Part shown: piece by piece, positions 1 through 50,633 of the stretch | How positions within the stretch are numbered: position 1 is the stretch's first letter | Layout of the letters: each line of letters starts with the position of its first letter | From: a phage | DNA: 50,633 nucleotides | Direction: 5' to 3' (one strand) | Sequence record: NC_102605.1 | The notes under the pieces: model-generated | Databases searched by the model: none | Seen by the model: only the letters and a program-made list of their open reading frames with translations | What the model was told of the DNA's origin: nothing | Program-made: the position numbers and the translations under genes

Positions 1-77
1 ACGATTTCGGTTTTCTCACCACTGGCGAGCGCCTTTGCTGCCTCGCGTAGTTTTTCGGTAAAGCTCATGTTTTCCAT
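1..77 (-). CDS. Duplicate 5' end of the 50122..50595 gene (first ~26 codons) inside the assembly overlap
   Basis: Same AGGAG RBS and ATG as at 50595, carried in the duplicated 115 bp. Confidence 0.6.
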   Translation of the reverse strand, partial: MENMSFTEKLREAAKALASGEKTEI

Positions 78-115
78 ATGGTTTCTCCTGATTGGTTTTG
101 ATGTGTGCATTATGC
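1..115. repeat. Terminal direct repeat, identical to 50519-50633 (circular assembly overlap or terminal redundancy)
   Basis: First 115 nt of the window recur exactly at its 3' end. Confidence 0.9.
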
Positions 116-140
116 TTATGTGCTGGCGCATAGTCAAAGT
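105..140 (-). promoter_or_regulatory. Sigma70-type promoter TTGACT-17-CATAAT reading leftwards into the gene whose 5' end is at 77 / 50595
   Basis: Plus strand shows agtcaa (about 132-137) and attatg (about 109-114) with a 17-bp spacer; RBS and ATG follow about 30 nt downstream on the minus strand. Confidence 0.6.
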
Positions 141-574
141 TTTTTCTGTTGTTCTTATGTATACAATCAGAATATTGTTCTGTTTAGACGCCTTTTTGTG
201 TTTATTGCCTTTGATTTCAATGTTTTGCAGCGCGTTTTCAAAAACTACGCCGATTTCGGAACATACCCATATATATACATATACCCTGGAGCATACACAT
301 AACCATATAAAGTTAGAAAATATACGTGGGGTATCCCTATATATAGAGAACAAGCTAAACAAATAGAAACTTTTATAGATATATAAATAAAATTATCTTA
401 CTTTTTAGTATGTTATATGGTGATTCATTGTTGTTTTCTGTTTCGCTTTTTTACGGAAGGTAAACCCGTGAACATCGTGGAACGTTTTAGACAACGCGCA
501 AGACAGGGTGTGATGTTTTGCGGAAAAGTTTTCACGAGATCGGCAATGTGCAATCATTTCTACTCTCTCGCTAC

Positions 575-624
575 TCAAATCTAATCAAATCTAATCAAAT
601 CACATCACATCAACTCACACATCA
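575..624. repeat. Five tandem 10-bp units (TCAAATCTAA x2, TCAAATCACA, TCACATCAAC, TCACACATCA)
   Basis: Direct repeats with helical periodicity in a non-coding region. Confidence 0.7.
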
Positions 625-632
625 ATCATCAA

Positions 633-670
633 CGTGATCATATTGTGATCGCATAACGTGATCGTGAATC
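633..670. repeat. Clustered GTGATC / GTGAATC direct repeats (4 copies)
   Basis: cgtgatc, tgtgatc, cgtgatc, gtgaatc spaced 7-13 bp apart. Confidence 0.6.
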
Positions 671-699
671 CGTTCGATACAGGAAACGATGTGTTCATT

Positions 700-727
700 A
701 GACCAAACGGTCTAGACCAATCGGTCT
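700..727. promoter_or_regulatory. Two abutting 14-bp palindromes AGACC-N4-GGTCT; the junction forms a third palindrome GGTCTAGACC
   Basis: agaccaaacggtct followed by agaccaatcggtct, immediately upstream of the first dyad-motif cassette. Confidence 0.65.
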
Positions 728-734
728 ATCGCAT

Positions 735-756
735 GAATAGCACTTTTTGTTAAAAC
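735..756 (+). promoter_or_regulatory. Dyad-motif cassette (aatagcactttttgttaaaa), upstream of gene 812
   Basis: Motif, then tatgat about 22 bp after TTGTTA, then leader tcatcgaaacgaa, RBS and ATG. Confidence 0.6.
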
Positions 757-811
757 CAATCAGTCACGAATTGCTATGATTACTTCATCGAAACGAACTG
801 AGGAATTCACG

Positions 812-1246
812 ATGAAATACACAAACAAATACAACGGACAAACTTACTTCATCGAAAACGGCGTTGTGATGTTTGGTAGCGATGGGCTGTTTATGCAATC
901 ATATTCCAGCATTTCAGACTTCAACCGAATGATCGAGTTAGGCGAATTGGTTCCGGTCAAGCCAACGCGTGAAAACTTCCGAGATCTGGTTAACGAGGCA
1001 AAGAAAGACAATCCAGGCTTGCAAATCCGCTTTGTGGCATTCATCGCACACATTGGATTCAAAGAGGCTTACGCCGGAACGATACCACAACGTAACGCTC
1101 GCTTTATTCGTTGGATTACGGATCGAAAGGCTGATTATGTGCGTTTGCGTGGTCACATGGTTAAAAATGATTATTGCACTGGCTATCACAGCATTTTGGA
1201 TCATGACGATTTCACTGATTTCATTGTTTCCGGCGAATGGCTGTAA
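812..1246 (+). CDS. Hypothetical early protein (144 aa)
   Basis: ORF track 776..1246; internal ATG preceded by GAGGA RBS; no recognisable domain. Confidence 0.6.
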   Translation: MKYTNKYNGQTYFIENGVVMFGSDGLFMQSYSSISDFNRMIELGELVPVKPTRENFRDLVNEAKKDNPGLQIRFVAFIAHIGFKEAYAGTIPQRNARFIRWITDRKADYVRLRGHMVKNDYCTGYHSILDHDDFTDFIVSGEWL

Positions 1247-1265
1247 ATAGCATTTTTTGTTAAAA
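1245..1265 (+). promoter_or_regulatory. Dyad-motif cassette (variant atagcattttttgttaaaa)
   Basis: Overlaps the stop of the previous gene; followed by tatagt and leader cccatcgaaacgaa. Confidence 0.55.
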
Positions 1266-1321
1266 CCGGATCGGGGTAACTTGATATAGTTATCCCATCG
1301 AAACGAAATGAGGATTTAGCA

Positions 1322-1480
1322 ATGACTACTTTGATTACCTGGGAACACGAAAACAGCCAGCCAGTAACCCGCGTGTTTGAAACACTTAGTCAGGCGTATT
1401 TGTTGGCTAATCGTGGAGGATATTACAAGGCGCAAGTAATCGGAGAATTTGGAGAGGTAATTTATGAATTCCACGCTTAA
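1322..1480 (+). CDS. Hypothetical small protein (~52 aa), not in ORF track
   Basis: ATG 7 nt after TGAGGA RBS, directly downstream of a cassette. Confidence 0.4.
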   Translation: MTTLITWEHENSQPVTRVFETLSQAYLLANRGGYYKAQVIGEFGEVIYEFHA

Positions 1481-1748
1481 TTTCCGCAGTTACACGCAAA
1501 CGGTAGACTTTGAAGGGGTTAATATTCCACTTCCTAACATATACCGATATATCACGCGTGATAAATTTGGTTTCATTTGCGCGTGGCGGGAAAAGCCAAA
1601 AAAGGTTGGTGATGAATTCGGTGATGGATCTGAAATGCCGATCACGTTAGGTCATCAGCAAGGCGAAAACTTAACGGTTGTTATTCGCAAGTATCGCCGG
1701 AGTCGTACAAACTCAATAATTTCTATCTTTGGGATCGTGGGAGAATAA
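1464..1748 (+). CDS. Hypothetical protein (94 aa)
   Basis: ORF track; GGAGAGG RBS; overlaps the end of the preceding small ORF. Confidence 0.55.
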   Translation: MNSTLNFRSYTQTVDFEGVNIPLPNIYRYITRDKFGFICAWREKPKKVGDEFGDGSEMPITLGHQQGENLTVVIRKYRRSRTNSIISIFGIVGE

Positions 1749-1749
1749 A

Positions 1750-1899
1750 ATGATTTACGTGCTAATTATTGCGCTTCAAACAATGCAAGGCGAGGCGGTA
1801 ACAACGCAAGAATTTCACAGCAAAGCGCGTTGCCTGGAGGCGCGGCAAATAGTCAAAGATAATACTTTTAGCGCCAGGGCATTTTGTGTTTTGAAATAG
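1750..1899 (+). CDS. Hypothetical small hydrophobic protein (~49 aa), not in ORF track
   Basis: ATG after GGGAGAA; its TAG stop is the TAG of the next dyad motif. Confidence 0.35.
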   Translation: MIYVLIIALQTMQGEAVTTQEFHSKARCLEARQIVKDNTFSARAFCVLK

Positions 1900-1914
1900 C
1901 ACTTTTTGTTAAAC
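1894..1914 (+). promoter_or_regulatory. Dyad-motif cassette
   Basis: aaatagcactttttgttaaac, hairpin gccgga/tccggc, cataat, leader cacacatcaaccaatcaggagaa. Confidence 0.6.
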
Positions 1915-1969
1915 GTGCCGGATCTAATTCCGGCATAATACACACATCAACCAATCAGGAGAATCAACG

Positions 1970-2194
1970 ATGAACTTTGAACAACAAACGCAATTCGAAA
2001 CTGTAGTTACTGAACGTGACGCTACTCATGAGAAAGGTTTATTCAAGAAGGGCGCACAAATCACCGTCGATATTGATGATATGGTTGCATATCACGGCGG
2101 CATTACCTGGAATATCGCAGTGGTTGAGCCAGGCAAGAAATTTAAACTTCTGGCATTCAATACCGTATTTGAAACTGTTGAGGTGGCGCAATGA
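1970..2194 (+). CDS. Hypothetical protein (74 aa)
   Basis: ORF track; CAGGAGAA RBS. Confidence 0.55.
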   Translation: MNFEQQTQFETVVTERDATHEKGLFKKGAQITVDIDDMVAYHGGITWNIAVVEPGKKFKLLAFNTVFETVEVAQ

Positions 2195-2427
2195 GTCGTT
2201 TAAATTTCACCGGAAAGAAAGTAAAAGTTAAATCATCTGGAAAGTGCATGTTAAGCGTTTGGCGCTTTGATGAAGATCGCGAATATGAAATTTTGATGGA
2301 TAGACAAAATGACTTGCATATTTCAGACAATCGCTGCCTTGCCCTTTGTCTTTGCATAACTGAAGACGGAAAGCGGTTGTACGCGCTAGGTGTTGAAAGT
2401 ATTTATTCAATTGAGGTGATAAAATGA
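2191..2427 (+). CDS. Hypothetical protein (78 aa)
   Basis: ORF track; ATGA start/stop overlap with the previous gene. Confidence 0.5.
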   Translation: MSRLNFTGKKVKVKSSGKCMLSVWRFDEDREYEILMDRQNDLHISDNRCLALCLCITEDGKRLYALGVESIYSIEVIK

Positions 2428-2618
2428 TCAATAATACATATCGCGTAGTTGCAATCAGTCGCGCAAATGGTAAACGCGTTGTGTGCTATGAAGGTGATCG
2501 CGCTTGCCTGGCAACTGATACATATGAGGAATTAACAAAACGCCGCCCTACTTTTTACGCCGATTTCAAAGTGGTGCTTGAGCGCCTGGAGCCTGTAATT
2601 GTCATGGAGAGTGATTAA
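2424..2618 (+). CDS. Hypothetical protein (64 aa)
   Basis: ORF track; ATGA overlap. Confidence 0.5.
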   Translation: MINNTYRVVAISRANGKRVVCYEGDRACLATDTYEELTKRRPTFYADFKVVLERLEPVIVMESD

Positions 2619-2803
2619 TGAAACTGTTGCGCCGCTTTACTAATAAAGGCAAGTGCCGCCGACTCATTGAGAGAATAGAAAACGAAAAAGAGTATTTGCT
2701 ATATGCAATGCTTCATTGTAAAGATCAAAAACTGTCAAAAGATAGACAATGGTTTAAACGCTGGCAAAAAATGAGATATTGGCTTGATCAACTCACTAAA
2801 TAG
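2618..2803 (+). CDS. Hypothetical basic protein (61 aa)
   Basis: ORF track; stop TAG lies inside the next dyad motif. Confidence 0.5.
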   Translation: MKLLRRFTNKGKCRRLIERIENEKEYLLYAMLHCKDQKLSKDRQWFKRWQKMRYWLDQLTK

Positions 2804-2818
2804 CACTTTTTGTTAAAA
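2798..2818 (+). promoter_or_regulatory. Dyad-motif cassette
   Basis: aaatagcactttttgttaaaa, then cataat and leader cattcatcgaaacgaa. Confidence 0.6.
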
Positions 2819-2875
2819 GCGATCCGGTTTGTTTTGGCATAATGCATTCATCGAAACGAACCGGAGAATTTAAAA

Positions 2876-3157
2876 ATGATGGTATCAAAAACAACTACTA
2901 ATTTCGCTGGCAAACGTGGCATTGAGTTAAGCATTGAAACGGGTTACAACAAGTTTGAAGAATTTGAAACGCTGTGCATTTGGGAAGCGGATAATGATTG
3001 CGAATGGCTTTGTTCTTACCGCGTAAATGGTGATGGATCATTCACATGGAATGCAAACATTTATCTGAAAAAAGAAGTTATGGAAGAATTGCCAGCATTC
3101 ATTAAAGATGAAAAACATCTTCGCCAGGTTATCCAGTTTATCAGTGAGAACATTTAA
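2876..3157 (+). CDS. Hypothetical protein (93 aa)
   Basis: ORF track; CGGAGAA RBS. Confidence 0.55.
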   Translation: MMVSKTTTNFAGKRGIELSIETGYNKFEEFETLCIWEADNDCEWLCSYRVNGDGSFTWNANIYLKKEVMEELPAFIKDEKHLRQVIQFISENI

Positions 3158-3390
3158 TGAAACGTAAGCGGCATCAAGCAACGTGCCGCTGCCAGGCTTA
3201 CGATTTTCCTCATAGGTTTGGTGGCGGTTTGTGTACCGGAATTCAGATCGCTGAGGAAAACGTAGGCGGCAACCTTTGCCAGAACTGCTATCTGTTTAAT
3301 GGTGGCTGTGAAGTGTTAAAAGGCCAGGAGTCTCCGCGAGAATGCGCATATGTGCAAGAATTTATAGAATATCATGAGGTTAAATTATGA
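3157..3390 (+). CDS. Cys-rich small protein (77 aa), possible zinc-binding
   Basis: ORF track; 8 Cys in C-x2-C-like spacing. Confidence 0.5.
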   Translation: MKRKRHQATCRCQAYDFPHRFGGGLCTGIQIAEENVGGNLCQNCYLFNGGCEVLKGQESPRECAYVQEFIEYHEVKL

Positions 3391-3584
3391 TCCGTTATGC
3401 GTGTTATTTGGTTAGCAGAATTGACGCGAATGATAAAACACTTATTGCAACTGCTAATAATTTAGCAAATGCGTTGCAAGCGTTTGAAGATTACAACAGC
3501 GATCATATTAATAAAAAATATGGCAAAACAATTGAGCGCCAGCGTTGCGAGTGGGTAACAGAAGATAGGATCACGTATCTATGA
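3387..3584 (+). CDS. Hypothetical protein (65 aa)
   Basis: ORF track; ATGA overlap. Confidence 0.5.
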   Translation: MIRYACYLVSRIDANDKTLIATANNLANALQAFEDYNSDHINKKYGKTIERQRCEWVTEDRITYL

Positions 3585-3748
3585 CATATTTCAAAAACAT
3601 AAAAACCGGAAGAATTTACCGCGTAAACCTGCGTCATAAAAACGCTTTAATTATGAGCAAAGGCGGCTGTTGGGTTAGGTCTGCGCGTTATAGAAATGCA
3701 GATTTAACAGGCTATCCGTTTATCGCCGTAAACAGCACGAATTGCTAA
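3581..3748 (+). CDS. Hypothetical small basic protein (~55 aa), not in ORF track
   Basis: ATGA overlap with the upstream gene; open frame ending inside the next motif. Confidence 0.35.
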   Translation: MTYFKNIKTGRIYRVNLRHKNALIMSKGGCWVRSARYRNADLTGYPFIAVNSTNC

Positions 3749-3750
3749 AA
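3732..3750 (+). promoter_or_regulatory. Dyad-motif cassette (palindromic variant agcacgaattgctaaaa)
   Basis: TAGCA-N5-TGCTA-type dyad, followed by tatcat. Confidence 0.5.
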
Positions 3751-3807
3751 ACGATATCGCTCTGATTGGTATCATACTTTCACACAAACAAAATGGAGAA
3801 TCAAAAA

Positions 3808-4029
3808 ATGAAACTGAAAACTGAATCCATCATGAACATTGTCAAAGCTCACGGGAAAGTAGTTTTGAAAATGGATCGCGCTTCTGGATTCCATCAGTTA
3901 ACGATTACCCGCGTAAAAACTGGTTACGCTGTTGGCGAACATCCAGGCGGTAGAATCCGCCGAATAACTGAAAGTGATGCTTACGCGATGATTGACGAAA
4001 TGAGCATGTTTATTGAGAAGTGGGGTTGA
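3808..4029 (+). CDS. Hypothetical protein (73 aa)
   Basis: ORF track 3766..4029; ATG after GGAGAA RBS. Confidence 0.5.
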   Translation: MKLKTESIMNIVKAHGKVVLKMDRASGFHQLTITRVKTGYAVGEHPGGRIRRITESDAYAMIDEMSMFIEKWG

Positions 4030-4030
4030 T

Positions 4031-4255
4031 ATGGTTCAAGATGCTTTCTTTGCTCGCCTACATGAAGCGGAGGCGGCTGGACTTAACAAAGAATGGGCGC
4101 TTAAAGTTGCCTATCTTGAAATAACGCTTGATGACGCATTAGGCGCTATGGATATGGATCAAGAAAGTAGCGTGATGCTTGCTGATCCTAACGCAATAAT
4201 CAATGATTGCGGTTGTAACTTCGATCCATCTTGCAAGCGTTGTTTCCCATTCTAA
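4031..4255 (+). CDS. Hypothetical protein with Cys-rich C-terminus (74 aa)
   Basis: ORF track 4013..4255; internal ATG after GTGGGG. Confidence 0.45.
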   Translation: MVQDAFFARLHEAEAAGLNKEWALKVAYLEITLDDALGAMDMDQESSVMLADPNAIINDCGCNFDPSCKRCFPF

Positions 4256-4267
4256 GGAGTATTTAAA

Positions 4268-4345
4268 ATGACACCTATCGAAAAAATTTGCTGCCCAAAA
4301 CACGGCGGAAGCGGGGATAAAACAACATGCCCATTCTGTAAGTAA
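4268..4345 (+). CDS. Cys-rich micropeptide (25 aa, CC-x7-C-x2-C), not in ORF track
   Basis: Perfect TAAGGAG RBS 8 nt upstream of ATG. Confidence 0.3.
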   Translation: MTPIEKICCPKHGGSGDKTTCPFCK

Positions 4346-4454
4346 AAAAATAGCGGCCTGTTTAGCGTCGTGTCGCGATTTCAGGCCGTAGCCAATACAG
4401 TTGCGACACCTACAAACAAAACGCCTTACAAGGTCATACAGAAAGGATTTAAAC

Positions 4455-5150
4455 ATGCTTATTTTCTCACTATTTGATGGTTCTGGTTATGCTGCGTTGC
4501 CGTGGGCTGAACGTGGTCACAAAGTGCTGTGCTTTAATTTCGACGGTGCTGATCATGGTGATTACCAATCAGTGCGCGTGACTCATCCCAACATCGTTTA
4601 TTTGAATGAGTGGATCGGATTATCATTCCAGCATAACGCAATGATGCGCGTCTTTGGCACTCCAGATTTTATTATTGCATTCCCTCCATGCACTGATTTA
4701 GCTGTTAGCGGATCGCGTCACTTTGCCGCAAAGCGTGAACGTGATCCAGACTTCCAGAAAAAGGCGGTTGAAACGGCAAAGATTGCTGCCAATATTGCGG
4801 ATCGGTTTAACGTTCCATACATGATTGAGAATCCTGTTAGTGTTCTGTCGTCAATGTGGCGGCAACCTGATTTTATCTTTCATCCTTGCGCGTTTGGAGG
4901 TCTGTTGCCGGAAGATGATAAACATCCTCACTTTCCTGAAATCATTCCCGCTCGCGATGCGTACACCAAAAAAACTTGTCTTTGGACGGGTAACGGCTTT
5001 GTAATGCCGGATACAAACGCAGTATTGCCAACAGGGAACAACAATCCAGGCTGGCAAAAGCTCGGCGGCAAGTCTAAGCGAACAAAGCTGATCCGCTCAC
5101 TCACTCCGCGCGGCTTTGCGCTTGCTGTATGCATGGCAAATCAGAAATAG
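4455..5150 (+). CDS. DNA cytosine-5 methyltransferase-like protein, short, no obvious target-recognition domain (231 aa)
   Basis: Motif I-like FDGSG, PC motif FPPCTDLAVSG and ENV-like IENPV in canonical order; ATG after AAAGGA. Confidence 0.4.
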   Translation: MLIFSLFDGSGYAALPWAERGHKVLCFNFDGADHGDYQSVRVTHPNIVYLNEWIGLSFQHNAMMRVFGTPDFIIAFPPCTDLAVSGSRHFAAKRERDPDFQKKAVETAKIAANIADRFNVPYMIENPVSVLSSMWRQPDFIFHPCAFGGLLPEDDKHPHFPEIIPARDAYTKKTCLWTGNGFVMPDTNAVLPTGNNNPGWQKLGGKSKRTKLIRSLTPRGFALAVCMANQK

Positions 5151-5165
5151 CACTTTTTGTTAAAA
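5145..5165 (+). promoter_or_regulatory. Dyad-motif cassette
   Basis: Motif contains the methyltransferase stop; hairpin gccggat/atccggc; cataat. Confidence 0.6.
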
Positions 5166-5222
5166 CGCCGGATCACGTATCCGGCATAATGATTTCAACG
5201 AAAACAAAAGGAGATAAATCAA

Positions 5223-5585
5223 ATGGCTAAATTCAAATCAATCAAACTTATCGGATCTGATAACCGCCTATACAAAGCGCGGGTAGACGAAAATGATGAT
5301 ACTTTCGTTAAGTTAGATGGGAAATGGATTCACGCCAACTTAACCGGATTAACATTCCGAAATGTTAAGACCAAAACCATTAAATGCACATGGGTAAACC
5401 ACTCCATGCAGATCAAGAAAACTTTCAAAGCCGATAAGCGTTATCAGATAGAACAAGGCCGCGTGTTAGGTGCTGTTGCTGGATACGTGTTCGACGAAAA
5501 CGGCGACCGTTTCACGCTGTATCGGGAAGAAGTTGGATTCTCTGCCGCTGGCGGTGCTTATCTGTTTGAGGCCAAATACTCATGA
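5223..5585 (+). CDS. Hypothetical protein (120 aa)
   Basis: ORF track; AAGGAGA RBS. Confidence 0.6.
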   Translation: MAKFKSIKLIGSDNRLYKARVDENDDTFVKLDGKWIHANLTGLTFRNVKTKTIKCTWVNHSMQIKKTFKADKRYQIEQGRVLGAVAGYVFDENGDRFTLYREEVGFSAAGGAYLFEAKYS

Positions 5586-5830
5586 GTTTACCGGAAAAAG
5601 ATTACATTCCTCACCGTTCTGAGGCCATGCAAAAATACCGTTACAAGGTTGTTTTCAGTGCGATATCCTCATTAAAGGAAGGTGAAACGGTCTATCGCAT
5701 CAGGGATAAGCATTCATATTTGCTGATTGGTCACACGTTCCATCGTTCGCTTGAATTCGATACTAAAACTCTTGAATGTCATAGCATTATAGACGGAAAG
5801 TTATTAGCCAGGGTTGAGCCGATCAAATAG
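5582..5830 (+). CDS. Hypothetical protein (82 aa)
   Basis: ORF track; ATGA overlap; stop TAG inside the next motif. Confidence 0.5.
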   Translation: MSLPEKDYIPHRSEAMQKYRYKVVFSAISSLKEGETVYRIRDKHSYLLIGHTFHRSLEFDTKTLECHSIIDGKLLARVEPIK

Positions 5831-5845
5831 CACGAATTGCTAAAA
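5825..5845 (+). promoter_or_regulatory. Dyad-motif cassette (palindromic variant)
   Basis: aaatagcacgaattgctaaaa; hairpin gttgccg/cggcaac with tataat in the loop. Confidence 0.6.
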
Positions 5846-5897
5846 GGCTGTAGAATGTTGCCGTTATAATTAGCGGCAACAAGAAGGAGATTTTTAG

Positions 5898-7478
5898 ATG
5901 TTTGACTTTGACACCAACAAATTGACACCTCAACAAGTTATAGCCATTGCAGAATCGCAGGGAACATCGCCGCTTCGCGTTGCTATTCAGTCGAACGGCT
6001 ACCGCCAATCGTCCAGCTTTTGGGAGCCTGTGAAGGATATCAACGGCGCTAATGACCGTTATCCTGTGATCTCTTTGGGTAATGATGTTGATGTTGTGGG
6101 TAAACTGTCACGTAGCATTGCTCAATCTGTTCAATTTCCTGAATCATCGGCCTATATGCATTTCATTGGTTGCGTTTCCGCCGCTATGGTTGGACGCTTC
6201 CAGGTTGAGTACCACGGCACTGAACAACCAACGGCGCTTTATGTTGTAACCAGTCAGCCGCCATCAACTGGTAAATCAGCAATCAACAGCCTGGCTATTG
6301 CGCCAATGGTCTGTGAAGTTGAGCGCATCAACGAACAACGCAAGAAAGAGCGAAAGAAGATCGCAGCGAAATTAAAAGGCGTTGAAAAGGAATTGAAAGC
6401 TGAACGTTCCGGCACTGAGTTAGCGGCGTTGTTTGAGGAAAAGGAGGAATTAGAGGAAAAGTTAGAAAAAATGTGCGATATCGTTTTTCCGGTATCAGAC
6501 ACCACGCCGGAAGGGTTAGCAAAGATCAACAATCGCCAGGGTAACTTTGCTGTTATTTCCGATGAAGCAACAAGCATCAACAGCTTACTCGGATTGACTT
6601 ACGCTAATAGTGATCGCAAGACTAACAGCGAATTGGTTCTAAAAGCATGGGACGCAGGACACGTTTCAATAGCTCGCGCCAATTCTGAAAACAATATGAG
6701 TTTTGTTGCGTTGGGCTGCATGAGCGTAATTGCCCAGGATGAAACGATAAAAGGGATCATGGATGCAGGGGCGCGGGGTATCGGTGTTAGTGAACGTTTC
6801 TTGCTTGTGCGTGAAAAAACAATGTTAGGCGAGCGTGTATTTATTGATGAAAATGGTGATCTTGATTACACGCCAGTTGATAAAGAATTAAAGGCGCAAT
6901 ATTTCCAGTTGATTCATAACATCATGACTGAACAAAATGTTGTATTGAAGCCGTCACGTTCTGCAATGCGTGTTCTTAATATTGCTCGCCAGCAATTAGA
7001 GCCAGATTTAGCAGACGGCGGAAAATATTCACATACAATGTTGCGTGGTGCTTTGGGTAAAATGGATAAACAAGTGATTCGTATTGCGTCAGTATTGCAC
7101 ACGATCCGCAATTGGTTTAATCCAAACGGTACGCCGCAAAAGTCGCGAGAAATTGAAGTTGAGACAATGCAAGAGGCTTTGGTGATGTTCAGCGAATTAA
7201 GCAAAACATATATTAACGCCGCGAATGCTTCCGGTCACGCTGGCGATGATGCCGAAATGAGCAAGTTAATTGAAATCATCATTAAGATCTCACGTCAAAA
7301 TAAAGGCGTTACCAATGCAAGAGCGATATATGAAAGTGCGCGTAAGGTTAAGCCGTTTACAGGTCAATCAGGCGTTATGAAACGAATTGAGGAACAATTA
7401 TTGCCAATGCTTGAAGAAAAGAATTATGTTTGCAGCGTTGGTAAATTTGTTTATGTCAATCCTGCGTTAATGGGGTAA
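5898..7478 (+). CDS. P-loop NTPase-like protein of unknown function, possibly DUF3987/replication-associated (526 aa)
   Basis: Walker A-like PPSTGKS, Walker B-like VISDE, charged coiled-coil KKERKK...EELEEKLEK; AAGGAGA RBS. Confidence 0.45.
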   Translation: MFDFDTNKLTPQQVIAIAESQGTSPLRVAIQSNGYRQSSSFWEPVKDINGANDRYPVISLGNDVDVVGKLSRSIAQSVQFPESSAYMHFIGCVSAAMVGRFQVEYHGTEQPTALYVVTSQPPSTGKSAINSLAIAPMVCEVERINEQRKKERKKIAAKLKGVEKELKAERSGTELAALFEEKEELEEKLEKMCDIVFPVSDTTPEGLAKINNRQGNFAVISDEATSINSLLGLTYANSDRKTNSELVLKAWDAGHVSIARANSENNMSFVALGCMSVIAQDETIKGIMDAGARGIGVSERFLLVREKTMLGERVFIDENGDLDYTPVDKELKAQYFQLIHNIMTEQNVVLKPSRSAMRVLNIARQQLEPDLADGGKYSHTMLRGALGKMDKQVIRIASVLHTIRNWFNPNGTPQKSREIEVETMQEALVMFSELSKTYINAANASGHAGDDAEMSKLIEIIIKISRQNKGVTNARAIYESARKVKPFTGQSGVMKRIEEQLLPMLEEKNYVCSVGKFVYVNPALMG

Positions 7479-7480
7479 TC

Positions 7481-7873
7481 ATGTTCTTATTAGATCTGTA
7501 TCGCTTTTGTGAGTCTCGCGAGAAATTCAACCGCCAGGAATTAGCAAGATTTATATTCCGCAACCGTGAATGTGAAAGGCTTGCAAAAAATGCGGGGGTA
7601 ACTCCCCGCTATTTCGCATCAAGTGTGAGTAAAGAGTTTATTTCTCGCCTTATGGGTTTTGGATATTTGGACGGCGTACACTGCGAATATTGGTGTAAAA
7701 ACAAGATGAAAAGACCGTTTAATTTCGAACTATATAGCCTGGAAGGTGATAAAAATCGTTATGTTTTGGAAATTATGAATATAGAGAAAATGAGCGATGA
7801 AGAATTATTCAGCAAGCCAGCATTTGATAGATCTTATTTTGAAAGAAAGTTCAGCAATGCAAATTCCGCATGA
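7481..7873 (+). CDS. Hypothetical protein (130 aa)
   Basis: ORF track. Confidence 0.5.
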   Translation: MFLLDLYRFCESREKFNRQELARFIFRNRECERLAKNAGVTPRYFASSVSKEFISRLMGFGYLDGVHCEYWCKNKMKRPFNFELYSLEGDKNRYVLEIMNIEKMSDEELFSKPAFDRSYFERKFSNANSA

Positions 7874-7994
7874 TGATTTTGTCTATGCGTTAATGCTGTT
7901 GCTTTATAGCGATATGCGAGCGTTTGTGGATCAAGAGCATCAACTGACAAATCATGATGGTGAATTGCTAATTCATGTTAGAAAATTTGAGTAA
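7857..7994 (+). CDS. Hypothetical small protein (~45 aa)
   Basis: Internal ATG of ORF 7797..7994; overlaps the end of the previous gene. Confidence 0.3.
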   Translation: MQIPHDDFVYALMLLLYSDMRAFVDQEHQLTNHDGELLIHVRKFE

Positions 7995-8025
7995 AAGAAA
8001 AGGCGGCTTATGCCGCCTTATTACG
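7995..8025. terminator. Bidirectional rho-independent terminator between converging plus and minus blocks
   Basis: aaggcggc-tta-tgccgcctt hairpin with A/T tracts on both sides. Confidence 0.7.
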
Positions 8026-8397
8026 TTTTAGTGTCCAACCTGCCAGCATACCAGCAATAAACATTAATATACCCATTGCGATTGCCTGAACGTTAAGACC
8101 GTCATTGTTGCGAATTTCTATTCTTTCCGCCGTGATGTTATCGGCCTTAATGCTTGAGGTGCTCACCTGCTTTTTATTTGACGTGTCAACTTGACCAACT
8201 GCCGATTCTTTGAATGTTGTTTCCTGCTTGCTTGATGTATCCTGCTTTGCGGTCACACCAACAGTCTGTTTCACATTCTCCGCTCCAGCCTGTGCCGTTA
8301 TATCAGGCTTGCTACCAATCAGACCAGGTAACACGCTTGAAGCTGAACAACCAGAAAGAGCAATGCACATCATAATAGCCAGTAATTTTCTTTTCAT
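8008..8397 (-). CDS. Unimolecular spanin (lipoprotein signal plus C-terminal TMD)
   Basis: Lipobox LSGC at the N-terminus, C-terminal hydrophobic helix, last gene of the lysis cassette. Confidence 0.65.
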   Translation of the reverse strand: MKRKLLAIMMCIALSGCSASSVLPGLIGSKPDITAQAGAENVKQTVGVTAKQDTSSKQETTFKESAVGQVDTSNKKQVSTSSIKADNITAERIEIRNNDGLNVQAIAMGILMFIAGMLAGWTLKRNKAA

Positions 8398-8897
8398 TTA
8401 TTCAGATCCATTACACAATATTTATATTCAACAGAGCGGCGATTCTTCAATCCCTTTGATTTTTCCTTTTTTCCCGTTTTCGGGTTCCGGTAATATGTCC
8501 AGTTCCAAAGCTCGCCACAACCACCATACAGATCACCATTGTTGATCTTCTTCAACATGGTTGATTTCCTGAATGCACCTGTTCCGGCGTTGAATGTGAA
8601 TGAGTACAAAGCCGCTCGCATAGAAATAGGAATATCAACCTTAACCGCTTTATCAACAGCGTCAGCCGCAACTTTCATATGCTTTGCAAGTAGCGCGTCA
8701 CATTCTCGCCTGGTATATTCCTTTCCTAATATCACATCCTTTCCTGTGATTCCGTGGCATACCGTCCAGATTCCTGCAATATCCTTGTAAGGTTTATACC
8801 TCACGCCCTCAATTTCTTCAATCAAGGGCGATGCCATCATTAAAGCCGCGCCCGTTATGGTAGCGGCTATTGTCTTTTTAATAGCCATTAAATTCAC
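8394..8897 (-). CDS. Endolysin, GH24 lysozyme-like with N-terminal SAR domain
   Basis: N-terminal weakly hydrophobic Gly/Ala-rich segment, then EG...Y.D...G..T lysozyme core. Confidence 0.7.
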   Translation of the reverse strand: MNLMAIKKTIAATITGAALMMASPLIEEIEGVRYKPYKDIAGIWTVCHGITGKDVILGKEYTRRECDALLAKHMKVAADAVDKAVKVDIPISMRAALYSFTFNAGTGAFRKSTMLKKINNGDLYGGCGELWNWTYYRNPKTGKKEKSKGLKNRRSVEYKYCVMDLNK

Positions 8898-8900
8898 TCC

Positions 8901-9116
8901 CTATTTTTGGTTAATTTTAAGAGCGGTTTTAAGATCTCCACACTCTAACGCCTCTCGGATCGCCTTGCTGTCACGCCACCTTAGCCACAAGCCAACAGCG
9001 CCGAAAATAACAAAGAATATGAATGTTAGAACCGCCAACATTAATTGACCAGTTGCAGCGCCAGAGAATGAAGCACCACCACTTGAATAAGTTGCAAAGT
9101 TAATAAATTCACGCAT
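8901..9116 (-). CDS. Holin (probable pinholin, 71 aa)
   Basis: Small protein with hydrophobic TMDs and charged C-terminus, directly upstream of the SAR endolysin. Confidence 0.6.
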   Translation of the reverse strand: MREFINFATYSSGGASFSGAATGQLMLAVLTFIFFVIFGAVGLWLRWRDSKAIREALECGDLKTALKINQK

Positions 9117-9228
9117 AACTAGATCCCTTAAAAATTAAAAAGTCAATATCAAAAAACAGTCTGATTATGTTAACGACAAAAACAAAAAAAGGCCAGCATT
9201 TAGCCAGCCTTTTTATGTGATAATTTAA

Positions 9229-10344
9229 TTATGCAATCATTTCAGGGTAGAACATGAAGCGCCCTATCTCGCCATATTCCTTATCATAGATAATTACCGC
9301 CGCTCTACGGCGTGAACGCCAACCGCCACGCGCCGCATAAGCATCTTTAGCCGCCATAGTGCTATGAACCTCAACAATGCCCAGGCTCGTTTCTGTGACT
9401 GTCTGATGATGCCAATGCCCCACATGCGCATACATTGAATTGGAGTTTCCGAAATCTTCCCGCCAATCCGCTGCACACATCATTAAAAGCGTTTCTGGCT
9501 TGCGTACAGTGTGACCATGATGATAAGCAAGGAACGTTTTTCCATATTGCGTGTGATGCACTACACGCGGAGAAACATCAACATTAACGCGTGGTTCATC
9601 TTCATACGCCGCCGCCATTGCAGCACGTAGCCAGATCATTCCTGATTGGTCGTGATTACCCTCAATGATCTGGATCTCAACTTCTTTATGCTTTTCAAGC
9701 ATACGGCTTACTGCTCTACGCGTGGCACGAATGGCAACATAAACCAGTTTTGCATAACGTGAATCCTGATCCAATACGTGACCGCTTGCAGGTGTGACGG
9801 CTTCTAATCCGTCGCTGTGAATCATATCACCACCAATCAGCAATACGGCCTTTTCGCTATTCGGCGCTTTATCAACTGCATAATCGAAAAACTCATTCAT
9901 TACGTTTTCCGCTGTTGCCGTGTCGTAATTCTCACCGCTTTCATGCTTATGAGCCATTGCGCCAATATGGATATCAAAGATCGGATATAACGCCAGCGTT
10001 TGCGAGTAATCAGTAATTTTTTCCGGTTGCGGCTTGATGCGCGGCACTTCTTCCGAAAATGCAGCCATAGCCGCTTGCATGATTGCCTCTAATTGCTCTT
10101 TGTCTTTGTGCGTCTTAATCCAGGTTAGTTTAGTGTTACCATTCTTATCAACTAACTTTGACTCGCCAATTACAGCAAAGCCAGGCGATCCGATTGTTGA
10201 TATTTCCCCACGTTTAGCCAATTTGCTGTGACGGTGCTCAACCTGTCGCAAGCTCATTCCGTACTTTTCCGCAATCTCACGCAGTTTTAAACCTGCTGCC
10301 CTTTCTGCAATAAGTTGTTCGTCCGTAATTTTTGCCGCACTCAT
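9229..10344 (-). CDS. HTH-domain protein fused to calcineurin-like metallophosphoesterase (371 aa)
   Basis: N-terminal HTH-like region; phosphoesterase motifs DIHIG, GGDMIHSD, GNHD, HHGH, GHWHH. Confidence 0.7.
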   Translation of the reverse strand: MSAAKITDEQLIAERAAGLKLREIAEKYGMSLRQVEHRHSKLAKRGEISTIGSPGFAVIGESKLVDKNGNTKLTWIKTHKDKEQLEAIMQAAMAAFSEEVPRIKPQPEKITDYSQTLALYPIFDIHIGAMAHKHESGENYDTATAENVMNEFFDYAVDKAPNSEKAVLLIGGDMIHSDGLEAVTPASGHVLDQDSRYAKLVYVAIRATRRAVSRMLEKHKEVEIQIIEGNHDQSGMIWLRAAMAAAYEDEPRVNVDVSPRVVHHTQYGKTFLAYHHGHTVRKPETLLMMCAADWREDFGNSNSMYAHVGHWHHQTVTETSLGIVEVHSTMAAKDAYAARGGWRSRRRAAVIIYDKEYGEIGRFMFYPEMIA

Positions 10345-10437
10345 TTCACAAATCCTCTTATTTCATAACAATGGCGTACATCATAAACCATGCCAGCATT
10401 GGCGGCAAGACAACAGCAAACATGAATTTAATTGTTT

Positions 10438-10680
10438 TCACTTGTAATATTTCCTTTGCTCTTTGGTTTTGTTGATCACTTCTTTATAGTCGATTGTTGT
10501 CGGAATTGCCGGAACACGATGAACCTTGCGCGGCTTTTCATCCACATATGCCATTTCATCACCGACAATAACGCACACGTCTTTAATATCGAAATATTGC
10601 GCTATTTTGGCGATCCCTTCATCAAGACCGCCTTTTTTCGCTAACTCCCAGGTTTCCTTTTTACCCTTCGTTACTTTCAT
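10438..10680 (-). CDS. Hypothetical protein (~80 aa)
   Basis: ORF track 10438..10758; internal ATG overlapping the stop of the upstream small ORF. Confidence 0.4.
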   Translation of the reverse strand: MKVTKGKKETWELAKKGGLDEGIAKIAQYFDIKDVCVIVGDEMAYVDEKPRKVHRVPAIPTTIDYKEVINKTKEQRKYYK

Positions 10681-10825
10681 GACCGTAAGCCTTTTTAAGT
10701 AATTCCATAGCATCATTCCAAAGAATTTGCGCAATAACTTTTGTGTTTTTACGCTCAAGCATAAACAAAGATTCTCTTGCTAACCATTGAGCATCTTTGA
10801 AATATTCAACATTAACAATTTTCAT
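10661..10825 (-). CDS. Hypothetical small protein (~54 aa), not in ORF track
   Basis: ATG after GAGGA RBS and conserved leader tcaacgaaacgaaacgagga, downstream of a cassette. Confidence 0.4.
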   Translation of the reverse strand: MKIVNVEYFKDAQWLARESLFMLERKNTKVIAQILWNDAMELLKKAYGHESNEG

Positions 10826-10883
10826 TTTACAAATCCTCGTTTCGTTTCGTTGAAATGATTATGCCCCACATAAGCGGGGCCTT

Positions 10884-10904
10884 TTTAACAAAAAGTGCTA
10901 TTTA
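10884..10904 (-). promoter_or_regulatory. Dyad-motif cassette (minus orientation)
   Basis: Reverse complement aaatagcactttttgttaaaa; hairpin gcccc/ggggc; cataat; motif TAG is the stop of the upstream gene. Confidence 0.6.
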
Positions 10905-11164
10905 TTAGGATCTGCTAAAAATTCTTTTAGATCTTGATTTATCTTTTCTTCCCACTTGCTCAATACAAGCTCTTTTGTTTCATCAAAACTCATATCAAGC
11001 GCATCTGTGAACATCCACAAATCAGATCCTACTGTTTCAGTTTCATTCGCCTTTTCTATCGCATCGCACACCATAGCGCGATAAAGCAACCATAAACAAC
11101 GTTCAGTTAATTCAACGCGTCGATATTCAACGCCATTTTCAACAATAGTTTCAATCTTTTCCAT
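10898..11164 (-). CDS. Hypothetical acidic protein (88 aa)
   Basis: ORF track; tightly follows the Dam gene. Confidence 0.55.
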   Translation of the reverse strand: MEKIETIVENGVEYRRVELTERCLWLLYRAMVCDAIEKANETETVGSDLWMFTDALDMSFDETKELVLSKWEEKINQDLKEFLADPNK

Positions 11165-11166
11165 CT

Positions 11167-11904
11167 TTAAATACTCCGCGCTTTTGTGCGTTTGTTCTTA
11201 ACAGAAGGGCAAATTTCACTAATTGGCACATAATGAGTTTGTTGTTGCTCACCTTCTTTCAGTTGGCGCATGATAAAAATCACGCTTCCTTTATTGTTTC
11301 CACTAACTTGCTCACCTGTCATGCCAGAAATAAACGACACTCGACCAGTGCGGGAATATTGTTTTCCTTCTTCTTCCCATGTTTCGCCAGTGATCCAGAT
11401 AATTTCCGCCGCGTGTTTTTGTGCATCGCTAAACCATGCGGTTGAGTTGTCAGCCGGAAGTAAAATATCAATCTGGTTTCCGTGTTCCATCTGCTCAATT
11501 GCTTTTAACACAAACGGATCTGGATTGCTGTATGGCGGATTAAGCCAAACATGCTTATTGCTACCCCACCAACGCTTTAAACAGTTTGTTTCTTTGCTGT
11601 AAAACTTATCGCATTTTTTATTATCTTCCGTTGCGGCTGCATCAAGATCATATTTGCCGTAACGTTCGGCAAGATAATCAACAATTTCATCTGGCGTTTC
11701 CCACAAATCGCGCACAACGTCCGGCGTTTTACTTCCTGCATAACGGTTGCCGCTAACCTTCAAAAACGTGTTTTCTCTAACTGGCTGATAATGACCACCT
11801 GAACGCAGCGCAATATCTGAATATCTTCCGTATTGCAGTTCATGAAAATCCATTTCCGGCTCAAAAGTATCAATGGTTGCTTTGTCCTGAAAATCCTTAG
11901 CCAT
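11167..11904 (-). CDS. dam: DNA N6-adenine methyltransferase (phage Dam family)
   Basis: Catalytic NPPY motif (WLNPPYS); size and context typical of phage Dam. Confidence 0.8.
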   Translation of the reverse strand: MAKDFQDKATIDTFEPEMDFHELQYGRYSDIALRSGGHYQPVRENTFLKVSGNRYAGSKTPDVVRDLWETPDEIVDYLAERYGKYDLDAAATEDNKKCDKFYSKETNCLKRWWGSNKHVWLNPPYSNPDPFVLKAIEQMEHGNQIDILLPADNSTAWFSDAQKHAAEIIWITGETWEEEGKQYSRTGRVSFISGMTGEQVSGNNKGSVIFIMRQLKEGEQQQTHYVPISEICPSVKNKRTKARSI

Positions 11905-11905
11905 T

Positions 11906-12184
11906 TTATTTTACCTCGCAAGTTAGAGTGTGCTGATAAACGCCAACTTTAATATCAATGGTGTTATCGTTAACAGTGTAATAAGCCGTCCCAATTGGCG
12001 TAAACAGCTTATATTGATTTTTGCTGATATTATCCATTACAACGCCTGTGCTCGGACCGCTTACAACTTTCATATAGTCGCTTGCAACCTCAAACGCTTC
12101 ATTTCCGCAAATATATGTTTTTGGTTTATCCATGCAACCGACAAGGGCAAGTGATAAAGCAACTACTGATAACATCTTTTTCAT
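11906..12184 (-). CDS. Small outer-membrane lipoprotein, Cor-like superinfection-exclusion candidate (92 aa)
   Basis: Signal peptide with lipobox LVGC after an RBS-supported internal ATG (track 11906..12328); own cassette upstream. Confidence 0.45.
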   Translation of the reverse strand: MKKMLSVVALSLALVGCMDKPKTYICGNEAFEVASDYMKVVSGPSTGVVMDNISKNQYKLFTPIGTAYYTVNDNTIDIKVGVYQHTLTCEVK

Positions 12185-12240
12185 GGTTAATTCTCCGTTT
12201 CGTTCTGATGGGTGCATTATGGCGCATTCCGTTGCGCCTG

Positions 12241-12261
12241 TTTTAACAAAAAGTGCTATTT
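12241..12261 (-). promoter_or_regulatory. Dyad-motif cassette (minus orientation)
   Basis: Reverse complement of the motif; hairpin ggcgca/tgcgcc; cataat; leader catcagaacgaaacggaga. Confidence 0.6.
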
Positions 12262-12663
12262 TGTAGCGTCTGCGATAGCCAATTTTACTTGCTCTACGCC
12301 ATAGCATACGGCGGCAAATCCTCCGCATTCCCTAACGCGGCGTAAGAATTCCTTTTGCTCCTGGCTTACTTTCGTGCCTTTCTTGTTGGCTCGTTTAAGC
12401 TCAATGGAAATGAATGCATATTTGCAGCCAATAAAACCAGTCAGGATTAGAATGTCGCTTACTCCCTTTTTCACACCTGCTTGCTGATCCTTTACTGCTG
12501 TGCCTATTGTTTTCTTCCCTTCGTTTTTAGTGTGCCAAACAAGCCACATTGGAAACTCATATGTTAACCATGAGTAAGAATCAACCTGGTGCGCTTCCTC
12601 TTTTCTGTCATCTGGATCTGATTTGTCGTAATACTCCAGATAATCGCCTTTATCAGTAACCAT
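12256..12663 (-). CDS. VRR-NUC domain nuclease
   Basis: PD-(D/E)XK-type D...ELK core (GVSDILIL...ISIELKR), about 135 aa. Confidence 0.65.
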   Translation of the reverse strand: MVTDKGDYLEYYDKSDPDDRKEEAHQVDSYSWLTYEFPMWLVWHTKNEGKKTIGTAVKDQQAGVKKGVSDILILTGFIGCKYAFISIELKRANKKGTKVSQEQKEFLRRVRECGGFAAVCYGVEQVKLAIADATK

Positions 12664-12665
12664 CT

Positions 12666-14639
12666 TTAAAACTCCTTCTGCGCAATCAAATCTTCTTTCT
12701 TTGTGTTTTTGCGATGGGTAACACGTTTCGGCGGCAATATTTGCCCCGCATAACTCATGATCTTAATTGCATTGCGGCAAGTGATCATGAAGTTTGCAGC
12801 CTGGCGATCTATAACGTGTGTTCTAACCGCCTTTGTCCAAAGCGTTTTGCATATCTTGTGTTCTGATTCAGGGAAATATTTTTCGTATGCCCTGAATTCT
12901 ACGCCGCCACTATCACGCAACGTGTAGCAGAATATTACGCCAGCCTGGTTTTTTGTCAGTGTTACATTAAAATCTAACACGTCACACCAATCATTTTTAC
13001 GGTACATCTTGCCGGATAAGTTATCATTTGGATCTCGCAACTGAACATTACAGCAACGGCATACACGCGCCGCAACGTCATTTTTTGCGCCGCAACCTTT
13101 TACAATAACTTTCTTTGTGCGGTCATCAATCTGATCCTCACATTCCTGGAACGTCCAGAAATGTTCACAACGATTTCCGTTTTCATCCTCATTAATGCAA
13201 CGGCGAGCATAGAATGAATTTTCTGTGCCGCAAATCGGGCAATATTTCGGATCTTTATCCTGTGATTTACGCAACTGGAATTGCGCTTGCTCTAACATCG
13301 GATCGAAATACAAATTACCCATTTCAAACATCGTGCCGGAAAAATCCAAAACAAGGTGATCCGTTTTGTGCATTCCCAATACTTCTTTATGGTAAGTTTT
13401 TAATTGACGCATACCGCGCCCCAAAAGCTGAGTTAATAGCGTCAGGCTTCCGATCTTACGCAAAATAACAGAAGTATCCCACGGCGGAACGTTCACTCCA
13501 GTTGTTAGCGCTTGAACCTGGAATATGTATTTCACGCGCCCTTCATAGGCATCCTCAAGCCATAAGCGCCGCTGTTTCTCTCCAGTTTTTCCGGTGATAA
13601 TGTGATATTTCGTGCCAGGAGGAAGCGCCGCCGCCGCCTCTTTACAATGCCTTTCGTCAGCGCAAGTAACAAGAGCGCACAAGCGGTTTTTCATCACCTC
13701 ATGAACCATCTGCATTATTTTCTGCGTCATGGTTCCTGATTGGTGAATCTTGTCACTCATGGCCTTTAATTGCTTCTGGTCATAATCAGCAACGCCAAAT
13801 TCATGCACTGGCGTAAATTCTGATAAGTCGTAACCCAAATCACCAACATTGCCAAAATAAGTTGGAACAACTGAGCCAAATTTTACCAGGTAATCAGTAT
13901 CAATGTTTGTGATCTGCTCACGCCAAAATCCAGGAATTCTTTTATCTTCGACAAGTATCGGCTCAATCCCGCGATATTCCGATCCGGTCATTCCAAATAT
14001 GCGCAACTGATGCCCGTAAGTCTCAAGGCAACGGCGGCGCATTTCTGCAATGATAATGGTGTATTGTGCGCGGCCTGAACCAATCAGCAACGGATGCCCT
14101 TCAACTGGTTCACCTTTCGGTGTCATCATTTGCTCTATGCTTTCGCCGTTTTCCTCGGCTTCAACAATATCATTCCAGTTGACTTGATGACATTCGTCTA
14201 TACCTAAAACTTGTGGGACGTAATCACCCAACGCTTTATTCAATCCACCAATTACAGTGCCTTCCGATCCGACAACAATCGGGAAATAAGCGCTTTTGGT
14301 ATTCAGGCCAGCGCAATAAACGGAATTCGGAACACCAAAGGCGCTAATCTCTTTTGAATCCTGATCCACAATTTCAGATTGACGCGCCAGAAATAACGCT
14401 TTCAACCCCATTTTACGGCACTGAGCCGCAACCATAGCAAAGATGATTGTTTTACCTGCCGATACCGCCGCTTTAACGAAAAACGGATCAACATACTTGC
14501 TCAAGCGCTTTGCAATTTCAGCGTAAGCAACGCATTGGTATTCATACGGGACAATCTCACCAACCGTGAAACGCTTCTGTATTGCTCTGATCTTTTCCTC
14601 TCCAAGATCTGCAATCTGCTTTTCAATGTTAGGAATCAT
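12666..14639 (-). CDS. DExH-box superfamily-2 DNA helicase with C-terminal Cys-rich zinc-finger region
   Basis: Walker A VSAGKT, DECH box (GIDECHQV), helicase C motifs, C-terminal CxxC clusters. Confidence 0.75.
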   Translation of the reverse strand: MIPNIEKQIADLGEEKIRAIQKRFTVGEIVPYEYQCVAYAEIAKRLSKYVDPFFVKAAVSAGKTIIFAMVAAQCRKMGLKALFLARQSEIVDQDSKEISAFGVPNSVYCAGLNTKSAYFPIVVGSEGTVIGGLNKALGDYVPQVLGIDECHQVNWNDIVEAEENGESIEQMMTPKGEPVEGHPLLIGSGRAQYTIIIAEMRRRCLETYGHQLRIFGMTGSEYRGIEPILVEDKRIPGFWREQITNIDTDYLVKFGSVVPTYFGNVGDLGYDLSEFTPVHEFGVADYDQKQLKAMSDKIHQSGTMTQKIMQMVHEVMKNRLCALVTCADERHCKEAAAALPPGTKYHIITGKTGEKQRRLWLEDAYEGRVKYIFQVQALTTGVNVPPWDTSVILRKIGSLTLLTQLLGRGMRQLKTYHKEVLGMHKTDHLVLDFSGTMFEMGNLYFDPMLEQAQFQLRKSQDKDPKYCPICGTENSFYARRCINEDENGNRCEHFWTFQECEDQIDDRTKKVIVKGCGAKNDVAARVCRCCNVQLRDPNDNLSGKMYRKNDWCDVLDFNVTLTKNQAGVIFCYTLRDSGGVEFRAYEKYFPESEHKICKTLWTKAVRTHVIDRQAANFMITCRNAIKIMSYAGQILPPKRVTHRKNTKKEDLIAQKEF

Positions 14640-14650
14640 TTTTTATCCTT

Positions 14651-14679
14651 TTGACTAAATGCCATTTGCGGCATATCAT
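14651..14679 (+). promoter_or_regulatory. Sigma70-type promoter TTGACT-17-TATCAT for the plus-strand HTH gene
   Basis: Canonical hexamers with 17-bp spacer; overlaps the divergent helicase cassette and its hairpin. Confidence 0.5.
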
Positions 14680-14700
14680 ACACAAACTTAATCAAGTTTT

Positions 14701-14720
14701 TTAGCAAAAAGTGCTATAGG
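14701..14720 (-). promoter_or_regulatory. Dyad-motif cassette (minus orientation) for the helicase gene
   Basis: Reverse complement tatagcactttttgctaaaa; tatgat about 21 bp downstream. Confidence 0.55.
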
Positions 14721-14727
14721 TGAAAAT

Positions 14728-15336
14728 ATGAGCGAAATCAAAATTGCCGCCTCAACTGGCGAAATAGACAAACGCACAATCAATGGTAACAACGGCGTAA
14801 GACGTGGTAAAGATCGCAAACGTCGCGCACCTGTTAGCGGTTATCTTGTATTAAAGGAAGAAGTAAGAGCCGGATTAAAAGCGCGGCTTGATGAAGTTGT
14901 CAACGCTTACGGCGGTTGCGCTGCCCTGGCGCGTGAAATTGGAGTTAACCTTAAAACAGTATGGGGATGGAAAGAGCGCGGCATGATTTCAACTAAAGGC
15001 GCTGAACTGATCCAGAAAGATTACCGCCGCAAAGGTTTTAACGGTTTCCGCGCTTCATATTGCCGTCCAGATATCAAGTTTGATAATAACGGCAAGCCAT
15101 TAGAGAATCGTTGCAGCAACAGAAAGCTGATGCGATTTGTAACCAAAGAGGAAGCGGAAGCAAGAGGATTTGTGCGGCCTTACGATCCGTTACGGTCTAT
15201 GAGTCCAGAAGAACGCGAGAAAGAGAAAGCGCGGCGCAAGGCTGAACGCGACAAGGCGAAAGAAGAACAGCGCAAAGCAAAGGAGGCCAATCAGAAGAAA
15301 CGCGTTGTGATTTCCGTCGATAGCACTGATTGCTAA
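14728..15336 (+). CDS. Cro/YdaS-like HTH DNA-binding protein with Lys/Arg/Glu-rich C-terminal tail (202 aa)
   Basis: HTH signature GGCAALAREIGVNLKTVWGWKERGMIS; AGGTGA RBS. Confidence 0.55.
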   Translation: MSEIKIAASTGEIDKRTINGNNGVRRGKDRKRRAPVSGYLVLKEEVRAGLKARLDEVVNAYGGCAALAREIGVNLKTVWGWKERGMISTKGAELIQKDYRRKGFNGFRASYCRPDIKFDNNGKPLENRCSNRKLMRFVTKEEAEARGFVRPYDPLRSMSPEEREKEKARRKAERDKAKEEQRKAKEANQKKRVVISVDSTDC

Positions 15337-15394
15337 AAATTCCGGCCTGGCATGGTTTATCATCGTGCCAGGTTTTTTATTTGGAGGTTGAGAA

Positions 15395-16321
15395 ATGCAT
15401 TATCAAAAAGAAGAAGTTATCCCAAAGATGCGCGGCATGTGGCAAGCGGCATTGATGAAACTTTGCGATATTCCTCAATTAACATTTAACGGAAAGCATC
15501 AGCCTTGCCCTTATTGCGGCGGTAAAGATCGCTTTCGTTGGACTGACAAAATCAACGAGAAAGGCGACGGCGGAAACATTTGCAACCAATGTGGTAATGA
15601 TTCAGGGATCGGATTGTTCATGCGCATACGTGGTGAAAATTACAGTGAAGCAATCGACACGCTAGGCGAATGGTTAAACCTGGTTCCGGTTGAGGTTGTC
15701 AACAAGGCTAACAAAGCGGCAAAACGTGATTCCGGTTACAACTTCGGATCGCAAGCGCCTCATGAGAAATGTGTTGAGGTTATGGATAAAACTGAACGCA
15801 TGGAAATAACAAACCTAAGCGTTTTTGAGGCGTTTTATCCATTAGACGGCGAATCGTATCAAGTTGGCGTAAAAACTCATGACAATGGATATTGCGAGCA
15901 TATACACGCTATTCCTTGCCACCTGGTGCATAGTGATGAATTGGATGATGACATGTGCAATATTCTTTTCGTCAATGAGGAAGGTAAAAGCAGTTTTTAC
16001 GCGAAAGATTACACGCGCGGAAGCGTTGCGGTAACTGGCAAGACTGACAAAACAATTTACCTTTGCGTTGATTGGATTGATGCGCAACATATACACCTGG
16101 CGACGGGGCAAGAAGTATGGGCGTGTTTTTCACCTTCAAATCTTGAAATTGTTGCATACAGATACAAAGGAGATCGCAAAATGCGCGTTGTGTGCCATGC
16201 TAATGAACGCGATACTTTGATTGCTGCTGATGATCGAGAATTAGACGTAATGTTACCAGTTAACGGTAAATTCAAAAATGGAATAGAGCGGAGGCTTTAC
16301 AAGGCAAGTGACTTATTATAA
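15395..16321 (+). CDS. DNA primase-like protein (zinc-ribbon plus TOPRIM-like region)
   Basis: CPYCGGKDRFRW...CNQCG zinc ribbon as in primase-helicase Zn-binding domains; GGAGG RBS. Confidence 0.55.
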   Translation: MHYQKEEVIPKMRGMWQAALMKLCDIPQLTFNGKHQPCPYCGGKDRFRWTDKINEKGDGGNICNQCGNDSGIGLFMRIRGENYSEAIDTLGEWLNLVPVEVVNKANKAAKRDSGYNFGSQAPHEKCVEVMDKTERMEITNLSVFEAFYPLDGESYQVGVKTHDNGYCEHIHAIPCHLVHSDELDDDMCNILFVNEEGKSSFYAKDYTRGSVAVTGKTDKTIYLCVDWIDAQHIHLATGQEVWACFSPSNLEIVAYRYKGDRKMRVVCHANERDTLIAADDRELDVMLPVNGKFKNGIERRLYKASDLL

Positions 16322-16384
16322 TATTCATCCTGCTACTAACACTTTTCGATGAATCTGTTTCATTGACTTCTCGTTGTCATTGAC

Positions 16385-16412
16385 GAACCCCGCTAAGGCG
16401 GGGTTTTTTATT
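16385..16412 (+). terminator. Rho-independent terminator after the primase gene
   Basis: aaccccgc-taag-gcggggtt followed by ttttttatt. Confidence 0.75.
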
Positions 16413-16439
16413 GCATGTAACATAGCAATATCGCATAAT
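16411..16439 (+). promoter_or_regulatory. Sigma70-type promoter TTGCAT-17-CATAAT for the tail fibre gene
   Basis: Canonical hexamers with 17-bp spacer, about 40 nt upstream of the fibre ATG. Confidence 0.5.
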
Positions 16440-16476
16440 CACTACACTGTTTCAATGAATAAAATGAGGTGTAATT

Positions 16477-18606
16477 ATGGCTTTATATCGCACTGGTACG
16501 GCTGCAATGGACGCGCAAGGCGTTATCACTGGTACTGGCACAAAATGGCGTGAGCCTCTTTCTCTTATCCGCACTGGCGCAACAATCGTATTTCTCACAT
16601 CGCCTCTTAAATTGGCTGTGATTAGCGATATTGTAAGCGACACGGAAATGAAAGCGATCCAGACTGACGGCGAGCCAGTAGAAAACGGAAATTATGTGAT
16701 CCTGTTGAATGACTCTTTAACGGTAGATGGAATGGCGCAAGATGTTGCGGAAACTCTGCGCTATTACCAAAGTAAAGAAACTGTTATTGAGGAAGCGATT
16801 GAATTTTTCAAAAACTTTGATTTAAAAACATTACAGGATCTTGTTGCTCGCGCTGAGGCTTCCGCTCAAAAAACTGATGCAGACCGAGCCGCGACAGAAC
16901 AATTAAAAAGCGACACGCAAACAATTAAGGATTCCGCCGTTTCTGAAACTCAACAGATTAAAAATGCCGCTGTTTCTGAAACCAATCAGATTAAGGCCGA
17001 CACGGACGCAATAAAAAACCAAACGCAACAGATTAAAGATTCTGCCGTTACTGAGATAACCGGAATTAAAAATGAAGCGTTAGACGCGCGTGATGAAGCG
17101 GAAAAAGCACAATTTGCCGCTGAACAATCAAAAGTTGGTGCTGATAATGCAAAGGCTGGCGCTGAGACTGCGCGTGATGAAGCTCGCCAATGGGCGCAAC
17201 AGGTACAGCCTGAAAATCTGCTGCATAAGGATCAAAACCTTAATGATCTCGCAAACAAAGACCTTGCAAGGGAGGCGCTAAAAGTTGAGGCTGTTAATTC
17301 TGTAAAAGATCAATATGCTGGCGCTTATAATTCTTTTCGTAATCCTGCATGGACTTATGAACTAAGGATCGCGAATAACGGCGAGTGGCGAGTTGCAAGA
17401 AATAGCGATGGATCAACGTCTGTTCTTTCTGTTGGTGCTGGCGGCACTGGTGCGGAAAACGTTACGCAAGCAAAATTAAACTTGCAGATTGATAGATTTG
17501 TGCAAGGTTCAACTTCAACAACGATGAAGATTGGCGACTACACGTTTAGTCTTGGTGATAATGGCGAGTGGGGCGTTGTAAAGAGTGGCGTTAGTGGTTG
17601 GATCGCGCTTGGTGTTGCGCAAGGTGGTACAGGTGCAACAAGCACAGGTCAAGCAAGGCGTAATCTCGGTATTAGTGAATCTGATATACCAATTTTTGGC
17701 GGAGTTGCTCTTGATGCCTTTAATAGCTACACATCTGGAATATTTTACCTAAGAAACAAGAACACTAGCGGCGCTCAAGTTTCGTACTCTCGCGTTTATA
17801 ACGAGATTAAAGGAGGTTTTGCAAAAACAACAATTCATACAACCAGAGAGGGTGGAGGTGCTAACTATTTTCAGATTGATGAAACTGGGCTTGTTAATAA
17901 TGTTAGGGCGATAATATGTTCTCCGTCAAATGTTGGTGGCGATGGATTTACCGTTGGCGTTGTTCCTGGTGGAGGATTTGCAGACTGGAGAGATCGACCT
18001 GCTGGAATGATTGTTGAGCACCCAAGCGATGATGTTGCGGTTAACGTCTTGAAATCTGTCCGTTGGGGCGGAGATTGGGTTATGGGGATTGACGCTGCAA
18101 GGTATGGCGGTGGAGTTTGCGAGGTTCATCTAAATGTAAGGGGAACTACATACACATTTAATGATAATGGTTATGCTTCTGCTGGTCAGTGGGTTAACAC
18201 TTCGGATATTCGACTGAAAGCAAATCTAAAAGAGATTAAAAGCGCTAAAGAAAAAGTGAAATCAATAAAAGGTTACACTTATTTCAAGAGAAATAATCTT
18301 GATGAAGATGAACACTCTTTCTACTCTGAGGAAGCTGGTGTAATAGCTCAAGACGTGCAAAGTGTTTTGCCGGAAGCGGTTTACAATATTTCAGATTCTG
18401 AATATTTAGGTGTTAGCTATGGTGGTGTTACTGCTCTTTTGGTTAACGCAGTAAATGAAATGATCGATGATTCTGATAAGCAAAATGAACTAATTGCAAA
18501 GCAACAGGAGGAAATTAACACATTACGCAACGAGTTAGACGAACTGAAAAACCTTGTAAAATCAATGCTTAGCGGAAATGCTTCAACAATTCCAGAACTA
18601 ACATAA
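16477..18606 (+). CDS. Tail fibre with C-terminal intramolecular chaperone (peptidase S74-like) domain
   Basis: Repeated beta-rich Gly/Thr segments; C-terminal SDIRLK auto-cleavage-type motif followed by coiled coil; GAGGTG RBS. Confidence 0.7.
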   Translation: MALYRTGTAAMDAQGVITGTGTKWREPLSLIRTGATIVFLTSPLKLAVISDIVSDTEMKAIQTDGEPVENGNYVILLNDSLTVDGMAQDVAETLRYYQSKETVIEEAIEFFKNFDLKTLQDLVARAEASAQKTDADRAATEQLKSDTQTIKDSAVSETQQIKNAAVSETNQIKADTDAIKNQTQQIKDSAVTEITGIKNEALDARDEAEKAQFAAEQSKVGADNAKAGAETARDEARQWAQQVQPENLLHKDQNLNDLANKDLAREALKVEAVNSVKDQYAGAYNSFRNPAWTYELRIANNGEWRVARNSDGSTSVLSVGAGGTGAENVTQAKLNLQIDRFVQGSTSTTMKIGDYTFSLGDNGEWGVVKSGVSGWIALGVAQGGTGATSTGQARRNLGISESDIPIFGGVALDAFNSYTSGIFYLRNKNTSGAQVSYSRVYNEIKGGFAKTTIHTTREGGGANYFQIDETGLVNNVRAIICSPSNVGGDGFTVGVVPGGGFADWRDRPAGMIVEHPSDDVAVNVLKSVRWGGDWVMGIDAARYGGGVCEVHLNVRGTTYTFNDNGYASAGQWVNTSDIRLKANLKEIKSAKEKVKSIKGYTYFKRNNLDEDEHSFYSEEAGVIAQDVQSVLPEAVYNISDSEYLGVSYGGVTALLVNAVNEMIDDSDKQNELIAKQQEEINTLRNELDELKNLVKSMLSGNASTIPELT

Positions 18607-18611
18607 TACAA

Positions 18612-18640
18612 CGGGAGGCGCAACGCCTCCCGTTTTTATT
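18612..18640 (+). terminator. Rho-independent terminator after the tail fibre gene
   Basis: gggaggcg-caa-cgcctccc followed by gtttttatt. Confidence 0.8.
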
Positions 18641-18697
18641 TACATATTATTTACAGTTGGCAAATATCTATTACAAAAATAAATCGCACAAGCGATT

Positions 18698-18892
18698 GTG
18701 AATGATGGTCATCAACAAATGGATATTATGAAATCGGCCTTTACTGATTTTAAAGCTCCTGGCTCTATGTCTGGACTGTTGTCTATAATGAATACCGGAA
18801 CGCTTAACGCACAACAGCTTGAACTTGCAAGCCGGATCGCAGTTAAGGTAATTGCTGTTTTGGGTATCAAAGAAAGTGAAAAAGGGGCGTAA
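18698..18892 (+). CDS. Hypothetical small protein (64 aa) bracketed by two terminators
   Basis: ORF track; weak RBS; terminator immediately downstream. Confidence 0.3.
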   Translation: MNDGHQQMDIMKSAFTDFKAPGSMSGLLSIMNTGTLNAQQLELASRIAVKVIAVLGIKESEKGA

Positions 18893-18908
18893 GCCCCTTT
18901 ATTTTTAG
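18878..18908. terminator. Bidirectional rho-independent terminator
   Basis: aaaggggc-gtaa-gcccctttatttt, symmetric A/T flanks. Confidence 0.75.
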
Positions 18909-19351
18909 AATGGAATATCGTCGTCAAAATCCATAGGCGGCTCGTTATTTTGAGGCGCTTGTTGTCGTTGCTGCTGCTGTTGTGTCTGTTGAGGTTGACC
19001 CCATCCGCCTTGCGATTGTTGAGGCGCTTGTTGCTGCCCTCCGCGCTGGCTAAATTGCAGGTTAGAAAATCCAGCACTTGTTAGGGTGTTATAAATCTGC
19101 CCGTTATATTCGCTGCTATCAATGCGCAACTGGTCGCAAGATACAGAAATAATTTTACCCTGCTGGAATGCTTCACGATACCAATTATTCATTCCCTCGC
19201 TTTTTGCATTAAAGAAGAATTTGTAATTGGTGTATTGTCTGTTACCTTCTCGATCCTTATATGATTCTGAAAGCTCAACAATATACAGTGTGCCGTTTTG
19301 CCCTTGCTTAACAAAAGGCTCTTTGCGAATTTCTCCGGTGATAACGTGCAT
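18905..19351 (-). CDS. ssb: Single-stranded DNA-binding protein
   Basis: OB-fold-like N-terminus, Gln/Gly-rich linker and acidic C-terminal tail DFDDDIPF. Confidence 0.85.
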   Translation of the reverse strand: MHVITGEIRKEPFVKQGQNGTLYIVELSESYKDREGNRQYTNYKFFFNAKSEGMNNWYREAFQQGKIISVSCDQLRIDSSEYNGQIYNTLTSAGFSNLQFSQRGGQQQAPQQSQGGWGQPQQTQQQQQRQQAPQNNEPPMDFDDDIPF

Positions 19352-19389
19352 TTTATTTCCTTATCGGGGCGTTATCGCCCCGCGATAAA

Positions 19390-20052
19390 TTATTCAAAGT
19401 CAGTGATAGACTGTGATTTTACTTCCTGTTGCGGTTGGTTTTCAACTTTTTCATTCTTCGCAACATTTGCCGCTGGTTCAGCCGGATTAAAACCGCGAGC
19501 CTTTCCGATCTCCATTTTAGCTTTTAGCTTGTCGTAATGCTCTTTAATGATTCTCCGGTTAGCCGCATCAGATTGCTTGTAAGCCGTTTTAAACGTTTCT
19601 TGCAAGTCTGTAAGGTTATCGCAAGCATCAAGATCTTTTTTCCAATCCTGCGCGTTTTTGGTGGCAAGATTTGCGTCATCGTCAGCCGTTGCCAGGCCAA
19701 GAGCGGTGCAAAGCGCATAACGTCGCGCATAGCTATTTGTTGAGCCGCCGCCTTGTGGATCTAGTTTCTGCATTGGAAGCGTGAAACCATACTCAACCCA
19801 TTCATTTGATTCAACGTGAATGAAGCGAGTTAAAACCGTCATTGATTTCAAATCTTCGCCAACTTTCTGATCTTGCGTAAGGAATAAACCCTTATCAGTA
19901 AGGCCAGGCATAATAGCATCAAGAACACTGTCAAGAGTTGCATACTTGTTTTTCAGGTGCGTGTTTTGCTTATCCTTTTTTACTTTGGTGAATAACTGAC
20001 GCGCCTCAAACAATGCCTTAATTACGTTTGCGTTTTGTTCGGAAAACTTCAT
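19390..20052 (-). CDS. erf: ERF-family single-strand annealing protein
   Basis: ERF-like core (GGGSTNSYARRYAL); sits between the SSB and exonuclease genes. Confidence 0.7.
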   Translation of the reverse strand: MKFSEQNANVIKALFEARQLFTKVKKDKQNTHLKNKYATLDSVLDAIMPGLTDKGLFLTQDQKVGEDLKSMTVLTRFIHVESNEWVEYGFTLPMQKLDPQGGGSTNSYARRYALCTALGLATADDDANLATKNAQDWKKDLDACDNLTDLQETFKTAYKQSDAANRRIIKEHYDKLKAKMEIGKARGFNPAEPAANVAKNEKVENQPQQEVKSQSITDFE

Positions 20053-20098
20053 TTCATTGACTCCGGTTTAATAATGGCGGCTTGCGCCGACGTGTTAA

Positions 20099-20389
20099 TT
20101 AATGCTTTTCTTCGTTCTCGTTGTGATAATCAATCAAATTCTGGATCATGATTTCACTTGCCTGATTAATCATCTTGCGGTGTTCTTCGTTATTTTCCAT
20201 TTGAAGAACCGTTAATACAACGTTATCAATCGAATATGCAACCTTGCGAACATATTCAAGAGTTTCAGGTGATTCGCTTGGATCAATTACGCGCAAGAAC
20301 TGGCGTTGCATAATTCCTAATGCGTTTACAAATCCGCCTACGTGATCGCGCACATCTTGAATGTCTTGCTCATTGAATTGCTGTTCCAT
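20099..20389 (-). CDS. Hypothetical acidic protein (~96 aa)
   Basis: ORF track 20099..20431; internal ATG after GAGAGGA; own cassette upstream. Confidence 0.5.
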   Translation of the reverse strand: MEQQFNEQDIQDVRDHVGGFVNALGIMQRQFLRVIDPSESPETLEYVRKVAYSIDNVVLTVLQMENNEEHRKMINQASEIMIQNLIDYHNENEEKH

Positions 20390-20445
20390 TTTTATTTCCT
20401 CTCTCGTTGGTTGATGCGTGTAGTATAACACGCATCGAATGGCAG

Positions 20446-20466
20446 TTTTAGCAAAAAGTGCTATTT
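20446..20466 (-). promoter_or_regulatory. Dyad-motif cassette (minus orientation)
   Basis: Reverse complement aaatagcactttttgctaaaa; hairpin gatgcgtg/cacgcatc with tatact in the loop. Confidence 0.6.
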
Positions 20467-21520
20467 ATAAAAAACCTTTGTATTGACGACGAACCCAATC
20501 AGGTGTTTGCAGGTCAATTTCCGGCTCTCCGTTTGCGTATGAAGGCCAACTGTCATTTGCCTGGCATTCTGCAAACTGGTTTATCACACTCATGTATTGA
20601 AGTCGTCCGATCTTCAATTGTTCATCCGTCATGCGGTATGCAATCGGTAAATAAGGCTCTTTCTTTTCCTGCGCCAGCAATCTGACTACTACGGGGCGCG
20701 TTTCTTCTGGATACGCTTTCTTGAATAGGTCATGCTGCAATGCCATTTTCAAATAGTAGCCGTGATTGAATGCCAGCCTTGCAAACTCTGACGGGTTAGC
20801 GCTTGACGTTGTTTTATAATCCGTGATCACAATCGCTTCATCAAATCGCGTTGTTTCATATACCGGATTACCATCACCATCATAGCCGGAAATCACTGTT
20901 GCAAGCACATCCTTGCAAATATCAACATGGTCAATCCTTACTTTTACTTTCACGCCTTTGATAGTGCCGAAAATTGATAGCTCGCGTTGTGCTGTTGGGC
21001 TATTCATGCAAGCGTTGTGTTCCGGTATGTTTTCCAGTACACGGCGCATGGTAACGCAAGCGTCGTAATCTTTAGCCGGAACCAATTCAACCTTATCCGC
21101 TCGTGCCTGGCTCTCTGCGATCATTTCAATCAGCCACTGAACATTAAGATCCTCCCCACAATCAACCATCATTTTTATCAGGTCTGGATAAGTTTTCCCG
21201 CTTGTACCAGTCAGGCCAAAAGATTTTAACTTGCTTGCTAATGCCGTTTGGCTTGTGATCAAGTTTTCGTAATCTTCCGGCGCTGGCGCTCGGCGGTACT
21301 CTTTTGCGAACAACTCACTGCTTTGAAAGTTGGTATGTGACTGCGTACCAAAAACAAGCGCTTTGCTTTCCTCGCGTGGTCTGTATTTCCATGCTGCCGG
21401 ACAAGTTGCAAAGATTTCCGCCAGGCTTGAGCCGCTAACGTATTCAGCCGCCCAACCTTTAGGATCGTGATATTCATCATTGGTTAACTGGTCAAAGGTG
21501 TAAACTTTAAAATCGCTCAT
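20465..21520 (-). CDS. PD-(D/E)XK-family exonuclease, recombination partner of Erf
   Basis: D...E.K nuclease core (ITDYKTT region); ATG after GAGAGGA; directly upstream of erf. Confidence 0.6.
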   Translation of the reverse strand: MSDFKVYTFDQLTNDEYHDPKGWAAEYVSGSSLAEIFATCPAAWKYRPREESKALVFGTQSHTNFQSSELFAKEYRRAPAPEDYENLITSQTALASKLKSFGLTGTSGKTYPDLIKMMVDCGEDLNVQWLIEMIAESQARADKVELVPAKDYDACVTMRRVLENIPEHNACMNSPTAQRELSIFGTIKGVKVKVRIDHVDICKDVLATVISGYDGDGNPVYETTRFDEAIVITDYKTTSSANPSEFARLAFNHGYYLKMALQHDLFKKAYPEETRPVVVRLLAQEKKEPYLPIAYRMTDEQLKIGRLQYMSVINQFAECQANDSWPSYANGEPEIDLQTPDWVRRQYKGFL

Positions 21521-21544
21521 TTGGTCATCCTCTCGTTGGTATGT

Positions 21545-21580
21545 CTGCATTATAGGTCTTTGTTGCATGTAGTCAATACC
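21545..21580 (-). promoter_or_regulatory. Sigma70-type promoter TTGACT-16-TATAAT for the recombination operon
   Basis: Plus strand shows agtcaa and attata with a 16-bp spacer; homologous to the promoter at 105-140. Confidence 0.6.
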
Positions 21581-21920
21581 CTTTAAGTGTTCTTTTTGTT
21601 TTACATACGTTTATAGCTAGCACTGACAACAAAATAACATCGTAAGTTTATGATTTTACTGATTGTTGTTTTTGTGTTCCATTGTTAACGCATTTACGCC
21701 GCATACCATATATAAATACATACCATGTGATATATAACCATTAACCAATACAAAACACACAACCACCACAAACCATAGAGAACAACAGAAACAAGAAGAA
21801 TACAAATAGATATATATAATAATAATTAAACTCTAAGTGTATGTATTATATAGATATTTAATTTGTTCTTTTTGTTTTCAAGACGTTTTCAATTTTACGC
21901 CGGATTCAGTTGTGAACATC

Positions 21921-21966
21921 GTGGAACAAAAGAAAACAAAATGCCCCGACCGTTAAGCCAGGGCAT
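21921..21966 (-). terminator. Rho-independent terminator at the end of the late operon (after J)
   Basis: 7-bp stem aatgccc/gggcatt followed on the minus strand by ttgttttcttttgtt. Confidence 0.55.
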
Positions 21967-21981
21967 TGATTTACCTCCTTT

Positions 21982-24900
21982 TTATGCTTTGAATAGCAGA
22001 ACCGTTAAGATCGGCACTGCGTCTGCGTGGTTTAGATCTCCTGAATATGTAAGCGTTGTTGCTTGTCCTGCTGGCAACATAATGTAAGCACTACTACCGC
22101 CATGCATTGCAGTTGCTCTAACAGTTGCCAACCTTCCGCCATATGTTGAATCAACCCAAACAGTACCACCGCCCCATGCGCCGCCTGAGTAGGTGTAACC
22201 ATGCAAACCAACATACGGGATCACAAGGTGTCTGTTGTAGTTGACTGCCGGAATATTTACAGAACCCCAAATTGGCAATACAACAGCCTTTGCAACGTCT
22301 CCCTCAATTTTTTCAGCGTAAACAGTACCCCTAAACCATCCATCTTGCGCGTAAACGCTTCCGGTGAATGAACCATATGATGCGTAAACGCCACCCCTTA
22401 CAGTTACCTGGTTAAATTCAGCATAACCATTCTTATTAATCATCCAGCCAGCCGCGCCGCTACTCCAGTTGTTAGAGTTTATCTGATCTGCAATCTGTGC
22501 ATTACCGATAGAACCATTTTTAACAAGTAAGCTATTGATAAACACCTGATTATTTTCAACAACAAACGGCAATGTAAAGGCTCCGCTTTGAGCATTATTG
22601 ATGATCGCAAATCGTCCAGCATCAAACAGGAATTGTGATTTAACTCCGCTACCATCAGCGACAAGAGAAAGCGCCATACCTGCGCTATATTCCTGCCCGT
22701 TGTACCTGATCCCCAACTTAACGCCGTACATCGCACCAACGCTTGTACCGTTAACCCATGAATCAAGTTTCTGGTTAACCGCTGATTGGGTATCACCAAT
22801 TTGAGTTGATAACGCCCTATCCGCTGACGCTCGCGCTTCCGCTTCATTGGTGATTGCCTGGTTAACATCGGTTATCTGCGCTTTGATATCCTGCTTAACC
22901 CCATCAATTTCGCTCTCAAACGTAGCTGTAAGCTGATCAATCCTCTGGCTAATTGTTTCAGTGCTGTTAGCAATTACCTCTCTCAATTCGCTATTTTGAG
23001 CCGTTAATTTCTCGTCAAATTGCGCACTCATTTGAGTGACCTGCGTTACCCTTGCTTCTGTTTCGTCTGCAATGAGTTTCAGCGATTGCAAGAACTCCGC
23101 TTTACGCTTGCCGTTTTCAACTCGCATACGTCGCACATCTTTATCATTCGCCAATGCGTTTTCAATCACTGATTCCGCTGTGCTGTGGATCTTATCATTG
23201 GCCTTTATTGCGTTTTCCTGTAACCACTTATAGCCATCAGAATTTTCAATATCGACCTTAATATGATCCGTGATAATGCTTGTATCGTCGGAAGCCATGC
23301 CGCGCACAAAATCAGTCCAATCAGAAACGTTACCGATTTTGTCAACTGCCCTTGCCTTGTACCAGACAACATGACCCGCTGGCAGTATTGAATGCCAATA
23401 CTCATATTGCGGGAACGGTATTAGCGTTAAGAGCGTTGCTTCATCAACAATAGGATGACCATCAGAACCGTTCGGCGCTTGATGCAACTCAATATATGCC
23501 GTGTCTCCGCTTCCTTCTGGCATACCCCATTTAACGCGAATTCCGAAAACTTCATTATCAGACGCAGTAAGGTTAATTGGCCTTTCCGGTTCGCCAACCT
23601 TGCCAGTTAATCCGGCGCTTACAATGGCTGACCATCCAGACGCTGAACCATTCGCTGCAACAGATCTAACCCTTACGTGATAGTTTCCGGCGTAAATTCC
23701 TTCAACTTCCGTTTCCTTGTTGGCTGTGCGCGGCGTGTTGTTCCAGTTGCCATTGTCTTTTCTCCACTGCATTTCATAAAGGCTTGCATATTCAACCTTA
23801 TCCCATGAAACGTGCATTGTTTCCACGCTCGAGCCCTGGACAACTCGCGAATAAGATTCGATCTTGACGTTTTGCGGCGCTGGCAAAATGTCAGGCTGCA
23901 CGATTGAAGTCGGACGGTCATCAATGTTTACGCCATAATCAATTTCATCGTATTTGTTAGGATCGTATTCAACAGCCGTTATGTTGTAGGTAAATTCTTC
24001 ATCACCGTCACCCTTAGTGATTCCGGTTACAACATATCGTTGCTGTGCAATATCGGTTCGCTCAATTGCAAAAATGGTATCTGGCTGAACGTCAAAGCCA
24101 AATGTCGTGTTTAGCGTTAGCGTTTTACCGTCATCACTTACACGCGCAATGGTTCGACCAACTGGCTTACCATCCGGCTTATTTACCAGAATGCGATCAC
24201 CTGCTCTTGCGTCAACCTTAAACGGCGTGAACACCTGCAACCCGCTAACCTCCATCACGCGACCTGATAGATTCAGCGTTAGAGCGCTTGACCAAAAGTT
24301 ATCCGATACAACAATCACATCGCCTACGGTTGGGATCATACCTTCCAGACCTGTAGCAAAGTTTACCGTTGTGCTCTTGACGTTGGTTTTTAAAATCCAG
24401 CGTCCACGGCGGTTGGCTTCGCTGCGTCGTGTGCATCCAATCGCAGTAATTGACGTGCTGTTATAGCCAAAACGTAACGCCGCCTCCGTTTCGAAAACTC
24501 CCTCAACATCCTGTTGATACATGTTTTGTTCGTCGTCGAAAGTCACGTTGCATTGCGTGTACATGCTTTTTTCGCTGGCAAACGTGTAAGTGAATTCACC
24601 GTTAACCACGTTGTCATTAGTAAAGATGTATGACGCATCGCGAGGCTTATCGATCACGATTGAAAGGCTCTCACCATTCCAAAAGCTCATGCCACGGAAG
24701 ATTGAACAAATATCACGCACAAGCTGATACGCTTCTACCTGGCTCTGGATCACAACGTCGCAAAGATAGCGCGGCTCTGTTCCGCCTTTACTGTCTGGAA
24801 CCATCTGATCGCAATACTGCGCACATTCGTAAATGCTCCATTTATCAAGCGCGATGCCTAACTCTCTTTGATCGAGTCCGTAACGCTGATTGGTAATCAA

Positions 24901-25758
24901 ATCATACAGAACAAAAGCAGGGTTATTACTCCATGCCTTTTTCCAGGTTCCATCCCATGACCCTGAGTAAGTGCGGGAAATAGGATCATAATTTGACGGA
25001 ACATTAATGATTTTCCATTTTTTCTTAATGCTGATATTCGGCAACGCATTAGGGAATAATTCGCTGTCAAACTCAACATATACTAAACCAGTCAGGGGGT
25101 AACGAAATTTAGCGTCTACAACTTCCGCATAGCTTTGCATTTTAATCAGATCCGTTACCCTTGCTGACGTGCTATCTGTCAGGCGACGGACGCGCAATAA
25201 AACACGATCATTGAAAACAGGTAAATCAATTCGGCGGCTTCTGTCGTAACCGCTCATTGTTTTACCTTCAATTACATCATGCAAAACCTCTTTATATTCA
25301 GCACCATCAACAGCCATATCAACAGCATATTCAACGCGAACACCTGTTAGATCTCCGTTATCTTCCTGAGTAACCCCGCGAGGCATTAAAATTTTAATAC
25401 GGATCGCAGAAAGGTTTTTATTGGTAACAGAAATAATATAAGGCGTTGCGGCTGTCAGATCGCGAGCAACTGTAATTTCGCTGGCTGTATCAGTAAACCC
25501 CTGAATATAATCCTGCGTTTGCGTCCCCGGCCTGAATTCTGCCTTAACATTCTGAAAGTTTAGTGAACCATCCTGATTCATAACCGGAACGTCATCAAAA
25601 TATAAATCTTTCAATGAAAAGTCTGGATCAACTTCACCATCAGAAACGGCTAAAAGAATTCTGATCCTGTTAATTGAAATTAGGTTATCTTCCATTTCAA
25701 CAGGTGTATGAGGCTTTGAAGAACCGCCCTTACTTCCAGTTATCATATTTTTGATCAT
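21982..25758 (-). CDS. Central tail fibre / host-specificity protein (lambda J-like, 1258 aa)
   Basis: Size, position after the I-like gene, conserved J-like N-terminal region and FN3-like repeats. Confidence 0.85.
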   Translation of the reverse strand: MIKNMITGSKGGSSKPHTPVEMEDNLISINRIRILLAVSDGEVDPDFSLKDLYFDDVPVMNQDGSLNFQNVKAEFRPGTQTQDYIQGFTDTASEITVARDLTAATPYIISVTNKNLSAIRIKILMPRGVTQEDNGDLTGVRVEYAVDMAVDGAEYKEVLHDVIEGKTMSGYDRSRRIDLPVFNDRVLLRVRRLTDSTSARVTDLIKMQSYAEVVDAKFRYPLTGLVYVEFDSELFPNALPNISIKKKWKIINVPSNYDPISRTYSGSWDGTWKKAWSNNPAFVLYDLITNQRYGLDQRELGIALDKWSIYECAQYCDQMVPDSKGGTEPRYLCDVVIQSQVEAYQLVRDICSIFRGMSFWNGESLSIVIDKPRDASYIFTNDNVVNGEFTYTFASEKSMYTQCNVTFDDEQNMYQQDVEGVFETEAALRFGYNSTSITAIGCTRRSEANRRGRWILKTNVKSTTVNFATGLEGMIPTVGDVIVVSDNFWSSALTLNLSGRVMEVSGLQVFTPFKVDARAGDRILVNKPDGKPVGRTIARVSDDGKTLTLNTTFGFDVQPDTIFAIERTDIAQQRYVVTGITKGDGDEEFTYNITAVEYDPNKYDEIDYGVNIDDRPTSIVQPDILPAPQNVKIESYSRVVQGSSVETMHVSWDKVEYASLYEMQWRKDNGNWNNTPRTANKETEVEGIYAGNYHVRVRSVAANGSASGWSAIVSAGLTGKVGEPERPINLTASDNEVFGIRVKWGMPEGSGDTAYIELHQAPNGSDGHPIVDEATLLTLIPFPQYEYWHSILPAGHVVWYKARAVDKIGNVSDWTDFVRGMASDDTSIITDHIKVDIENSDGYKWLQENAIKANDKIHSTAESVIENALANDKDVRRMRVENGKRKAEFLQSLKLIADETEARVTQVTQMSAQFDEKLTAQNSELREVIANSTETISQRIDQLTATFESEIDGVKQDIKAQITDVNQAITNEAEARASADRALSTQIGDTQSAVNQKLDSWVNGTSVGAMYGVKLGIRYNGQEYSAGMALSLVADGSGVKSQFLFDAGRFAIINNAQSGAFTLPFVVENNQVFINSLLVKNGSIGNAQIADQINSNNWSSGAAGWMINKNGYAEFNQVTVRGGVYASYGSFTGSVYAQDGWFRGTVYAEKIEGDVAKAVVLPIWGSVNIPAVNYNRHLVIPYVGLHGYTYSGGAWGGGTVWVDSTYGGRLATVRATAMHGGSSAYIMLPAGQATTLTYSGDLNHADAVPILTVLLFKA

Positions 25759-25769
25759 AGCTTTTAACC

Positions 25770-25790
25770 TTTTGTGCTATTTAAACGTGC
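25770..25790 (-). promoter_or_regulatory. Dyad-motif variant (aaatagcac-aaaag-gttaaaa) abutting the J start codon
   Basis: Motif halves present, but no room for a -10 before the ATG. Confidence 0.35.
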
Positions 25791-25805
25791 TGCCATTGTA
25801 CATGT

Positions 25806-25835
25806 AACAAAAAACCCGCGCAACGGCGGGTTTAT
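25806..25835 (-). terminator. Intrinsic terminator/attenuator between the I-like and J-like genes
   Basis: aaacccgc-cgttgc-gcgggttt followed by tttgtta on the minus strand. Confidence 0.55.
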
Positions 25836-25839
25836 ATAA

Positions 25840-26439
25840 TTAAAGTTTATCTTCTGCGTATGAGCCAGCACTGAATACAGCGCCGCCAACCGTTCTATAA
25901 CCATACGGCAAACATACCGGATAACCTGCCGCCGTAGTATTAACAGCACCACCAAACGCATATGATGGTTTATTTGCTGCGCTTTGGCTCTCCATTCTCA
26001 TTCCTCCTTGTTGTGGGCTAATCATTTGCATTACGCCGCCAAGAGCCATTGCTCCACCCATCATAAATGCAGCCGATGAAAAAGCACCCATAGCCGCCAG
26101 CGATGCACCACCAGTGAAAAACGCAGTGACCATAATAACAGCACCCAAAACAACTTGGAATAAACCGCCACTTTTTGAACCTGTTGGAACCGGAACAATT
26201 CGAACCTCGCGAGCGCAACGCCATGCGCTATCATTATTCAGGCCAACATTTTTACCATCAACGAAAATTGCAAATTTCATCTTTGATCCGATTTCACTTT
26301 GCATAAATTCTTTGAATCCTTCAACCTGGCTTGATAATGCCCTTACGCATTCAGGCCAACTATCAACAGCATATTTATGGAAAACACCAAAACGGCGACC
26401 TAATGAGCCTGATAATTTTACGTTGATAACCTTATTCAT
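25840..26439 (-). CDS. Tail assembly protein (lambda I-like)
   Basis: Size, position between K-like and J-like genes, Gly/Ala-rich hydrophobic C-terminus. Confidence 0.7.
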   Translation of the reverse strand: MNKVINVKLSGSLGRRFGVFHKYAVDSWPECVRALSSQVEGFKEFMQSEIGSKMKFAIFVDGKNVGLNNDSAWRCAREVRIVPVPTGSKSGGLFQVVLGAVIMVTAFFTGGASLAAMGAFSSAAFMMGGAMALGGVMQMISPQQGGMRMESQSAANKPSYAFGGAVNTTAAGYPVCLPYGYRTVGGAVFSAGSYAEDKL

Positions 26440-27154
26440 TTTTCAGATCCTTATGTCTGCAAATCATTGTTGTGTGTTCCTGATACCATCCAGAATATAA
26501 ATCAACCCGCGACAACTTGCCGAATGCATGATGCAATAGTTGATTGTTGCCTAAATAAATTCCGGCGTGGTTCCATACTGGCGATTGCAACTGCATTATG
26601 ATCATGTCACCTGGCTTTGGCGGTTCGCCTGTTTCTATAAAACCTTCTTTCAAGTAATTATCTTGATAAAGGTTTTCACCATGTTCCGGCTTCCACCATT
26701 CATACGGCTTGCGGAAATCATTCAGGATCACGCCTTGCTCTTTATGCCAGGCCATAATAAGCCCCCAACAATCATAAGCGCCAAGCGACCAGGGGCGACC
26801 AATCAAAGGCCGTGATTGTGGCTCTATGATTCTCATGTCTCCCTCTGGTATAGAAACGATAACCCAAGAAACACCAGTTTCATCACACATGCACAAATCG
26901 TGTGCGCTAGGAATTGTGGTTGCCCCTTCCCCTGTGTGGCTGTGAACTATCGCTATGATATCCGCGCCGCCGTCCTCAACTTCTGCATATTGTTCCGCGT
27001 CCATTTCAAAATGTTTTTCCGGCTCCTTGCTTACGTTGTCGATCCGGTGATATTTCTGTACGCGTGATTTTTGAGTTACCAGGCCGCAACATTCATTAGG
27101 ATAAACGTCATTGGCATGGCGCATAATTTCAAGTTTAATTTTTGCGTTAATCAT
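26432..27154 (-). CDS. Tail tip protein (lambda K-like) with JAB/MPN and NlpC/P60 domains
   Basis: MPN signature HSHTGEGA...S.HD plus C-terminal NlpC/P60-like region; ATGA overlap with the L-like gene. Confidence 0.8.
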   Translation of the reverse strand: MINAKIKLEIMRHANDVYPNECCGLVTQKSRVQKYHRIDNVSKEPEKHFEMDAEQYAEVEDGGADIIAIVHSHTGEGATTIPSAHDLCMCDETGVSWVIVSIPEGDMRIIEPQSRPLIGRPWSLGAYDCWGLIMAWHKEQGVILNDFRKPYEWWKPEHGENLYQDNYLKEGFIETGEPPKPGDMIIMQLQSPVWNHAGIYLGNNQLLHHAFGKLSRVDLYSGWYQEHTTMICRHKDLKNE

Positions 27155-27909
27155 TGGTTTTTCCTCAATAGTGATGCAACCGCGCAACCGCCGAAATCTA
27201 ATTCATTTTGAGCGCCAAAGCGCAATTTACAGGCTGTAACCGTTCCGGCGCAATAATCCTTGCTCGGATCTGTTACCGGATTATTGTCTTTATCGAACAT
27301 TGCCGATCCGTTATATCCGCAACCTTTCCCGCTTCTATACCATCCCCTTTGCGCCCAATAACAAACGCTTTGCGTGAGTCGTGGCGGGATCATAATTCCA
27401 TCCATATCATAAGGTGATGTTAATTCAAAACGTGCAACTGTCTGATTAACAAAATTCGGACGCTCAATATAATAAACCAGCTTTCTATATGCGCCGTCCT
27501 CCACGTTTCCTTCTTCATCAATTAAATCAGCCGATGTAACCCAAATTGTTACTTTGGCTTGCATCATGCCATTATATGATCTGATTAATGCAGATACGCG
27601 GCTATCTAAATTTGAAAGCGCTAATTGTGGTTTCTCTGCCTTTCCGTTACTTGTAAAGCCAATGCCAGTAATCCCAAAAGGCCGCGCCCCGTAAACCTCG
27701 CCACGGAATTTAATATCTTTCGGCGGCAATATTCCAGTTTCACGCGCTTGCATTAATTCCTCTGGCGTGTACGCGATATTTTCAGCATGAAAGCGGTAAA
27801 CCTGCGCACCAAATTTTGTGCCGTCAACCTCAACAAGCGTAATTATTTCACCAGGGAAAAGCGATTGCAGACAATTTTCAAAAGTCTTTTTGATCTGTTT
27901 TTCAGCCAT
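27151..27909 (-). CDS. Minor tail protein (lambda L-like)
   Basis: Size, order and C-terminal Cys cluster typical of L. Confidence 0.7.
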   Translation of the reverse strand: MAEKQIKKTFENCLQSLFPGEIITLVEVDGTKFGAQVYRFHAENIAYTPEELMQARETGILPPKDIKFRGEVYGARPFGITGIGFTSNGKAEKPQLALSNLDSRVSALIRSYNGMMQAKVTIWVTSADLIDEEGNVEDGAYRKLVYYIERPNFVNQTVARFELTSPYDMDGIMIPPRLTQSVCYWAQRGWYRSGKGCGYNGSAMFDKDNNPVTDPSKDYCAGTVTACKLRFGAQNELDFGGCAVASLLRKNQ

Positions 27910-27976
27910 ATTCTATGCCCTCCAATAAAGCACCATTATAGACACAATAAAAAAGCCGCACAATGGCGGCTTTGAT

Positions 27977-28324
27977 TTATCGCATGGATGTAAATTCTTC
28001 CGTGAAAGTTGCTTTGACTTCCTGAGCGGTTGGGCTTATTGGCGTTAGCCCTACCGTTCCGGCTTTAACCGTAAACAACCCTAAATCACCATCCGGCATC
28101 CTCCACAAGAAAGGCTTTAATCTGTGATCCGTCATGAACGCTTTCACTTTTTTATAATCAGTGCCAGCGTAAACAATAGAAAACTCCCTCCGCTCCGTGT
28201 TAAATCCAGAAGACGCCTTTTGGCGATAACCGTTACCAAAAACAACTTCCCTGTCGTTATTGGTAGTTGTCATTACACCGCCGCCGCTCTGAATCTGCGT
28301 ACACCAGGTAAATTCATCTAACAT
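27977..28324 (-). CDS. Minor tail protein (lambda M-like)
   Basis: 115 aa, immediately downstream of the tape measure gene. Confidence 0.7.
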   Translation of the reverse strand: MLDEFTWCTQIQSGGGVMTTTNNDREVVFGNGYRQKASSGFNTERREFSIVYAGTDYKKVKAFMTDHRLKPFLWRMPDGDLGLFTVKAGTVGLTPISPTAQEVKATFTEEFTSMR

Positions 28325-31233
28325 TAAGCCCTCCCATGAACAAAATTATAAACCTCGCCACCTTGCGAGCATGAACGTTGAATCATTTCGGTGAAAATCA
28401 TCTTAATACCAGTTTCCATACCTTTTGGATCTTGACCGTTGTCAATGTTAACGTTGATATCACCAAATGCAAATTGCGATGCACCGCGATTGATGCCAGC
28501 GCCGCCAGTTGTCACGCTCCCTACTTGACCGCCGTTTGCATAACCTCGCATCATGCGATACAGGTTTTTGGCTCCGATCCTTTGCGTTGCCTCTTTGGTG
28601 AAAACAAACTCACCCTTATGAACCACTCCAGCCGGATCATATTTTCCACCGTCGCCAGTATAACCGCCGCCAGCAAAACCAGCACCGCTTAAAAGGCTCC
28701 CAAGCGTCCAGGTTGAGCCGCCCATCATGCCGGAAATGCTATTGAAGATAACCATCTTTGTGATCATCTGAACAATCAGGCTAATGATCGATTTTGCAAA
28801 GTCTTTGAAGTTTGCTTGTCCAGTAGTCAAAAAATCAGCCATTTGTTGCGATAGGCCGTTTAGCGCCTGGCTCGCAATGTTGCCGATATTATCATACATG
28901 TTCATTGCTTCCTCGCCGTACTCCGCAAAGGCATTTTTAGCGCCAGCTAACCAATCAGCGCGTTTAGCATCTTCCTCTTTATAGCGATTGTCTAATGCAT
29001 CCATCATTGCGGTGAGTTGCGGATCTCCTTCCTTGCCTCCTTTAGCAAGATAATCAGCCTCAACCTTTGCACGTTCCGCCGCTCTTGCTGCTTCACGCTC
29101 GCTTAATCCTCTTGTTTTGGCTAGTGCTTCTGTTGCTGCTTTCTGCTGCTGGATAAACTTGATTGAGCTATCTTGCAACTGATTCAGGCGAGTTTGTGCA
29201 ACAATCTGATCGCCTAAAATAGCTTTTTGTTCAGCCATCGCCAGGATCTTATCTTTGTTGGCTAAAATGCTTTTTTCTTCATCAGTAAGTTGCCGTTTTG
29301 TTGAGGCTTCTTGCAAAATCTGAATTTTAGCTTGTTCAGCCCATAAAGATTTACGTTGCTGGCTTATGGTATCCGTGATCGTCTTGTGCTCTTTCAAAAC
29401 TCTTAATTGAGTTTCTAACGCCAGGATATCACGCTGATATTGTTCTTCCAGCTTATCGCCAGCCGATACATTAACTTTTTCAGCCTTTTGCTTTTTATCG
29501 CGCTTGGCTAATTCCTCGGCTTCCTTCCTGATATTCTCTTTTGTTTTTGTTGCATATTGCTGTTCAACCGCCGCACGATTTTTCATCATGTCAATGTAAC
29601 CCTGCTCGCCTTTTTTGACTCGCTCGTTACGTTCAGCAATTGATTTTAATAGCTCCTTGTTGTTCTCCTTAGCGTTATTGATAATCTTCTGTTGCTGCGA
29701 AATAACAGAATCGCCAACATTATCAAGCCCTGGTATTTTTTGCATCGTTTTTGTTGCCGACACAATAAATTCACCAATGAGAATATCACCCTGATTAAGC
29801 AAATATCGAACTTGCTCAACGGTTCCGGCTACAACGTCAATAATCAGGTTAAGCGCCGCCAGCGTGTGATCCCCAACCCAACCCCATGCATCTGACGCCC
29901 ATTTTTTAATGTTCGTCCACATCTTTTCTAATGGCGTTGCGGAGTCTGCCAGTTTAGCTAATCTCTGATCCATAACATCAGCAAATAATTTTGTCGCCGC
30001 CGTTACTGCTTCCGTTTTGCCTTTCGTTTTCTCCAGGTCTGCAATATAAGTTAACTGCCCTTCACTTAAAAAGTTGAATTGCTCGTTTAGCTCTGCAAGA
30101 CCTTTAACCGGATCGCCAGCAATCTTATTAAAGTAATCGGTTATCTTGTCGCTTGATTCACCCGTTACCGTTGACCACTGAGCGGTAGTCTTTGTGATCG
30201 ATTTAATCTGATCAATCGTGAATTTGCCGGATTTTGCAAGCTCTGTTGCGATGGATCGGATGTTTCCCATCGTCGCATCAGTGCTGTTATTAATGTCCTG
30301 CGCCAGCTTATCGAACTGTGCGCCGCTTGTGCCAGCATATCCACCAGTCAGCACCAACGCCTCTTGCAAGTCACGTTGCGACTTATACGCATCATAACCA
30401 GCCTTAACAAGAGCACCCATTGAAACGGCTAAGGCGGCAAGGCCAACGTTTACCGGATTCAGAAACGACAACAGCGCTTTAAACGTATTACCAACGCCGC
30501 CGAAAGAATCCTTAATCTGTCCACCCTGCTGGATTGCAACCAACCAAACAGGCATACCGGAAGCCAGCGACGTTACAACGTCAGTGATCTGAGCCGGAAG
30601 TTGCGCCATAGCTTGCTTGTATTGCCCCGCGCTAATTCCGGTTAACTTCATCTGTTTTTCTTGCGCTTTAAGCTGTGCAATGAATGGCGCGGCCTGAGCA
30701 CTTACGCCAAGTTGCGCCGCTTTCATTTCCAGCAATTCGGCTTTTGTTTTTCCAAGCGCGGCGGCTTGCGATTCCAGATCCGCAAGGAAAGTTTTTCCGG
30801 CTAACGCTGCTTTCTCTTTGGCTTTTGATTCCTCAAGTGCTGCGCGGCCTTCTTCCGTTAACGCCTTTTTATTACGCTCCAGCTTACTGATCTGAGTTTC
30901 CAGCATACTCCCCAACTGGAAAAACGTTTCATCGGGAACAATGCCCTTTTGCCATAGCTTATCAAGATCACTTGCGGCCTGAGATAGCTTGCGCATTTTC
31001 GCCGCTGTCGGATCAACAGTGTCCTGAATGCGTTTAAATTCACGGCTCTGTTTCGCCAATTCATCAGCTAATTGTTTTGCTCTTTGCTTTGCAATTTCTT
31101 CCTCATTAACAAAGCTCTCAACGCCTTTCTTTGCTTCGTCGTTTGCTTTTTTAAAGTCCTGCAATGACTTTACAGCCCTGTTTAACTGCTCGACGTTAAC
31201 GCCAAGTGTTAAACCTGCAAATTGTTCAGCCAT
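28324..31233 (-). CDS. Tail tape measure protein
   Basis: About 970 aa, extensively alpha-helical/coiled-coil, Gly-rich hydrophobic C-terminal segment; GAGGG RBS. Confidence 0.85.
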   Translation of the reverse strand: MAEQFAGLTLGVNVEQLNRAVKSLQDFKKANDEAKKGVESFVNEEEIAKQRAKQLADELAKQSREFKRIQDTVDPTAAKMRKLSQAASDLDKLWQKGIVPDETFFQLGSMLETQISKLERNKKALTEEGRAALEESKAKEKAALAGKTFLADLESQAAALGKTKAELLEMKAAQLGVSAQAAPFIAQLKAQEKQMKLTGISAGQYKQAMAQLPAQITDVVTSLASGMPVWLVAIQQGGQIKDSFGGVGNTFKALLSFLNPVNVGLAALAVSMGALVKAGYDAYKSQRDLQEALVLTGGYAGTSGAQFDKLAQDINNSTDATMGNIRSIATELAKSGKFTIDQIKSITKTTAQWSTVTGESSDKITDYFNKIAGDPVKGLAELNEQFNFLSEGQLTYIADLEKTKGKTEAVTAATKLFADVMDQRLAKLADSATPLEKMWTNIKKWASDAWGWVGDHTLAALNLIIDVVAGTVEQVRYLLNQGDILIGEFIVSATKTMQKIPGLDNVGDSVISQQQKIINNAKENNKELLKSIAERNERVKKGEQGYIDMMKNRAAVEQQYATKTKENIRKEAEELAKRDKKQKAEKVNVSAGDKLEEQYQRDILALETQLRVLKEHKTITDTISQQRKSLWAEQAKIQILQEASTKRQLTDEEKSILANKDKILAMAEQKAILGDQIVAQTRLNQLQDSSIKFIQQQKAATEALAKTRGLSEREAARAAERAKVEADYLAKGGKEGDPQLTAMMDALDNRYKEEDAKRADWLAGAKNAFAEYGEEAMNMYDNIGNIASQALNGLSQQMADFLTTGQANFKDFAKSIISLIVQMITKMVIFNSISGMMGGSTWTLGSLLSGAGFAGGGYTGDGGKYDPAGVVHKGEFVFTKEATQRIGAKNLYRMMRGYANGGQVGSVTTGGAGINRGASQFAFGDINVNIDNGQDPKGMETGIKMIFTEMIQRSCSQGGEVYNFVHGRA

Positions 31234-31248
31234 ATATTTTACCCTCAT

Positions 31249-31275
31249 AAAAAAAGCGCCCGTAGGCGCTTTATT
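31249..31275 (-). terminator. Intrinsic terminator/attenuator between the GT chaperone and tape measure genes
   Basis: aagcgcc-tacg-ggcgctt followed by seven T on the minus strand. Confidence 0.6.
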
Positions 31276-31902
31276 TGTTATTTGCTTGCATCATTTCCAG
31301 TGCTTTTTGTTCCATGATGCGCAAGTCATTTAAGGCCATTTCTTCATCGTCTATTTTATAGATTCTGAATAACATAGGCAAAACATTATAATCAAAACCG
31401 TAAGCACCAGCGCCAGCACTACGCCACTGTGTACCCATCGCGCAAAATATATCCCATGATTGCATCATACTTTCATCAAATATGACCTCTGGCGGATCTT
31501 CTCCTTCATAGTCTGCGCGGGTTAATCCTACGGCTTGCAATTCTGCATCTGTCGGCGGTTTCTGATAATACAGATAAACCGCCAGTTTTAGTTTTTTACG
31601 CGTTGCCCTGCCAGCGCACTTAAATAAGATCCCATAAGAGCCAGCGCCGCGCCAGGATAATAATCAACTAACAGTTGCGCGTTTTCTTCGTTGAATTCTT
31701 CTTCCAGATCCCAACCAACGGCAACATTCATGATGAATTCAGGATCTTTAATACCTTCTTTCTGGTAAAGCTCTTGAATCTCGCTGGCCTTTTTATGCTT
31801 AACGGTAAACACAATTTTTTGCTCGTTACCATCCGGCAATACAAATTTAACTGGAAGTTTGAAATCTGGAAGCGGGGCAAGAGTCAATTTCATTTTAGCC
31901 AT
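31271..31902 (-). CDS. Tail assembly chaperone GT fusion made by programmed -1 ribosomal frameshift
   Basis: Slippery heptamer A-AAA-AAC at 31591-31597 just before the G stop; -1 frame is open into ORF 31271..31540. Confidence 0.6.
31588..31902 (-). CDS. Tail assembly chaperone (lambda G-like)
   Basis: About 104 aa, between the major tail and tape measure genes; AGGAGA RBS. Confidence 0.65.
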   Translation of the reverse strand: MAKMKLTLAPLPDFKLPVKFVLPDGNEQKIVFTVKHKKASEIQELYQKEGIKDPEFIMNVAVGWDLEEEFNEENAQLLVDYYPGAALALMGSYLSALAGQRVKN

Positions 31903-31947
31903 TGTCATTTCTCCTGAGTGGTTAAATATTGAGGTGATATTACATCA

Positions 31948-31980
31948 AATAAAAAAGGGACGCAATGCGCCCCTTTAAAT
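31948..31980 (-). terminator. Rho-independent terminator immediately after the major tail protein gene
   Basis: 10-bp stem (aaaggggcgc/gcgtcccttt with one G-U pair) followed by ttttttatttg on the minus strand. Confidence 0.7.
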
Positions 31981-32639
31981 TAAGCCTGAGTAGAAGGCAA
32001 GAAAGTAAATCGACCTTTCAGGGATACCGACAAAGAAACGGTTTCCATTTCGTTTACCGCCGTTTGTGGGATCTCGTTGAAAGAAAGCACACCAGCCCAA
32101 AGGCGCATTTCTTTTGCTTTTGGTACATACATGCGCAATGCTTTAACGTCGCCGGATTCGTCAGCCTTACGCAAGAGCGGATAAATCGGATTATCGTACT
32201 CATGCGCAAAGGTGTAAGTCAGTGACACCGCGCTTTTATAGGTTGGTAACTGCTGCTCCTGGTCATCGCTCAAGCACTGGTAATTGTAATACTGCTGCTC
32301 GCCGCCGTCCTGCCCCAAGTCCTGTACGCATGGGATCTCTGTCCATGATTCAATTTTCATAACGCTACCAGTAGCGCCGGACGGAAAAACGTTTTCATCA
32401 GTGGTGTCGATACCTTCAAGCGTGAAACTTGTGTTATCGCTAACCTCTTTAACTCGCAGTACACGATCAAGAAGTTTACCCCACGTTGATACAGTGACAA
32501 TCACATAATCACCTTTTTTCAATCCGCCAGTATCAGACGCGGTAAACACCGGATCTGTTGCGTTGCTGATTGCTGTTGCTTTGATTTCTGAGCCGCGAGT
32601 ATTCTCAATAAAAATCTGTGATCCGTTAGGTAAGTGCAT
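31980..32639 (-). CDS. Major tail (tube) protein
   Basis: Position upstream of the G/GT chaperones, followed by a strong terminator. Confidence 0.6.
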   Translation of the reverse strand: MHLPNGSQIFIENTRGSEIKATAISNATDPVFTASDTGGLKKGDYVIVTVSTWGKLLDRVLRVKEVSDNTSFTLEGIDTTDENVFPSGATGSVMKIESWTEIPCVQDLGQDGGEQQYYNYQCLSDDQEQQLPTYKSAVSLTYTFAHEYDNPIYPLLRKADESGDVKALRMYVPKAKEMRLWAGVLSFNEIPQTAVNEMETVSLSVSLKGRFTFLPSTQA

Positions 32640-32653
32640 AATAGCCCCCTTTA

Positions 32654-33046
32654 TTAACCATCATAACGAACATAAAAACGTACTGGATAAAACCAGCCTG
32701 ATTCTGATTTCTGAACTTGATGCACTTTTGCACCTTCTGAAATATAGCCATTCGAAAGCATTTTACCATCTTCAAAGAAATCAGCAATATTTTTTGCCAG
32801 CTTGCGAGCCTTATCAATTCCTGAGCCTGGCGGGAATTCAATTCCGATCTGAACCATTCCAATATAGCTAATGCATTTCCTTTTCAGATCATGAATTATT
32901 GTATCTGCTTCTTTGTAGTCATATTTCAGCCAAATTCCGCCGCCTTTTGGTGGCGTAAATTCAACGTTTTCATAAGCGATCATATATTCGCTTTCGTATT
33001 CTTGAGCCAGCGCCATTCTTGCAGCAACAGATAATTCATAGTGCAT
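32654..33046 (-). CDS. Tail terminator-like protein
   Basis: 130 aa, directly upstream of the major tail gene; synteny only. Confidence 0.45.
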   Translation of the reverse strand: MHYELSVAARMALAQEYESEYMIAYENVEFTPPKGGGIWLKYDYKEADTIIHDLKRKCISYIGMVQIGIEFPPGSGIDKARKLAKNIADFFEDGKMLSNGYISEGAKVHQVQKSESGWFYPVRFYVRYDG

Positions 33047-33485
33047 TTTTCTTTCTCGCCTCCCTTATCGCTTCCGCCATGTAAGAGCGCAACCGGATCG
33101 CAACGATACCAAATACCCCCGCTGGCGCTTGCTTTGAATGACCATATTCAAGAGCATTAGCGTAAATCAGCATATTGGAAAAGTATATTGATTTAATAGC
33201 GCCGCCTCCATGCAATAAAGCATAAAGCGCCCTGCGACCTTCCGCCTTTGTTTTCTCACCATCAGGATCATATTGATTGAGCGCGTAAAGAGGCGGCTTG
33301 TTTGCTGTGATCTGCATATTGGCTTTGAATCGTCCTGTATCCACTGGCGCAATATCAACTAATGCGCCGTGAACCTTTTCACCAAAAATCTGAATCACGT
33401 CATTCAATCCGCTTTCTACTTGCTCGATCCATTTGTCAACATTGCCATGAAATTCTCGGATCGAATAATCAGCCATGAACCGCAA
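33036..33485 (-). CDS. Tail completion / neck protein (HK97 gp10-like)
   Basis: Size and synteny in the head-tail joining module. Confidence 0.45.
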   Translation of the reverse strand: MRFMADYSIREFHGNVDKWIEQVESGLNDVIQIFGEKVHGALVDIAPVDTGRFKANMQITANKPPLYALNQYDPDGEKTKAEGRRALYALLHGGGAIKSIYFSNMLIYANALEYGHSKQAPAGVFGIVAIRLRSYMAEAIREARKKNAL

Positions 33486-33849
33486 TCCTCCGCATTATTG
33501 GACGGTAAGCAACGGTAATGCTTGTTGGTCTGATTGGTCTTGTTTCAACCATAACATAACGCTCGCCGTCGATATCAATCTGATATCCGTTTTTAAGCTC
33601 TACATCAGCATTAAAAACGCCTAACTTGTCGGTAACTCTAATTGTCTCTCCGTCAACTTCTCGCGTCCGTGGTGCTCTCACAAGACCTTTAATCTTCACC
33701 TTTATTTCAGGTTTTTCAACCTCAATACCGCCAACAATTTCAACGCTTCCAGGTTGAGTAATGCAATCAAATTCACCAGTTCCATCGCTAAAAAAATTAA
33801 TTCCAGCCGATGCCATAGATCTGATTTGTTCATAATTCATCGTGAGCAC
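33469..33849 (-). CDS. Head closure / head-tail adaptor protein
   Basis: Size and synteny. Confidence 0.45.
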
Positions 33850-34256
33850 CTCCGATGAAAGGCAGTTGTAAGGCCAAATCCGCCGCCTTTTTTCTTGTTG
33901 AGAACTTCATACATTTTACCCCACGGCGTTTGGCGCAACGTGTTACCGCTTGTGTCGTCGCTAACTTTGCTGAACGTCTGCGAAAACTCACCAGTCAGGG
34001 AAAATGACGCTATACGATGCGAGTAGCTTTCTACGCTCTCACTTTCCTGTTTCATAGCTCCGTCAAGAGTCATCAGGTGCAAAGTGTAAAGAGCAACAGC
34101 GCGGAAATATTTGTCTTTGAAATGCTTTTCGCAAACGAAATCTTTAGCCAGTTCAATCCATGCCTGAATCAATTCAGGATCAACTTTCTTGAATGCTGGC
34201 GCGATTTTATAAATTTGCTCTAGGATCTCAATATCGCCATAAATTTCATCAACCAT
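33837..34256 (-). CDS. Head-tail connector protein
   Basis: Track 33837..34268; ATG after GGGGGT RBS; synteny. Confidence 0.45.
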
Positions 34257-34262
34257 AATAAC

Positions 34263-34300
34263 CCCCATAATAAAAAAGGCGCTACATGAGCGCCCTTTCT
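34263..34300 (-). terminator. Intrinsic terminator module (hairpin, T-tract, TATTATGGGGGTTATT-ATG)
   Basis: ggcgct-catgta-gcgcc plus six T; near-identical to the module at 39758-39790. Confidence 0.6.
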
Positions 34301-34302
34301 AA

Positions 34303-34575
34303 TTAATACTCGCCGCCGTCCTCAAGCTGTGCTTTGCTTTTGCCTTCGGTTGGGTTTGGCTTGCGTTTTTCGTTGAACGCTTCAATGATCTTATCGTTTA
34401 GCTCGCTGTTATCTTTTACGGTTAGCTTGCCTTGTGCAACCAGTGATTTTGTACCCTGCCGCTCTAACACGCTTTCCGCAACGGTAATTTCCTTACCTGG
34501 CATAACGTCAACGCGATCAATAATAATCAGTGCAACGCCAGTGTTAACCAGTGTAATTTCTTTTTCTTTAGCCAT
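34303..34575 (-). CDS. Hypothetical structural protein (90 aa)
   Basis: ORF track; bracketed by two terminator hairpins inside the late operon. Confidence 0.5.
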   Translation of the reverse strand: MAKEKEITLVNTGVALIIIDRVDVMPGKEITVAESVLERQGTKSLVAQGKLTVKDNSELNDKIIEAFNEKRKPNPTEGKSKAQLEDGGEY

Positions 34576-34589
34576 TTGTTTTTCTCCAG

Positions 34590-34625
34590 ATATAAAAAAA
34601 GGGAACCTTTTAACGGTTCCCTATA
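34590..34625 (-). terminator. Rho-independent terminator immediately after the major capsid gene
   Basis: agggaacc-gttaaaa-ggttccct followed by seven T on the minus strand. Confidence 0.7.
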
Positions 34626-34637
34626 TTAATTGAATTA

Positions 34638-35612
34638 TCAGCCTACTACAAGACCTTTAATCAGAACCAGCGTTAACGGACGGTAAATCGTCAGGCCAGT
34701 ACATTTAGAGGTGCAAGGCACTTTGAAATGCAGGTCTTTAGGTTGCGCGGTCAGCATGTTAAACGCTTCTGGAATCTCAATGCTCATGTTCATTGGATCT
34801 TTTTCGTAAACCAGCGCCGCTTTAGTACCTGCGCCGTCGATATCTTCAAGCTCGGAAATGGATTCGATAGTGATACCGCCATTCTGCTGCTTGAAATAAT
34901 CAAGATAGCTCATGGTTGTTTCCGGCATGCGAACCATCAGAACTTTACGCATTGACGGCGGAATCAGGATCATATTAGCGCGGTGCTGCCCGTTGGTCAG
35001 CGTTTCGATTTTTTCAATCGCTTGCTCTAATTCATCCTGTGCGGTTTCCGGCTTTTTACCAGTACCTGCGGCGTTGTTCCAACCTGCGGAGTTGATAGTT
35101 GTCAGGTTTGGATGATCAAACACGCTGATAATTTTATGCGGTTTAGAGCCTTTGAAAACCAGGTGGTTTACAAGCTGATCATGCGCATTCTGTGCGGCGT
35201 TGGCCTTGCGAGTGGAAAGGCTCTTGCCAGTGCGTTGACCTGCTTTGATTTCGTCAATGGAAATCAGGAACGCATTACCCAGGCGGAACACTTTACCAAA
35301 TTCAGAAGTCATCAGCGCGTCAACAGTTGGCAGATCATCAGTATAATCAGCGATGATTTTTGCGTGCCCTACTTTGTCGAAAGTCTGATATTCAAAGGTT
35401 TTATCTGTATCGGAAAGCTCGGACGTTACAGGGAATACACGCAGTGCAGAACCTGCCGGATATTCTTTTTCATAGGCTTGAGCCTTAATTTTATGAAGCT
35501 CTTGAGCCGTCCAAATACCCATATCAGATGCGTCGTTTTTAGCGCCGCGTAACTGCATATGGTTGGCGATCACGTTTGCTTCAAATTCATCATATTTAAT
35601 TTCTTTAGACAT
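34638..35612 (-). CDS. Major capsid protein
   Basis: About 324 aa after an RBS-supported ATG (track 34638..35627); position after scaffold/decoration genes. Confidence 0.7.
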   Translation of the reverse strand: MSKEIKYDEFEANVIANHMQLRGAKNDASDMGIWTAQELHKIKAQAYEKEYPAGSALRVFPVTSELSDTDKTFEYQTFDKVGHAKIIADYTDDLPTVDALMTSEFGKVFRLGNAFLISIDEIKAGQRTGKSLSTRKANAAQNAHDQLVNHLVFKGSKPHKIISVFDHPNLTTINSAGWNNAAGTGKKPETAQDELEQAIEKIETLTNGQHRANMILIPPSMRKVLMVRMPETTMSYLDYFKQQNGGITIESISELEDIDGAGTKAALVYEKDPMNMSIEIPEAFNMLTAQPKDLHFKVPCTSKCTGLTIYRPLTLVLIKGLVVG

Positions 35613-35655
35613 AATATTTCCCCTCATAGAAAAGCCGTCATAATAACGGCTTTAA

Positions 35656-35675
35656 TATAGCATTTTTTGTTAAAC
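35656..35675 (+). promoter_or_regulatory. Orphan dyad motif in plus orientation inside the minus-strand late operon
   Basis: atagcattttttgttaaa with no plus-strand gene downstream; a hairpin with tattatg loop lies between it and the capsid RBS. Confidence 0.4.
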
Positions 35676-35701
35676 GTTCAAGTGTTTTTTGTGTTAGCAC
35701 G

Positions 35702-36142
35702 CTACAACTGAACTGATAGTAAAATATATCCGTGTGAATATCTTACGTATTCGCCAGTAAAAAACCAACTGGTAGGAAATCCACTTGTTGATATAGAGCC
35801 ATTGTCTTTAACAAAAACAGGATCTTTATACGATGGAATATCCTGTTCATCCTGAGTGATTACCCAAATTCGACCATGAGTTATTACGTTAACCGGATCT
35901 CCGGCGTCGTAATATTCTTTGCAAAAATCCATATAATCACGCGTAACGATTCCGTAATGCTTTGAGTTTTCATTAAAATTGTGGCTGATTATTTTGTAAC
36001 CGCAAGATATGTGATCAACACATACGGCCTTACCTATCACGGCTGAAACATCCATAACTGGCGAGCCATCTATATTATAAAGGCTTGAATCTACCAAGCA
36101 CCCATTTTCAACTATACCTATTATAGAACCGTAATCAGACAT
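35702..36142 (-). CDS. Capsid-associated protein, paralogue of 36186..36665 (decoration-like)
   Basis: Shares YNIDG...GR.WV...TSG...TG pattern with the upstream gene; ATG after GGTGG. Confidence 0.5.
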   Translation of the reverse strand: MSDYGSIIGIVENGCLVDSSLYNIDGSPVMDVSAVIGKAVCVDHISCGYKIISHNFNENSKHYGIVTRDYMDFCKEYYDAGDPVNVITHGRIWVITQDEQDIPSYKDPVFVKDNGSISTSGFPTSWFFTGEYVRYSHGYILLSVQL

Positions 36143-36149
36143 AAAACCA

Positions 36150-36182
36150 CCATATATAAAAGGCCGGAATAATCCGGCCTTA
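36150..36182 (-). terminator. Hairpin module between the two decoration-like paralogues
   Basis: aaggccgg-attatt-ccggcctt followed by ttttatatat. Confidence 0.5.
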
Positions 36183-36185
36183 TTA

Positions 36186-36665
36186 TTATACCAGTTGAAC
36201 CTCAACGAGTTTTAGACCTTGTAATTCCGTAAAGTCTCCAGTTGCGATCCAAGTGGTTTCAATTAATCCAGACGTTAAATCAACCTGTCCTGAATTATCA
36301 AGTTTGATAGGTGTTTTGAATGCTGGCGCTTCTGATTCTACAGATAGCATCCAAACGCGCCCTTTAGTCATTACGTTAATTCCGCTACCAGCCTCATAAA
36401 CCATGCGACCATCTTTTGAAGTAGTCTGGAAGTTGGATCGAATAGCAACACCATAAGCATTTCCAGACGCTGCCATAGCCTTAATTAATTTCTCACCGTT
36501 TGCGCTAACTCCTCCATGTTGAACACCAACGCCAACATAAATTGTTGATCCTGCATCACCATCAAGAACACAAGCGCCGTCGATGTTATACGCGGAAGTG
36601 TCAGAAACTTGACCAGGCAAGGCGCGAGCCATTGCAACATGATAACTTGCTGAAATCTGAGCCAT
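36186..36665 (-). CDS. Capsid decoration-like protein (159 aa)
   Basis: AAGGAGA RBS; paralogous to 35702..36142. Confidence 0.5.
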   Translation of the reverse strand: MAQISASYHVAMARALPGQVSDTSAYNIDGACVLDGDAGSTIYVGVGVQHGGVSANGEKLIKAMAASGNAYGVAIRSNFQTTSKDGRMVYEAGSGINVMTKGRVWMLSVESEAPAFKTPIKLDNSGQVDLTSGLIETTWIATGDFTELQGLKLVEVQLV

Positions 36666-36677
36666 AATATTTTCTCC

Positions 36678-37787
36678 TTACTTAGCTTTATTCAGACGTG
36701 CGGAAGGATCAAGAACTGTTTCCGCTGCATCCTGTTTGTTTTTTGCTGCATCGCCTTTTAATGCGATACGTTGAGCCGCCATTTTATCAGATTCTTTAGC
36801 GATATCAAAAGCGGTATCAATATATGCATCAGCCTTTGCGCTAATGTCATTACCCATGACCTCTTTTACATATGCGATCTTAATTTCTTTGGCGGTTAGG
36901 CCGTCGCATTTTACGCCAACTTCGGAAGCGGTAGCGACCAGCGCGGCATGTTCATCAGCGTCAGCTTTTGCTTTTTTTACGGCTTCTTCAATCTGCGCCG
37001 GAATGCCGTCAACTTTCGCCTGTAGAGCATCGCGCTCTGCTTCCAGGCTATCGGCTTTAGTTTTTGCCGCTGTAGCGTCTGCTTTCACGGTTTCGATAAA
37101 AGTAGCAACTTCTTTTGGTACGTCAAATTCAACAGCACCATCAAGTTTAATTTTAACGGTCATAACTTCGTCCTCTTTATTTAATTTAACGTCGATATCA
37201 TACGGGAATTCTTGCTCGCTATCAAGATTCAATTTTGCAATGCCAGCGCGACCCTTAAACACTAACGCAATATGGTTAACACTAATGCTTGTTTGCAGCG
37301 CATCAAATTTTACCCATCCTTCCGGCGGCTGTTCATCTTCTTTTAGATCTTCTTCAAAGATGTATTCACCAGTTTCATTAGATCCATAACCAGGCTTATC
37401 AATATCAATCGACGTATAACCAACGCTAATTTCAGCCGTTTGCTTTTTCTTTGCGCTTTCGATTGCTCGTTTTGCGTAAATATTTAACGGCGCTTCAACA
37501 CCCACACCATTTGGAATGCCAGCACCGGAACACGATCCAACAACAACCTTTTCGGCGTTTTCAGGCGTTACGGTGACGTGACCTACTGTGATTGGTTTCC
37601 CTGCGTAAGTCGCCAGGCTATCAGCTTTAAACACTTCACTTGCTGGCCTGAATTCTCTACGCTCGCCGTATGGCGTTTGATAAATCTGCAAACCAATTCG
37701 CGCCACAATAGGCCGATCCACTAAAAAACCGTGTTCATCAAAATGCGCCTTTACTCTGACACTATCAAAACGTTGCACCTTCTTCAT
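36678..37787 (-). CDS. Head scaffolding / prohead-processing-like protein (DUF2213-like N-terminus, Ala/Lys-rich coiled-coil C-terminus)
   Basis: Position between the head-morphogenesis and capsid genes; ATGA overlap with the upstream gene. Confidence 0.5.
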   Translation of the reverse strand: MKKVQRFDSVRVKAHFDEHGFLVDRPIVARIGLQIYQTPYGERREFRPASEVFKADSLATYAGKPITVGHVTVTPENAEKVVVGSCSGAGIPNGVGVEAPLNIYAKRAIESAKKKQTAEISVGYTSIDIDKPGYGSNETGEYIFEEDLKEDEQPPEGWVKFDALQTSISVNHIALVFKGRAGIAKLNLDSEQEFPYDIDVKLNKEDEVMTVKIKLDGAVEFDVPKEVATFIETVKADATAAKTKADSLEAERDALQAKVDGIPAQIEEAVKKAKADADEHAALVATASEVGVKCDGLTAKEIKIAYVKEVMGNDISAKADAYIDTAFDIAKESDKMAAQRIALKGDAAKNKQDAAETVLDPSARLNKAK

Positions 37788-38455
37788 AAATATACCTCTT
37801 GCTCTGTTTCCCAATCCGGTTGCGCCCAACAGCGACAATTATATTCCTGCCCTGGGAATATGTGCTTTATTGCCAATGAGATCCGCTTCATGTTCAATTT
37901 CGCGTGTTCAGGTCTAACCCGATTATCTTCCTGAGTGCGCCAAATATAATGGGTAACTCCTGCATCAACTACGCGTTGATACATTAACACGGAATACCAC
38001 GAACCAACAAAACCAGACGCCCTATTTTTAGCCCACGCCTTATATTTTCTTAGACGCTTTCGGATCTGTGCTCTTGTTTCTGCTTGCTCGCGTAACTCAT
38101 TTAAACGCTGTTGCACTTCCCAATCATCAAGCACATTATACGCAAATTTCCTTACGGATGCCTCAATAAGTGATCGCCAGGTTATGTATTTTGAATTGAA
38201 CCAACGTTCATTCATATTTCCGTAAACGCCACCAATCAGAAGGATAACGGATCGATTATTTGCTCCGCCTGTTTGCTTTGCCATTCTGATAAATTGGCGA
38301 GTGTGGTATTTGTATGCACTAACGGCGAACCCGTAAACCAGCAACATAAAGGCGGCAATTGCCGCCTCTACATCAGCATTGTTTTCAGTGATATCAACCG
38401 CCAGATCATTAAGCGCCTTTTCAACGTCGCTCTCTGTCATATCGGGAAACATCAT
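37784..38455 (-). CDS. Head morphogenesis protein (Mu F / SPP1 gp7 family)
   Basis: Conserved VRPEH...CRCW C-terminal signature; follows portal with ATGA overlap. Confidence 0.7.
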   Translation of the reverse strand: MMFPDMTESDVEKALNDLAVDITENNADVEAAIAAFMLLVYGFAVSAYKYHTRQFIRMAKQTGGANNRSVILLIGGVYGNMNERWFNSKYITWRSLIEASVRKFAYNVLDDWEVQQRLNELREQAETRAQIRKRLRKYKAWAKNRASGFVGSWYSVLMYQRVVDAGVTHYIWRTQEDNRVRPEHAKLNMKRISLAIKHIFPGQEYNCRCWAQPDWETEQEVYL

Positions 38456-39747
38456 TTATTTAATCCTCCCTCTTGCCCTGGCTCTGGTTCTAAATCTTCC
38501 GGCTCTGGCAATTCAATGTTGTCATTGTCCCTGATTTTAAGATCTGGACAAATGGATCGCAAAGTGTCTCTTGTTTCTTTGAGATCAATCGCCTGTTCAG
38601 CTTTCAATTTTACAACAGATTCAACGTTCTTAGCCATAATTTCAGCTTTGTCCTTATCGCTCGGAACGCTTAACGGTTCGAATTCAATAGACCATTCCGT
38701 TTCTGCGATCATGAACGGCAAAAGGAATTCAAGAATCGGCTTGTAATCCTCTCCGCGCTTGCGATCAATCAACTTATAGAAAGTCTCTAGCGCCGTGTTT
38801 TGACTCGCTGAAACGCCGCCAGTGTTCTTATTTTTGAGGATGATTTCATGAATTCCAGTAAGAGCAACAATTCGATCAATCTTTTCCTGTAAGAACTCTG
38901 GAACGCCGGAAACGTCAGAATTGAGAACCTCATATTCTTCATCGGTGGCATCAATACCAATTGCCTTACCAACTCCGCTTTCGTCATCAACCTGAGCCAA
39001 ACGCAAACGCGCCGCATAGCGCCCTTCTTCATCGTCGCACATCAAAGCCAGATCACGCGCTTTCCATACTGCTTGTTGTTTTCGGCGTAGCAATTGCGTT
39101 GCTAATTCCTGGCAATAGTTATAATCAACAATAGCCTCAATCAAGCGCTTATTTAAAATGCTTGCACCCCAACCATCATTTTGACGGCGTTTTTCATTCG
39201 ATACGCGCTCACCATCAATGATGCAAATACGCGAGTAATGAACAAAGAATTCCGGTATATCTCCGCCAGGTGAGATCTTATAAAGTTTTGGCTCACCGTA
39301 ACGAACACTCCGCGCATTAGTTTCACGTTCCTGAATGGTGATCTGATAGCGATCATATACGCGAATATCTTCAAGTTGTGCCCCAGGCTTTACAGGTGAT
39401 TTCAGCATTCTGTTATCAGCAACAACAGCAAGAATTGCAGAACCGCCAAATAAACGCGACCATGAAAGCGCATCAATAATTTTAGCGTTTAATCGCAATT
39501 CATCCCAACGCGATTTAAAAGACTTTTCATTTTTCACGCCGTCAACTTTAAAACCAGGCGTTACCATTTCTTCTGGAATAACATCGACAATGCGCCTCGC
39601 CATTCCATCTTCTTCATAAAATTGCGATAACGTTTTAAATGCAGCACTTTGCATGTAAAAAGCATTTGGCCTAAACGTTCCATCTTTAGATCCGAAAATT
39701 TCGTTGTAACCATCTTCTTTAGTAATGGCCTTTACCTTGTCGCTCAT
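38452..39747 (-). CDS. Portal protein
   Basis: About 431 aa directly downstream of the large terminase; ATG after GGGGGT. Confidence 0.7.
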   Translation of the reverse strand: MSDKVKAITKEDGYNEIFGSKDGTFRPNAFYMQSAAFKTLSQFYEEDGMARRIVDVIPEEMVTPGFKVDGVKNEKSFKSRWDELRLNAKIIDALSWSRLFGGSAILAVVADNRMLKSPVKPGAQLEDIRVYDRYQITIQERETNARSVRYGEPKLYKISPGGDIPEFFVHYSRICIIDGERVSNEKRRQNDGWGASILNKRLIEAIVDYNYCQELATQLLRRKQQAVWKARDLALMCDDEEGRYAARLRLAQVDDESGVGKAIGIDATDEEYEVLNSDVSGVPEFLQEKIDRIVALTGIHEIILKNKNTGGVSASQNTALETFYKLIDRKRGEDYKPILEFLLPFMIAETEWSIEFEPLSVPSDKDKAEIMAKNVESVVKLKAEQAIDLKETRDTLRSICPDLKIRDNDNIELPEPEDLEPEPGQEGGLNK

Positions 39748-39757
39748 AAATACCCCC

Positions 39758-39790
39758 ATAATAAAAAAGGCCGGAATATTCCAGCCTTTG
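39758..39790 (-). terminator. Intrinsic terminator module between terminase and portal (hairpin, T-tract, TATTATGGGGGTATTT-ATG)
   Basis: aaggctgg-aatatt-ccggcctt plus T-tract; paralogous to the modules at 34263 and 36150. Confidence 0.55.
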
Positions 39791-39800
39791 ATTTTACACA

Positions 39801-41381
39801 TTAACGCTTCGCTAATCCAGCTAAACGCTTCATTCTATCAACAGCATTATCAGCAAGGTTAAGCTCAATATTAACCGCATCAAAAAGGTTATCCATAATA
39901 TCATCATGAGGATGGCTATCATCATAAGTGAATGCAGCCGCCTCTGCCAGAAATTCAGCAAGCATGTGATGCGATTCAGGCAATACAACATAACCATTCT
40001 TGATCACTGGTTGTGCGTCCATGCATCGCGTTACTTTGTCTTTATCGCGTTGCACTGGCGTAATTTCTATCGGAAATGCTTTGCGGCAATTCTGGATCAA
40101 ACCTGTGCCGCTCGCTTTATCTTCCACGTAAATTTTACGCAAGTTTCCGCATTCTTTGTTACGTTTCCAGCACTGTTTAACAAACGCTTTAAACTGCGTT
40201 TCTAACATTGGCGCTTCCCATTTGCCGCGCACACCGTCAATAAAATAGATGCGGCCTTTGAACATGCCCCAATAACATAAAACGCTGTAGTCGTTTAGCT
40301 CACCTTCTTTCTGAGCGGTATCAGCCGTAATAAACGTATAATCAAAGCGATCCGGTTTTGGCATCGTTGATTTTTCTCCTGTTCCGTAATACTGGAACCA
40401 TCCAACGTTAATTGCGTTGCCGCCAAGAGCAATTGGCTCTTGCTGGTACTGAGAAAGGAACGTGTATAAATCCGCATCGCGTAGCGCTTTCAGGTCATGA
40501 ATGCTTTCCTTGCTAGGCCAAAAAGAATAATACTTAACGCCATCAATAACGATGTATTCAGACGAAAGAACATCCTTTTCAAAGTGCGGTTGCAACCAAT
40601 CAGGAAGCGATTTCCCGTATTCCTCCGTAACCATCGCCGGAATTGATATCTGATCAAATTCAATACCCATTCCGCCATTCATCAGAAACCAGGTCATATC
40701 CTGCGCGTGTAGACGCTGCTGAATAACGATAATCGGCGTTTCTGAATGTGCGCGACGTGATCGAATGGTGTTCTTTGCGATCATTTGACCGCGCTCACGC
40801 TTCACCTTCGAAAACATATCATCTGGCTTTTCTGGATCGTCAAGCGTTACGCAACCGGAATAAACACCAGGCGTGATGTAACCGCCACGGCTACCAGTAA
40901 TCTGACCGCCCATTGATTTACTAATCATTTCCAGGCGAACTTTGCCAGCGTCATTAAGGATCTGAAATTCATCATCCTTGCTTGTACCAGTTTTTGCGGG
41001 GTAAAGCTCTTGCCATTCTCGCGAGTTAACCAGATCGCGCACACGCTTGCTGTTACGTTTAACCAGCGTATCAGCAAACGAAATATTAAGATTTCGCACC
41101 TTGTTCAATTTCAAATATGAATAAGGCGGAAAGTGGATCGAAAGCAATTCTGTTTTACCTGAACCTGGCGTTACGTTAAAAATGGTATCTTTGCGCACAC
41201 CTTCAATAATTTCATCAATTGCCCTTGCAATATAAAGGTGATGCCAGTTAGGAATCCATTTTTCGCCCTGCTGGATCGGAAACCAGATTTTAACGAAAGT
41301 ATCAAAATCGTGTGTACTTAATTCCTTAATAGCCAGCTTTTCAAGTTTTGTTAAATCTTCCCAAATCAACATAGCATTCAC
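39801..41381 (-). CDS. terL: Terminase large subunit
   Basis: Walker A TPGSGKT, ATPase plus RNaseH-like nuclease architecture, 526 aa. Confidence 0.85.
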   Translation of the reverse strand: MNAMLIWEDLTKLEKLAIKELSTHDFDTFVKIWFPIQQGEKWIPNWHHLYIARAIDEIIEGVRKDTIFNVTPGSGKTELLSIHFPPYSYLKLNKVRNLNISFADTLVKRNSKRVRDLVNSREWQELYPAKTGTSKDDEFQILNDAGKVRLEMISKSMGGQITGSRGGYITPGVYSGCVTLDDPEKPDDMFSKVKRERGQMIAKNTIRSRRAHSETPIIVIQQRLHAQDMTWFLMNGGMGIEFDQISIPAMVTEEYGKSLPDWLQPHFEKDVLSSEYIVIDGVKYYSFWPSKESIHDLKALRDADLYTFLSQYQQEPIALGGNAINVGWFQYYGTGEKSTMPKPDRFDYTFITADTAQKEGELNDYSVLCYWGMFKGRIYFIDGVRGKWEAPMLETQFKAFVKQCWKRNKECGNLRKIYVEDKASGTGLIQNCRKAFPIEITPVQRDKDKVTRCMDAQPVIKNGYVVLPESHHMLAEFLAEAAAFTYDDSHPHDDIMDNLFDAVNIELNLADNAVDRMKRLAGLAKR

Positions 41382-41383
41382 CT

Positions 41384-41908
41384 TTAAATCTTGCTTAGGA
41401 CGCTTGCGACTGCGTTTTTCATCGCTTCTTCTGTATTGTCTTGCTCTTTGGCGTTAGCGCTAATATTGAACGTGTCGCCTTTATCAATACCAAGCTCTTT
41501 TGCGATCATGGTGCTGTTAATCATTCCGTTTGCCGCTAACTGGTATTTTTGTTCTTTGATCACCGATTCTGCAAACTCAATAACAACATCATAGCCTGGT
41601 TTAAGTTTCCACTTTGCTAGTGCTGTGCCGGAAAAACCGCAAAACAGCTTTAACCCTTCCCATGTAAAAATACGCGGCTTGTGAATTGTGTCCTGATACA
41701 CTCGCCCCTGAAATGATGCCGTTTCACCTGCTTTAATAGCGTTTAGCTCCGCCCATTCAAAATACTGAACAATCAGATTCATGACCTGTTCCGGCGTTAG
41801 CGTTGCGCGTTTATCAATCTCACTACCTACCAGATCGGAATATCGCTTATTCCATAACTTTTTAAAGTTTAGACTTTCCGCCGCTGGCGCTTCTGTTTTT
41901 TTAGCCAT
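41384..41908 (-). CDS. terS: Terminase small subunit (putative)
   Basis: About 174 aa immediately upstream of terL; AGGAGG RBS. Confidence 0.55.
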   Translation of the reverse strand: MAKKTEAPAAESLNFKKLWNKRYSDLVGSEIDKRATLTPEQVMNLIVQYFEWAELNAIKAGETASFQGRVYQDTIHKPRIFTWEGLKLFCGFSGTALAKWKLKPGYDVVIEFAESVIKEQKYQLAANGMINSTMIAKELGIDKGDTFNISANAKEQDNTEEAMKNAVASVLSKI

Positions 41909-41995
41909 AATAAAATCCTCCTGTTGATGCGTGATTATAGCTAAATTGTATGCACAAAAAAACCCGCGCAAGGCGGGTTATGTTTCGGCTTTGGA

Positions 41996-42226
41996 TTAGT
42001 CAATATACTTGATGCTTCCAGGCTTGCCAAACTTGCGGCGGTTTTCAATAATGCTTGCGATTTTCTCAAAGTTTCGTGAAACCTTCCAAACGTCATCTTT
42101 GTTTTTATAAATTGCAACAGCTAACTCATTATCTTTTGTGCATTCGCGAACACCCCACGAAATACAAAGATAAATCATAAACACCAGAAAAGCACAAAAA
42201 CCAAAACCTGCAATAAACATCAGCAT
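41996..42226 (-). CDS. Small membrane protein (76 aa)
   Basis: ORF track; N-terminal TMD. Confidence 0.5.
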   Translation of the reverse strand: MLMFIAGFGFCAFLVFMIYLCISWGVRECTKDNELAVAIYKNKDDVWKVSRNFEKIASIIENRRKFGKPGSIKYID

Positions 42227-42405
42227 GATATTTCCCTCACGTAATTAATTGAAAATTGGTGTGTATCAGGGTTAGCGCCCGAAAGCTCTTTAGCTCTTGC
42301 TGCCGCCTCAAGAGCTCCTCTTGCGTCAACCTCGCATTCAAAATCTTGCTTGCATGATCCGCAATTGCGACCCATGCGCCTGATAGTAAGTTTAACTTTC
42401 CACTT
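42220..42405 (-). CDS. Cys-containing small basic protein
   Basis: Track 42220..42447 (alternative start codon); internal ATG; CGSCKQDFEC cluster. Confidence 0.4.
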   Translation of the reverse strand, partial: KWKVKLTIRRMGRNCGSCKQDFECEVDARGALEAAARAKELSGANPDTHQFSINYVREISC

Positions 42406-42601
42406 CATCAGGCTTGTCCTCTTGTAACTTAACCATAAAATCACCAATGCGACCTAACACCGCCTCGCCTTTCTTGAATCGCTTTTTATATCGCGTTTTC
42501 TTTCCTTCGCGCTCAACGATGATTGTTACCTTTGCGATTTCTTTGTTTTGCATTGTGAATTCTCCTGAACGGTTGCGGGTTACGGCTCCCGCGATTGTCA
42601 T
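42392..42601 (-). CDS. Hypothetical basic protein (69 aa)
   Basis: ORF track. Confidence 0.45.
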   Translation of the reverse strand: MTIAGAVTRNRSGEFTMQNKEIAKVTIIVEREGKKTRYKKRFKKGEAVLGRIGDFMVKLQEDKPDEVES

Positions 42602-42684
42602 TCGCCTTGCGATCCAATCCGATTAAGTTTTACGGCTAACGCGCCGCGCTTTGCTCTATTGAGCCTCTTATGTTCACGGCGTTT

Positions 42685-42713
42685 AATCTACCAATCAGAC
42701 AACACTCCGTCAA
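42685..42713 (-). promoter_or_regulatory. Possible sigma70-type promoter TTGACG-17-TAGATT
   Basis: Hexamers read on the minus strand upstream of the 42601 gene; no dyad motif here. Confidence 0.35.
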
Positions 42714-42735
42714 CCTTCATTGATTCAAGTGCTTA

Positions 42736-43002
42736 TTATTCATACTCGCCAGGCTTACCCCATCGACCAGCAATATAGCCAGCAAGCCATACAAACTTTG
42801 TTCGAGTGATTAGGGTAGAAATTGGCGCGTGATGTTTGGTGATAATTCCAGCCGCAATATGATCGTATTTGTTGCCACTTGTCACTTCAACTTTCAGATC
42901 CTTCATGCACTCTTTTGCAGCACGTTTAACAATGTTATATTCAGCCTCATTAAGTCCAAACATTTTACAGTCCTCTTGATTTCCAAAGTTGAAACATTTC
43001 AA
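42736..43002 (-). CDS. Hypothetical protein (88 aa)
   Basis: ORF track. Confidence 0.45.
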   Translation of the reverse strand: MKCFNFGNQEDCKMFGLNEAEYNIVKRAAKECMKDLKVEVTSGNKYDHIAAGIITKHHAPISTLITRTKFVWLAGYIAGRWGKPGEYE

Positions 43003-43156
43003 AGTAGTGCAACGCCGTGTCAGTGTCGCCGCGCTCTAACGCTTCCTCTTGCTTCTGTGCGCACCACTGCGACGGTTTTATGTATTCAGGCATAGAATCA
43101 CCTTTCCAAAAAATGCGCCTCTTAGAATGCGATTGAGGCGCTTTAAAAGCTATCAA
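42965..43156 (-). CDS. Hypothetical protein (63 aa)
   Basis: ORF track. Confidence 0.45.
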   Translation of the reverse strand: MIAFKAPQSHSKRRIFWKGDSMPEYIKPSQWCAQKQEEALERGDTDTALHYFEMFQLWKSRGL

Positions 43157-43491
43157 TTTTCGTTAAATTTTCCGTCAAGAATATCACGGATATTGCCTAG
43201 CGTTTTGACCTTCCAGCAATCCCATTGCGTTGATCCTGGCTCATAGTTTCGCGGCGACCCTGGCGCGTCAGTTGTGAGATCGTCAATCAAGCATGACACC
43301 TCATCAACAATCAGATCCTTTATATGCTCGCGATCAATCCATTCGCTTTCTAAGTTTTCCACTGACTCAAACGCCTGAACCACTCCACCTAAAACGCGTT
43401 GCTGTGCTTGCGCTTCTTCTAACGTGTCGTGAATGTTTCTGATCTGCTTGCTGCCAAACTTGCCAACGCCGTAAGAGTGAATGTAAATCAT
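43153..43491 (-). CDS. Hypothetical protein (112 aa)
   Basis: ORF track; overlap with neighbours. Confidence 0.5.
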   Translation of the reverse strand: MIYIHSYGVGKFGSKQIRNIHDTLEEAQAQQRVLGGVVQAFESVENLESEWIDREHIKDLIVDEVSCLIDDLTTDAPGSPRNYEPGSTQWDCWKVKTLGNIRDILDGKFNEN

Positions 43492-43739
43492 GCTAACACC
43501 TCGTTTTTACGCTTCCACTTCTCAACATCCATTTCATTAAGGCCGTTTTCATGCCTCCACACAGCCAACTCCGCCGCGCTTGTTGAGGCTGGCATCAGTT
43601 TATGCTCAAGCTGTGCAAAAAGCTCTCTTGCTACTTCCTCTTTGATGTTTACAACCGCCTCGATACCGCTACCCATTCGCCAGCCAAGTCCGCGCAACAA
43701 TGATTTCGCTTGTTCTTCTGATAGGTTAATTGTGATCAT
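43488..43739 (-). CDS. Hypothetical protein (83 aa)
   Basis: ORF track. Confidence 0.5.
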   Translation of the reverse strand: MITINLSEEQAKSLLRGLGWRMGSGIEAVVNIKEEVARELFAQLEHKLMPASTSAAELAVWRHENGLNEMDVEKWKRKNEVLA

Positions 43740-43945
43740 TCTTCTTCCTCCACTGCATAAAACTTGATTCGGCTATTATCAACAAGAAACATAACGTCGT
43801 TATCCCATTTATCGGCTTCTACTTCGTAATATTCCTGGTTATCGTCATCAGCCAGAATTACGCGATCTTCATCAATGATTAGCTCATAAGTGCCGCAGTA
43901 AATCGGGTTTTCGCTTTCAAACATCTTGCCAGTGTATACAGCCAT
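43736..43945 (-). CDS. Hypothetical acidic protein (69 aa)
   Basis: ORF track; GGAGA RBS; cassette upstream. Confidence 0.5.
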   Translation of the reverse strand: MAVYTGKMFESENPIYCGTYELIIDEDRVILADDDNQEYYEVEADKWDNDVMFLVDNSRIKFYAVEEEE

Positions 43946-44004
43946 TTTCTAAATCTCCGTGTTTCGCTTCAATGAGGACACTTTAACAAATGCCCTCGCG
44001 GAAG

Positions 44005-44025
44005 TTTTAACAAAAAGTGCTATTT
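44005..44025 (-). promoter_or_regulatory. Dyad-motif cassette (minus orientation)
   Basis: Reverse complement aaatagcactttttgttaaaa; motif TAG is the stop of the upstream gene. Confidence 0.55.
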
Positions 44026-44517
44026 TTGCAGGCCAATCAGCGCATCAGCCAACGCTCTTACAACCTTTGCATGAGTCACTATATTTTCACCTTCCGGCAC
44101 TCGCAGCACTTCACGCAGTTGCTCTAACGCTTTGACGTATTCGTTAGGCTCTGAGTTAATCAACGCATTGAATCGCGCATTCTCAATTACAGAATCAACT
44201 GATTTTGCAATTACGCGATCTTGAATTCCAACCGTCATTTCACCGCGCATTGATTTGAAGATATCGCCACCAGGCGAACATGAATTTCTAACCTGCTCCG
44301 CTACTATATCGCGAATTCGTTCACGCTCTGCTAATGCGCTTGCTTCATCTGCGATCCGCTTTGCGTTGCTTAGGTGCTCGCTTTCGAAAAGAGTTTTATC
44401 AAGCCAAACTCTAACGCCATTATCAGCAACAACCAGGTAAAGAGTATCTATGCTATTCAAAACGGTATAGTCACGGCCTTTTGTCAGGTAGTTATAAAAA
44501 TCATTTTTAGCTTTCAT
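44020..44517 (-). CDS. Hypothetical protein (165 aa)
   Basis: ORF track. Confidence 0.55.
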   Translation of the reverse strand: MKAKNDFYNYLTKGRDYTVLNSIDTLYLVVADNGVRVWLDKTLFESEHLSNAKRIADEASALAERERIRDIVAEQVRNSCSPGGDIFKSMRGEMTVGIQDRVIAKSVDSVIENARFNALINSEPNEYVKALEQLREVLRVPEGENIVTHAKVVRALADALIGLQK

Positions 44518-44529
44518 ATTTTATTCTCC

Positions 44530-44775
44530 TTACCAACAAGAAATTTCTTCTTCTGCGAAATAGTCATAGTCAAATTGACACCAATCCTTCAAAGGCGTAT
44601 CAATCCACTTTGCGAAATCTTCCAGAATTTCGGAGTTGTAGTTATCCGCAATGCAGCGACCCCAGGCGCGAGCATTCTTGTAACCGTACATACTAAACGT
44701 GTAAGGCGTTTTAGCTGAATCACCCCATCTTTTAGCAATCTTTGCGAATGCGCGTACCAGCATTTTTCTATTCAT
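44530..44775 (-). CDS. Hypothetical protein (~81 aa)
   Basis: Track 44530..44847 starts at TTG; first in-frame ATG (MNRKMLV) taken. Confidence 0.4.
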   Translation of the reverse strand: MNRKMLVRAFAKIAKRWGDSAKTPYTFSMYGYKNARAWGRCIADNYNSEILEDFAKWIDTPLKDWCQFDYDYFAEEEISCW

Positions 44776-44902
44776 TTGATTTGTACCCCACGTAATAACC
44801 AGCCATACCCAAAACAGTGCCACCAAAAGGAACACAATCAGCGACAATCAAAATATTGCCAATTATGACAAGTAGGATAAATATTAACCACATCTTAATC
44901 AT
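44768..44902 (-). CDS. Membrane micropeptide (~44 aa), not in ORF track
   Basis: Hydrophobic ORF whose ATG overlaps the stop of the upstream ORF. Confidence 0.3.
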   Translation of the reverse strand: MIKMWLIFILLVIIGNILIVADCVPFGGTVLGMAGYYVGYKSNE

Positions 44903-45059
44903 CTTTTTCAACCTTAACGGGAGTGTTAAAAACATACGTTTTGAGCGTATGGCCTTTTGAATCCTTCGTTATGATGTTCACCGTGTCGCCGTCGCGCCGT
45001 TCTTCTAGTTCAACGCCAGGCACATAAAGCAACCCTTGCGGCGAATGAATCCAGAACAT
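44895..45059 (-). CDS. Hypothetical small protein (~54 aa), not in ORF track
   Basis: ATG after GGAGG RBS overlapping the stop of 45062..45259. Confidence 0.35.
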   Translation of the reverse strand: MFWIHSPQGLLYVPGVELEERRDGDTVNIITKDSKGHTLKTYVFNTPVKVEKDD

Positions 45060-45061
45060 TT

Positions 45062-45259
45062 TTATTCCTCCACGATCTCAAACTCTGCAAGTACGAAAGA
45101 GCCAACGTTTACAGATAATCCGCCTTTACCGTTTAAGAAGAATTGACCGCCGTACTCATGCGTTACAGTTGGGCTAAACCCGTTTACACCTTCTTCCATG
45201 TGGTAAATCGCGCCAACTGTCAGATTCAGGGTGTTTGATTTTGTGCATTTAATTTTCAT
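45062..45259 (-). CDS. Hypothetical protein (65 aa)
   Basis: ORF track; GAGGAA RBS; cassette upstream. Confidence 0.5.
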   Translation of the reverse strand: MKIKCTKSNTLNLTVGAIYHMEEGVNGFSPTVTHEYGGQFFLNGKGGLSVNVGSFVLAEFEIVEE

Positions 45260-45326
45260 CGATTATTCCTCTGATTGGCCTTGCTTCTCTTGAATAAGGC
45301 CACTATAACAAATGGCCTTGCGCAAG

Positions 45327-45347
45327 TTTTAGCAATTCGTGCTATTT
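45327..45347 (-). promoter_or_regulatory. Dyad-motif cassette (palindromic variant, minus orientation)
   Basis: Reverse complement aaatagcacgaattgctaaaa; hairpin ggcc/ggcc with tatagt-like loop. Confidence 0.55.
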
Positions 45348-45917
45348 AAGGTGATCGCTAATGATTTCGCTAACTGTAATCATCGGCTTTTCATTGGTTA
45401 GTAAGTAATCGTGCTCGCTATATCCGTTTTTCTGGTAATAGGGATTGATTCGAATGTAGTTGCGGCTATCACCTGCAAACGTGAACCCGTCGCGATGCAA
45501 GCGGCATAGCTTCACTTCATTACCAGCATTGATTAGAGCGATAATTTCATCTGGAAAACCACCATCAGTGCAAACAACAGGAGCATCACACTCTTTTACT
45601 TTCTGGTTAAACCTTACGCCGAAATAATCCTTGCCGAATTTAGGTTTGATTACATCCTCGCTAATCCATATCATGAACTCACGCGGTGACATACCCATCA
45701 GGAATGTTTGCGGCCTTTCTTTCTGCTCTCTGTCATCATAAGCCAACATGAAGCGCTGATAGTTCTCTTTACCCAGGATAGCCAATGCAATGTCAAACAT
45801 TGGCTCTTTAAAGCTAATAATGCGGCATTGCTCACCAGGCGAATAGAAAGAAATCATCTTGCCGATTGTGTCTTTACCAGCGCCAGGCGGCGCATTGAGG
45901 ATTATAATTTTAGCCAT
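45342..45917 (-). CDS. Deoxynucleoside monophosphate kinase-like P-loop kinase
   Basis: N-terminal P-loop NAPPGAGKDT, resembling phage dNMP kinases (GxxxSGKDT). Confidence 0.55.
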   Translation of the reverse strand: MAKIIILNAPPGAGKDTIGKMISFYSPGEQCRIISFKEPMFDIALAILGKENYQRFMLAYDDREQKERPQTFLMGMSPREFMIWISEDVIKPKFGKDYFGVRFNQKVKECDAPVVCTDGGFPDEIIALINAGNEVKLCRLHRDGFTFAGDSRNYIRINPYYQKNGYSEHDYLLTNEKPMITVSEIISDHLK

Positions 45918-46089
45918 CTTTATTCACCTTAAAATATTGAACGGTTAATGTTTCTTCGATCTGAGTCCATCCGTGATTTCTTGACTCAATACTAACATCA
46001 TTTAATGCTGCCTCGCCGGACTCAAGAGCATCAGCAAGCGCTCGCAGATAGTTGATCGTCTTTGTCGTTTCGATCTTGTTGTCAAGCAT
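45910..46089 (-). CDS. Hypothetical small protein (~59 aa)
   Basis: Internal ATG of track ORF 45910..46152, chosen to abut the upstream gene. Confidence 0.35.
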   Translation of the reverse strand: MLDNKIETTKTINYLRALADALESGEAALNDVSIESRNHGWTQIEETLTVQYFKVNKDG

Positions 46090-46370
46090 CATAAGAAAAT
46101 AAACCCCACTGCAAAAATTAACATGATTGTGATTAATGCCACATTTGCGCAAAAATCACCGCGTTTATAAAAAGGCTTTTCGTTCTTTTTTTCTACAAGA
46201 ATATACTTCCCATTTTCCATGCCATGATAAAAACATTCATTTGTTAATGATGTTGGTATTGCATCAGAAACAAAACTTGAATCATTGACAAGGATTCTGC
46301 CATCATCCATTACAAAATAATAAACCTGCTTACCATTAACAAACATATCAACAGCTCTATAAACTTTCAT
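46089..46370 (-). CDS. Hypothetical protein with C-terminal TMD (93 aa)
   Basis: ORF track; AAGGAG RBS; cassette upstream. Confidence 0.5.
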   Translation of the reverse strand: MKVYRAVDMFVNGKQVYYFVMDDGRILVNDSSFVSDAIPTSLTNECFYHGMENGKYILVEKKNEKPFYKRGDFCANVALITIMLIFAVGFIFL

Positions 46371-46427
46371 TCGTCATTCTCCTTGCTTGTCTCGACAAGG
46401 CACACTTTATCAAATGTGCCTTAGCAA

Positions 46428-46448
46428 GTTTTAGCAAAAAGTGCTATT
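46428..46448 (-). promoter_or_regulatory. Dyad-motif cassette (minus orientation)
   Basis: Reverse complement of the motif; hairpin aaggcaca/tgtgcctt. Confidence 0.55.
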
Positions 46449-46636
46449 TAATAAGGCAATTCATCAGCAAGCCGCTTTATATGATCCGCTAATTCTCTTG
46501 CGCTTTTCTTGTCTAATATGGCGCGAAACTGCAATTTGGTGTCGTCGTCATATTTACAATCAATCCAGACTGATTCACCGCGACTGTAAACAAGAATATT
46601 GTCACCATGCCGATCCTGAATATTCTTTGAATGCAT
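46448..46636 (-). CDS. Hypothetical protein (62 aa)
   Basis: ORF track; CAGGAGGGA RBS. Confidence 0.5.
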   Translation of the reverse strand: MHSKNIQDRHGDNILVYSRGESVWIDCKYDDDTKLQFRAILDKKSARELADHIKRLADELPY

Positions 46637-46728
46637 TATCTATCCCTCCTGTTGATATCCAATAGACAAATCACAACCGCCACGATAAAAGCACCAATTC
46701 CCCAGGCAAGCGCCATTGGATCATAGTT

Positions 46729-46905
46729 TTCAATCACAGATAGCGATCCTCTACAAAATCCTCTGTTTCGAAATCAATGCTACGTAAATCACCATCATCA
46801 TCAATGACAACATAGCATTCATAACCAAATGTGTGATCCATTCCGATTGTTGCATTGTACATGTTGCCAACCGTAAAACCTGGATATTCACCTATGCATT
46901 TTAGT
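46729..46905 (-). CDS. Hypothetical small acidic protein (~58 aa), not in ORF track
   Basis: ATG directly after the stop of the HAD phosphatase gene. Confidence 0.3.
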
Positions 46906-46906
46906 T

Positions 46907-47449
46907 TCATAACTTTTCAACTCCGTGAGACTTTAAGTGATCGTGTAACTGCTCTCCGTAGTCAATGACCTGGTAAACCGTCAAGCCCAGGCCGCGCAGG
47001 TGTGCAATAACGTTTGGTGAGTCATCCCAACATGCGACAATGCGATCAAGTCCTATAGTCCGTAAAACTTCCTCTTTGATTACGGTATCTTTCCGGTTAT
47101 CGCTGGCGCGGCGCATAATCAACCAATCGAAAGAAACGCCGTTTTCAGCTAACCATGCGCGTGTTTCCGCCTCTACTTCGTCGCTACGGCCTGTTAGGAT
47201 GATAACCAGGTATCCGGCATCAAACATGGCGTTGCACACGGCAATGTTATTGCTGAATGGTAAATCATCCTTAGCCGCGCGGTTAAACTCACTCCAGCTT
47301 TCAGTAAGGTGCAAGTCAACAGTTGGCAACAGGTGCAAGCGGTGCTCACCATTTGACAATGTGCCGTCTAGGTCGAAAATAACGAAACGCTGTTTTGTTG
47401 CAATGTAGTGATTAGCGTATTCCTTCCCCCACAATTCGATCTTAAACAT
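46907..47449 (-). CDS. HAD-superfamily phosphatase, possible 5'-deoxynucleotidase
   Basis: N-terminal DxDGT motif (FDLDGTL) and HAD-like downstream motifs. Confidence 0.6.
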   Translation of the reverse strand: MFKIELWGKEYANHYIATKQRFVIFDLDGTLSNGEHRLHLLPTVDLHLTESWSEFNRAAKDDLPFSNNIAVCNAMFDAGYLVIILTGRSDEVEAETRAWLAENGVSFDWLIMRRASDNRKDTVIKEEVLRTIGLDRIVACWDDSPNVIAHLRGLGLTVYQVIDYGEQLHDHLKSHGVEKL

Positions 47450-47450
47450 C

Positions 47451-47558
47451 CATTACCCCACAAATTCGATGACAATGTAAGCGATGCCAGCCAGCACAAC
47501 GGTAGCGAGCACAATCATAGAGCCGTATTTAAGAAACTGCTTAATTGATTCTTTTGAC
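47451..47558 (-). CDS. Membrane micropeptide (~35 aa), not in ORF track
   Basis: ATG after AGAGAGGA RBS; single predicted TMD. Confidence 0.3.
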
Positions 47559-47618
47559 ATTTTTCTATCCTCTCTTGTTGGTTGATGCGGTCATTGTACC
47601 AATCAGCACACATGACCG

Positions 47619-47638
47619 CTTAACATTTTGTGCTATTA
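47619..47638 (-). promoter_or_regulatory. Dyad-motif variant (aatagcac-aaaat-gttaa), minus orientation
   Basis: Same arms with an A-rich spacer; upstream of the micropeptide ORF. Confidence 0.4.
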
Positions 47639-47938
47639 CTTGCGCTTAACTTTCTGTGCAAACTTCATGCAGCGCTTGAAATCAACATCACTGGCTTTTG
47701 TAACGTGGCTTTGAATCATTGTAACCTTTGTTCCGCTTCCGATATCTCGCCAGTGCTCATGGCCTCCGGTATCACCAAATTCACTGCAAAGCTCACCATG
47801 CAAACTAAATCCATTTACACCACATTTGTAAATCCAAAACGGATTAATAAGATCATCTTTGTTGACGTGCAAGAATGCGTAAGTGTCACGAATTGATGTG
47901 TGAGTGAGTGCATAAACCGCGTTACGTGCTAATTTCAT
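47636..47938 (-). CDS. Hypothetical protein (~100 aa)
   Basis: Track 47636..47980; internal ATG after AGAGGA. Confidence 0.5.
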   Translation of the reverse strand: MKLARNAVYALTHTSIRDTYAFLHVNKDDLINPFWIYKCGVNGFSLHGELCSEFGDTGGHEHWRDIGSGTKVTMIQSHVTKASDVDFKRCMKFAQKVKRK

Positions 47939-47994
47939 TATCCGATCCTCTTTGTTTTGTGTGGGGTCACTATACCGCAACCCCGAAATTTTGT

Positions 47995-48014
47995 TTTAGC
48001 AAAAAGTGCTATTA
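47995..48014 (-). promoter_or_regulatory. Dyad-motif cassette (minus orientation)
   Basis: Reverse complement aatagcactttttgctaaaa; hairpin ggggt/acccc with tatagt in the loop. Confidence 0.55.
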
Positions 48015-48015
48015 C

Positions 48016-48192
48016 ATGAACCAGCCCATTAATGCGCCAGCAGGTGCAACGAATATCCCTATTGCGCGAATGATTAATTCGTTGGTTGTGATATCGCCAA
48101 ACATTTCAACGATATTCATGATCCAGCCAGCGATTGCAGCAATCCACAAAGAAAAGAAAGCGATTCCAGCGACACCATATAATTTCATGTTA
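48016..48192 (-). CDS. Small two-TMD membrane protein (~58 aa), not in ORF track
   Basis: ATG after CAGGAGAAG RBS; two hydrophobic segments. Confidence 0.35.
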
Positions 48193-48245
48193 ACTTCTCC
48201 TGTTTGTTTTGTATTGGCTTACTATACCGCAAGCCCAAAATTCTG

Positions 48246-48266
48246 TTTTAGCAATTCGTGCTGTTT
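48246..48266 (-). promoter_or_regulatory. Dyad-motif cassette (palindromic variant, minus orientation)
   Basis: Reverse complement aaacagcacgaattgctaaaa. Confidence 0.5.
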
Positions 48267-48814
48267 TTGATTTTTACGTTAGTGCCGCGCTTAATGTTGA
48301 TTTCAGCGCCGTAATTATTGCCGTTCTTGTAACCTCCAGAATAACCGGAAAGCAAGCAAATAACATCGTCGTGTACTTCAATGCGGCGCGGTTTAAATTT
48401 CAACTCGTCCCATTCGCCATTTTCACGCTGAACACCTAACAGCGTTGCGCCAACTGGCATATTTTCAACCTTGCAAATGTAATCGTAATCTTTAGCACCT
48501 ACTGACGCAGTAAACACAGCACCGTTTAAATTGACATGGCCAGGACTGATATTTAAATATTTCATCGCATCTAACAGATCGTTATCCTCGCGTTTTTCTT
48601 CTTTGCCACAAGTAGCCATTTCATAATACCCATCTTTGCCAGGGATATTATCTGGATTTTTATTGTTGTGCTTGTTAACGAAATACTCAAGTTTAAATCC
48701 GGTTATTCCACCACCTTCCCACTCTCCGCGCGTTTTACTGGTGAAAGTAACTTGCATGTCAGGCTGATAGAATTTAAAGGTGATCGGGAAGTTGATTTTT
48801 TCGATGATTAACAT
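48248..48814 (-). CDS. Hypothetical protein (~188 aa)
   Basis: Track 48248..48850; internal ATG after AAGGAG. Confidence 0.55.
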   Translation of the reverse strand: MLIIEKINFPITFKFYQPDMQVTFTSKTRGEWEGGGITGFKLEYFVNKHNNKNPDNIPGKDGYYEMATCGKEEKREDNDLLDAMKYLNISPGHVNLNGAVFTASVGAKDYDYICKVENMPVGATLLGVQRENGEWDELKFKPRRIEVHDDVICLLSGYSGGYKNGNNYGAEINIKRGTNVKIKNSTNC

Positions 48815-48864
48815 TGTTGATTCTCCTTTGCTTAACTCAACGAGGGACACTATAACAAATGCCC

Positions 48865-48885
48865 CTGATTTAGTTTTAGCAATTC
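48865..48885 (-). promoter_or_regulatory. Dyad-motif cassette (palindromic variant, minus orientation)
   Basis: Reverse complement aatagcacgaattgctaaaa. Confidence 0.5.
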
Positions 48886-48966
48886 GTGCTATTGATCATT
48901 TTCTTTATTCTGTGGCGGTAGAATTGCATTACGTGCTCATTGTGCCAACTGCTCATTTGTTGCTCC

Positions 48967-49227
48967 TTACTTAACAATGCGGCATTCACCATAGCTGAAC
49001 GGTAAAAACGTGTCACTATCCATGCAATCAGGAATTGCACACATGCGGCCTTTTACCTTGTCATATCCAGCCGCAACCAGGGCATCAAGAGGAACGTCAA
49101 CCATTCCGACTTCCACGCCATAATCAAGGCAATTATCAATTCGGATTGGGAATGTTAAATGTTTCATTCCGTCATAGGTTCCGTCATTCAGAATTTCAAC
49201 AGTTACGCGGGTTAGTTCGAATTGCAT
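48967..49227 (-). CDS. Hypothetical Cys-containing protein (86 aa)
   Basis: ORF track; cassette upstream. Confidence 0.5.
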   Translation of the reverse strand: MQFELTRVTVEILNDGTYDGMKHLTFPIRIDNCLDYGVEVGMVDVPLDALVAAGYDKVKGRMCAIPDCMDSDTFLPFSYGECRIVK

Positions 49228-49283
49228 TTTATTTTCTCCGTTGTGTTTCGATGGGGTAATTATGCCAAACTACCCAGATTCAG

Positions 49284-49304
49284 TTTTAACAAAAAGTGCT
49301 ATTT
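49284..49304 (-). promoter_or_regulatory. Dyad-motif cassette (minus orientation)
   Basis: Reverse complement aaatagcactttttgttaaaa. Confidence 0.55.
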
Positions 49305-49471
49305 ACTACACCAAATCACCATTGCCACGGTGAAAGCACCCATCAGGACAATCAGCCACTCAATCATCAAACGCCCCCAACAATATCAAGCCAAGAACAA
49401 TAAGCGCCACGCCAGGATGACCGATTGCAACGCACCACATTGCAGCGATAAATGCGAATGTTTTCATTACA
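49300..49471 (-). CDS. Two overlapping hydrophobic micropeptide ORFs (~35 aa and ~22 aa), not in ORF track
   Basis: First ATG after AGAGGTGA RBS; both predicted single-TMD peptides. Confidence 0.25.
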
Positions 49472-49694
49472 TCACCTCTCTGAACCTGGCTACACTCTCA
49501 ATGTCAAAGAATCGCGAGCCATCACCAAAGCGAATGCCCTCAAATGCGATCCATGCATCATTTATGCTTAGTTCGCTAACCAATTCATCTTGCATAATTA
49601 ACACCTCGCCAGTATTACCGCGCTCGGCATCATAGCAAGATCCGACAATAAAGCATGACGTATCAAGTGAGAAAGTGCATTGTAGTTTCATCAC
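49467..49694 (-). CDS. Hypothetical protein (75 aa)
   Basis: ORF track. Confidence 0.5.
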   Translation of the reverse strand: MMKLQCTFSLDTSCFIVGSCYDAERGNTGEVLIMQDELVSELSINDAWIAFEGIRFGDGSRFFDIESVARFREVM

Positions 49695-49876
49695 ATCACC
49701 TTAAAATCTTTAGGCGTTGCAGGTTGAACGCGAATATGCCTTTTATCCGCATAGTCAGCGCCATATTTTTCAATTGCATACTCAACAGCCATTGATCGAG
49801 TAATGAATATTGCAACAGGGCAATAGCTCGGCAATATCACAACGTGCGGTTTGTATTCGTCTGGATGCTTGTTCAT
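49691..49876 (-). CDS. Hypothetical protein (61 aa)
   Basis: ORF track; ATGA overlap. Confidence 0.5.
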   Translation of the reverse strand: MNKHPDEYKPHVVILPSYCPVAIFITRSMAVEYAIEKYGADYADKRHIRVQPATPKDFKVM

Positions 49877-50121
49877 GCATTACCCTCATTCACAAAGGCG
49901 TAAAGGAATGTGTTTTCATCCTCACGCGGCTTCACGCAGATAACGGTGATTTCGTGATCTTCTTCTGATTCATAAATGCTCTTGGCCTGGCTTAACATTT
50001 CTTTGAACTGATCAAGCGTTATTTCTGCTGCATCCAGGTTGATAAGGCGCACAACGTTAAACTGCGTTGCGCTTGTCGTGTCGATTGTTGCCATTAATGC
50101 TTCTAAATCAAAGTTTTCCAT
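49873..50121 (-). CDS. Hypothetical acidic protein (82 aa)
   Basis: ORF track. Confidence 0.5.
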   Translation of the reverse strand: MENFDLEALMATIDTTSATQFNVVRLINLDAAEITLDQFKEMLSQAKSIYESEEDHEITVICVKPREDENTFLYAFVNEGNA

Positions 50122-50595
50122 TTATTCATCCTCATTGTTGACAAAGTTGATTTTCACAAGTGCATGAAGCTCTTGCATTACTTTTGCTACGGTTGCGTAT
50201 TCTTCCGGCGCATAGTTTGCCAGGTTTGGCGATAGCGTCATAAAGCGCTCTGCTGCCTTGTTCACTGCCTGGCGCTTGTGCCGTTCAACGTCAGCCTTGC
50301 TATAAACCGTTTTACGTTTCTCATGAGTGAGTGTGATCTTGAATACTTCCATGCCGAAAAGGTTACTTTCGTCATCGTCGCACATTGTCTTTTTGATCTT
50401 GATAGTGCCAACCATTTTTACTTCCGGCACTCGTGACATAGTGGTGCGCACGTATGAAGCCGGATTATCAGATGATTTCTTTCCGGCTAATTCAGTAGCC
50501 AGGTAGCCAGTCGGGATCACGATTTCGGTTTTCTCACCACTGGCGAGCGCCTTTGCTGCCTCGCGTAGTTTTTCGGTAAAGCTCATGTTTTCCAT
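50122..50595 (-). CDS. Hypothetical protein (~157 aa), first gene of the leftward array driven by the 105-140 promoter
   Basis: Track 50122..50628; ATG after AGGAGA RBS (MENMSF...); 5' end duplicated at 1-77. Confidence 0.55.
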   Translation of the reverse strand: MENMSFTEKLREAAKALASGEKTEIVIPTGYLATELAGKKSSDNPASYVRTTMSRVPEVKMVGTIKIKKTMCDDDESNLFGMEVFKITLTHEKRKTVYSKADVERHKRQAVNKAAERFMTLSPNLANYAPEEYATVAKVMQELHALVKINFVNNEDE

Positions 50596-50633
50596 ATGGT
50601 TTCTCCTGATTGGTTTTGATGTGTGCATTATGC
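50519..50633. repeat. Second copy of the terminal direct repeat (identical to 1-115)
   Basis: Exact identity with 1-115. Confidence 0.9.

What the first reader, a model, noticed from the sequence alone, without database searches (positions are those of the whole stretch)
3157..4345. Cluster of Cys-rich early microproteins, including a 25-aa CC...C..C peptide with a perfect SD
Three adjacent ORFs are Cys-rich: 3157..3390 (8 Cys), 4031..4255 (Cys-rich C-terminus) and an unannotated 25-codon ORF at 4268..4345 (MTPIEKICCPKHGGSGDKTTCPFCK) preceded by TAAGGAG at ideal spacing. Small zinc-ribbon proteins in phage early regions are often host-takeover or anti-defence factors. These sit directly upstream of the methyltransferase-like gene.
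Basis: seen in the sequence. Interest (0 to 1): 0.45.

Follow-up and report, generated by a model that had tools for sequence, protein, structure and literature searches.

The report
Conserved 25-residue phage zinc-knuckle microprotein gene
A 25-codon reading frame that most genome annotations skip is a real, strongly conserved gene for a tiny probable zinc-binding peptide that has spread as a bare 90-base cassette among three unrelated families of virulent phages of enteric bacteria; its target is unknown.

Summary
The window is a T1-like siphophage (Drexlerviridae, Tlsvirus-like). All three ORFs exist at the stated coordinates, with two corrections. ORF 3157-3390 has 7 Cys plus a conserved His, not 8 Cys. 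The ORFs are not adjacent, not homologous to each other, and lie in two transcription units.

The 25-codon ORF 4268-4345 is a genuine gene. It is exactly 25 codons in all 41 copies examined across T1-like phages, RB43-like T4-type phages and Skate-like phages. Synonymous sites are near saturation (pS about 0.76) while pN is about 0.10, and no other frame stays open. C9, H12, C21 and C24 are invariant, which fits a Cys3His zinc knuckle. Close relatives in two families lack exactly the ORF, so it behaves as a roughly 90-nt presence/absence cassette. It sits in five different gene contexts. I found no copy in 185,579 bacterial species genomes, 5,426 E. coli genomes or 72,556 plasmids. A viable engineered Skate-like phage lacks its last five codons.

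It matches no Pfam, PHROG, NCBIfam or PDB family, and I found no paper describing it.

Best reading: an early, accessory, trans-acting zinc microprotein that binds a conserved host factor. Translation, metal binding and the target are untested.

The parts
3157..3390 (+). 77-aa Cys-rich protein (7 Cys + His19). It belongs to a large uncharacterised phage family (phrog_5016) with the signature TCxCxAYxFPHRxGGGxC ... CxxC ... CxV..G.E...EC. It lies in the upstream transcription unit (promoter-like repeat at 2799) and is unrelated to the other two Cys-rich ORFs.
   Evidence: It matches phrog_5016 at E 7e-42. All 7 Cys and His19 are invariant or at least 90% conserved in 38 homologues of 35-56% identity. 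There are 215 clusters at 50% identity with E <= 1e-3, and every source calls them 'hypothetical'. It has no Pfam, NCBIfam or PDB match. The AF2 model has pLDDT 40 and is uninformative.
3731..3802 (+). Copy of the repeated roughly 70-nt promoter/operator-like element that heads the transcription unit 3808-5150. It comprises AACAGCACGAATTGCTAAAA, then a -10-like TATCAT, then a GGAG.
   Evidence: The direct-repeat family has copies at 736, 1246, 1895, 2799, 3731, 5146 and 5826. Promoter function is inferred from its position before each ORF block. The strict sigma-70 consensus scan did not call it.
3808..4029 (+). 73-aa protein (phrog_4344, no Cys). It is the first gene of the unit that contains the 74-aa ORF, the mini-ORF and the methyltransferase.
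   Evidence: Its synteny with the 74-aa ORF is conserved across Tempevirinae.
4031..4255 (+). 74-aa protein (phrog_9323). It has a conserved helical N-terminal part (residues 1-46) and a variable C-terminal tail carrying a CxC-x5-CxxC knuckle.
   Evidence: 68 homologues were found, all on roughly 50-kb T1-like phage contigs. C60, C62, C68 and C71 are at least 90% conserved in 67 sequences, and divergent members keep a four-Cys tail of different spacing. The AF2 model has pLDDT 62, with three short helices and an unstructured tail.
4253..4259 (+). TAAGGAG. This is the stop codon of the 74-aa ORF fused to the Shine-Dalgarno sequence of the mini-ORF, 8 nt before its ATG.
   Evidence: The sequence is read directly. 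The same TAAGGAG arrangement is seen where the mini-ORF follows the methyltransferase stop codon in BubbaBully and RCIP0096.
4268..4345 (+). 25-codon gene for the microprotein MTPIEKICCPKHGGSGDKTTCPFCK. The predicted Cys3His zinc site uses C9, H12, C21 and C24, arranged as two knuckles (C-P-x-H-G-G and C-P-x-C) separated by 8 residues.
   Evidence: All 41 copies read out are 25 codons from the conserved ATG: 31 in the codon analysis (24 unique DNA sequences), 8 on metagenome contigs and 2 further IMG/VR copies. In the RB43-like phages an in-frame upstream ATG would add 5 residues. Variable sites by codon position are 8/11/24, with mean pS 0.76 and pN 0.10. All other five frames are interrupted in some or all sequences. 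tblastn finds it in 138 phage records. Invariant columns are M1 T2 P3 E5 K6 C9 H12 G13 G14 S15 G16 C21 P22 C24. Clean presence/absence is seen in close relatives.
4346..4454 (+). 109-nt leader of the methyltransferase gene. It is backbone sequence, not part of the mini-ORF cassette.
   Evidence: It is present, with about 90% identity, in DanielBernoulli and FSL SP-126, which lack the mini-ORF. The 11-bp hairpin seen in the window (z = -2.2) is not kept in relatives, and the covariation term is unfavourable.
4455..5150 (+). 231-aa Dcm-like C5-cytosine methyltransferase-like gene (phrog_757). It is the last gene of the unit, and the next promoter-like repeat starts at 5146.
   Evidence: It matches phrog_757 at E 1.5e-86. 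Relatives annotate it as Dcm-like. The motifs FDGSG, FPPC and ENP are visible in the translation. It has no Pfam or NCBIfam hit.

Best explanation
ORF 4268-4345 is a genuine protein-coding mini-gene.

Expression (inferred). It is transcribed with the 73-aa ORF, the 74-aa ORF and the Dcm-like methyltransferase from the promoter-like repeat at about 3731. It is translated from its own Shine-Dalgarno sequence, which overlaps the stop codon of the upstream gene, so translation is probably coupled to termination of that gene.

Product (inferred). The 25-residue soluble peptide has net charge of about +2. Two knuckles, C9-P-x-H12-G-G and C21-P-x-C24, most likely clamp one Zn(II) ion into a minimal zinc-ribbon-like fold.

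Evolution (shown). The gene behaves as an autonomous accessory cassette made only of a ribosome-binding site plus the ORF, about 90 nt. It has been gained or lost at intergenic junctions in three unrelated families of virulent enterobacterial phages. It was not found in any bacterial genome, E. coli genome or plasmid record searched.

Function (inferred). It has no constant neighbour, and its sequence is almost frozen while synonymous sites are saturated. It therefore most likely acts in trans by binding a conserved macromolecule of the enterobacterial host early in infection. That could be host takeover or counter-defence; the data do not separate the two.

Status of each step. Shown: the ORF, its conservation, purifying selection, mobility, phage restriction, and dispensability in one engineered phage. 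Inferred: translation, zinc binding, action in trans, and a host target.

The 77-aa and 74-aa Cys-rich ORFs are separate, conserved, probably metal-binding small proteins of unknown function. They are not partners of the mini-gene.
For: Coding:
- 41 of 41 copies are exactly 25 codons. 24 of 25 third positions vary, against 8 and 11 of 25 first and second positions. Mean pS is 0.76 and pN is 0.10, and inter-family pairs have pS of 0.8-0.9.
- Only this frame is open in every copy.
- A stop codon lies four codons upstream in frame, which fixes the start in the window.

Ribosome-binding site or coupling in each context:
- TAAGGAG-N8-ATG in the window and its close relatives.
- TAAGGAG-N6-ATG in the phages where the ORF follows the methyltransferase.
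- GGAG-N9 with an overlapping TGATG in Skate.
- TAAAATG coupling to the NadR-like gene in RB43-like phages, through a 5-codon MKILT extension.

Ligands:
- C9, H12, C21 and C24 are invariant. C8 is lost in RB43, GuL6 and EcRAM-01.

Mobility:
- Clean indels in T1-like phages: DanielBernoulli and SP-126 read ...TTCTAA|AATTAGCGG where the window reads ...TTCTAA|GGAG..ORF..TAA|AAAAATAGCGG.
- Clean indels in T4-type phages: Miller compared with CfP1.
- Five distinct gene contexts.
- DNA similarity between families is confined to the ORF (hits H137 and H144).

Phage-only distribution:
- 0 hits in two scans of 185,579 species genomes.
- 0 hits in plasmids and in 5,426 E. coli genomes.
- The 8 metagenome contigs with a copy carry it in the same T1-like or Skate-like contexts.

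Accessory status:
- seszw mutant 40S fuses codons 1-20 to the next ORF, removing C21 and C24. It is a viable isolate from the CiPGr genome-reduction study (PMC9825161).
Against: - No direct evidence of translation exists. No ribosome profiling or proteomics for these phages was found.
- Zinc binding is inferred from a motif only. Of 14 purified archaeal C(P)XCG microproteins, 5 contained no zinc (PMC11241148).
- The peptide is too short for every structure and large-database homology tool offered, so I obtained no model and made no search for larger proteins that carry the motif.
- RB43-like copies lack a recognisable Shine-Dalgarno sequence before the conserved ATG.
- Near-invariance could reflect folding constraints on a 25-residue metal site rather than a conserved target.
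- Neither the target nor the phenotype is known.
- Within Tempevirinae the ORF is always next to the methyltransferase, which leaves some room for a methyltransferase-linked role.
Confidence: 0.6

Rival explanations
1. The mini-protein is a Com-like or Lar-like helper of DNA modification. In this reading it is a small zinc-finger protein that activates translation or activity of the adjacent Dcm-like methyltransferase, or alleviates restriction together with it.
For: - In every Tempevirinae phage examined, the ORF abuts the methyltransferase, either just before it (window, Tls, Stevie, LL5, Vc1, Motto, HCF1) or just after it (BubbaBully, RCIP0096, L010, L017, L035).
- The methyltransferase leader contains a CCUU that could pair with the AAGG of the methyltransferase Shine-Dalgarno sequence.
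- From my own knowledge: Mu Com is a small zinc-finger protein encoded just upstream of mom, and it activates mom translation.
- The BASEL study found that methyltransferase content does not explain restriction sensitivity in Drexlerviridae and invoked unknown factors (PMC8594841).
Against: - The same peptide occurs with no methyltransferase nearby in Tunavirinae (Sfin-1, BrunoManser), RB43-like phages (after an NMNAT/Nudix gene) and Skate-like phages (after a ParB-like gene).
- The 109-nt leader is present unchanged in phages that lack the ORF. It is absent where the ORF follows the methyltransferase.
- The leader shows no conserved structure.
- None of the 15 peptide variants matches the Lar or Com Pfam models at E <= 10.
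Confidence: 0.12
2. The ORF is a cis-acting upstream or leader ORF. What matters is the act of translating it, through coupling, mRNA unfolding or attenuation for the downstream gene, and not the peptide itself.
For: - It is very short.
- Its start is tightly coupled to the stop codon of the upstream gene in at least three contexts.
- It lies in front of the methyltransferase leader in the window.
Against: - Selection acts on the amino-acid sequence: pN/pS is about 0.13 with saturated synonymous sites, and 14 of 25 residues are invariant.
- The downstream element differs in every context. In RB43-like phages it is an intrinsic terminator, and in arrangement B it is a promoter repeat.
Confidence: 0.05
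3. The peptide is real but does not use zinc. It could be a redox-active or disulfide-bonded Cys peptide, or one that binds another metal (Fe, Co, Ni), for example acting as a thiol or metal buffer or as a rubredoxin-like unit.
For: - Knuckle motifs of the C-P-x-C-G type also occur in rubredoxins (my own knowledge).
- 3 of 14 purified archaeal C(P)XCG microproteins carried a metal other than zinc, and 2 more were zinc-free (PMC11241148).
Against: - An invariant His among the four ligands and a single site per peptide fit structural Zn(Cys3His) sites, for example the retroviral CCHC knuckle and the SecA C-terminal domain (my own knowledge).
- The E. coli cytoplasm is reducing, which disfavours disulfides.
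- No partner redox gene travels with the ORF.
Confidence: 0.1
4. The ORF is spurious. Its conservation reflects a DNA or RNA element, or chance.
For: - Most annotators did not call it.
- It has no family match.
Against: - Variation is concentrated at third codon positions (8/11/24).
- The length is fixed at 25 codons in 41 copies across three phage families whose flanks are unrelated.
- No other frame stays open.
- An RNA or DNA element would not tolerate synonymous saturation.
Confidence: 0.03

Closest known systems
C(P)XCG zinc-finger microproteins of Haloferax volcanii (for example HVO_2753; PMC11241148, PMC6562870)
   Same: These are stand-alone, single-domain proteins built from two Cys knuckles of the C-P-x-C-G type. 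They are often missed by annotation, and their functions are mostly unknown.
   Different: They are archaeal, chromosomal and roughly 40-70 aa, with four Cys per site. The phage peptide is 25 aa, has His as the second ligand (C-P-x-H-G-G) and ends one residue after the last ligand. There is no detectable sequence homology.
SecA C-terminal zinc-binding domain / SEC-C motif (Pfam PF02810). The resemblance is recalled from memory.
   Same: It is a metal site of about 22 residues with three Cys and one His or Cys. An 8-residue inter-knuckle loop contains G-S-G and Lys (SecA ...CPCGSGKKYKQCH... against CPKHGGSGDKTTCPFC). It works as a protein-binding module.
   Different: The ligand spacing differs: CxC-x8-C[HC] against CxxH-x8-CxxC. 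None of the 15 peptide variants matched PF02810 at E <= 10, and no SecA chain appeared in the PDB profile search. SecA's domain is part of a large protein, not a free peptide.
DnaJ-type CxxCxGxG zinc-finger repeat (Pfam PF00684). The resemblance is recalled from memory.
   Same: The first knuckle, C9-P-K-H12-G-G-S-G, fits C-x-x-[C->H]-x-G-x-G exactly.
   Different: The peptide has one site rather than two interleaved sites, and the second knuckle lacks the GxG. There is no HMM match.
Phage T4 Stp, a 26-residue peptide that inhibits EcoprrI restriction and triggers the PrrC anticodon nuclease (my own knowledge)
   Same: It sets the precedent that a virulent coliphage encodes an early peptide of about 25 residues that acts on a host defence protein.
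   Different: Stp has no Cys and no metal site, and it is not homologous. The function of the present peptide is untested.
Phage Mu Com (62 aa, C4 zinc finger, translational activator of mom) and the Rac prophage restriction-alleviation protein Lar (Pfam PF14354) (my own knowledge)
   Same: These are small zinc-finger phage proteins linked to DNA modification or anti-restriction. Com lies directly upstream of the modification gene, as the mini-ORF does in the window.
   Different: They are two to three times longer and have four Cys, and there is no homology. The mini-ORF is found without any methyltransferase in three other phage groups.

Membership tests
Genuine protein-coding gene (25-aa ORF) | The reading frame is kept open, at fixed length, in divergent relatives | tested here: met
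   41 of 41 copies are 25 codons from the conserved ATG. All other frames are interrupted in some or all sequences.
Genuine protein-coding gene (25-aa ORF) | Purifying selection on the amino-acid sequence (excess of synonymous change) | tested here: met
   Variable sites by codon position are 8/11/24. Mean pS is 0.76 and pN is 0.10 over 276 pairs.
Genuine protein-coding gene (25-aa ORF) | A translation initiation signal | tested here: met
   There is a GGAG or GAGG 6-9 nt upstream of the ATG in T1-like and Skate-like copies. RB43-like copies lack one but have an in-frame ATG coupled to the upstream stop codon.
Genuine protein-coding gene (25-aa ORF) | The peptide or ribosome footprints are detected | not testable with these tools
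   No ribosome-profiling or proteomic data were found.
Structural zinc knuckle / mini zinc ribbon | Four invariant Cys/His ligands arranged as two C-x-x-[C/H] knuckles | tested here: met
   C9, H12, C21 and C24 are invariant in 15 peptide variants. C8 is dispensable.
Structural zinc knuckle / mini zinc ribbon | Stoichiometric Zn(II) binding and metal-dependent folding | not testable with these tools
   The peptide is below the 30-aa limit of the structure tool. The motif alone is not proof (PMC11241148).
C(P)XCG zinc-finger microproteins | Protein shorter than 70 aa with at least two exact C(P)XCG motifs | tested here: not met
   The size criterion is met. The motifs are CPKHG (His in place of the second Cys) and CPFCK (no Gly), so neither is an exact C(P)XCG motif.
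SEC-C motif (PF02810) and DnaJ CxxCxGxG (PF00684) | A match to the family HMM | tested here: not met
   hmmscan of 15 variants at E <= 10 returned only a chance-level Zn_ribbon_HMPTM hit, E 3.6, for 3 variants. The PDB profile search returned only a TRIM34 fragment at E 4.6.
Mu Com-like or Lar-like helper of a DNA-modification gene | Obligate linkage to a modification gene and its leader | tested here: not met
   Linkage is seen only in Tempevirinae. It is absent in Tunavirinae, Pseudotevenvirus and Skatevirus. The leader is present in phages without the ORF.
Accessory 'moron'-type cassette of virulent phages | Presence/absence polymorphism among close relatives, several insertion contexts, and dispensability | tested here: met
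   Clean empty sites occur in DanielBernoulli, SP-126, PHB17 and Miller. There are five contexts. The viable seszw 40S truncation shows dispensability (PMC9825161).
PHROG 5016 (77-aa ORF) and PHROG 9323 (74-aa ORF) | A full-length HMM match | tested here: met
   E values are 6.7e-42 and 1.1e-45 over the whole proteins. Both families are annotated 'unknown function'.

The most novel reading that the evidence does not exclude
The 25-residue peptide would be one of the smallest autonomous zinc-finger proteins known. On its own it would neutralise or redirect a conserved enterobacterial factor, either a defence system or a core machine such as a chaperone, the secretion apparatus or the transcription apparatus. 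It would travel between unrelated virulent phage families as a bare 90-bp gene. That would make it a minimal, transferable host-manipulation module and one of the 'unknown factors' behind differences in phage sensitivity.
Probability: 0.3. Interest if true: 0.75.

Novelty: new member of a known kind. Interest (0 to 1): 0.52.

Why it matters
Genes this short fall below the length cut-offs of gene callers and of most homology and structure tools. This one is unannotated in most of the 138 phage records that carry it.

The evolutionary evidence here is unusually clean for a microprotein. The length is fixed, synonymous sites are saturated, there is cross-family transfer, and empty sites are precise. 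That makes the peptide a well-justified target for experiments: it can be chemically synthesised, and deleting or adding it takes about 90 nt.

If it binds a host factor, it would be a minimal natural zinc-knuckle ligand. It could also help explain differences among T1-like phages in restriction and defence sensitivity that known methyltransferases do not explain (PMC8594841).

The analysis also corrects annotations. Starts were wrongly extended in Lw1, BubbaBully and BrunoManser. In seszw, the neighbouring gene's start was placed inside the ORF.

Tried and rejected
The limits stated for the structure tool and the representative search are 30 aa. I used tblastn and degenerate DNA patterns instead.
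- Pfam, PHROG, NCBIfam and PDB searches with the peptide or its 15-variant profile gave nothing above chance.
- A relaxed core-motif scan of IMG/VR (C-x2-H-G-G-S-G-x4-C-P-x-C) added only out-of-frame, GC-rich chance matches plus known relatives. No larger protein carrying the motif turned up.
- AlphaFold2 models of the 77-aa protein (pLDDT 40) and the 74-aa protein (pLDDT 62) were too poor for a fold search, so none was run.
- I tested whether the three Cys-rich proteins are related, using hhalign. They are not.
- I tested for a conserved RNA structure in the methyltransferase leader, as a possible Com-like target. The window's 11-bp hairpin is not conserved and covariation is unfavourable.
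- I considered stop-codon readthrough fusing the 74-aa ORF to the mini-ORF, because they share a frame in the window. I rejected it because LL5 has a different spacing and the other contexts have other upstream genes.
- The 105-aa antisense ORF at 4139-4456 is rejected. Its frame is interrupted in 9 of 15 variants.
- Literature searches for the peptide sequence, and for small zinc proteins of Drexlerviridae, found nothing specific.
Full report
**What the window is.** The region 2800-5200 is 99.8% identical to Salmonella phage KKP 3830 and 93-99% identical to Tls, Stevie, Sazh, YSP2 and other T1-like siphophages (Drexlerviridae, Tempevirinae). The first 6 kb consist of small + strand ORFs grouped behind a repeated element of about 70 nt. 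This element reads AATAGCAC[TTTTT/GAATT]G[T/C]TAAAA, then a variable and often hairpin-forming stretch, then a -10-like hexamer, then GGAG. Copies lie at 736, 1246, 1895, 2799, 3731, 5146 and 5826. I take these as early promoter/operator units, which is an inference; the strict sigma-70 scan did not call them. On that reading the 77-aa ORF belongs to the unit that starts at 2799. The 73-aa ORF, the 74-aa ORF, the 25-aa ORF and the methyltransferase-like gene form the unit that starts at 3731.

**Checking the observation.** All three ORFs are at the stated coordinates.
- ORF 3157-3390 has 7 Cys, not 8, plus His19.
- ORF 4031-4255 has four Cys in its last 15 residues.
- ORF 4268-4345 encodes MTPIEKICCPKHGGSGDKTTCPFCK. 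TAAGGAG ends 8 nt before its ATG, and the TAA of that motif is the stop codon of the 74-aa ORF.
- Large ORFs of the window contain 1.26% Cys. Against that background the enrichments have binomial p values of 5.6e-5, 0.014 and 2.6e-4.
- The ORFs are not adjacent. Three ORFs and a promoter-like repeat lie between the first and the other two.
- Profile-profile comparison shows that the three proteins are unrelated.

**The 25-codon ORF is a real gene.** tblastn finds the peptide in 138 phage records, 137 of them over at least 80% of its length, and in most of them nothing is annotated under the match. About half of those records are engineered clones of one phage, seszw. The independent lineages are three:
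- Drexlerviridae of several subfamilies: Tls, Stevie, LL5, HCF1, Vc1, Motto, BubbaBully, RCIP0096, Sfin-1 and BrunoManser.
- Straboviridae of the genus Pseudotevenvirus: Lw1, CfP1, Xman, RB43, GuL6 and EcRAM-01.
- Skatevirus: Skate and seszw.

I read out 41 copies, and every one is 25 codons from the conserved ATG. In the codon analysis of 31 copies (24 unique DNA sequences), 24 of 25 third codon positions vary, against 8 first and 11 second positions. Mean pairwise pS is 0.76 and mean pN is 0.10. Between phage families pS is 0.8-0.9, close to saturation, while the peptides stay 72-88% identical to the window's peptide. Every other frame is broken by stop codons in some or all copies. This pattern is expected for a translated protein under strong purifying selection. 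It is not compatible with a conserved RNA or DNA element, or with chance.

**Anatomy of the peptide.** The consensus is MTPIEK[IV]CCPxHGGSGxKx[ST]CP[FY]C[KR].
- Invariant residues are M1, T2, P3, E5, K6, C9, H12, G13, G14, S15, G16, C21, P22 and C24.
- RB43, GuL6 and EcRAM-01 replace C8 with Ala or Ile. The ligand set is therefore C9, H12, C21 and C24.
- That set forms two knuckles, C-P-x-H-G-G and C-P-x-C, separated by eight residues. This is the geometry of a minimal zinc ribbon or rubredoxin-type knuckle pair.
- Position 11, inside the first knuckle, is hypervariable (K, R, Q, N, H, I, L), as expected for an exposed residue.
- The peptide is hydrophilic, with net charge of about +2, and has no signal or membrane segment. 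This is read directly from the sequence.
- Zinc binding is an inference. Among archaeal C(P)XCG microproteins, 5 of 14 purified proteins held no zinc (PMC11241148).

**A cassette of about 90 nt that comes and goes.** In the window and its close relatives the gene order is p73, p74, mini, a 109-nt leader, then the methyltransferase. In BubbaBully, RCIP0096 and three metagenomic phages the order is p73, p74, methyltransferase, mini, then the next promoter repeat. In that second arrangement the mini-ORF's TAG stop is the TAG of the repeat's AATAGCAC.

The close relatives DanielBernoulli, FSL SP-126 and PHB17 have no mini-ORF. Their junction reads ...TTCCCATTCTAA|AATTAGCGGCCTG. The window reads ...TTCCCATTCTAA|GGAGTATTTAAA-ATG...TAA|AAAAATAGCGGCCTG. 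The same holds in T4-type phages. Miller and many Klebsiella, Cronobacter and Enterobacter relatives read ...GGGACTCTGA|TAAAAAGATT...terminator. CfP1, Lw1 and RB43 carry 93 extra nucleotides there: ATGAAAATTTTAACA plus the ORF. DNA similarity between the phage families is limited to the ORF itself (hits H137 and H144).

The neighbours differ in each group:
- The Dcm-like methyltransferase, on either side, in Tempevirinae.
- Two unknown PHROG families in Tunavirinae.
- An NMN-adenylyltransferase/Nudix gene and an intrinsic terminator in Pseudotevenvirus.
- A ParB-like gene and a small unknown ORF in Skatevirus.

In three contexts the start is coupled to the upstream stop codon (TAAGGAG..ATG, TGATG, TAAAATG). 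In the T4-type phages an in-frame upstream ATG would add MKILT and give a 30-aa form, and EcRAM-01 is annotated that way.

**Distribution.**
- Two degenerate-pattern scans of one genome from each of 185,579 bacterial and archaeal species found nothing.
- tblastn against 72,556 plasmids and blastn against 5,426 complete E. coli genomes also found nothing.
- The eight metagenome contigs with a copy carry it in the same T1-like or Skate-like contexts, and five of them are about 50 kb.
- Every copy I found is in these three phage groups, none of which is known to be temperate (my own knowledge).

**Dispensability.** The many 'mutant seszw' records come from the CRISPR-based genome-reduction study of Yuan et al. 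(PMC9825161). In clone 40S, and in the many later clones that give the same truncated match, a deletion aimed at the neighbouring annotated gene fuses codons 1-20 of the mini-ORF to the last eight codons of the next ORF. This removes C21 and C24. These phages are viable on the laboratory host, so the gene is accessory under those conditions. Together with the natural empty sites, this places it among conditionally useful 'moron'-type genes.

**Mechanism.** Three observations guide the inference. No gene travels with the ORF. The peptide is nearly frozen over a divergence that has saturated silent sites. Almost all carriers are recorded on Enterobacteriaceae hosts; three T1-like records name other hosts (Vibrio, Pseudomonas, Streptococcus).

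The most economical reading is a trans-acting, zinc-stabilised peptide made early in infection that binds a conserved host macromolecule. The data do not tell whether this serves host takeover or counter-defence.
- Its neighbours (an orphan methyltransferase, an NAD-salvage enzyme, a ParB-like protein) are the kind of accessory genes often found in counter-defence regions. This rests on my own knowledge and is weak guilt by association.
- The extreme sequence constancy argues instead for a conserved core target, or for folding constraints on a 25-residue metal site.

My estimates are about 0.95 that the gene is real, about 0.75 that it binds zinc, and about 0.5 that it acts on a host factor. 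The combined confidence is 0.6.

**Rival readings.**
- A Com-like or Lar-like helper of the methyltransferase is attractive for the window alone. It is disfavoured because the ORF occurs without a methyltransferase in three groups, the methyltransferase leader exists without the ORF, and the leader has no conserved structure.
- A purely cis-acting leader ORF is contradicted by selection at the amino-acid level and by the varied downstream elements.
- A non-zinc metal or redox role cannot be excluded.
- A spurious ORF is effectively excluded.

**The other two Cys-rich proteins.**
- The 77-aa protein belongs to a large, uncharacterised phage family: phrog_5016, with 215 clusters at 50% identity and E <= 1e-3. 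Its seven Cys and His19 are invariant or nearly so in homologues of 35-56% identity. Eight ligands suggest two metal sites, or possibly an Fe-S cluster. Some members carry two tandem copies (P0082) or an N-terminal extension with a weak, sub-threshold Lar-like zinc-ribbon match (P0153). There is no Pfam, NCBIfam or PDB relative, and the AF2 model is unusable.
- The 74-aa protein (phrog_9323) is confined to T1-like phages. It has a conserved helical N-terminal part and a variable tail that almost always keeps four Cys.
- Both are conserved, probably metal-binding, and of unknown function.

**Comparison with what is known.** The closest kinds are the archaeal C(P)XCG zinc-finger microproteins, the SecA C-terminal SEC-C zinc site, and the DnaJ CxxCxGxG repeat. 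The last two are resemblances recalled from memory. The first knuckle fits C-x-x-[C->H]-x-G-x-G, and the 8-residue G-S-G/Lys loop recalls SecA. None of these is supported as a family assignment, because no HMM or PDB match exists and the exact motif definitions are not met. T4 Stp (26 aa) is the functional precedent for a coliphage peptide of this size that acts on a host defence protein, but it is unrelated in sequence and binds no metal. Full-text searches for the sequence found no paper.

**Verdict.** It is a new family within a known kind, small zinc-knuckle accessory proteins of phages. It is notable for its size, its constancy and its spread as a bare ORF across three phage families. The idea of a functional 'cluster' of Cys-rich proteins, and the link to the methyltransferase, are not supported. 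Function remains to be tested. Interest is moderate (0.52).

Noticed in passing
window 736-807, 1246-1317, 1895-1970, 2799-2870, 3731-3802, 5146-5220, 5826-5895 (weaker copy at 15319): This is a repeated element of about 70 nt: AATAGCAC[TTTTT/GAATT]G[T/C]TAAAA, then a variable GC-rich hairpin in several copies (for example CCGGATCACGTATCCGG at 5167), then a -10-like hexamer, then CATCGAAACGAA..GGAG. Each copy precedes a block of small ORFs. TAGCAcgaatTGCTA is palindromic in some copies, which suggests an operator. The Stevie record marks these as 'repeat_region'.
   Followed up: partly
L042 / L043 (Salmonella phage seszw mutants, MZ375302 and MZ375296), locus positions 601-860: In seszw, the annotated start of the gene after the mini-ORF (a GTG giving VPILQIGWKMNAEQ...) lies inside the mini-ORF. 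As a result, the CiPGr deletion of that 'gene 17' also removed the last five codons of the unannotated mini-ORF in most genome-reduced clones.
   Followed up: yes
L002 2444-2578 (Lw1 gp133), L028 1462-1578 (BubbaBully CDS0060), L030 1459-1578 (BrunoManser bas12_0065): The few records that do annotate the mini-ORF give it N-terminal extensions of 13-19 codons that overlap the upstream gene. These extensions are not conserved between lineages. The conserved start is the ATG of MTPIEK, or MKILT-MTPIEK in the T4-type phages.
   Followed up: yes
window 4455-5150: The 231-aa 'Dcm-like' methyltransferase matches only a PHROG family (phrog_757). It has no Pfam or NCBIfam hit even at E <= 1, although FDGSG, FPPC and ENP motifs are visible. 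It is unusually short for a C5-cytosine methyltransferase.
   Followed up: no
window 4420-4452 (methyltransferase leader): A conserved CCUU at about 4425 could pair either with a nearby AAGG (a local hairpin) or with the AAGG of the methyltransferase Shine-Dalgarno sequence at about 4443. This suggests possible translational control of the methyltransferase. The leader is conserved whether or not the mini-ORF is present.
   Followed up: partly
window 3157-3390 and homologues P0082, P0153: The seven-Cys domain (phrog_5016) occurs as a tandem duplication in P0082 (235 aa). In P0153 it is fused behind a weak, sub-threshold Lar-like zinc-ribbon match (PF14354, E 1e-4, 23 bits against a cut-off of 28.6).
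   Followed up: partly
window 3808-4029: Several GenBank relatives (GJL01, YSP2, Henu4_2, FSL SP-126) label this 73-aa ORF 'polyribonucleotide nucleotidyltransferase'. That name is implausible for a protein of this size with no Pfam hit, so it looks like a propagated annotation error.
   Followed up: no
phage records OR786094 (Streptococcus phage MBBL140), ON843697 (Pseudomonas phage Motto), MT360682 (Vibrio phage Vc1): These are T1-like genomes that are close to enterobacterial Tempevirinae in this region (MBBL140 is 93% identical over 4200-4470). They are deposited with non-enterobacterial hosts, so the host labels may need checking.
   Followed up: no
window 4139-4456, minus strand: A 105-aa antisense ORF overlaps the 74-aa ORF's tail, the mini-ORF and the leader. 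Its frame across the mini-ORF is interrupted by stop codons in 9 of 15 variants, so it is not a gene.
   Followed up: yes

What the first reader, a model, noticed from the sequence alone, without database searches (positions are those of the whole stretch)
4268..5150. Orphan cytosine-5 methyltransferase-like protein lacking an obvious target-recognition domain
The 231-aa ORF carries C5-methyltransferase motifs in the right order (FDGSG, FPPCTDLAVSG with the catalytic PC, IENPV) but is too short to hold a normal target-recognition domain. Together with the Dam methylase at 11167..11904, the phage would encode two DNA-modification enzymes, both plausible anti-restriction functions. Its upstream region has only a degenerate half-motif (aaaTAGCggcc, about 4347) and a different hairpin, so it may be regulated differently from its neighbours.
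Basis: partly seen in the sequence, partly recalled or inferred. Interest (0 to 1): 0.55.

Follow-up and report, generated by a model that had tools for sequence, protein, structure and literature searches.

The report
Compact phage cytosine-5 DNA methyltransferase
This is an ordinary, already annotated gene of a Tls-like (T1-family) phage that encodes an unusually small cytosine-5 DNA methyltransferase; a 65%-identical relative has been shown to make 5-methylcytosine and to set off the bacterial retron Ec86 defence.

Summary
The ORF is real: ATG 4455 to TAG 5150, 231 aa, with FDGSG (7-11), FPPCTDLAVSG (76-86, Cys79) and IENPV (124-128). The window is a Tlsvirus (Drexlerviridae) genome, 99.7% identical to Salmonella phage KKP 3830 over window 4000-5400. 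The protein is 100% identical to one in Citrobacter phage Sazh.

It is 65% identical over its full length to the 711-bp 'Dcm-like' gene of phage KarlJaspers. The phage K42 orthologue of that gene (C82/E128/K175/K176, here C79/E125/K172/K173) raised 5mC on msDNA and triggers retron Ec86.

Only about 28 residues lie where a target-recognition domain normally sits. All relatives are 210-260 aa, so the small size is the family norm and not a truncation.

An anti-restriction role and CCWGG specificity are assumed, not shown.

The finding's start coordinate, 4268, is the ATG of a separate, conserved and mostly unannotated 25-aa cysteine-rich micro-ORF. A stable hairpin follows it.

Verdict: correct observation, mostly correct interpretation, already known; low interest.

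The parts
4455..5150 (+). Coding sequence of the compact (231 aa) Dcm-like C5-cytosine DNA methyltransferase. Catalytic Cys79 is in PPC (motif IV), E125-N126-P127 form motif VI, and K172/K173 occupy the motif VIII position.
   Evidence: ORF; PHROG 757, E 1.5e-86; 65% identical to Bas06 bas06_0055; conserved columns; fold.
4443..4447 (+). Shine-Dalgarno AAGGA, 7 nt upstream of ATG 4455. It supports the 231-aa start over the TTG 4401 start (249 aa) used in some GenBank records.
   Evidence: sequence. Family N-termini begin 1-8 residues before the SLFD strand. The K42 escaper mutations map 9 bp upstream of the dcm start.
4992..5075 (+). Codons 180-207 (NGFVMPDTNAVLPTGNNNPGWQKLGGKS). This is the roughly 28-residue segment between the motif VIII strand and the motif IX helix, the only space where a target-recognition domain could be.
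   Evidence: secondary structure: strand 174-179, helix 208-215; pLDDT 89-98 in this stretch.
4881..4973 (+). Codons 143-173, a mostly non-regular insertion between strands beta6 and beta7. It carries the invariant P144 and Y170 and the nearly invariant D168 and K172. I infer it is a candidate substitute DNA-contact element.
   Evidence: invariant columns; no regular secondary structure at 151-173, pLDDT about 97-98.
4268..4345 (+). Separate 25-aa micro-ORF, MTPIEKICCPKHGGSGDKTTCPFCK, with an AAGGAG Shine-Dalgarno at 4254-4259. It is not part of the methyltransferase.
   Evidence: 137 phage records carry it, with many synonymous changes and the peptide kept.
4353..4389 (+). Conserved stem-loop between the micro-ORF and the methyltransferase gene. 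It has an 8-bp lower stem (GCGGCCUG/CAGGCCGU), an internal loop and a 3-4 bp upper stem, and no U-tract.
   Evidence: -19.6 to -23 kcal/mol, z -3.9 to -6.0 in four phages; stem invariant, loop variable; not called as a terminator; no Rfam match.
5146..5166 (+). Copy of the 21-mer AATAGCACTTTTTGTTAAAAC. It overlaps the methyltransferase stop codon (TAG 5148-5150) and heads the next gene unit (start at 5223).
   Evidence: 13 copies, 0 expected; annotated as repeat_region in phage Stevie.
3731..3802 (+). Nearest upstream (diverged, 63%) copy of the 72-nt repeat module. It is the likely head of the unit 3808..4029, 4031..4255, 4268..4345 and 4455..5150.
   Evidence: family D1; ORFs. The operon structure is inferred.
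11167..11904 (-). T1-type Dam N6-adenine methyltransferase, the phage's second DNA methyltransferase.
   Evidence: PF05869, E 6.8e-63; PHROG 111.

Best explanation
Window 4455..5150 encodes an active SAM-dependent DNA cytosine-5 methyltransferase. It belongs to a compact, phage-borne subfamily (PHROG 757, annotated 'Dcm-like' in Drexlerviridae). I infer the usual C5 mechanism: Cys79 of the PPC loop attacks C6 of a flipped-out cytosine, Glu125 of ENP protonates N3, and the methyl group of SAM is transferred to C5. SAM would be held by the F-x-G-x-G loop at residues 7-11 and the acidic residue after strand 2. The enzyme keeps the catalytic Rossmann-type domain (motifs I-VI, VIII, IX, X). In place of a separate target-recognition domain it has only about 28 residues, plus a conserved 31-residue beta6-beta7 insertion, so whatever DNA recognition exists must come from these short elements. 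It appears to be made as the last gene of a small early/middle unit next to the replication genes, and it would methylate phage DNA and any other DNA in the cell. Shown for a 65%-identical orthologue (phage K42, KarlJaspers type): more 5mC on retron msDNA, dependent on the residues equivalent to C79/E125/K172/K173, and activation of retron Ec86/Eco1. Inferred only: that its benefit to the phage is protection from restriction, and that its target is CCWGG.
For: Family membership: PHROG 757 at E 1.5e-86 over residues 1-230. It is 65% identical without large gaps to Bas06 bas06_0055, a 711-bp 'Dcm-like C5 cytosine methyltransferase' in the same gene neighbourhood. It is 59% identical to Pantoea phage AAS23 gp52.

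Catalytic residues: P77, C79, G86, E125, N126, P127 and K172 are at least 90% conserved in 75 relatives of 30-86% identity.

Experiments in the literature: K42 Dcm residues C82/E128/K175/K176 map exactly onto the Bas06 numbering, and with a 3-residue offset onto C79/E125/K172/K173 here. LC-MS showed raised 5mC on msDNA with the wild-type enzyme but not the mutant, and the gene is the escape locus for retron Ec86 (bioRxiv 10.1101/2023.08.16.553469). AAS23 virion DNA was reported to be Dcm-methylated by restriction analysis with an enzyme panel that included EcoRII, and HHpred gave 99.7% to a C5-methyltransferase (PMC8004638).

Not a truncation: 1246 clusters (50% identity) match at E<=0.001, and nearly all are 210-260 aa.
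Confidence: 0.85

Rival explanations
1. It is an active C5 DNA methyltransferase, but the 'Dcm-like / CCWGG' label is wrong. Lacking a target-recognition domain, it would methylate a very short motif (2-3 bp), act almost non-specifically, or prefer single-stranded or hairpin DNA such as replication intermediates and msDNA.
For: Only about 28 residues lie between motifs VIII and IX. The closest solved structures are DNMT3A/3B; from my own knowledge, these have the smallest TRDs and read only CpG. There is no detectable similarity to host Dcm-type models (NCBIfam gives 0 hits). In the K42 work CCWGG was assumed from E. coli Dcm and tested only by mutating the msDNA stem. msDNA from cells with the mutant or empty vector had low 5mC in MG1655, and from my own knowledge MG1655 is dcm+. 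The authors also note that the enzyme may itself be toxic.
Against: Changing CCTGG in the msDNA abolished defence. AAS23 DNA, from a phage with a 59%-identical enzyme, was reported as Dcm-methylated on the basis of restriction digests. Compact recognition of 4-5 bp by loops is not excluded.
Confidence: 0.3
2. It transfers a group other than methyl. For example, it could be a C5-carboxymethyltransferase using host Cx-SAM, like phage CmoX.
Confidence: 0.03
3. It is an RNA (tRNA) m5C methyltransferase of the DNMT2 type, not a DNA enzyme.
Against: DNA methyltransferases score higher. The orthologue raised 5mC in the DNA part of msDNA.
Confidence: 0.03
4. It is a decayed, catalytically dead remnant of a methyltransferase that lost its TRD, kept only by linkage or for a non-enzymatic role.
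For: The very short length and the absence of Pfam or NCBIfam hits.
Against: Catalytic residues are at least 90% conserved across 75 relatives down to 30% identity. There are 1533 phage records and 1246 sequence clusters of the same length. The fold is complete and confident. Catalytic-residue mutants of the orthologue lose the phenotype.
Confidence: 0.03

Closest known systems
Dcm-like C5 cytosine methyltransferase of Escherichia phage KarlJaspers (Bas06 bas06_0055) and its K42 orthologue, the trigger of retron Ec86/Eco1
   Same: Full-length alignment at 65% identity with a 236 aa protein against 231 aa here. The same catalytic residues are present (C82/E128/K175/K176 there, C79/E125/K172/K173 here). 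The position is the same, upstream of two small genes and the DUF3987 helicase, and a Dam gene sits elsewhere in the same genome.
   Different: The genus differs (Hanrivervirus against Tlsvirus). In Bas06 the gene directly follows the 74-aa-type ORF after 9 nt, whereas here a 199-bp spacer with a micro-ORF and a hairpin is inserted. No experiment has been done on the Tlsvirus protein.
Pantoea phage vB_PagS_AAS23 gp52 (DNA cytosine methyltransferase)
   Same: 59% identical over the full length and found in a Drexlerviridae phage. Its authors also found no conserved domain by BLASTP but a 99.7% HHpred match to a C5-methyltransferase, and they reported Dcm-type methylation of virion DNA.
   Different: The evidence there is restriction digestion only, and the host's own Dcm was not excluded.
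DNMT3A/DNMT3B catalytic domains (closest solved structures, e.g. 6u8p, 5yx2)
   Different: Only 13-17% identity. From my own knowledge, the DNMT3 domains are longer (about 280 aa), act as oligomers with DNMT3L and read CpG. The oligomeric state and the target of the phage enzyme are unknown.
Canonical bacterial C5-methyltransferases (M.HhaI, M.HaeIII, E. coli Dcm / M.EcoRII; Pfam PF00145)
   Different: Below the PF00145 and NCBIfam thresholds. About 100 residues shorter, with no separate TRD. The motif VIII position has K-K instead of (from memory) Q-x-R-x-R. A conserved insertion of about 31 residues lies between beta6 and beta7.
CmoX, phage DNA cytosine C5-carboxymethyltransferase (8yf3)
   Different: CmoX is 333 aa, recognises GC, uses Cx-SAM through an active-site Arg, and is linked to phage cmoA and a ligase. 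None of the flanking ORFs scanned here matches such a gene.

Membership tests
Compact phage 'Dcm-like' C5-methyltransferases (PHROG 757; K42/Bas06 Dcm type) | Full-length profile match to the family model | tested here: met
   PHROG 757 at E 1.5e-86, residues 1-230. There are 5404 relatives at E<=0.001 and 1533 phage records.
Compact phage 'Dcm-like' C5-methyltransferases (PHROG 757; K42/Bas06 Dcm type) | Residues shown to be needed in K42 Dcm (C82, E128, K175, K176) are present | tested here: met
   They align to C79, E125, K172 and K173. C79, E125 and K172 are at least 90% conserved.
Compact phage 'Dcm-like' C5-methyltransferases (PHROG 757; K42/Bas06 Dcm type) | Length of about 210-260 aa with no separate TRD | tested here: met
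231 aa here.
Compact phage 'Dcm-like' C5-methyltransferases (PHROG 757; K42/Bas06 Dcm type) | Makes 5mC in DNA and triggers retron Ec86 | not testable with these tools
   Shown only for the K42 orthologue.
DNA (cytosine-5) methyltransferases, canonical (Pfam PF00145) | Score above the curated profile threshold | tested here: not met
   No Pfam hit at E<=10. Only 6 of 75 relatives match, sub-threshold, with best E 0.0039. NCBIfam gives 0 hits.
DNA (cytosine-5) methyltransferases, canonical (Pfam PF00145) | SAM-dependent methyltransferase fold with C5-type topology | tested here: met
DNA (cytosine-5) methyltransferases, canonical (Pfam PF00145) | Motif I F-x-G-x-G, motif IV P-C and motif VI E-N-V in that order | tested here: met
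   F7-D-G9-S-G11, P78-C79 and E125-N126-P127-V128. In the family consensus motif I is relaxed to LFDxTG.
DNA (cytosine-5) methyltransferases, canonical (Pfam PF00145) | Motif VIII Q-x-R-x-R (canonical form recalled from memory) | tested here: not met
   The equivalent strand reads T-K172-K173-T-C-L-W. The two lysines were part of the quadruple K42 mutant (C82A/E128A/K175A/K176A) that lost the toxicity and the 5mC signal; they were not tested on their own.
DNA (cytosine-5) methyltransferases, canonical (Pfam PF00145) | Separate target-recognition domain between motifs VIII and IX | tested here: not met
   Only residues 180-207 lie between strand 174-179 and helix 208-215.
Host-type Dcm / M.EcoRII (CCWGG-specific) | Orthology to E. 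coli Dcm (curated NCBIfam or Pfam models) | tested here: not met
   NCBIfam gives 0 hits at E<=10. That this library contains a Dcm-type model is my assumption.
Host-type Dcm / M.EcoRII (CCWGG-specific) | Methylates the inner C of CCWGG | not testable with these tools
   This is assumed for K42, and the restriction data for AAS23 are indirect. The window has 118 CCWGG sites, which is not depleted.
CmoX-type C5-carboxymethyltransferases | Linked phage cmoA and amide ligase genes | tested here: not met
   The five flanking ORFs scanned are small proteins of unknown function and the next gene is a DUF3987 helicase. The whole window was not scanned for cmoA.

The most novel reading that the evidence does not exclude
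The compact enzyme is not a CCWGG 'Dcm'. It would be a minimal C5-methyltransferase whose recognition is reduced to a very short motif, or to DNA structure (single-stranded or hairpin DNA), read by the conserved beta6-beta7 insertion and the 28-residue stub. That would explain both the toxicity its authors suspected and why it methylates retron msDNA that the host Dcm appears to leave largely unmethylated.
Probability: 0.3. Interest if true: 0.5.

Novelty: already known. Interest (0 to 1): 0.22.

Why it matters
As found, it matters little. The gene is annotated in dozens of near-identical Tlsvirus genomes, and its family has a published function as the trigger of retron Ec86. The useful points are practical ones. 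This very common phage family (1533 phage records) is invisible to Pfam and NCBIfam. It is often annotated with a wrong, N-terminally extended start, or as 'hypothetical'. Its sequence specificity and its benefit to the phage have never been measured directly. A methylome experiment on this minimal enzyme would show how a C5-methyltransferase recognises DNA without a target-recognition domain.

Tried and rejected
1. Pfam, NCBIfam and PDB-sequence searches with the single protein gave nothing useful. The family profile against PDB sequences was marginal.

2. I looked for a compositional footprint of 5mC targets, meaning depletion of CpG, GpC, CCWGG or 4-mers. CpG rho is 1.20, GpC is 1.48, and CCWGG occurs 118 times against about 105 expected, so nothing can be inferred.

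3. I scanned ten longer relatives (292-453 aa) for extra domains that might hint at partners. Pfam found none.

4. I tested whether the upstream hairpin or intergenic region is a known RNA or a terminator. There was no Rfam match and the terminator scan did not call it. The fold of the whole 205-nt spacer is not unusual (z -1.15); only the local hairpin is. A long-range pairing predicted is broken in phage Tls, so I dropped it.

5. I considered that the micro-ORF could be an obligate partner or TRD surrogate of the methyltransferase. I rejected this because it also occurs in phages next to unrelated genes and is absent next to the Bas06 gene.

6. The U136B annotation of the upstream 74-aa ORF as 'putative cytosine DNA methylase' is not supported. 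Pfam gives nothing and PHROG 9323 has unknown function.

7. The afdb50 fold library was unavailable.

Full report
**What is at the locus**

The window is a complete or nearly complete Tlsvirus genome (Drexlerviridae, Tempevirinae). Window 4000-5400 is 99.7% identical to Salmonella phage KKP 3830 and 98-99% identical to Citrobacter phages Sazh and Stevie, Escherichia phage U136B and others.

The mechanical ORF runs 4401..5150. The real gene almost certainly starts at ATG 4455 (231 aa), for two reasons:
- AAGGA lies 7 nt upstream of that ATG.
- In relatives the N-terminus begins only a few residues before the first beta strand.

The finding's start coordinate, 4268, does not belong to this gene. 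It is the ATG of a separate 25-aa ORF (4268..4345).

**Is it a C5-methyltransferase?**

Curated sequence models alone would say no:
- Pfam and NCBIfam give no hit even at E<=10.
- PF00145 appears only sub-threshold in 6 of 75 relatives.
- A family profile reaches only E 0.27 (DNMT2) and 0.85 (M.HaeIII) against PDB sequences.

Three other lines of evidence overrule it.

1. *Family match.* PHROG 757 'DNA methyltransferase' matches at E 1.5e-86 over the whole protein.
2. *Fold.* An AlphaFold2 model built on 75 diverse relatives is very confident (pLDDT 95.6, pTM 0.92).
   - Foldseek gives the same picture.
3. *Conserved catalytic residues.* P77, C79, G86, E125, N126, P127 and K172 are at least 90% conserved down to 30% identity.

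**Link to experiments**

The literature search led to the retron Ec86 study (bioRxiv 10.1101/2023.08.16.553469; its published title, 'DNA methylation activates retron Ec86 filaments for antiphage defense', is cited in later papers).
- Escape mutants of phage K42, a KarlJaspers (Bas06)-type Drexlerviridae phage, all hit a 711-bp dcm gene.
- Expressing that gene is toxic only when the retron is present.
- LC-MS showed raised 5mC on msDNA with the wild-type enzyme but not with the C82A/E128A/K175A/K176A mutant.

I fetched KarlJaspers (MZ501090). Its bas06_0055 is 711 bp, is annotated 'Dcm-like C5 cytosine methyltransferase', and has C82, E128, K175 and K176 at exactly those positions. The window protein aligns to it over its full length at 65% identity. 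The four residues correspond to C79, E125, K172 and K173. The gene order is also the same: methyltransferase, two small ORFs, then the DUF3987 helicase.

A second relative is Pantoea phage AAS23 gp52, 59% identical. Its authors described it as having no conserved domain but a 99.7% HHpred match to a C5-methyltransferase. They reported AAS23 virion DNA as Dcm-methylated on the basis of restriction digests (PMC8004638).

**The missing target-recognition domain**

In the model, the motif VIII strand is residues 174-179 and the motif IX helix starts at 208. That leaves about 28 residues where, from my own knowledge, canonical bacterial enzymes have a domain of roughly 80-100 residues.

The shortness is the family norm. 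An exhaustive HMMER search found 1246 clusters (50% identity) at E<=0.001, almost all 210-260 aa long. tblastn found the gene in 1533 phage records across Drexlerviridae, Dhillonvirus, rV5-like, Phi1-like and other phages.

The family also has a conserved insertion of about 31 residues between beta6 and beta7. It carries the invariant P144 and Y170. I suggest, as inference only, that this insertion takes part in DNA binding. The closest solved structures, DNMT3A and DNMT3B, are from my own knowledge the C5 enzymes with the smallest recognition regions.

**What is not established**

*Specificity.*
- In the K42 work, CCWGG was taken over from E. coli Dcm and tested only by mutating the msDNA stem.
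- The AAS23 restriction result does not exclude methylation by the host Dcm.
- The protein is not detectably an orthologue of host Dcm.
- Composition analysis gave no signal.

*Benefit to the phage.* The BASEL study found no simple relation between these methyltransferase genes and restriction resistance in Drexlerviridae (PMC8594841). The only demonstrated phenotype is activation of a host defence.

I therefore put 0.85 on 'active DNA C5-methyltransferase'. I put about 0.3 on the more interesting variant, that its specificity is not CCWGG but much shorter or structure-dependent. Carboxymethyl transfer, RNA methylation and a dead remnant are each about 0.03.

**Context and regulation**

A 21-mer, AATAGCACTTTTTGTTAAAAC, occurs 13 times in the window against 0 in shuffles.
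- In the first 9 kb, four of its copies (736, 1246, 2799 and the diverged copy at 3731) are part of a 72-nt repeat module that runs on to a GAGGA/GGAGA-type ribosome-binding site (family D1).
- The copy at 5146 is followed by the related shorter repeat (family D3, 5183-5214), which ends in AAGGAGA.
- In phage Stevie it is annotated only as repeat_region.

One copy overlaps the methyltransferase stop codon (5146-5166). None precedes the methyltransferase gene, where only AATAGC (4349-4354) is found, and that is a chance-level 6-mer. The nearest upstream module is the diverged copy at 3731-3802. The methyltransferase therefore looks like the last gene of a four-ORF unit (inferred).

Between the micro-ORF and the methyltransferase gene is a stable stem-loop:
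- It spans 4353-4389 and folds at -20 kcal/mol (z -3.9).
- It is conserved in four phages, with an invariant lower stem and a variable loop.
- It has no U-tract, is not called as a terminator and has no Rfam match.

Whether it dampens expression of a potentially toxic enzyme is speculation.

**The micro-ORF**

The 25-aa ORF (MTPIEKICCPKHGGSGDKTTCPFCK) has a strong AAGGAG Shine-Dalgarno 8 nt upstream. It is found by tblastn in 137 phage records from unrelated groups: Tlsvirus, a Klebsiella phage, Pseudotevenvirus Lw1, RB43 and CfP1, and Skatevirus. Many substitutions are synonymous and the peptide is kept. It is almost never annotated.

Its neighbours vary:
- In Klebsiella phage RCIP0096 it lies 10 nt downstream of the 75%-identical methyltransferase.
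- In Lw1 and Skate its neighbours are unrelated genes.
- It is absent next to the Bas06 gene.

So it is a real, mobile small gene and not an obligate partner of the methyltransferase.

**Verdict**

The gene is already known and annotated, and its family has been experimentally characterised. Interest is low. The open questions are the enzyme's true specificity and its benefit to the phage.

Noticed in passing
window 4268..4345 (+): A 25-aa cysteine-rich micro-ORF (MTPIEKICCPKHGGSGDKTTCPFCK; C-C-x2-H ... C-x2-C) with a strong AAGGAG ribosome-binding site. It is conserved in 137 phage records of unrelated groups, with many synonymous changes, and is almost never annotated. Each copy is followed by a different hairpin. 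Its function is unknown and PHROGs gives no hit.
   Followed up: partly
window 4353..4389 (+): A stable conserved stem-loop (-20 kcal/mol, z -3.9) between the micro-ORF and the methyltransferase gene. The lower stem is invariant and the loop is variable in Tls and two metagenomic relatives. It has no U-tract and no Rfam match. The DNA from 4225 to about 4390 is far more conserved than the methyltransferase coding sequence that follows.
   Followed up: partly
window 736, 1246, 1895, 2799, 5146 (+); 10902, 12260, 14718, 20465, 44024, 46448, 48013, 49303 (- strand starts): The 21-mer AATAGCACTTTTTGTTAAAAC (partly palindromic, TAGCA..TGCTA) occurs 13 times against 0 expected. On the + strand it often overlaps the stop codon of the preceding gene. 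At four sites in the first 9 kb it is part of a 72-nt repeat module that ends at a ribosome-binding site. It is probably a phage regulatory or promoter-associated element, and is annotated only as repeat_region in phage Stevie.
   Followed up: partly
window 4031..4255 (+): The upstream 74-aa ORF is annotated 'putative cytosine DNA methylase' in phage U136B. It has no Pfam hit and belongs to PHROG 9323 of unknown function, so that annotation looks spurious.
   Followed up: yes
window 4401..4454 (+): Several GenBank records (Tls at 259 aa, BlueShadow at 249 aa, tinuso at 257 aa) start the methyltransferase at upstream TTG or other codons. The ribosome-binding site and the family N-termini favour ATG 4455 (231 aa).
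   Followed up: partly
related records: OR786094.1, NC_054898.2, MG065647.1: Three records labelled with non-enteric hosts match sequences from this enterobacterial phage. OR786094.1 (Streptococcus phage MBBL140) carries a 100%-identical micro-ORF, NC_054898.2 (Vibrio phage Vc1) an 80%-identical one, and MG065647.1 (Campylobacter phage D#, 137 kb) a 50%-identical methyltransferase. Their host labels may be wrong. I did not check whole-genome similarity.
   Followed up: no
BFVD hits A0A6J5SE15 (1397 aa) and A0A6J5NPY6 (1126 aa): The same compact methyltransferase fold (26-29% identity, TM about 0.65) occurs as one domain of very large helicase-type proteins in uncultured phages. The minimal domain is therefore also used as a module.
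   Followed up: no

What the first reader, a model, noticed from the sequence alone, without database searches (positions are those of the whole stretch)
5898..7478. Large early P-loop protein of unknown function
At 526 aa this is the largest gene in the early array, with Walker A-like PPSTGKS, Walker B-like VISDE and a highly charged coiled-coil segment, but no helicase motifs I could recognise. It is separate from the dedicated helicase and primase genes. It could be a DUF3987-type replication-associated ATPase or an accessory host-takeover or anti-defence ATPase.
Basis: inference. Interest (0 to 1): 0.5.

Follow-up and report, generated by a model that had tools for sequence, protein, structure and literature searches.

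The report
MCM-like DUF3987 helicase of T1-like phage
The 526-residue "unknown P-loop protein" is the DUF3987-family, MCM-like AAA+ ATPase that all T1-like phages carry; it is most likely the phage's ring-shaped replication helicase, a family already predicted and partly proven elsewhere, so the finding is real but ordinary.

Summary
The window is a Tlsvirus (T1-like Drexlerviridae), 99.8% identical to Salmonella phages GJL01 and YSP2. The protein is 100% identical to database proteins already labelled "DNA helicase".

- **Family:** it matches Pfam DUF3987 (E 6e-43) and PHROG 2373 "DNA helicase" (E 4e-253).
- **Context:** relatives are fused to DnaG-type, DnaB-N or prim-pol domains. In distant phages the gene lies beside the orthologous primase, the SF2 helicase and exonuclease VIII.
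- **Literature:** DUF3987 proteins were predicted to be SF6 replicative helicases in 2016. One member was shown to be a 5'->3' helicase in 2025. The 2024 TLS re-annotation lists the ortholog (gp71) as DUF3987 with similarity to CMG/MCM.

"Unknown function" is overstated, and nothing supports an anti-defence role. The role in T1-like replication has not been tested by experiment. Novelty: already known. Interest is low.

The parts
5898..7478 (+). Gene for the DUF3987-family AAA+ (MCM-clade, SF6) ATPase, the predicted replicative helicase; ortholog of T1 ST9 and TLS gp71
5882..5887 (+). Shine-Dalgarno sequence AAGGAG, 8 nt upstream of the ATG
   Evidence: Sequence read
5898..6188 (+). N-terminal helical region (aa 1-97); the first ~60 aa are variable and are replaced by a DnaB N-terminal domain or primase domains in relatives
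   Evidence: DSSP of the model; domain fusions and the alignment ranges of relatives
6240..6278 (+). Strand beta1 plus Walker A / P-loop (aa 115-127, LYVVTSQPPSTGKS); K126 is invariant
   Evidence: Alignments A1 and A2; model
6273..6470 (+). Highly charged helical hairpin insertion (aa 126-191) between Walker A and strand beta2; a feature of the whole family
   Evidence: the A2 profile gives coiled-coil-like matches over this stretch
6546..6566 (+). Strand beta3 plus Walker B (aa 217-223, FAVISDE); S221 and E223 are invariant, D222 is Ala in a minority
6660..6743 (+). Predicted pre-sensor-1 beta-hairpin (aa 255-270, invariant R260), then strand beta4 and candidate sensor 1 (VIAQDE, invariant Q280)
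   Evidence: DSSP strands 255-258, 267-270 and 273-279; invariant residues
6783..6812 (+). GVSERF motif at the start of strand beta5 (aa 296-305); invariant R300 is the candidate trans arginine finger, like the MCM 'SRF' motif
   Evidence: the MCM motif comparison rests on established knowledge of MCM, not on a tool result
6882..7232 (+). Helical lid domain (aa 329-445) with candidate sensor 2 (LRGxxGK, R383/G384/K388)
7245..7475 (+). C-terminal winged-helix domain (aa ~450-526)
15395..16321 (+). Separately encoded Zn-ribbon (T7 gp4 / P4 alpha type) DNA primase, the predicted partner
   Evidence: Pfam Zn_Ribbon_Prim E 1.4e-13 and PHROG 510; its ortholog is adjacent to the DUF3987 gene in phages DS8 and pYD38-A
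12666..14639 (-).

Best explanation
The gene encodes the T1-like phage member of the DUF3987 family. This is an AAA+ ATPase of the MCM clade (helicase superfamily 6). It most likely assembles into a ring, probably a hexamer. ATP would be bound by Walker A (K126) and Walker B (E223) of one subunit and by the arginine finger (R300) of its neighbour. Hydrolysis would drive translocation along single-stranded DNA, contacted by the pre-sensor-1 hairpin (R260), and so unwind the phage replication fork. These phages encode no DNA polymerase. The helicase would therefore work with the separately encoded Zn-ribbon primase and the phage SSB, and recruit host DNA polymerase III. The C-terminal winged helix may add origin or partner binding, so the protein could also act as the initiator. 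What is shown: family membership, the fold, conservation of the catalytic residues, linkage to primases and purifying selection. What is inferred: ring assembly, helicase activity in this protein, polarity, the partners and essentiality.
For: - Family: Pfam DUF3987 at 147.9 bits against a cutoff of 27; full-length PHROG 2373 'DNA helicase'.
- Catalytic residues: K126, S221, E223, R260, Q280, R300 and K388 are invariant down to about 22-28% identity.
- Fusions: relatives are fused to a DnaG Zn-ribbon, a DnaB N-terminal domain or an NrS-1 prim-pol domain. BFVD relatives are named as or fused to primase, prim-pol or Toprim proteins.
- Gene neighbourhood: in phages pYD38-A, DS8 and K160 the DUF3987 gene lies in one module with the orthologous primase, the SF2 helicase and exonuclease VIII.
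- No polymerase gene is annotated in the 99.7%-identical phage YSP2; the TLS paper says the same for T1 and TLS.
- Selection: 21 synonymous against 1 nonsynonymous difference versus phage Punny.
- Literature: DUF3987 predicted to be replicative SF6 helicases with a C-terminal wHTH, and N4 dns, essential for replication, is a member (PMC4889955; N4 gp43 checked). PriCT-DUF3987 AgaPH unwinds DNA 5'->3' in a Walker A/B-dependent way (PMC11724360). TLS gp71 is listed as DUF3987 with HHpred similarity to 6RAW, a CMG structure.
Against: - No experiment on any T1-like ortholog was found.
- In the window the gene is about 8 kb from the primase, with the lysis cassette between them, not adjacent as is usual for the family.
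- The phage also has an SF2 helicase, which the TLS paper treats as 'the' replication helicase.
- Sequence profiles alone do not reach MCM in the PDB. The link rests on the predicted structure and on published HHsearch/HHpred results.
- Polarity is uncertain: MCM moves 3'->5', while AgaPH was reported as 5'->3'.
- From my memory of Bourque & Christensen 1980, which I could not check here, T1 DNA synthesis needs host elongation genes. If those include dnaB, the phage protein may not be the fork helicase.
- No iterons or other origin-like repeats lie near the gene.
Confidence: 0.75

Rival explanations
1. It is an origin-recognising initiator or helicase loader rather than the fork helicase. The AAA+ ring and the C-terminal winged helix would melt the phage origin or load host DnaB, and host DnaB would then drive the fork. 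The closest analogies are ORC/Cdc6-type AAA+ initiators.
Confidence: 0.15
2. It is an accessory DNA-repair, recombination or fork-restart motor that is dispensable for bulk replication. Either the SF2 helicase or host DnaB would be the main replicative helicase.
For: The genome carries a second helicase (SF2) next to the primase, plus Erf, exonuclease VIII, SSB and a VRR-NUC-like resolvase. The gene sits apart from the primase in T1-like genomes.
Against: SF2 ResIII/Helicase_C enzymes are not known replicative fork helicases (established knowledge). The DUF3987 gene is co-conserved with the primase across distant phage genera and is fused to primases elsewhere. It is under strong purifying selection.
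Confidence: 0.07
3. It is an anti-defence or host-takeover ATPase.
For: It lies in a block of small, mostly unknown genes of the kind that often holds takeover functions. No experiment excludes this reading.
Against: No similarity to any defence-related model (a weak test, because PADLOC models defence systems, not anti-defence proteins). The fold, the motifs, the primase fusions and the conserved position in replication modules all point to replication.
Confidence: 0.03

Closest known systems
T1 ST9 and TLS gp71, and the identical proteins of phages LL5, PCST1 and GJL01 (orthologs in Drexlerviridae)
   Same: The same gene. Identity is 100% to database proteins and about 59% to the Tunavirus relatives listed (Shfl1, DELF2). 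The position is the same, upstream of a ~130-aa ORF and the lysis cassette. TLS gp71 is 526 aa and is listed as DUF3987 with HHpred similarity to 6RAW.
   Different: Nothing of substance. Labels vary between records: DNA helicase, putative helicase, putative ATPase, DUF3987, YfiJ, hypothetical protein, and the clearly wrong 'NADPH-flavin oxidoreductase'.
AgaPH, the PriCT-DUF3987 helicase of a Seonamhaeicola mobile element (PMC11724360)
   Same: DUF3987 ATPase core with Walker A and B motifs and a small C-terminal domain. It is oligomeric, partners with a primase, and is the only member with demonstrated helicase activity.
   Different: AgaPH has an N-terminal PriCT domain and partners with an AEP prim-pol encoded next to it. 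The phage protein has a short helical N-terminus, and its presumed partner is a Zn-ribbon, DnaG/P4-alpha-type primase 8 kb away. I did not obtain the AgaPH sequence, so identity was not measured.
Phage N4 gp43 (dns), essential for N4 replication
   Same: A DUF3987-type ATPase module spanning the whole Pfam profile (24.2 bits, just under the cutoff of 27) plus a primase-related PriCT_1 domain. Assigned to the family in PMC4889955.
   Different: Very distant: hhalign of A1 against the single N4 sequence gives only 8.8% probability. According to PMC4889955, N4 gp43 carries an AEP primase domain C-terminal to the helicase module. N4 also has its own DNA polymerase.
Archaeal and eukaryotic MCM helicases (SF6)
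   Different: Identity is only 11-17%. There is no Pfam MCM match and no PDB sequence match. There is no OB-fold or zinc N-terminal domain. No helix-2 insert is evident in the model. A long charged helical hairpin follows Walker A, which is specific to DUF3987. The polarity may be opposite (AgaPH is 5'->3').
Cch (SCCmec) and SaPI Rep / primase-helicases (DUF927-type, MCM-like helicases of mobile elements)
   Different: A different Pfam family and a lower structural score than MCM. Their origin iterons are known, whereas none were found here.

Membership tests
DUF3987 (Pfam PF13148) | Match to the family HMM above the curated gathering score | tested here: met
   147.9 bits against a cutoff of 27, E 5.9e-43, profile positions 3-352 of 364
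DUF3987 (Pfam PF13148) | Conserved Walker A (GxxxxGK[ST]-like) and Walker B (DExx) motifs | tested here: met
   QPPSTGKS at aa 120-127 and SDE at aa 221-223. K126, S221 and E223 are invariant in A1 and A2. D222 is Ala in 6 of 29 sequences of A1.
DUF3987 (Pfam PF13148) | [quoted passage not shown] | tested here: met
DUF3987 (Pfam PF13148) | Association with a DnaG or AEP primase, either fused or encoded immediately upstream | tested here: inconclusive
   Met for relatives: fusions and adjacency in DS8, pYD38-A and K160. In this window the primase is about 8 kb away, across the lysis cassette.
DUF3987 (Pfam PF13148) | ATP-dependent DNA unwinding, shown for AgaPH only | not testable with these tools
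   Needs biochemistry
MCM family proper (Pfam PF00493; SF6) | Sequence match to the MCM profile or to solved MCM chains | tested here: not met
   No MCM hit in Pfam at E<=1. No MCM among PDB sequence hits with the single sequence or with profiles A1 and A2.
MCM family proper (Pfam PF00493; SF6) | AAA+ core and lid that superpose best on MCM | tested here: met
MCM family proper (Pfam PF00493; SF6) | N-terminal OB-fold / zinc-binding DNA-binding domain | tested here: not met
MCM-clade AAA+ (pre-sensor-1 hairpin superclade) | Beta-hairpin inserted before sensor 1 | tested here: met
   Strands 255-258 and 267-270 lie directly before beta4 (273-279), with invariant R260. This is read from the secondary structure of a predicted model only.
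MCM-clade AAA+ (pre-sensor-1 hairpin superclade) | Helix-2 insert (beta-hairpin within alpha2) | tested here: not met
   Helix 204-214 is uninterrupted in the DSSP string. Model coordinates could not be inspected, so this is a weak negative.
MCM-clade AAA+ (pre-sensor-1 hairpin superclade) | Trans-acting arginine finger in an SRF-like motif at the start of beta5 | tested here: met
   The motif GVSERF is at aa 296-301 and R300 is invariant in A1 and A2. That it acts in trans is inferred.
DnaB/SF4 (RecA-fold) replicative helicases | DnaB_C / RecA-type ATPase domain | tested here: not met
   No DnaB_C hit in Pfam. The structural neighbours are AAA+, not RecA-fold.
SF2 helicases (DEAD / ResIII) | Two RecA-like domains with SF2 motifs I-VI | tested here: not met
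   No such Pfam hit for this protein. Those hits belong to the other helicase at 12666..14639.

The most novel reading that the evidence does not exclude
T1-like phages may run their replication fork with a bacterial-virus MCM relative. It would load itself at a still unknown origin through its winged helix, translocate 5'->3' (opposite to MCM), and use its charged helical arm or variable N-terminus to dock the stand-alone primase and capture host Pol III. That would be a minimal 'AAA+ helicase + primase + hijacked polymerase' replisome unlike the DnaB-based ones of lambda, T7 or T4. It could also identify the classical T1 DNA-negative gene 1 or gene 2.
Probability: 0.3. Interest if true: 0.45.

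Novelty: already known. Interest (0 to 1): 0.15.

Why it matters
For genome annotation, this gene should be called [quoted passage not shown]. Labels such as "hypothetical protein" or the clearly wrong "NADPH-flavin oxidoreductase" seen in some records should go.

Biologically, T1-like phages are common laboratory contaminants and candidates for phage therapy, and they encode no DNA polymerase. Knowing which of their two helicases drives the fork, and how host Pol III is recruited, remains an open experimental question, though an unsurprising one. Nothing here changes current understanding.

Tried and rejected
- **Direct sequence searches of the PDB** with the protein and with two family profiles gave only chance or coiled-coil hits. 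The MCM link could not be shown by sequence with these tools.
- **NCBIfam and PADLOC** gave nothing.
- **hhalign of the family profile against N4 gp43 and against KFS-SE2 gp47** was weak or inconclusive. A single-sequence target has little power.
- **Origin-like iterons or structured repeats at 4000-9500:** only short, low-identity, two- or three-copy matches that look like chance.
- **Conserved partner in the small flanking ORFs:** the 130-aa downstream and 82-aa upstream ORFs show no detectable similarity to the ORFs at the same positions in phage DS8.
- **Literature on defence-escape mutations in this gene:** two papers that mention Drexlerviridae and helicases turned out to be unrelated.
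- **Literature on T1 genes 1 and 2 and on host dna-gene requirements:** not in the searchable library. My recollections are marked as unverified.
- **The supplement of PMC4889955,** which might list T1 explicitly, is not held.
- **The fragmented copy in phage HCF1** looked like a record or assembly problem and was not pursued.

Full report
**1.

An ATG-initiated ORF runs from 5898 to 7478 on the + strand and encodes 526 aa. An AAGGAG Shine-Dalgarno sequence lies 8 nt upstream. PPSTGKS is at residues 121-127 and VISDE at 219-223. Residues 148-187 are 57.5% charged, against 24% for the whole protein. It is the largest ORF of the + strand block that ends at a bidirectional terminator at 8000-8019.

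**2. Where the window comes from**

The region is 99.7-99.8% identical to Salmonella phages GJL01 and YSP2 (Drexlerviridae, Tempevirinae, Tlsvirus), and about 94% identical to Citrobacter phage Stevie and its relatives. The protein is 100% identical to proteins of phages PCST1 and LL5.

tblastn finds the protein in 919 phage records, 900 of them near full length. Their labels range over "DNA helicase", "putative helicase", "DUF3987", "YfiJ", "hypothetical protein" and an evidently wrong "NADPH-flavin oxidoreductase". The T1 ortholog is ST9. The TLS ortholog is gp71, which the 2024 re-annotation lists as [quoted passage not shown], a CMG/MCM structure.

Against phage Punny the gene differs at 22 nucleotides, of which 21 are synonymous. 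It is clearly a functional gene under constraint.

**3. What the protein is**

- **Family.** Pfam gives DUF3987 (PF13148) at 147.9 bits (cutoff 27) over residues 81-432. PHROG 2373, "DNA helicase", matches end to end with E 4e-253. PHROG 7327 matches residues 440-525 alone. NCBIfam, PADLOC and direct PDB sequence searches give nothing.
- **Model.** An AlphaFold2 model built on a 29-sequence alignment is confident (pLDDT 87.8, pTM 0.87).

Reading the secondary structure against the canonical AAA+ order gives this layout:

| Element | Residues | Conserved residue |
|---|---|---|
| beta1 and Walker A | 115-127 | K126 |
| Charged helical hairpin insertion | 126-191 | none noted |
| alpha2 | 204-214 | none noted |
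| beta3 and Walker B | 217-223 | S221, E223 |
| Beta-hairpin before beta4 (pre-sensor-1 position) | 255-270 | R260 |
| beta4 and candidate sensor 1 | 273-280 | Q280 |
| GVSERF at the start of beta5, like the MCM 'SRF' arginine finger | 296-305 | R300 |
| Helical lid with LRGxxGK, candidate sensor 2 | 329-445 | R383, G384, K388 |
| C-terminal winged helix | 450-520 | none noted |

**4. Evidence that it belongs to replication**

- **Family size.** A profile search of 1.84 billion cluster representatives finds 6,198 relatives at E<=1e-3.
- **Fusions.** Many relatives are 750-970 aa with the DUF3987 module at the C-terminus. Among ten that were examined, one carries a DnaG-type CHC2 zinc ribbon, one a DnaB N-terminal domain and one an NrS-1 prim-pol helix-bundle domain. 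BFVD structural neighbours include proteins named primase, prim-pol, Toprim or replicative helicase.
- **Gene neighbourhood.** Three distant phages carry a DUF3987 gene: Vibrio phage pYD38-A, Shigella phage DS8 and Vibrio phage K160 (Pfam 121.9, 120.5 and 71.7 bits). The first two are 34-36% identical to the window protein. In all three the gene lies in one compact module with a Zn-ribbon primase, an SF2 helicase and exonuclease VIII. For DS8 the primase (33% identity) and the SF2 helicase (42%) were shown to be orthologs of the window's genes.
- **Arrangement in T1-like genomes.** The same three genes are present, but the lysis cassette, an exonuclease and a Dam methylase lie between them.
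- **The other two enzymes.** The primase matches only the N-terminal half of a primase-helicase profile (PHROG 510, positions 11-340 of 667), so it brings no helicase of its own. The 657-aa helicase is an SF2 ResIII/Helicase_C enzyme.
- **No polymerase.** No DNA polymerase is annotated in the near-identical YSP2 genome. The TLS paper states the same for T1 and TLS.

**5. What the literature already says**

- Kazlauskas et al. 2016 (PMC4889955) classed phage DUF3987 proteins as divergent SF6 helicases related to MCM. They noted the C-terminal wHTH and the association with DnaG or AEP primases, named N4 dns (essential for replication) as a member, and concluded that these proteins act as replicative helicases. 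I confirmed that N4 gp43 carries a full-length but sub-threshold DUF3987 match plus a PriCT_1 domain.
- Kazlauskas et al. 2018 (PMC5862659) made the same prediction for primase-fused DUF3987 domains of mobile elements.
- A 2025 study (PMC11724360) purified a PriCT-DUF3987 protein, AgaPH. It is oligomeric, binds its cognate prim-pol, and unwinds 5'-overhang and forked DNA in a Walker A/B-dependent way with 5'->3' polarity.
- A Drexlerviridae genome paper already calls the ortholog a "putative helicase containing a DUF3987 domain" (PMC8004638).

**6. Most likely mechanism**

The protein most likely forms a ring-shaped, probably hexameric, AAA+ motor. ATP sites would be built between subunits, from Walker A and B of one and R300 of the next. 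The motor would translocate on ssDNA through the hairpin that carries R260 and unwind the phage fork. It would cooperate with the stand-alone Zn-ribbon primase and the phage SSB while host Pol III synthesises DNA. The winged helix may give it an initiator role.

The fold, the motifs, the genomic linkage and selection are shown. Oligomerisation, activity, polarity, partners and essentiality are inferred. I put about 0.75 on "replication helicase".

The main rivals are:
- initiator or loader for host DnaB (0.15);
- accessory repair or restart motor (0.07);
- anti-defence or takeover ATPase (0.03).

Caveats: no experiment exists on a T1-like ortholog. The gene is not adjacent to the primase in this genome. 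Sequence-only searches do not reach MCM. My unverified recollection is that T1 depends on host elongation genes.

**7. Membership**

It is a clear member of DUF3987. It is not a member of the MCM family proper: there is no MCM profile match, no OB/zinc N-terminal domain and no evident helix-2 insert. It does belong to the same AAA+ structural clade and plausibly works like an MCM or Cch-type helicase. It is not a DnaB/SF4, SF3 or SF2 helicase.

**8. Verdict**

The feature is already known as a kind and as this very protein. Interest is low (0.15).

The most novel reading still open is a self-loading, 5'->3' MCM-like helicase that organises a minimal replisome around hijacked host Pol III. I give that a probability of about 0.3, and it would be of moderate interest if shown.

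Noticed in passing
window 7481..7873 (+): A 130-aa ORF starts 3 nt after the helicase stop codon, so it is probably translationally coupled. It matches PHROG 2794 (unknown function) and has no Pfam hit. It is conserved in T1 (ST10), TLS (gp70) and Punny (gp45). It shows no detectable similarity to the small ORF at the same position in phage DS8. It could be a lineage-specific helicase partner.
   Followed up: partly
window 6561..6563 (codon 222, Walker B Asp): The Walker B aspartate D222 is replaced by alanine (xxSAE) in 6 of the 29 aligned relatives, while S221 and E223 are invariant. That is unusual for an AAA+ Walker B motif and is unexplained.
   Followed up: no
window 7215..7475 (aa 440-526), and Klebsiella phage KL NC_049838.1 6221-6508: The C-terminal winged-helix region matches a separate PHROG (7327) on its own. 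In Klebsiella phage KL only this part (aa 430-525, 42.7% identity) is found, in an unannotated stretch. The domain may exist as a stand-alone gene or as a remnant.
   Followed up: no
window 8000..8019: A perfect 8-bp GC-rich hairpin (AAGGCGGC-TTAT-GCCGCCTT) is scored as a terminator on both strands. It sits between the convergent + strand block and the - strand lysis cassette (spanin, endolysin, holin).
   Followed up: no
L005 (Salmonella virus KFS-SE2, NC_054641.1) 10753-12240: This Skatevirus has orthologs of the primase and the SF2 helicase. At the position expected for the DUF3987 gene there is a 494-aa protein labelled 'DNA primase' that has no Pfam hit. hhalign against the DUF3987 profile was inconclusive. 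It may be a very divergent helicase or a replacement.
   Followed up: partly
L008 (phage T1) 46085-46624; phage CF1 DK-2017 and HCF1 records: HNH endonuclease genes lie directly upstream of, or interrupt the match around, the DUF3987 gene in T1 (ST8) and CF1. In several records (HCF1, 2019SD1, Vc1, STSR3) the gene appears split or truncated. Homing-endonuclease activity or assembly errors are both possible.
   Followed up: partly
window 16477..18606 (+): The tail-fibre ORF is 709 aa here but 802 aa in the otherwise 99.7%-identical phage YSP2 (L001 15711-18119). The receptor-binding gene therefore differs between these near-identical phages.
   Followed up: no
window 4401..5150 (+): A Dcm-like C5-cytosine methyltransferase gene lies just upstream in the same block. 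The longest ORF starts at a TTG, whereas relatives annotate a shorter 231-aa product. A second methyltransferase (Dam-like) is at 11167..11904 (-).
   Followed up: no

Follow-up and report, generated by a model that had tools for sequence, protein, structure and literature searches.

The endolysin R of phage 21 (R21) is the structural paradigm of SAR endolysins. Its SAR domain is not cleaved and is present in the full-length chain of structure 3HDE.

The prototype cassette of a holin, an endolysin and a unimolecular spanin (u-spanin) is found in phage T1, where the three proteins are gp13, gp12 and gp11 (NC_005833). When the T1 endolysin is expressed alone, it lyses E. coli, whereas the cytoplasmic endolysin of T7 does not (PMC10954549). 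T1 gp11 complements lambda RzRz1, and outer-membrane disruption has been shown for T1 gp11 only (PMC6139136). The cassette of phage TLS consists of holN, LysN and rzlA (AY308796; PMC11447400). The TLS record and paper label it "pinholin class 2 / SAR endolysin / u-spanin" (PMC11447400), and the same three-part label has been applied to T1-like phages generally (PMC6139136, PMC4559738, PMC13164509).

The window, that is, the whole stretch of DNA analysed here (NC_102605.1; 50,633 nucleotides), is a complete Tlsvirus genome (Drexlerviridae), with an identity of about 97.7% to the Salmonella phages YSP2 and GJL01. Positions 8008-9116 are filled by exactly three tandem ORFs, which all lie on the minus strand and have the same three-gene architecture as in T1. 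They follow each other in the order holin, endolysin and spanin, and are succeeded by a terminator.

8901..9116, minus strand: holin gene, 71 aa, T1 gp13 / TLS HolN family; putative class II pinholin
8394..8888, minus strand: predicted SAR endolysin gene, 164 aa; encodes an R21-type muramidase, GH24 / T4-lysozyme-like
8008..8397, minus strand: predicted unimolecular spanin gene, 129 aa, T1 gp11 family

These ORFs can be regarded as real genes, rather than chance, because of their matches in PHROGs and Pfam, the 99.7% identity of the cassette DNA to the annotated cassettes of GJL01 and YSP2, and their homology to T1. The holin matches phrog_2877 (3e-37) and the spanin matches the Rz-like spanin family phrog_1804 (5e-51). 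The endolysin is recognized by PHROGs at 5e-53 and by the Pfam family Phage_lysozyme (PF00959) at 5e-36. No model in Pfam or NCBIfam recognizes the holin or the spanin; PHROGs alone does so. Identity to T1 gp13, gp12 and gp11 is 59%, 60% and 39%, respectively. Two ORFs on the opposite strand (8210-8545 and 8539-8790) were treated as by-products, lying wholly within the well-supported spanin and endolysin genes.

A preliminary description of this DNA had placed a three-gene lysis cassette at 8008-9116, which is borne out by three tandem ORFs with the features it described. With a probability of roughly 90%, the cassette is the late lysis operon of a T1-like siphophage, in which the three layers of the envelope would be attacked in turn. 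No evidence arose against the cassette as a whole. It is an ordinary, already published lysis module of a T1/TLS-like enterobacterial phage.

The borders of transcription can be placed as follows.

9186..9214, minus strand: hairpin (12-bp stem) and T-run, with TTGTTTTTGT after the stem; intrinsic terminator serving the exonuclease gene upstream
9145..9173, minus strand: candidate sigma-70-like promoter, TTAACA-17-GATATT; weak evidence
8000..8019, both strands: bidirectional intrinsic terminator, AAGGCGGC-TTAT-GCCGCCTT; 8-bp stem with 6 G-C pairs, seen on both strands

The exonuclease gene occupies 9229-10344. Its terminator, in the 112-bp gap before the holin gene, delimits the lysis transcription unit on the upstream side. 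The cassette promoter at 9145..9173 is a guess from its position; the region holds 3 promoter-like matches against 3.9 expected from shuffles, which is not above chance. At the downstream end, the terminator overlaps the final spanin codons and closes the lysis cassette and the convergent plus-strand genes alike.

A gene of the SH3/DUF7244 type has been reported adjoining Drexlerviridae lysis cassettes (PMC13164509). Such an accessory gene was sought beside this cassette and is absent, the gap between the exonuclease and holin genes being non-coding. The whole window contains no tRNA and no match to an Rfam family.

The longest ORF of the endolysin (8897..8394) starts from a GTG and encodes 167 aa, while the ATG at 8888 gives 164 aa. 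The start is most likely the ATG at 8888, because a GGAG is found 8 nt upstream of it and the GTG at 8897 falls within this Shine-Dalgarno sequence, which overlaps the holin stop. The start codon decides whether the SAR domain gets recognized at all.

8820..8888, minus strand: endolysin residues 1-23, MAIKK (K4 and K5 basic) followed by the 18-residue charge-free SAR segment TIAATITGAALMMASPLI
8763..8810, minus strand: catalytic triad E27-x8-D36-x5-T42, EGVRYKPYKDIAGIWT, which aligns with E35/D44/T50 of R21

In SAR endolysins, two or three basic residues at the N-terminus precede a weakly hydrophobic TMD that lacks charges and is rich in Gly, Ala, Ser and Thr (PMC9239132). The endolysin has both features, with K4 and K5 preceding an 18-residue stretch that has a mean Kyte-Doolittle (KD) hydropathy of 1.6 and is 56% Gly/Ala/Ser/Thr. 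The triad, which fits the E-x8-D/C-x5-T form, starts just 4 residues past this segment. The features of the segment and the E-x8-D-x5-T triad are kept in all of the distinct relatives examined (21/21). Aligned with the phage 21 R structures 3HDE/3HDF (E 4e-46), the endolysin is matched from residue 3 through the SAR domain. No Cys occurs in residues 1-23, either here or in any relative examined. Because of this absence, the endolysin is classed by its sequence as R21-type, and not as P1 Lyz-type, where a Cys in the SAR domain isomerises a caging disulfide.

A basic n-region followed by an h-region, with a Pro near the end of the segment, is also the layout of an ordinary cleavable Sec signal peptide. 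The endolysin would then be a soluble periplasmic enzyme, restrained in some way other than by tethering. However, a scan with the (-3,-1) rule found sites only at residues 13-15, which are too near the start of the protein and would give a signal of 13-15 aa; the end of the stretch reads M-M-A/S-P and has no compatible site. The rule is heuristic, as R21 has AXA motifs though it is uncleaved. Further, the family shares no conserved cleavage motif, the SAR domain of R21 to which the segment aligns is uncleaved, and the catalytic Glu lies only those 4 residues beyond the segment. Cleavage is very improbable and was rejected, given the lack of a usable site and the R21 alignment. The same two observations support the preliminary description, which had read this N-terminus as an SAR-like segment instead of a cleavable signal. 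That the enzyme is closely homologous to R21, itself an SAR endolysin, is strongly supported, and export, tethering and release are predicted from this.

A single-sequence AlphaFold2 model of the endolysin was unusable (mean pLDDT 42). In one near-identical public record, the endolysin gene begins inside the SAR domain.

The holin gene has a single start codon, with AAGGGA 7 nt upstream. Its product can be divided into three parts.

9048..9107, minus strand: holin residues 4-23, FINFATYSSGGASFSGAATG, charge-free and Gly/Ala/Ser/Thr-rich; candidate SAR-like TMD1
8982..9047, minus strand: holin residues 24-45, QLMLAVLTFIFFVIFGAVGLWL, the sole strongly hydrophobic TMD; mean KD 2.7, dG about -3.5
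8904..8981, minus strand: holin C-terminal tail, RWRDSKAIREALECGDLKTALKINQK, with 7 K/R and 4 D/E; predicted cytoplasmic

Class II pinholins have two TMDs, the first of them an SAR-like segment able to leave the membrane. The topology here is one strong TMD and a marginal N-terminal segment comparable to TMD1 of S21 68. The best 19-mer of this segment (residues 4-22) has a mean KD of 0.5 and a Gly/Ala/Ser/Thr content of 68%; its dG, summed on the Hessa scale, is about +8 kcal/mol. The same measures for TMD1 of S21 68 are 0.64, 63% and +6.4. The segment (about 20 residues) is charge-free in nearly all relatives, with one divergent clade carrying Asp6/Asp23. It directly adjoins the TMD, with a Gly-Gln turn only and no inter-TMD loop. 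The TMD carries an F38-G39-x-x-G42 motif whose columns are invariant in the family alignment, and the C-terminal tail is the most conserved part of the family. A dual-start antiholin was sought and rejected for this allele: there is no in-frame start upstream of 9116, and no Met before residue 26.

The preliminary description had reasoned that an SAR endolysin implies a pinholin as its partner. This step is not valid. P1 has an SAR endolysin that works with a canonical holin (PMC6116005), and Mu, which lacks a holin, employs a releasin (PMC9239132). Because of these arrangements, a pinholin cannot be deduced from the presence of an SAR endolysin alone. The holin gene does lie directly upstream of the SAR endolysin gene in the same operon, a position that is necessary for a pinholin but not sufficient. 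Similarity to S21 68 was sought at two levels. BLASTP gave no alignment between the two proteins, and a 12-sequence profile of the holin family compared with S21 68 using hhalign gave a probability of 0.4%. In Pfam, the holins of the cassette and of T1 have no holin match, whereas S21 68 itself matches PF04971 at 7e-36. A pinholin makes nanometre-scale holes, which depolarise the membrane but do not let a folded cytoplasmic endolysin through. No hole-size experiments on T1/TLS-type holins were found in the searchable literature.

It is possible that the holin is a single-TMD protein with N-out/C-in topology and not a pinholin. Such a protein would make large non-specific holes or be a distinct depolarising holin, and its N-terminal segment would always be periplasmic. 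Only one TMD is clear, and the TLS record states "1 TMD predicted using DeepTMHMM" for its own holin. The missing homology to S21 68, the missing loop and the very unfavourable insertion energy of the N-terminal segment (the +8 kcal/mol given above) all fit with this reading. So do the function of SAR endolysins with canonical holins (PMC6116005) and the weak toxicity of the T1 holin when expressed by itself (PMC10954549). Set against these is the conservation of the charge-free segment in nearly all relatives, with a composition and hydropathy very near those of S21 68 TMD1. The N-terminus also has the S21 68 pattern of one basic and one acidic residue, and specialists class T1-type holins as class II pinholins (PMC4559738, PMC6139136, PMC11447400). 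Since active S21 68 also has its TMD1 outside the membrane, both models reach the same end state. A single-TMD holin that is not a pinholin is unlikely on balance, though it keeps some weight.

The pinholin assignment is best described as an accepted prediction for the whole T1/TLS holin family, which is present in hundreds of sequenced phages. There the label rests on predicted topology and on association with SAR endolysins. In the three-part label of the preliminary description, the SAR endolysin and the u-spanin are strongly supported, while the pinholin is not demonstrated by sequence.

The third gene encodes a short protein with a signal at one end and a TMD at the other.

8347..8397, minus strand: spanin lipoprotein signal, MKRKLLAIMMCIALSGC, with lipobox LSGC at 8347-8358 and predicted acylated Cys17
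8089..8346, minus strand: spanin periplasmic domain, residues 18-103 (86 aa), Ser/Thr/Lys/Gln-rich, 0 Cys
8029..8088, minus strand: spanin C-terminal inner-membrane TMD, QAIAMGILMFIAGMLAGWTL, residues 104-123, KD about 2.0
8011-8028, minus strand: spanin basic tail KRNKAA, following the TMD

The ATG of the spanin gene and the stop of the endolysin gene share bases (ATGA), an arrangement that suggests translational coupling. The +2 residue is Ser, not Asp (MKRKLLAIMMCIALSGC is followed by SA), and this predicts sorting to the outer membrane. The lipobox LSGC is identical to that of T1 gp11 (PMC6139136). The relatives' cassettes that were examined share this architecture. It had been described beforehand as an N-terminal lipobox and a C-terminal TMD in one polypeptide, and both are found, as LSGC with Cys17 and as residues 104-123. 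The lack of a lipobox in the third gene would have counted against that description; on inspection, LSGC is present.

Membership of a u-spanin family has been defined as an identity of 40% or more to a member, over 40% or more of the length; the family of T1 gp11 includes TLS among its listed phages (PMC6139136). Identity to T1 gp11 is 39% over 130 aa (E 3e-29). The protein shares 127/129 residues with TLS RzlA (2 differences), and it is through this listed member of the T1 family that it passes the threshold. Weak matches to phrog_1119 of the Cor family in PHROGs (E 0.006) and to TraV lipoprotein in NCBIfam might suggest an outer-membrane lipoprotein of another function, for instance Cor-like superinfection exclusion. 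Both matches are driven by the lipoprotein signal, however, and the spanin PHROG match is at 5e-51. The protein has a C-terminal TMD, which Cor does not have, and a homologue in T1 gp11, the protein that complements lambda RzRz1. Its gene also stands last in the lysis cassette, in translational coupling with that of the endolysin. A Cor-like identity is scarcely credible and was rejected on the spanin PHROG match, the T1 gp11 homology and the C-terminal TMD. That the third gene encodes a u-spanin of the T1 gp11 family is strongly supported, every family feature at the level of sequence being present.

A mechanism for lysis can be proposed on this basis. Gene structure, homologies, motifs and operon layout are derived directly, and export, release, hole size and membrane fusion are taken from homologues. 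The 71-aa holin would build up in the inner membrane with its charged C-terminal tail in the cytoplasm. When triggered at the programmed moment, it would collapse the proton-motive force, most likely through small "pinholes". Meanwhile, the endolysin would be exported via Sec, and its weakly hydrophobic SAR segment, remaining uncleaved, would hold it inactive on the periplasmic side of the membrane. Once the membrane is depolarised, this segment would exit the bilayer and refold into the body of the lysozyme, as that of R21 does. Because the SAR segment is without Cys, disulfide caging would not be involved, and activation would occur by refolding rather than by disulfide isomerisation. The E27/D36/T42 muramidase would then break down the peptidoglycan. 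The u-spanin would span the envelope, with its lipid anchor at Cys17 in the outer membrane and its C-terminal TMD in the inner membrane. Once the murein meshwork is removed, it would disrupt the outer membrane, probably by fusing both membranes.

The cassette is already known, and the additions made here are small. They are the endolysin start at ATG 8888 and a swapped holin allele without a dual start. Beyond correct annotation the importance is slight: this is a standard Drexlerviridae lysis module, and it supports classification in Tlsvirus.

The closest known cassettes are those of TLS, YSP2 and GJL01, which have the same gene order, flanking exonuclease and helicase genes, and terminators. 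The TLS endolysin is about 97% identical to that of the cassette, whereas TLS HolN is only 61% identical to the cassette holin. The patch that diverged from TLS is 8830-9130, which covers exactly the holin and about the first 20 codons of the endolysin. By this comparison with TLS, the holin allele has been swapped and is diverged. An M1/M7 dual start has been proposed for the TLS holin and is missing from this one. Here, 12 nt separate the holin stop from the ATG of the endolysin, while the two overlap in TLS. A more speculative proposal, and an improbable one, is that T1/TLS-type holins form an independent class non-homologous to S21, with the N-terminal segment as an SAR-like trigger. The holin allele and the SAR-coding 5' end of the endolysin gene would then co-evolve and be exchanged as a unit. 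If true, this holin-SAR unit would point to matched timing of holin triggering and SAR release, and not to a generic pinholin.

Compared with T1, the sizes of the three proteins are 71/164/129 aa here and 71/162/133 aa there. T1 has extra genes between the exonuclease and holin genes, including one of the SH3/DUF7244 type described for Tunavirus (PMC13164509), where this cassette has 112 bp of non-coding DNA.

Full-length homology to the endolysin, including the SAR domain, is found in phage 21 R (3HDE/3HDF) and in RrrD of the DLP12 prophage (4ZPU). The likeness to the R21 type extends to the E-x8-D-x5-T triad and to four conserved Cys positions, which are all outside the SAR domain. Relative to R21, the endolysin has lost 6 residues between its SAR segment and catalytic Glu and has a 6-residue insertion near the C-terminus (YRNPKTGKKEKSKG). 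Its charge-free stretch is also less hydrophobic and shorter (18 aa versus about 24 aa). Because the SAR segment is short and the deletion precedes the catalytic Glu, details of activation may differ from those of R21.

Unlike S21 68 (PF04971), the cassette holin has no loop between its segments, no dual-start antiholin, and no detectable similarity in sequence or profile. The two proteins are nonetheless alike in design. Both have about 70 aa, and the N-terminus of each carries a single acidic and a single basic residue. In each, a weakly hydrophobic segment rich in Gly/Ala/Ser/Thr is followed by a hydrophobic TMD with small-residue motifs and then by a basic C-terminal tail. Finally, each is encoded directly upstream of an R21-type SAR endolysin.

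Three tandem open reading frames occupy the minus strand of 8008-9116, which the ORF listing shows to be otherwise empty of substance. A preliminary description had placed a pinholin, an endolysin of the SAR type and a unimolecular spanin (u-spanin) in this interval. Both the coordinates and the description proved right, and the strand and the endolysin start can now be added.

Features of the lysis cassette and its flanks
9214-9186, hairpin terminator directly after the upstream exonuclease gene
9173-9145, candidate promoter-like TTAACA-17-GATATT (the region has no more promoter-like matches than chance would give)
9116..8901, minus strand, holin ORF, 71 aa
8897..8394, minus strand, endolysin ORF, 167 aa if the start is GTG, 164 aa if it is ATG 8888
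8397..8008, minus strand, spanin ORF, 129 aa
8000-8019, bidirectional hairpin terminator common to the cassette and the convergent plus-strand genes
7797-7994, plus strand, ORF of 65 aa, annotated in GJL01 only
7481-7873, plus strand, ORF of 130 aa, named HTH protein in Escherichia phage TLS

Hairpin terminators thus flank the lysis unit on both sides. AAGGGA lies upstream of the holin ATG. GGAG is found 8 nt 5' of the endolysin ATG at 8888 and is overlapped by the holin stop TAG, and the endolysin stop overlaps the spanin start as ATGA. With GGAG as its Shine-Dalgarno sequence, ATG 8888 is the likely endolysin start; GTG 8897, where the longest ORF begins, lies within GGAG and is an unlikely start. 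In the record of Salmonella phage GJL01 (locus L002, KY657202, 1995-2441), the endolysin gene is 447 nt long and starts within the SAR domain, so that the export signal is hidden in that annotation.

The accessory gene SH3/DUF7244 is reported from 188 of 522 genomes in Drexlerviridae, a family in which it sits beside many cassettes (PMC13164509). It is absent from the exonuclease-holin gap at 9117-9228; these 112 bp hold the terminator and the possible promoter only. On the other side, the two plus-strand ORFs at 7481-7994 converge on the cassette; they are read in different frames and share 77 nt.

The endolysin matches Pfam Phage_lysozyme (5e-36). Among solved structures it is closest to phage 21 R (3HDE is the full-length protein, 3HDF the form lacking the SAR domain) and to DLP12 RrrD, with E values of 4e-46 to 3e-45. 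The alignment with R21, the SAR endolysin of phage 21, begins at residue 3 and therefore covers the N-terminal domain besides the catalytic body, where the triad E27-x8-D36-x5-T42 aligns with R21 E35/D44/T50. At the N-terminus, MAIKK leads into a charge-free segment of 18 residues, TIAATITGAALMMASPLI; its mean Kyte-Doolittle (KD) hydropathy is 1.6, and 10 of 18 positions are Gly, Ala, Ser or Thr. By the working definition quoted in PMC9239132 this segment qualifies as a SAR domain, and the proposed SAR-like N-terminus stands. Since Cys is absent from it, refolding as in R21 is the expected mode of regulation, not the disulfide caging of P1 Lyz.

Alternatively, the N-terminus might be a cleaved signal peptide. 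A (-3,-1)-rule scan found candidate signal-peptidase sites at residues 13-15 only, where cleavage would leave an implausibly short signal peptide. The stretch ends M-M-A|S-P, with Met at position -3, and the scan found no conserved site among the N-termini of the relatives examined. The scan thus yields no plausible site, although it is only a heuristic, since R21 has AXA motifs yet stays uncleaved. The SAR reading gains support by analogy from experiments on T1 gp12, the T1 endolysin, which is 60% identical to the window protein: expressed alone, gp12 lyses E. coli within 2 h, as an exported endolysin would, whereas cytoplasmic T7 endolysin does not (PMC10954549).

The third gene had been described as a unimolecular spanin, and this assignment holds. 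The lipoprotein signal ends in the lipobox LSGC, with Cys17 as the predicted site of acylation; from Ser at +2, the Lol system is expected to sort the protein to the outer membrane. A periplasmic segment of 86 residues, rich in Ser, Thr, Lys and Gln and free of Cys, leads to a C-terminal TMD (residues 104-123) and the tail KRNKAA. The protein matches phrog_1804 (5e-51) and is 39% identical to the T1 u-spanin gp11 (E 3e-29). The gp11 family has 28 members, TLS included; gp11 complements lambda RzRz1, its LSGC lipobox is functional, and periplasmic Cys is absent from u-spanins (PMC6139136). All these sequence-level features, the lipobox among them, are present in the window protein and are also kept in cassettes from 39 related IMG/VR loci.

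The holin matches phrog_2877 (3e-37) and is 59% identical to the T1 holin gp13. Its one strongly hydrophobic TMD spans residues 24-45 (mean KD 2.7) and contains an invariant F-G-x-x-G motif; the C-tail, net basic and highly conserved, should be cytoplasmic. Residues 4-23 form a charge-free N-terminal segment, joined to the TMD solely by Gly-Gln; it is charge-free in nearly all relatives, except in one divergent clade with Asp6 and Asp23. The best 19-mer (residues 4-22) is 68% Gly/Ala/Ser/Thr, with a KD of 0.5 and a Hessa-scale sum, computed without regard to position, of about +8 kcal/mol. TMD1 in the phage 21 pinholin S21 68 gives similar values (0.64, 63% and +6.4), the sequence used having been validated by a full-length PF04971 match. 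Such a composition agrees with the "class II pinholin" prediction in the literature.

The pinholin had originally been deduced from the SAR endolysin. As stated, this deduction is invalid, because the SAR endolysin of P1 has a canonical holin as its partner (PMC6116005), Mu uses a releasin without a holin, and only "most" SAR-endolysin phages encode a pinholin (PMC9239132). The N-terminal resemblance to S21 68 speaks for the label, but Pfam, BLASTP and profile comparison detect no homology to S21 68. The TLS record gives one TMD by DeepTMHMM for the TLS holin, the mere Gly-Gln between the two segments of the window holin also calls for caution, and a literature search found no hole-size measurement for T1/TLS-type holins. 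We regard a pinholin as the somewhat likelier identity, and give the remainder of the cassette interpretation a probability above 0.9. With this caveat, the observation is confirmed and its interpretation supported.

By analogy with phage 21 and T1, we infer the steps beyond gene and motif structure. The holin would build up and trigger, collapsing the proton-motive force. The SAR segment would then leave the bilayer and the muramidase refold into its active form, degrading the peptidoglycan. Finally, the u-spanin, tethered to both membranes beforehand, would be freed from the murein meshwork and disrupt the outer membrane, probably through fusion of the two.

The cassette is already known and is annotated in near-identical genomes. 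Its DNA is 99.7% identical to Salmonella phages GJL01 and YSP2 and 88.8% to TLS. The two window halves are about 97.7% identical to YSP2, GJL01, KKP 3830 and Henu4_2, with matches that cover 90-96% of each half. The window thus represents the complete genome of a YSP2-type Tlsvirus, about 50.6 kb (Drexlerviridae, Tempevirinae). Neither tRNA genes nor Rfam family matches were found in 1-50633. The curated TLS record labels the three homologues "pinholin class 2", "SAR endolysin" and "u-spanin", as does the TLS re-annotation paper (PMC11447400), and the cassette of T1 and T1-like phages is described likewise (PMC6139136, PMC4559738, PMC13164509). The exonuclease-holin-endolysin-spanin core occurs in 508 of 522 Drexlerviridae genomes (PMC13164509).

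One record, OR786094.1 "Streptococcus phage MBBL140" (stated host S. agalactiae; database matches H16 and H26), is 95% identical over about 24 kb to the window, an enterobacterial Tlsvirus, and its u-spanin cassette is of the Gram-negative type. The record has probably been mislabelled or stems from contamination. Some 20 "Campylobacter" records match as well, at lower identity.

Relative to TLS, 8830-9130, comprising the holin gene and the first ~20, SAR-coding endolysin codons, reads as a mosaic patch: DNA identity drops to 48-77% here, from at least 95% to either side of this 5' part of the cassette. The holin protein is only 61% identical to TLS HolN, whereas the spanin differs from TLS RzlA at 2 of 129 residues. 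A further diverged patch lies at 7600-7780 (77-88% identity). In the related loci L023 (49,788-bp contig) and L028 (51,092-bp contig), the signal peptide and lipobox of the spanin are different ones (MKWLKLLYPFAVIIFACFIVAC), while in the C-terminal part compared the TMD and tail are nearly identical to the window protein; the spanin N-terminus therefore also appears to be swapped as a module.

The window holin (MREFINF..., 9095-9116) has a single start. Like T1 gp13, it lacks the M1/M7 dual-start motif of TLS, which has been proposed as a holin/antiholin device (PMC11447400). Compared with R21, the SAR segment of the endolysin is shorter and its hydrophobicity lower, 6 residues are deleted between this segment and the catalytic Glu, and a small insertion is present in the C-terminal part.

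Follow-up and report, generated by a model that had tools for sequence, protein, structure and literature searches.

The DNA analysed here (the window, 50,633 nucleotides) corresponds approximately to the whole genome of Salmonella phage GJL01 (KY657202; Drexlerviridae, Tempevirinae, Tlsvirus), a T1-like phage. The gene under study encodes a protein in which a predicted N-terminal helix-turn-helix (HTH) is joined by a linker to a calcineurin-like metallophosphoesterase (MPE) core; we refer to it below as HTH-MPE, and its features are collected in Table 1. The translation is 100% identical to GJL01 gp72 (GJL01_72), which carries the label 'putative phosphoesterase' in the deposited record. It is also matched over its full length by the PHROG 704 profile ('DNA repair exonuclease'; T1 gp16, TLS gp66) at E=8e-152, with residues 4-370 aligned to profile positions 2-389 of 390. 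The gene, its family and its position beside the lysis cassette are thus already present in public annotation and recent literature: an exonuclease-lysis module has been described in 508 of 522 Drexlerviridae genomes (PMC13164509), and TLS gp66 has been re-annotated as a 'proof-reading exonuclease' (PMC11447400). In GJL01, HTH-MPE is an ordinary, already deposited core gene of T1-like phages and the Drexlerviridae.

Table 1. Features of the HTH-MPE gene and its surroundings (positions in the window; residues of HTH-MPE)
Feature	Position	Strand	Residues	Remarks
Rho-independent terminator	9186..9214	minus		12-bp stem; between HTH-MPE and holin
HTH-MPE coding sequence	9229..10344	minus		371 aa + stop; ATG start
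Calcineurin-like binuclear MPE core	9253..10005	minus	114-364	
Second conserved loop	9307..9354	minus	331-346	KDAYAxxGGxRS
Motif V, GHWHH	9406..9420	minus	309-313	metal ligands H310 and H312
Motif IV, HHGH	9511..9522	minus	275-278	H276 invariant
Motif III, GNHD	9649..9660	minus	229-232	N230, metal ligand; H231, putative general acid
Family-specific loop	9754..9816	minus	177-197	VTPxSGHxLDxDxRY; nearly invariant
Motif II, GDMIHSD	9811..9831	minus	172-178	D173, bridging ligand
Motif I, DIHIG	9961..9975	minus	124-128	metal ligands D124 and H126
Linker module	10048..10173	minus	58-99	beta-hairpin, then helix
N-terminal HTH	10213..10323	minus	8-44	
Ribosome-binding site, AAGAGGA	10353..10359	minus		8 nt before the ATG
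Micro-ORF	10358..10441	minus		conserved, unannotated; one hydrophobic helix; ends 13 nt before the HTH-MPE start
Dam methyltransferase	11167-11904			co-directional with HTH-MPE
VRR-NUC-like nuclease	12256-12663			co-directional with HTH-MPE
Helicase	12666-14639			co-directional with HTH-MPE

The co-directional set to which the gene belongs runs, in order, helicase, VRR-NUC-like nuclease, a small ORF, Dam, two small ORFs, the micro-ORF and HTH-MPE. A reading made earlier from the sequence alone (the sequence-only reading) had placed the gene next to the lysis cassette, and as a description of position this is correct: HTH-MPE precedes the holin, with a strong terminator between the two. In T1 a terminator is annotated at the equivalent place, and an HNH gene and a small ORF precede the holin. 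The order Dam, small ORFs, HTH-MPE and lysis cassette (holin-endolysin-spanin) is found in Tempevirinae, Tunavirinae, Braunvirinae and Vilniusvirus. HTH-MPE closes an early helicase/VRR-NUC/Dam operon and is separate from the lysis genes. A functional link to lysis can be ruled out, given the terminator that separates the genes both here and in T1, the HNH, kinase or SH3 genes inserted between them in other Drexlerviridae, and the different contexts of the gene outside this family.

Immediately upstream lies the micro-ORF, with a product of about 21-27 residues: (V)KTIKFMFAVVLPPMLAWFMMYAIVMK in GJL01, MKLYFAVVLTPLISFSVMYFIIM in T1 (about 40741-40812) and MKLILSVLLPPVIGFVLMYFIVM in HazelMika. 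The distance from its end to the HTH-MPE start codon is 8-13 nt in six Drexlerviridae from four lineages. A hairpin at 10380-10408 was considered as an autoregulatory operator or promoter element and rejected, as it falls within this conserved micro-ORF; no origin-like iterons, repeats, palindromic target or operator were found in or near the HTH-MPE gene. Two near-identical 17-nt stretches are present on the plus strand, at 10341-10357 (TCATTTCACAAATCCTC) and 10822-10838 (TCATTTTACAAATCCTC). They span the ribosome-binding site and start codon of HTH-MPE and of the small ORF 10661..10825, respectively; the two genes share a common translation-initiation region.

The fusion of an HTH with a calcineurin-like MPE, as the sequence-only reading had proposed, is borne out by the uninterrupted ORF, the predicted HTH and the MPE core, and the five motifs it had quoted (I-V in Table 1) are all at the expected places and conserved in relatives. 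Together these motifs supply the seven metal ligands D124, H126, D173, N230, H276, H310 and H312, and the modelled core has the alpha/beta sandwich of the binuclear metallophosphoesterase superfamily. Across family alignments of 122-142 cluster representatives, which are 30-57% identical to the query, D124, H126, D173, N230, H231, H276 and H312 are invariant, and H176 and H310 are conserved in at least 90%. Conservation at this level of identity argues that the motif matches are not due to chance. The loops at residues 177-197 and 331-346, both specific to this family and close to invariant in it, are modelled with low confidence (pLDDT below 50 for the former); both may be flexible substrate-binding elements, and residues 177-197 may form a substrate-binding lid.

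Searches with domain models, which had been suggested as a check, give a divided result: the query itself is below threshold for both Pfam PF00149 and the HTH models, while a number of relatives match them. With PF00149 the query scores 15.0 bits, under the gathering cutoff of 21.5, and therefore represents a divergent MPE clade; 27 of the 122 relatives match this model at E below 0.01. For the N-terminal part, the relatives match Sigma70_r4_2 (1.5e-9), GerE (2.4e-8), HTH_8 (2.6e-7), HTH_1 and HTH_23, and the best PDB match of the family profile is GerE.

In the AlphaFold2 model of the protein (mean pLDDT 72), residues 8-44 form a three-helix bundle, which is followed by a beta-hairpin (60-77), a helix (82-99) and the alpha/beta sandwich (114-364). 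The same elements are recovered when residues 1-110 are modelled separately (pLDDT 75), so that the earlier assignment of the N-terminal ~60 residues to an HTH agrees with both models. The fold is of the LuxR/GerE or sigma-70 region 4-like kind, which has three or four helices; here helix 2 is LREIAEKY, the turn GMS and the recognition helix LRQVEHRHSKLAK. A shared N-terminal HTH profile (consensus ...ERQREILEAVEEHGSQRKAAKALGISRSTVRRRLKRVRKRAA...) is matched by 134 of 142 full-length representatives (~94%), a lenient count because the profile was derived from the very sequences on which it was scored. All full-length representatives have at least 87 residues N-terminal of the catalytic core. 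On the count of 134 of 142, the HTH appears to be ancestral to the family, and its fusion to an MPE is the normal family architecture rather than a peculiarity of GJL01. The linker hairpin also has a family-wide consensus, PDGFxVKGxSTLxDxxGxxxxQWVKT, in which G69 and W75 are nearly invariant.

The family is large. With tblastn, HTH-MPE is found in 2036 of 50,697 phage records (~4%), 1921 of the matches covering at least 80% of the query. An exhaustive HMMER search yields 4635 clusters (50% identity) at E up to 0.001 and 1019 at E up to 1e-30, with most relatives 370-420 residues long. Its distribution is restricted to phages and prophages; plasmid matches are limited to four 'plasmid' records of phage size (44-50 kb). 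A degenerate DNA pattern for VTPxSGHxLDxDxR located 37 genomic loci, 36 of them true homologues, and these lie in prophage-like regions of Proteobacteria. Labels on family records include 'DNA repair exonuclease', 'proof-reading exonuclease', 'phosphoesterase', 'protein phosphatase' and 'DNA polymerase II small subunit', along with names taken from the HTH: 'winged helix-turn-helix domain-containing protein' or 'wHTH protein', 'Rrf2 family transcriptional regulator' and 'DNA binding protein'.

Several individual records deserve comment. T1-like genomes of ~50 kb with an HTH-MPE gene (60-94% identity) have been deposited under unlikely hosts, as Campylobacter phage A143 (MG065649), Streptococcus phage MBBL140, Vibrio phage Vc1 and a Paraclostridium bifermentans 'plasmid' (CP124687, 49,647 bp). 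T1-like phages are known contaminants of laboratory cultures, and these deposits agree with such contamination. In a few records, among them Salmonella phage 36 (A0A0N6WGC7, A0A0N7CGC6) and phiJLA23, the gene is recorded as two fragments, N-terminal (HTH) and C-terminal, and one such fragment bears the wrong label 'host specificity protein'; the split is probably due to frameshifts or sequencing errors. In Salmonella phage JD02 (2725-4931), the tblastn match is in two pieces over 2.3 kb because the segment downstream of HTH-MPE is apparently duplicated (hypothetical gene, Rha-family regulator, two hypothetical genes, Rha-family regulator).

Outside the Drexlerviridae, the gene occurs in various settings. 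Lambdoid prophages of E. coli (35 of 5426 complete genomes) carry it with the replication initiator gene on one side and DnaB on the other, and with NinB nearby. Upstream of it in the 36 proteobacterial prophages are, among others, RusA, NinG, YbcO, VRR-NUC and lysis genes; TerS, TerL and portal are among the genes downstream. The gene follows the Q antiterminator in Xanthomonas phage PBR31 and stands among nucleotide-metabolism genes in an N4-like roseophage; in Campylobacter phage F356, an HTH-less homologue adjoins a DNA ligase gene and is close to a Holliday-junction resolvase gene. What these contexts share is a link to DNA replication, recombination or repair rather than to lysis. A terminase-associated role was also considered and set aside: in the prophages, the distance to TerL and portal downstream is 4-11 genes, so that they are not adjacent, and the T1 terminase is 30 kb away. 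The E. coli lambdoid copy has ~67% protein identity to the Drexlerviridae gene, which points to gene exchange between virulent T1-like and temperate lambdoid phages.

An HTH together with a nuclease could also describe a homing endonuclease. This reading is ruled out because the gene is syntenic and persistent, not sporadic. Free-standing HNH or T5orf172 genes repeatedly adjoin HTH-MPE in unrelated phages (T1 gp15; an E. coli prophage locus at 9042-10034), which suggests that the HTH-MPE gene is a favoured homing target or landmark.

The kind of MPE is indicated by its fold neighbours, which are MJ0936, SbcD, PolD-DP1 and Mre11; the top phosphatase of the PPP type in the same search is PP5, with a score of only 7.9. 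The PPP signatures GDxHG, GDxVDRG and GNHE are absent from HTH-MPE. Rather than belonging to the Ser/Thr-phosphatase (NinI) type, the catalytic domain most resembles DNA-repair nucleases, so that the term 'Ser/Thr-phosphatase-type enzyme' used in the sequence-only reading has to be dropped. At the sequence level, PdeM (TIGR04123) is the only MPE model among the 25 NCBIfam families listed for the 122 relatives; 23 of them match it, the best at E 1.6e-5 and far under its cutoff, and HTH-MPE itself scores 19.1 bits against a cutoff of 150. When a profile of the MPE part is compared with the PDB, the only matches are T. maritima SbcD/Mre11 (E 0.05) and P. furiosus Mre11 (E 2.8), and the alignment spans D-x-H-L-G and G-D-L-L-H, i.e. 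DxHxG and GDxxH. These similarities to PdeM and to Mre11/SbcD are weak and appear to be the only ones that the sequence offers.

In the MPE of P. putida (PdeM), His81 (Asp78+3) and His113 (in GNH) are essential for DNA cleavage and dispensable for hydrolysis of bis-pNPP (PMC7826289). Their equivalents in HTH-MPE are H176 (in GDMIH, equivalent also to the histidine of Mre11 GDLxH) and H231 (in GNHD). Both of the nuclease-specific histidines of the PdeM / MPE ssDNA endonuclease clade (GDxxH, GNH) are conserved here.

We favour, with modest confidence, the reading of HTH-MPE as an HTH-tethered, Mn2+- or Mg2+-dependent DNA nuclease of phage replication, recombination or repair. The domain architecture, the complete and conserved two-metal site and the gene context are observed, and from these we infer DNA as the substrate. 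The enzyme would be built from a LuxR/sigma-region-4-like HTH, a beta-hairpin/helix linker and a catalytic core like that of Mre11, SbcD and PdeM. The HTH would tether or position the enzyme on DNA; a metal-bridged water would attack the phosphodiester with H231 as the general acid, and H176 would contact the neighbouring phosphate, both as in PdeM and Mre11, while the two invariant loops could close over the substrate. HTH-MPE is transcribed as the final gene of its early operon rather than with the lysis genes. It would work without a Rad50/SbcC partner, on intermediates of phage DNA (ends, flaps, hairpins or single-stranded regions) that arise in replication, recombination or repair. The sequence-only reading had offered a targeted nuclease or phosphodiesterase, or a regulatory phosphatase, in place of a simple NinI-type enzyme. 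Its rejection of NinI stands, and the nuclease is the option that the conserved residues favour; for regulation, no operator, iteron or defence match was obtained. In the literature on T1 genetics and on the function of this family, no experimental report was found.

T1 degrades host DNA, and to our knowledge no T1 gene has been identified at the molecular level as responsible. It is conceivable, although unlikely, that HTH-MPE is a nuclease of host takeover, which would degrade or nick the host chromosome early in infection and so bring about host shut-off, nucleotide supply and silencing of defence genes. In such a role, it would be the fused equivalent of T5 A1 and A2, or of the mycobacteriophage MPE Gp48. 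T5 A1 acts alongside the DNA-binding protein A2 (bioRxiv 10.64898/2026.04.02.716235), and for Gp48 of A10ZJ24, disruption of the host genomic DNA and a requirement in the killing of M. tuberculosis have been reported (PMC12287305); in addition, there is a local resemblance at motif III between EGNHDxxSSxWLR in the family and ESNHDLALSRWL in T5 A1. However, this resemblance is all that the comparison yields: with hhalign, 20 columns are aligned at a probability of 19%, which places T5 A1 outside the HTH-MPE family, and A2 gives no match, so that homology to either protein was rejected. The gene is also common in temperate prophages within replication/nin modules, an unexpected place for genes that destroy the host; it is last in its operon and not immediate-early, and nothing indicates discrimination between host and phage DNA. 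A more specific proposal seems quite doubtful: a stand-alone, Rad50-independent, HTH-guided nuclease that, in virulent T1-like phages, would be the enzyme degrading the host chromosome or processing DNA ends, as a fused counterpart of T5 A1+A2. If true, it would define a mechanistic class new among MPE nucleases, with members in thousands of phages.

Other readings keep the domains and change the chemistry or the partner. HTH-MPE could be a trigger enzyme, regulator or anti-defence protein. In that case, the HTH would be a transcription factor for the early-to-late switch, and the MPE would sense or hydrolyse a small phosphodiester, for instance cAMP, Ap4A or a cyclic (oligo)nucleotide that serves as an immune signal. 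We regard this as quite unlikely. The NCBIfam families listed for the relatives include PdeM and no cyclic-nucleotide phosphodiesterase; the PDB matches of the MPE profile and the conserved GDxxH/GNH pair both favour a nuclease; no PADLOC model is matched, so that membership of a defence or anti-defence family was rejected; and the upstream sequence is a micro-ORF, not an operator, with no palindromic target found. A proofreading or replisome accessory role, as a DP1-like 3'-5' exonuclease associating with a host polymerase or the phage helicase, is suggested by the TLS label and by the automatic label 'DNA polymerase II small subunit'. These labels are based on fold similarity alone, however; there is no DP2-like partner, and the model shows no sign of the OB-fold of DP1. 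A DNA polymerase gene is likewise lacking from T1-like phages, and host Pol III already comes with a proofreader. The role would be a special case of the nuclease reading rather than a true alternative, and as such we consider it very unlikely. Least credible, to the point of being highly improbable, is a Ser/Thr(/Tyr) phosphatase of the lambda NinI (PPP) kind with an unrelated N-terminal domain. The superfamily is the same, some homologue records read 'protein phosphatase (phage lambda like)' and the gene position in prophages is nin-region-like, but the missing PPP motifs and the low PP5 score argue against it.

The nuclease reading matters for a family that is very large (4635 clusters), core to the Drexlerviridae and inconsistently labelled. 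We know of no characterised MPE nuclease with an N-terminal HTH. If HTH-MPE is an HTH-guided, Rad50-independent nuclease, its annotation would be settled and a new architecture added to the Mre11/PdeM nuclease group; it might also turn out to take part in replication, recombination or host DNA breakdown of the T1 type.

Among known systems, PdeM (PDB 6NVO) is a ligase-associated DNA-damage-response endonuclease with a single domain of ~200 residues, whereas HTH-MPE has 371 residues with an HTH and a linker; of the PdeM-type operon (Lhr-Core helicase, Exo, ATP-dependent ligase), neither a ligase nor Lhr was found in the window, and a neighbouring ligase gene is seen only for the distant homologue of the Campylobacter phage. 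Mre11 and SbcD (T4 gp47, T5 D13) lack the N-terminal HTH. Conversely, HTH-MPE has no C-terminal capping domain of the Mre11 type, as only ~58 residues come after motif V and these form core strands in the model, and no Rad50/SbcC SMC-like ATPase is present among the 14 ORFs of at least 250 residues in the window or in the T1 annotation. PolD DP1 and the eukaryotic polymerase B-subunits have an OB domain and a DP2 or polymerase partner, neither of which was found for HTH-MPE. Lambda NinI (PP-lambda) shares the superfamily, the status of a phage accessory gene and the nin-like region of temperate phages; it belongs to a different clade, with PPP motifs that HTH-MPE lacks, much lower fold similarity and no HTH. 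Gp48 of A10ZJ24, from mycobacteriophage cluster A, is a phage MPE with phosphodiesterase activity that is reported to damage DNA; its description gives only the five MPE motifs and mentions no HTH (PMC12287305). It comes from another host phylum, and the role reported for it is counter-defence. T5 A1, a metallophosphatase, is likewise a phage MPE with the same structural neighbours and a DNA-binding protein as partner (A2), but it has 556 residues and a different N-terminal half, and it is encoded by a pre-early gene in the terminal repeat, separate from A2. T5 also has a gene for a small membrane protein, T5.005, between A2 and A1, and the micro-ORF of GJL01 is similarly adjacent to HTH-MPE.
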